Source of the DNA: Naegleria gruberi
Taxonomy: Eukaryota
Length of the DNA: 2,045 nucleotides
NCBI GenBank assembly: GCA_000004985.1
Contig: GG739293.1
Reading direction: 5' to 3' (one strand)
Position 1 is the stretch's first letter. Each line of letters opens with the position of its first letter. The notes below the pieces were generated by a model. That model was not told where the DNA came from. It searched no databases and saw only the letters and a list, made by a program, of their open reading frames with translations. Of the stretch, positions 1 through 2,045 are shown in pieces. Position numbers and translations under genes: made by a program.

Positions 1-2045
1 TGAACTAAATGATTTAAGTAATGAAAGAGCCTCAAAATCAACATCGTTAGCTTTGGAGCCAATTTAAGGTTTTTAACACTATTAATTCCTTCATCATTTC
101 CATAACACAAAGTCCAAACGGAATCAAATGCAATTTTTGATTGCTTGGATTTGAAATAGAACTGGCACTCAGAAGATTGACTATTAGTTTTGTGAATAAG
201 TTGTGTTAATAAATATCCTGTTAGAGATTCGAAACTGGTTGTGAGAGGAATATAAAATTGGTTGTACATGTCTTTGATACCTCTATAACAAGAACCATAC
301 TTTTTCTCCCATTCACTGCAAGAAATCTTCAACATTGTATATAACTGTTTAATGCTGGGCTTGAAAAAAAGATAGAAGTTAGCAAATGTATTTGTATCTC
401 CAATCCACTGAGCAACATAAATGTAATTGAATTCAAATTGAGGTGAAACAGACTGTAACTTGTTTTTCACTTCGTTATACTTTTCAAAATCACCATCTCT
501 ATGACCTGGGTGAATGATTGTACAGTAATACTGAAGAGGTAAATTGCTTCCACTATTTAAGTTGTTACTAATGGATCTTCCATCATCAAGACTAGTATCA
601 TATATCAAATTATTAGAAACTATAGATTCATTATTAAATGGATCATTGTAAAATAGATCTTGCAATAAACTCTTATCACTAAATAAACTACTGTTTTTGA
701 AATGATAGTTATATTTTTTCATACATTCCAACACCATGCGTGCATATTCAGAACTCATAAGCTTTGCATTAATATAATATTGATTTTCTATTTGTAAAAC
801 CTTGCTTCTTTCATCTGCACCATCATACAATCGGTGAATCAATCCTCTTTCTTTTACAGTTTCACCAAATGATTCTAAAGTGATTTTAAATAAACTCTGA
901 GAGGGTGGATCTGTTATCAAGTAGACAATTTGTCTCAATATGTAGAATTCTTTTTTGGTATTTGAAATATCTTCATCATCATCATTCATGAATTTTGTAG
1001 CATACCGTAAGAGATGTTGTTTACCATACTTATTTAAAATAGTATCATCCTCATTTACAATTCTCCACACTGCCAGAACTCTGTGGAAAAAACTCCAATC
1101 ACTGGAAAGAATAATACCTTTGGCATACTGTTTTAAATTTTCAGGAATATTTGTTAAAAACAAATCACAATCTTCGCTCTGTAATAGATAGCTTTCAAGT
1201 TTCTTAATTGAAGAAGGTTGTCTATTGTCATGCTTTCTCTTTGGTGTTTCAGTTATAGGACTATCATCTCCATTAGTACCTGTTGGTGATAAATCATTGT
1301 TGATGATAAAAGAATCATCGATGGTAGTTGCTTTTTGTTTGTCTTTAATGGATTTCCATAAACAGTAGAGAACAAATCTTTCAGCAGCTCTTTCATCCTT
1401 TAAATGCCCACAATTAAAGAAAAAAAACCATGTTATAATTGTTTTCTGTTTCTTAATTCCAATAAAACCATCCTCCTTTTCTAATGGTGGAGCACAATAA
1501 GATATGGCTGTTAAAAAGTTATGTAAATAATCTAATCTGGTAATATTTTGCTGAGTAGCCACACCTAAAAGTTTAGTATTAGCCAACCTATTGACTTCAT
1601 TGAATAGAAATTTATCCATCCTAAAGAGATATTTCTTCAGTATACACATGGTACTGTAAATCTTTTCTTCTCCTAAAATAGTAAATTCATTTAAAAGTTC
1701 CAACCCAGCATTAAACTTAAAATTTTCACTGAAAAAGTAGTGAAATAATAACTTATGAAGGGTATTTTTAGAGTTTTTCATGGGTGCCTCTTTCATACTA
1801 TATAGAAAAGATTTAAGTTTGCTCGAAAATGGTAAATTTTTAAAGGTTTTTTTAACTGCTTCACCAAATTCACAACATTCAACAATTACTTCATCTGTTA
1901 CCTGTGGAATTTTGTCGGCCACCACAAGATAAGAATTGAATCCTCCCACCACAACATGTTGTGTTGTGGGAATGAGTGTTTTGATATCTCCAACTTCAAG
2001 CTTTCCTTCTTTGGGTGTAACGACTGCAGTAATATGTTTTTGAGA
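1..2045 (-). CDS. Internal fragment of a large protein-coding gene, partial at both ends. 681 in-frame sense codons at 2045..3 with two leftover bases at 2..1. Product unidentified; a soluble protein longer than 681 aa.
   Basis: I reverse-complemented every 60-nt block by hand and found no TAA, TAG or TGA in this frame across the window. Translation begins SQKHITAVVTPKEGKLEVGDIKTLIPTTQHVVVGGFNSYLVVADKIPQ and ends LAPKLTMLILRLFHYLNHLV. With composition of about A=T=0.35 and G=C=0.15, a stop is expected in about 8% of random codons. The chance of 681 stop-free codons is therefore on the order of 1e-24. Every other frame is broken; the track shows only one 78-aa ORF. Codon use is coherent: AGA is 13 of 19 Arg codons, and TTA, AAA, AAT, GAT and ATT are favoured. 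The frame is open at both window edges, so the start and stop lie outside the window. Confidence 0.9.
364..370. repeat. Homopolymer A7 on the + strand (T7 on the coding strand), inside the CDS, encoding L-F-F (window residues 559-561).
   Basis: Sequence 361-373 is ttgaaaaaaagat. The reverse complement ctt ttt ttc is in frame. Confidence 0.9.
531..692 (-). other. Coding segment for a second low-complexity S/N/D-rich stretch (window residues about 452-505: SSLFSDKSLLQDLFYNDPFNNESIVSNNLIYDTSLDDGRSISNNLNSGSNLPLQ).
   Basis: Seen directly in the translation: Ser, Asn and Asp dominate and there are few large hydrophobics. It separates the central block from a C-terminal aromatic-rich block. Interpretation is compositional only. 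Confidence 0.35.
969..989. repeat. Short in-frame trinucleotide microsatellite: (TCA)4 at 973-984 with imperfect flanks. On the coding strand it is GAT GAT GAT GAA GAT, encoding the acidic patch M-N-D-D-D-E-D.
   Basis: Sequence 969-990 is atcttcatcatcatcattcatg. The codon phase was checked: D355 is 981-983, D356 is 978-980 and D357 is 975-977. Confidence 0.8.
1191..1319 (-). other. Coding segment for a low-complexity, probably disordered linker (window residues about 243-285: DSFIINNDLSPTGTNGDDSPITETPKRKHDNRQPSSIKKLES) with a short basic cluster PKRKH.
   Basis: Seen directly in the translation: a run rich in S, T, P, D, N, G and K with no hydrophobic core-forming stretch, flanked by aromatic and hydrophobic-rich blocks. 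Calling it disordered is an inference from composition only. Confidence 0.4.
1420..1427. repeat. Homopolymer A8 on the + strand (T8 on the coding strand), inside the CDS, encoding part of W-F-F-F-F (window residues 206-210).
   Basis: Sequence 1416-1430 is aaagaaaaaaaacca. The reverse complement tgg ttt ttt ttc ttt is in frame. Confidence 0.9.
1950..1963. repeat. Perfect 14-bp palindrome cacaacatgttgtg, with imperfect extension to about 1945-1968, inside the CDS. It encodes T-T-Q-H-V-V-V.
   Basis: Base-by-base pairing was checked around the centre catg at 1955-1958: seven perfect pairs, then a mismatch at 1949 and 1964. It contains the site ACATGT. Confidence 0.85.

What the first reader, a model, noticed from the sequence alone, without database searches (positions are those of the whole stretch)
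1..2045. The window is 100% coding: one stop-free minus-strand frame of 681 codons that the ORF track misses
The six-frame ORF track lists only a 78-aa + strand ORF. Hand translation of the reverse complement shows an unbroken frame across the whole window. The frame is open at both edges, which is evidently why the track did not report it. In DNA with about 30% GC, roughly 8% of random codons are stops, so an open run of this length cannot arise by chance. The real gene is longer than 2 kb and its protein longer than about 78 kDa. Nothing in the window is intergenic, so any regulatory signals and any system context must lie outside it.
Basis: seen in the sequence. Interest (0 to 1): 0.6.

Follow-up and report, generated by a model that had tools for sequence, protein, structure and literature searches.

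The report
Partial Naegleria gene, SAMHD1-like protein
The whole 2,045-base window is one uninterrupted piece of a protein-coding gene of the amoeba Naegleria gruberi, already in GenBank as a partial 'predicted protein'. This is an ordinary result; the only mild interest is that the protein belongs to a tiny uncharacterized protist family that seems to join a degenerate SAMHD1-like domain to a nuclease-like tail.

The parts
3..2045 (-). Open reading frame of 681 codons, open at both ends. Bases 1-2 are the start of codon 682. It is an internal fragment of a protein-coding gene.
   Evidence: no stop in this frame, 39-91 stops in the other frames; shuffles reach at most 186 open codons.
1650..2045 (-). 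Residues 1-132: an N-terminal extension upstream of the GenBank model's start. It is coding by statistics but has no detectable homologue.
   Evidence: P(no stop) is 1.3e-5, and the codon log-likelihood of 22.8 (z 4.5) equals that of the homology-supported blocks. BLASTP against the N-terminal parts of P0002, P0005 and P0006 is not significant.
270..1649 (-). Stretch covered by the existing GenBank model 'predicted protein, partial [Naegleria gruberi]' (P0001, 460 aa, residues 133-592).
   Evidence: 100% identity, query residues 133-592. The protein's only contig is 2,045 bases long.
597..1619 (-). Residues 143-483: mostly helical domain that corresponds to the SAMHD1/dGTPase-like HD-fold domain of homologue P0007. 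The family-invariant residues here are E150, R153, Y173, G213, D217, E222, I312, F320, L324, W327 and R328.
1584..1601 (-). Motif NEVNRL (family consensus E..RL..IK.LG). It aligns with the SAMHD1 segment QFQRLRYIKQLG at the start of the HD domain.
   Evidence: It is the top local hhalign alignment against human SAMHD1, though not significant on its own. It is collinear in the greedy alignment.
1377..1418 (-). Motif FNCGHLKDERAAER, the best-conserved block of the family (G213, D217 and E222 invariant). It lies where the HD dyad of SAMHD1 would be expected, but it is not an HD dyad.
1062..1100 (-). Motif DWSFFHRVLAVWR (F320, L324, W327 and R328 invariant).
   Evidence: coordinates.
1206..1325 (-). 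Residues 241-280: low-complexity, Ser/Thr/Pro/Asp/Lys-rich insert. Its length varies among homologues and it is absent in the shortest ones. It is probably a disordered linker, read in frame, not an intron.
   Evidence: Alignment columns 1201-1300. Model pLDDT is below 50 here. No GTAAGT/GTATGT donor-like site occurs on the coding strand.
186..536 (-). Residues 504-620: middle alpha/beta domain (strand-helix-strand-strand-helices).
   Evidence: It is predicted in both models: window model residues 508-620 with pLDDT 55-81, and P0007 residues 334-445. Mapping.
3..119 (-). Residues 643-681: the start of the C-terminal nuclease-like domain (VWTLCYG motif), cut off by the end of the scaffold before the conserved E...D...ExK residues.
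   Evidence: W2, E38, W63, D78, W81, E95 and K97 are invariant in six homologues. The window ends before reliably reaching the first of the catalytic residues (E38): the window residues that would correspond (about 660-681) do not align in register.
955..1191 (+). 78-aa antisense ORF, the only sizeable entry in the ORF list. It is a chance ORF opposite the real gene.
   Evidence: Its length equals the mean longest open run in shuffles, 77.5 codons.

Best explanation
The window is a complete small scaffold of the Naegleria gruberi nuclear genome. It consists entirely of an internal, intron-free fragment of one protein-coding gene on the minus strand.

The product belongs to a very small, uncharacterized family of eukaryotic (protist) proteins. 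The named members are heterolobosean: N. gruberi NAEGRDRAFT_59334 and two Willaertia magna proteins.

Shown here:
- the frame is open and coding;
- the source organism is N. gruberi;
- the protein is homologous to seven proteins;
- the family has its own set of conserved residues.

Inferred from a predicted structure of one homologue: residues about 143-483 adopt the fold of SAMHD1/dGTPase-type HD-domain dNTP triphosphohydrolases, but without the H..HD..D metal-binding residues.

Inferred from motif and predicted topology in homologues only: the missing 3' end of the gene encodes a PD-(D/E)xK-type nuclease domain with an intact E...D...ExK set.

Most likely mechanism (inference): the C-terminal domain is a metal-dependent nuclease. 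The degenerate SAMHD1-like module no longer hydrolyses dNTPs and instead binds nucleotides or nucleic acid, or drives oligomerisation, and so targets or gates the nuclease. A role in genome maintenance or in defence against viruses or mobile DNA is plausible but untested.
For: Open frame and coding statistics:
- 681 codons with no stop; codon statistics are coding-like.

Source:
- A 100% match to 'predicted protein, partial [Naegleria gruberi]', whose only contig is 2,045 bases.

Family:
- An exhaustive HMMER scan of 1.84 billion representatives gives seven homologues, E from 5e-36 to 1.5e-11.
- They are named as N. gruberi and Willaertia magna hypothetical proteins, plus metagenome and transcriptome proteins.
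- Two of them lie among typical eukaryotic genes such as Vps4, TAF2 and a DDX60-like helicase.
- Homologue genes are single-exon: gene length equals 3 x (aa+1).

Fold:
- The P0007 model has pLDDT 74 and pTM 0.78.
- The Foldseek top hit is human SAMHD1, probability 0.99.
- The best local hhalign match to human SAMHD1 is the E..RL..IK.LG block against QFQRLRYIKQLG.

Nuclease-like tail:
- E38, D78, E95 and K97 are the only invariant charged residues in six homologues.
- The predicted order is helix-strand-strand-strand-helix-strand at P0007 residues 499-595.
Against: - No sequence-based method links the family to HD domains or to any nuclease family: Pfam, NCBIfam, PADLOC, PHROG and PDB profile searches.
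- hhalign against SAMHD1 is not significant (probability at most 1%).
- The window protein's own model is unusable (pLDDT 46.7), so the fold is transferred from a homologue that is only 22-24% identical.
- That model rests on an alignment of only eight sequences.
- The putative catalytic nuclease residues are not in the window at all.
- Nothing here bears on biological role.
Confidence: 0.6

Rival explanations
1. The SAMHD1-like domain is still an enzyme. It would be a phosphohydrolase that binds metal through non-canonical ligands (for example the invariant D217, E222, E150 and Y173). The protein would then be a bifunctional nucleotide hydrolase and nuclease.
For: The invariant residues of the domain are mostly charged or polar and sit in the blocks that occupy the positions of the SAMHD1 active-site helices in the greedy alignment. 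The fold match is to active enzymes.
Against: No histidine is invariant in the family. The nearest to it, H214, is Thr in one Willaertia member. HD-superfamily catalysis depends on His/Asp metal ligands (established knowledge). The residue-level correspondence is unreliable (hhalign probability 1%).
Confidence: 0.15
2. The structural resemblance is an artefact of a shallow-alignment AlphaFold model. Under this reading the protein is a lineage-specific, largely helical scaffold with no relation to HD enzymes, and the E...D...ExK pattern is coincidental.
For: There are only eight sequences in the alignment. The five models range from pLDDT 54.6 to 74.1. All sequence and profile comparisons are non-significant. 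The Foldseek E-value is only 0.035.
Confidence: 0.2
3. The ORF belongs to a mobile element or a virus-derived insertion (for example a transposon nuclease or an endogenised giant-virus gene) rather than to a host gene. This would explain the tiny unplaced scaffold.
For: The scaffold is only 2 kb and unplaced. The family is small, patchy and paralogous within species.
Against: There is no match in phage records (DNA or protein), IMG/VR contigs or BFVD structures. There are no terminal or internal repeats of note. Homologues sit between ordinary eukaryotic housekeeping genes. Base composition and codon bias are uniform.
Confidence: 0.05

Closest known systems
Naegleria gruberi hypothetical protein NAEGRDRAFT_59334 (XP_002671977, 1,842 aa), with Willaertia magna KAL9652003 and KAL9644435
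   Same: They are significant homologues over window residues about 140-660 (E 5e-36, 8e-28 and 4e-29; 28-39% identity). They share the conserved blocks E..RL..IK.LG, FNxGHLKDxxxAER, DWxxFHxxLAVWR and WTLCxG. All are uncharacterized and have no Pfam domain.
   Different: They are paralogues or distant relatives, not the same gene. They carry different extensions: a 1,040-aa N-terminal region in NAEGRDRAFT_59334, and a leucine-rich, repeat-looking C-terminal tail in KAL9652003 (LRR_4 at only E 0.017). The first 132 residues of the window protein match none of them.
SAMHD1 / bacterial dGTPase-type HD-domain dNTP triphosphohydrolases (e.g. PDB 7ujn, 6pwy, 9mr6, 2dqb)
   Different: Sequence identity is 8-15%. 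There is no significant profile match. No Pfam HD hit occurs in any member. The H..HD..D metal ligands are not conserved. There is no SAM domain. The family has an extra C-terminal nuclease-like domain.
PD-(D/E)xK (restriction-endonuclease-like) nucleases such as NERD-domain proteins or Hjc-type resolvases (comparison from general knowledge)
   Same: In homologues the C-terminal domain has an invariant Glu on a helix, then Asp and Glu-x-Lys on consecutive strands 17 residues apart. This is the classical signature and order of elements.
   Different: No profile or fold-search hit to any nuclease family was obtained. The relevant residues lie beyond the end of the window.

Membership tests
Uncharacterized protist family typified by N. 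gruberi NAEGRDRAFT_59334 | Significant sequence similarity across the core (window residues about 140-660) | tested here: met
   phmmer against 1.84 billion representatives gave seven homologues, E from 5e-36 to 1.5e-11.
Uncharacterized protist family typified by N. gruberi NAEGRDRAFT_59334 | Family-invariant residues present (E150, R153, Y173, G213, D217, E222, I312, F320, L324, W327, R328) | tested here: met
   These columns are invariant in alignments A1 and A2, which include the window protein.
Uncharacterized protist family typified by N. gruberi NAEGRDRAFT_59334 | C-terminal domain with invariant E...D...ExK | not testable with these tools
   The scaffold ends about 35 residues before the ILWGG..FDxxW..ExK block. 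The window is the whole contig and no overlapping contig was found.
HD-domain superfamily, SAMHD1/dGTPase branch | HD-domain fold of the SAMHD1/dGTPase type | tested here: met
HD-domain superfamily, SAMHD1/dGTPase branch | Conserved H...HD...D metal-binding residues | tested here: not met
   No invariant His exists in the family. The invariant residues are E, R, Y, G, D, E, I, F, L, W and R. In the greedy alignment the HD dyad falls in a gap or opposite Y/G.
HD-domain superfamily, SAMHD1/dGTPase branch | Significant sequence or profile similarity to HD-domain models or SAMHD1 | tested here: not met
   No PF01966 hit in the window protein or in seven homologues. The PDB profile search found none. 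hhalign probability is at most 1%.
HD-domain superfamily, SAMHD1/dGTPase branch | dNTP triphosphohydrolase activity | not testable with these tools
   This needs biochemistry.
PD-(D/E)xK nuclease superfamily | E...(P)D...(D/E)xK active-site motif on an alpha-beta-beta-beta-alpha-beta core | tested here: inconclusive
   The motif is invariant in six homologues, and the predicted element order fits (P0007 residues 499-595). But it lies outside the window, and no fold-search hit to a nuclease was listed.
PD-(D/E)xK nuclease superfamily | Profile match to a described nuclease family | tested here: not met
   Pfam, PDB, PADLOC and NCBIfam searches of the C-terminal domains found nothing relevant.
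Prokaryotic, phage or defence-system gene (the framing implied by 'system context') | Match to bacterial, archaeal or phage protein families or phage DNA | tested here: not met
   PHROGs 0, NCBIfam 0 and PADLOC 0 hits. Phage blastn and tblastn gave no match. IMG/VR gave none.

The most novel reading that the evidence does not exclude
The gene belongs to a lineage-restricted amoebal family in which a SAMHD1-type dNTPase module has lost its catalytic metal site and been rewired as a nucleotide or nucleic-acid sensor. That sensor would gate a fused PD-(D/E)xK nuclease. In other words, this would be a previously unrecognized type of eukaryotic innate-immunity effector (for example against giant viruses of Naegleria), mechanistically parallel to bacterial sensor-nuclease defence proteins.
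Probability: 0.1. Interest if true: 0.6.

Novelty: new variant of a known kind. Interest (0 to 1): 0.22.

Why it matters
As a scan finding it matters little. It shows that an ORF track that drops edge-spanning ORFs can miss a window that is entirely coding, and that the existing GenBank model (460 aa) under-calls an ORF of at least 681 codons.

The protein itself is a modest lead. It belongs to an uncharacterized family in Naegleria and Willaertia with no domain annotation, for which this work gives a first, testable structural hypothesis: a degenerate SAMHD1-like fold plus a nuclease-like tail. If the hypothesis is confirmed, it would add an example of a pseudo-enzyme HD module fused to a nuclease in a deep-branching eukaryote.

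Tried and rejected
Sequence-family searches that found nothing useful:
- Pfam, PHROGs, NCBIfam, PADLOC and PDB sequence searches with the window protein gave nothing significant.
- A weak DUF7132 hit (E 0.002, below the cut-off) was not shared by any homologue, so I dismissed it.

Word-indexed protein searches:
- Searches with the protein and with the family alignment returned only the GenBank fragment itself. Low-complexity words probably swamped the candidate list.

DNA-level checks:
- Phage DNA and protein BLAST gave no match.
- Rfam gave only a sub-threshold chance hit.
- Repeat and tandem-repeat scans gave only short chance pairs.

Attempts to find or extend related loci:
- IMG/VR and metagenome contig scans found no relatives.
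- An exact-match scan to extend the contig found nothing.
- Look-ups of the encoding contigs for P0001 and P0002 were not on record.

Structure:
- The AlphaFold model of the window protein itself was too poor to use.
- The afdb50 library was unavailable.
- The BFVD fold search found nothing.

Profile comparison with SAMHD1:
- hhalign against human SAMHD1 and a vertebrate SAMHD1 alignment was not significant.

Other checks:
- Pfam on the N-terminal 1,043 aa of NAEGRDRAFT_59334 and on the C-terminal tail of the Willaertia protein gave no significant F-box, ankyrin or LRR call.

Readings rejected:
- A chance ORF.
- A bacterial or phage gene.
- An intron-containing stretch: there are no donor-like sites and homologues are single-exon.

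Full report
**Observation**

Translating the reverse complement of the window from base 2045 gives 681 sense codons and no stop. The other five frames contain 39, 61, 43, 40 and 91 stops. From the base composition the stop probability per codon is 0.082, so an open run of 681 codons has a chance probability of about 6e-26. In 2,000 shuffles of the window, the longest open run in any frame averaged 77.5 codons and never exceeded 186.

The mechanical ORF list shows a 78-aa + strand ORF (955..1191) as its longest entry. That length is what chance gives. The tool states that ORFs running off either end are not listed, which explains why the real frame is missing. Position-specific GC (0.37/0.30/0.26) is coding-like.

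**Is all of it coding?**

Residues about 140-660 are supported by homology (see the section on relatives). The first 132 codons have no detectable homologue. Even so, they are stop-free (P 1.3e-5). With a codon model trained on the homology-supported part, they score 22.8 in frame, against -20 and -42 out of frame, with z 4.5 against shuffles. This is the same range as leave-one-out blocks of the supported part, which score 16-31.

The last 21 codons are too few to test and were not placed in register by the aligner. No GTAAGT/GTATGT-type donor occurs on the coding strand. The homologous genes I could inspect are single-exon: gene length equals 3 x (aa+1) for P0003, P0004 and P0007. So I see no reason to invoke introns.

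**Source**

The only hit in the 5.8-billion-protein collection is a 460-aa protein annotated 'predicted protein, partial [Naegleria gruberi]'. It is 100% identical to residues 133-592 of the frame, and its only contig is 2,045 bases long. The window is therefore an entire small scaffold of a eukaryotic genome.

Three things follow:
- The contig cannot be extended from its own assembly. An exact-match scan of metagenome contigs for the scaffold end found nothing.
- The prokaryotic notion of nearby 'system context' does not apply.
- The gene is already annotated, although the model covers only 460 of the at least 681 codons. It stops short of homology that continues to about residue 660.

**Relatives**

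Pfam, PHROGs, NCBIfam, PADLOC and PDB sequence searches gave nothing significant. Phage DNA and protein searches gave no match. Rfam and repeat scans gave nothing of note.

An exhaustive phmmer scan of 1.84 billion cluster representatives found only seven homologues, with E from 5e-36 to 1.5e-11:
- N. gruberi NAEGRDRAFT_59334 (1,842 aa);
- two Willaertia magna hypothetical proteins;
- two proteins from one JGI metagenome;
- one protein from a Logan assembly;
- one protein from a EukProt transcriptome.

The two metagenome genes lie among ordinary eukaryotic genes, including Vps4, TAF2, a DDX60-like helicase and a CH-domain protein. None of the seven has a Pfam domain.

The alignments define a core that corresponds to window residues about 140-660. 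Its invariant residues are E150, R153, Y173, G213, D217, E222, I312, F320, L324, W327 and R328, grouped in the blocks E..RL..IK.LG, FNxGHLKDxxxAER and DWxxFHxxLAVWR.

**What lies beyond the window**

All full-length homologues continue past the WTLCxG block (window residues 643-649) for 157-273 residues. In an alignment of six of these tails the only invariant residues are W2, E38, W63, D78, W81, E95 and K97. The consensus is ILWGGL...QFDxCW...(Y)LGExK.

A Glu on a helix, followed by Asp and Glu-x-Lys on successive strands 17 residues apart, is the classical PD-(D/E)xK nuclease signature (established knowledge). In the model of P0007 the elements come in the expected order: helix 499-510, strands 520-524, 535-546 and 550-558, helix 565-579, strand 591-595.

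However, no profile search linked this domain to any nuclease family, and no convincing nuclease appeared in the listed fold hits. The assignment is therefore an inference. These residues are also not in the window, because the scaffold ends roughly 35 residues before the ILWGG block.

**Fold of the part that is in the window**

The AlphaFold model of the window protein itself was unusable (pLDDT 46.7). The model of the compact homologue P0007 (619 aa), built on the same eight-sequence family alignment, was acceptable (pLDDT 74.1, pTM 0.78).

I checked that my SAMHD1 sequence is exactly residues 113-462 of PDB 7ujn_A, then compared profiles. hhalign is not significant (probability at most 1%). 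Its best local match, though, pairs the family block E..RL..IK.LG with SAMHD1 QFQRLRYIKQLG, which is the start of the HD domain. A greedy alignment is collinear over 267 columns.

Mapping through the alignment puts this domain at window residues 143-483, followed by an alpha/beta domain at 504-620.

**The family is not a canonical HD enzyme**

The family has no invariant histidine at all. The position of the first metal-binding His region carries an invariant Tyr or a variable residue. The HD dyad falls opposite Y/G or in a gap, depending on the alignment. The defining catalytic motif H..HD..D is therefore not met, nor is any sequence-level membership criterion. The resemblance is one of fold only.

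**Interpretation**

High confidence:
- a real, truncated, single-exon N. gruberi gene.

Moderate confidence:
- its product is a multidomain protein with a SAMHD1/dGTPase-like but catalytically degenerate module, a middle alpha/beta domain and, in the missing 3' part, a PD-(D/E)xK-like nuclease domain.

Low confidence, pure inference:
- the nuclease is the effector, and the SAMHD1-like module serves for nucleotide or nucleic-acid binding or for oligomerisation that controls it.

Rivals:
- a still-active, non-canonical phosphohydrolase;
- an artefactual fold match from a shallow alignment;
- a mobile-element or virus-derived gene. I found no viral or repeat evidence for this.

**Verdict**

The finding is ordinary: a partial gene on a tiny eukaryotic scaffold, already in GenBank as a hypothetical protein. 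The only added value is a first structural hypothesis for a very small, unannotated protist protein family.

Noticed in passing
window 270..1649 (-): The GenBank/JGI model for this scaffold (460 aa, residues 133-592) starts at an internal Met and ends at ...GIKD with no stop and no obvious splice donor. The open frame, and the homology to family members, continue for about 70 more residues downstream. Coding-like sequence also continues 132 codons upstream. The annotated model is too short at both ends.
   Followed up: partly
window 955..1191 (+): The 78-aa ORF that the ORF track reports is antisense to the real gene. Its length equals the mean longest open run in shuffled sequence (77.5 codons), so it is a chance ORF.
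   Followed up: yes
window 306..425 (-), residues 541-580: hhalign of the family profile against a vertebrate SAMHD1 alignment put its best (non-significant, E 0.09) match between the family's middle alpha/beta domain and the C-terminal lobe of SAMHD1 (NPIDHVSFYCK...). This hints that more than the HD domain of SAMHD1 may be retained.
   Followed up: partly
window 183..308 (-), residues 580-620: There is a weak Pfam DUF7132 hit (E 0.002, 18.6 bits against a cut-off of 27). None of the seven homologues shares it at E up to 0.01, so it is probably spurious.
   Followed up: partly
P0006 (Willaertia magna KAL9652003) residues about 870-1170; P0002 (NAEGRDRAFT_59334) residues about 215-250: Family members carry different accessory regions. 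The Willaertia protein has a C-terminal tail of leucine-rich, LRR-looking repeats (LRR_4 only E 0.017). The N. gruberi paralogue has a long N-terminal region with an F-box-like LPFDLMFEIVSYIP stretch (PRANC only E 0.86). Neither reached significance.
   Followed up: partly
L001 1..3018 (+): On the 38-kb metagenome contig that carries homologue P0003, a 2,178-aa DDX60-like helicase gene (DEAD/ResIII/WHD_DDX60) lies about 7 kb upstream, with four unrelated genes in between. It is probably a coincidence, but DDX60 is an innate-immunity helicase in animals.
   Followed up: no
window 1206..1325 (-) and 546..650 (-): Two low-complexity Asn/Ser/Asp/Thr-rich inserts (residues 241-280 and about 466-500) are absent or much shorter in the compact homologues P0007 and P0008. 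They are typical of expansion segments in AT-rich protist genomes. They also probably explain why the word-indexed protein search failed to retrieve the real homologues.
   Followed up: no

What the first reader, a model, noticed from the sequence alone, without database searches (positions are those of the whole stretch)
1..2045. Large protein of unrecognised family; candidate lineage-specific or undescribed protein
I could not match the 681-aa translation to any family I know. It has no Walker A (GxxxxGK[ST]), no GxSxG, no CxxC pairs, no HExxH, no obvious DxD or DFG/HRDLKPxN kinase signature, and no transmembrane segment. It is aromatic-rich: the C-terminal block PLQYYCTIIHPGHRDGDFEKYNEV...YVAQWIGDTNTFANFYLFFKPSIKQLYTMLKISCSEWEKKYGSCYRGIKDMYNQFYIPL is dense in Y, F and W. 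It contains 13 Cys and 7 Trp. Three ordered blocks appear to alternate with two low-complexity segments, at roughly residues 1-242, 286-450 and 506-681. A protein of this size with no recognisable catalytic motif is the most interesting thing here. I cannot establish novelty from sequence reading alone.
Basis: partly seen in the sequence, partly recalled or inferred. Interest (0 to 1): 0.5.

Follow-up and report, generated by a model that had tools for sequence, protein, structure and literature searches.

The report
Fragment of orphan Naegleria protein family
The window is an internal piece of a real Naegleria gruberi gene from a small, undescribed protein family seen only in Naegleria, Willaertia and a few unidentified eukaryotes; complete relatives end in a nuclease-like motif, but orphan genes like this are common in these amoebae.

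Summary
The minus strand is one open frame of 681 codons (window 3-2045) that runs off both ends. The chance of this in such AT-rich DNA is about 6e-26. The window is a whole 2,045-bp Naegleria gruberi scaffold, and NCBI annotates only aa 133-592 as 'predicted protein, partial'.

No Pfam, NCBIfam, PADLOC, PHROG or PDB-sequence match is significant. An exhaustive HMMER scan of 1.84 billion representatives found seven relatives: one N. gruberi paralogue, two from Willaertia magna, and four from unidentified eukaryotic metagenome or transcriptome data. None has a Pfam domain.

The best reading is the helical and alpha/beta front part of a lineage-restricted putative nuclease. That function is inferred, not shown. 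Interest is modest because orphan genes are common in this genome.

The parts
3..2045 (-). Open reading frame of 681 codons, truncated at both ends by the scaffold ends
   Evidence: No stops in this frame against 39-91 in the others. P(open) is about 6e-26. It is 100% identical over aa 133-592 to the NCBI 'predicted protein, partial [Naegleria gruberi]', whose longest contig is 2,045 bp.
270..1649 (-). Existing NCBI gene model (P0001, 460 aa, aa 133-592). It under-calls the coding region.
   Evidence: Homology to the paralogue P0002 runs from aa 74 to 660, beyond both ends of the model.
1665..2045 (-). N-terminal extension (aa 1-127): open frame, low model confidence, faint similarity to the long-form relatives only
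   Evidence: pLDDT is below 50. A weak local alignment to P0002, P0005 and P0006 upstream regions shows an 'F-LL-H-I/F' motif. The short-form relatives start near aa 128.
1317..1664 (-). Conserved block 1 (aa 128-243): five helices with invariant E150, R153, Y173, G193, G213, D217 and E222
   Evidence: Alignments A1 and A2. pLDDT is 65-77.
1374..1409 (-). Most conserved motif, GHLKDERAAERF (aa 213-224; family consensus FNYGHLKDERxAERF), in a loop followed by a helix start
   Evidence: G213, D217 and E222 are invariant; H214 and R223 are kept in 7 of 8. Coordinates were verified by translation.
1191..1316 (-). Variable polar linker 1 (aa 244-285)
   Evidence: Alignment occupancy is 0.48-0.64, with length varying from 0 to about 90 aa among relatives. 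pLDDT is below 50. Polar residues make up 70-80%.
756..1190 (-). Conserved block 2 (aa 286-430): helical, with motifs DWxxFHxVLAVWR (invariant I312, F320, L324, W327, R328), YL..DPP, LY...D.RG and N.YY.N
   Evidence: This is the best-modelled part, with pLDDT about 80 for aa 290-360.
1062..1088 (-). Motif FHRVLAVWR (aa 320-328)
531..755 (-). Variable linker 2 (aa 431-505), rich in Asn and Ser
   Evidence: Occupancy is 0.39-0.75 and identity at most 0.22. pLDDT is below 50. Low-entropy windows start at 441-450 and 470-482.
66..530 (-). Conserved block 3 (aa 506-660): beta-alpha-beta-beta followed by helices (ferredoxin/RRM-like alpha/beta unit), ending in the WTLCxG motif
   Evidence: DSSP on the model gives E508-513, H519-533, E542-548, E553-559 and H565-617, with pLDDT 65-79. 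Weak structural neighbours are ACT, RRM, SPOR, Cas6 and the VP35 interferon-inhibitory domain (VP35 IID). Conserved residues are Y506, P513, D519, W547, W579, S585 and W644-T-L-C.
3..65 (-). Last 21 codons (aa 661-681), before the scaffold ends. In relatives this is the spacer before the E...D...ExK domain.
   Evidence: The nuclease-like domain itself is not in the window.

Best explanation

Most likely the full protein is a metal-dependent PD-(D/E)xK-type nuclease. The part in the window would then be its non-catalytic front end, which holds or recognises the nucleic-acid substrate or a partner protein. The window gene is a 'long form' with extra N-terminal sequence. Other long forms carry weak ankyrin or leucine-rich repeats.

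What is shown: the coding status, the family, its narrow distribution, its block structure and its conserved residues. What is inferred: the folds, the nuclease activity, and that this particular gene also carries the C-terminal domain.
Confidence: 0.4

Rival explanations
1. The family is a non-enzymatic scaffold or adaptor. It would be a lineage-specific helical protein that binds other proteins, consistent with the ankyrin or LRR extensions. On this reading the conserved E...D...ExK block is structural or a dead nuclease fold, and the HD-like resemblance is generic helical packing.
For: There is no significant match to any enzyme family. HD ligands are absent. Long forms carry weak ANK and LRR repeats. 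The model is low-confidence. The PD-(D/E)xK fold is known to occur in inactive forms such as RecC (PMC3424549).
Against: Strict invariance of exactly the four catalytic-type charged residues across sequences only 21-44% identical to the first aligned sequence (P0003) argues for retained chemistry. A conserved polar set in the window part (E150, R153, H214, D217, E222, R223, R328, D411, R413) also suggests a ligand site rather than a mere scaffold.
Confidence: 0.25
2. The helical core in the window is itself catalytic. It would be a highly divergent HD/PDEase-superfamily phosphohydrolase using a non-canonical site built from H214, D217, E222 and neighbours, acting on nucleotides or nucleic acid, with or without the downstream nuclease domain.
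Against: The defining H...HD...D residues are not there. Only one His is conserved (7 of 8), there is no HD doublet, the expected upstream His position is variable, and W. magna P0006 has Thr in place of H214. No Pfam HD or PDEase match appears in any member even at E up to 10. No PDB HD chain was matched by the family profile at E up to 10.
Confidence: 0.15
3. The gene is carried by a mobile element or derives from a giant virus. That would explain why it sits on a tiny unplaced scaffold and has no cellular relatives outside one lineage.
For: The scaffold is only 2,045 bp. ORFans in these amoebae have been suggested to include unknown giant-virus genes (PMC6892926). PD-(D/E)xK nucleases occur in some mobile elements (general knowledge).
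Against: A pattern scan of IMG/VR viral contigs found no relative. BFVD had no structural neighbour below E 0.1 and PHROGs gave nothing. Relatives lie among housekeeping genes on contigs of 25-530 kb. Copy number is low, the closest N. gruberi paralogue is only about 30% identical, and there are no terminal or internal repeats of note in the window.
Confidence: 0.05

Closest known systems
PD-(D/E)xK (restriction-endonuclease-like) phosphodiesterase superfamily, e.g. archaeal Hjc, VRR-NUC/FAN1, ERCC4/Mus81, HamA
   Same: Complete relatives of the window protein have the canonical residue pattern in the canonical order and spacing. An acidic residue sits in a helix, a hydrophobic residue plus Asp starts a strand, and E-x-K follows 17 residues later in the next strand, followed by a helix (definition in PMC3424549). 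FAN1 also has a large helical region upstream of a C-terminal nuclease (general knowledge).
   Different: No profile or sequence match to any family of the superfamily. The fold was not verified. The domain is outside the window. The upstream helical and alpha/beta module has no counterpart in any described member.
HD-domain metal-dependent phosphohydrolases (YhaM, YfbR, HDDC2, SAMHD1-like dNTPases; cyclic-nucleotide PDEs)
   Different: The H...HD...D metal-binding signature is absent. There is no HMM match. The model is low-confidence. A disordered insert of about 40 aa splits the domain.
Uncharacterised protein NAEGRDRAFT_59334 (XP_002671977, UniProt D2VVG6), the N. gruberi paralogue
   Same: It aligns collinearly over window aa 74-660 (BLASTP E 1e-48, 26% identity) and shares the same motifs.
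   Different: It is 1,842 aa long, has a long N-terminal region with weak ankyrin repeats, and includes the C-terminal E...D...ExK domain that the window lacks. It is itself unannotated and appears in no paper in the library.

Membership tests
PD-(D/E)xK nuclease superfamily | Catalytic residues: Asp at the start of core strand 2 and (D/E)-x-K in strand 3, usually with an acidic residue from helix 1 | tested here: inconclusive
   The residues are present and invariant in all six relatives that extend that far, and in fragment P0012. The region lies beyond the end of the window, so it cannot be checked for this gene itself.
PD-(D/E)xK nuclease superfamily | [quoted passage not shown] | not tested
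The hydrophobic and polar pattern around the motifs fits strand-strand-strand-helix, but that is sequence reading only.
PD-(D/E)xK nuclease superfamily | Statistically significant sequence or profile match to a known family of the superfamily | tested here: not met
   Pfam, PHROGs, NCBIfam and a PDB profile search on the C-terminal domain gave nothing. The best hit is HamA at E 0.035 in one member only. The superfamily is known for members that escape such searches (PMC3424549).
HD-domain phosphohydrolase superfamily | Helical HD fold | tested here: inconclusive
HD-domain phosphohydrolase superfamily | Conserved H...HD...D metal-binding residues | tested here: not met
   In blocks 1-2 the conserved polar residues are E150, R153, Y173, H214 (7 of 8), D217, E222, R223, R328, N331, D411 and R413. 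There is no HD doublet and no second or third conserved His.
HD-domain phosphohydrolase superfamily | Match to Pfam HD/PDEase models or to HD chains in the PDB by sequence | tested here: not met
   all members, E up to 10; family profile against the PDB, E up to 10.
Mobile-element or viral protein | Relatives in viral collections, or transposase, reverse-transcriptase or integrase domains, or multi-copy near-identical sequences | tested here: not met
   Searches were negative. No such Pfam domains were found. Relatives have a cellular gene context. The closest paralogue is about 30% identical.
Heterolobosea-restricted orphan family (defined here) | Collinear motifs E..R / Y / FNYGHLKDERxAERF / DWxxFHxVLAVWR / YLxxDPP / LYxxxDxRG / NxYYxN / WTLCxG | tested here: met
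   The window protein has all of them in order, with 22-36% identity to the seven relatives. HMMER E-values range from 5e-36 to 1.5e-11.

The most novel reading that the evidence does not exclude
The window samples a previously undescribed eukaryotic nuclease family confined to heterolobosean amoebae. A PD-(D/E)xK catalytic domain would be driven by a novel front end, an HD-fold-derived but ligand-less helical domain plus an RRM/ferredoxin-like domain, and kept as two ancient paralogues per genome. Such an architecture could serve a lineage-specific task in genome defence, DNA repair or RNA processing.
Probability: 0.3. Interest if true: 0.5.

Novelty: new variant of a known kind. Interest (0 to 1): 0.3.

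Why it matters
If the inference holds, this is a new family of the PD-(D/E)xK superfamily with an unreported domain combination, restricted to Naegleria-type amoebae. That group includes the human pathogen N. fowleri. It would be a lineage-specific nucleic-acid enzyme, of possible use as a taxon marker or for studying genome maintenance in Discoba. More soberly, about 40% of N. gruberi proteins and 27% of W. magna proteins have no annotation (PMC6892926), so one more orphan family is not surprising. The concrete gains are three. The existing gene model is shown to be too short. The family and its conserved residues are defined. A testable functional hypothesis is attached to eight previously blank entries.

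Tried and rejected
- **Single-sequence AF2.** Useless, with mean pLDDT 36.
- **Foldseek against AFDB50.** The library was not available.
- **Foldseek against PDB and BFVD.** Nothing below E 0.1.
- **Word-indexed homologue search, with the protein, the core profile and the C-terminal profile.** It returned only the self-hit, P0004 and one new fragment. It missed members that the exhaustive scan had found, so its negatives carry little weight.
- **Pattern scans of viral and metagenome contigs.** No confirmed relatives. One attempt failed because no stretch was conserved enough.
- **DUF7132 (E 0.002) and p55_CTD hits.** Rejected as chance. They are below cut-off, occur only in the window protein, and are not shared by relatives.
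- **Exact look-up of genes neighbouring P0003 and P0004, to name their organism.** No named cluster mates.
- **Internal-repeat hypothesis for the three blocks.** Rejected by hhalign, probability at most 0.1%.
- **tRNA, Rfam, tandem-repeat and dispersed-repeat scans of the window.** Nothing.
- **Plus-strand ORFs of 47-78 aa.** These are antisense chance ORFs inside the long frame.
- **Literature search for the paralogue's locus tag.** No paper.
- **Profile-profile test against HD proteins fetched from E. coli.** Considered but not run. It would have had too little power with so few sequences, and Pfam's deep HD model had already failed.

Full report
**What is in the window**

The 2,045-nt window has about 31% G+C. 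Its reverse complement, frame 0, is open from the first base to the last: 681 codons with no stop, while the other five frames carry 39-91 stops. With the coding strand's base composition a stop is expected every 12 codons or so. The probability of 681 open codons is about 6e-26, and 300 shuffles never gave more than 158. The ORF tool lists only short plus-strand ORFs because the long frame runs off both ends. There is no tRNA, no Rfam family and no meaningful repeat.

**Where it comes from**

The only close database match is 'predicted protein, partial [Naegleria gruberi]', 460 aa and 100% identical, on a contig of 2,045 bp. The window is therefore an entire small scaffold of the N. gruberi assembly. 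That model covers aa 133-592 (window 270-1649). Homology to relatives extends from aa 74 to aa 660 and the frame stays open, so the model is too short and the true gene is cut by both scaffold ends. The G+C content fits N. gruberi at 33% (PMC6892926).

**Is the family known?**

It is not. Pfam gives only DUF7132 (E 0.002, 18.6 bits against a cut-off of 27) and p55_CTD (E 0.95). NCBIfam gives nothing, and PDB sequences give nothing at E up to 1. PADLOC and PHROGs are empty.

An exhaustive phmmer scan of 1.84 billion representative proteins found eight proteins including the self-hit:
- P0002, N. gruberi XP_002671977 / D2VVG6, 1,842 aa, E 5.5e-36.
- P0005 and P0006, Willaertia magna.
- P0003 and P0004, two contigs of one JGI metagenome sample.
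- P0007, a Logan assembly.
- P0008/P0009, a EukProt transcriptome.

Sources are listed. None has any Pfam hit, even when every member is scanned at E up to 10. N. gruberi and W. magna are both Naegleriidae. The other sources could not be named. Their contigs are AT-rich (29-35% G+C). The two JGI contigs encode ordinary eukaryotic genes as uninterrupted ORFs: a DDX60-like helicase, Vps4, TAF2 and a CH-domain protein. The W. magna gene lies on a 531-kb contig next to a cytochrome P450 and other cellular genes. A viral-contig scan and the BFVD structure library gave no relatives. This is a cellular, narrowly distributed gene family. Three genomes each carry two members that are 22-37% identical to one another.

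**Anatomy**

Alignments of the eight sequences (A1, A2) show a shared module that begins near window aa 128. Short forms (619-804 aa) start there. Long forms (the window gene, P0002, P0005, P0006) have extra upstream sequence that is only faintly alike. P0002 has weak ankyrin repeats and P0006 weak leucine-rich repeats.

Within the window, conservation is high at aa 148-227, 288-427 and 508-660. It is low and gap-rich at aa 228-287 and 428-507.

AlphaFold2 with this eight-sequence alignment gives mean pLDDT 50.9, with three better regions:
- aa 130-240: pLDDT 65-77, five helices.
- aa 290-360: pLDDT about 80, helices.
- aa 505-610: pLDDT 65-79, strand-helix-strand-strand followed by helices.

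The two linkers and aa 1-125 fall below 50. The three blocks are not repeats of one another.

Invariant or near-invariant residues in the window part are E150, R153, T169, Y173, G193, W206, G213, H214, D217, E222, R223, I312, W317, F320, L324, W327, R328, N331, D411, R413, N421, Y423, Y506, P513, D519, W547, W579, S585 and W644-T-L-C. The window copy keeps nearly all of them, which argues for a functional gene.

**Fold leads**

Foldseek against the PDB found nothing below E 1. Its low-probability hits to the alpha/beta part were ACT, RRM and SPOR domains and Cas6.

The defining H...HD...D ligands (general knowledge of the superfamily) are not conserved. Only H214 (7 of 8), D217 and E222 cluster, in the motif FNYGHLKDERxAERF. 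No HD model or HD chain is matched by sequence. My conclusion is 'HD-like helical fold, probably not a canonical HD enzyme'.

**The feature just outside the window**

In every relative that continues past the WTLCxG motif, a further domain of about 100 aa follows. Its only invariant columns are K3, E8, W33, D48, W51, E65 and K67 (A4). The consensus is '...KG.K.E..a...AF ...(about 15)... fFiILWGGL.V ...(about 8)... QFDxCWi ...(about 10)... lYLGExKSG..DA...'. In structural terms this reads as an acidic residue in a helix, a hydrophobic hairpin, a hydrophobic residue plus Asp at the start of the next strand, and E-x-K in the following strand, then a helix.

[quoted passage not shown] The review of that superfamily notes that the Pro is often replaced by a hydrophobic residue and that members commonly escape sequence searches (PMC3424549). 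Consistent with that, Pfam, PHROGs, NCBIfam and PDB profile searches of this domain were negative apart from HamA at E 0.035 in one member. A Logan fragment (P0012) found with the domain profile keeps the same residues. The window stops about 35 residues after WTLCYG, before the conserved Glu, so whether this gene has the domain cannot be checked here.

**Most likely mechanism**

Combining the parts gives the following layout: optional repeat extensions, then an HD-like helical domain split by a disordered loop, then a ferredoxin/RRM-like domain, then a PD-(D/E)xK domain. I read the full protein as a metal-dependent nuclease. On this reading the window-encoded front end positions substrate or partners. 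Its conserved charged patch (E150, R153, H214, D217, E222, R223, R328, D411, R413) is a candidate ligand or phosphate-binding site.

My confidence in this reading is about 0.4. The rivals are a non-enzymatic scaffold (0.25), a catalytic but non-canonical HD-type hydrolase (0.15) and a mobile-element or viral origin (0.05). 'Not a gene' is excluded for practical purposes.

**Novelty and interest**

The sequence is already in GenBank as an unnamed partial protein. The family, its motifs, its distribution and the nuclease hypothesis are, as far as the searched libraries show, undescribed. It is probably built from known folds in a new combination, so I rate it a new variant of a known kind. Unannotated proteins are very common in these amoebae: 9,090 of 15,727 N. 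gruberi proteins are annotated, and 26.7% of W. magna proteins are ORFans (PMC6892926). A specialist would therefore not be surprised, and I score interest at 0.3.

**Limits**

- The AlphaFold DB library was unavailable.
- Only two structure predictions were allowed, and both were used on the window protein.
- The 50%-identity representative library may hide close orthologues, for example in N. fowleri, inside clusters.
- The word-indexed search proved unreliable for this AT-rich, low-complexity-laden family.

Noticed in passing
window 270-1649 (-) versus 3-2045 (-): The deposited N. gruberi gene model (460 aa, starting at Met133 and ending at Asp592) is shorter than the evidence supports. The frame is open across the whole scaffold, and similarity to the paralogue runs from aa 74 to 660.
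   Followed up: yes
Relatives P0002, P0003, P0004, P0006, P0007, P0009 and P0012, about 35-135 aa downstream of their WTLCxG motif (e.g. L001:10001-12415, P0003 aa ~570-650): A C-terminal domain has invariant E...D...ExK (PD-(D/E)xK-like). It lies just beyond the end of the window and is not annotated in any source.
   Followed up: partly
P0002 / window gene (N. gruberi); P0005 / P0006 (W. magna, L004); P0003 / P0004 (JGI 3300062347; L001, L002): Each of three genomes carries two members that are only 22-37% identical to each other, which suggests an old duplication retained in the lineage. No tree was built.
   Followed up: partly
P0002 aa 783-865; P0006 aa ~900-980: Long-form paralogues carry weak ankyrin-repeat matches (PDB phmmer E 0.0015) and leucine-rich-repeat matches (E 0.018) outside the shared core. 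Pfam did not report them.
   Followed up: partly
L001 and L002 (JGI sample 3300062347, contigs of 38 kb and 25 kb): These are contigs of an unidentified AT-rich (34% G+C) eukaryote. Its genes (Vps4, TAF2 of 1,505 aa, a DDX60-like helicase) were called as uninterrupted ORFs, so the genome is intron-poor. Exact look-ups gave no named relatives, and the organism remains unknown.
   Followed up: partly
L003:2135-3467 (-), Logan SRR32607936: Next to the family member P0007, the opposite strand is called as six short ORFs of 44-100 aa in a row. This looks like one intron-containing or frame-broken gene. It was not examined.
   Followed up: no
window 1940-1973: There is a 19-nt imperfect palindrome (79% complementary, arms overlapping) inside the coding region. 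It is most likely chance.
   Followed up: no
tool behaviour: The word-indexed protein search did not return family members that were in its own query alignment (P0002, P0003, P0006). Its negative results for this family should not be read as absence.
   Followed up: yes
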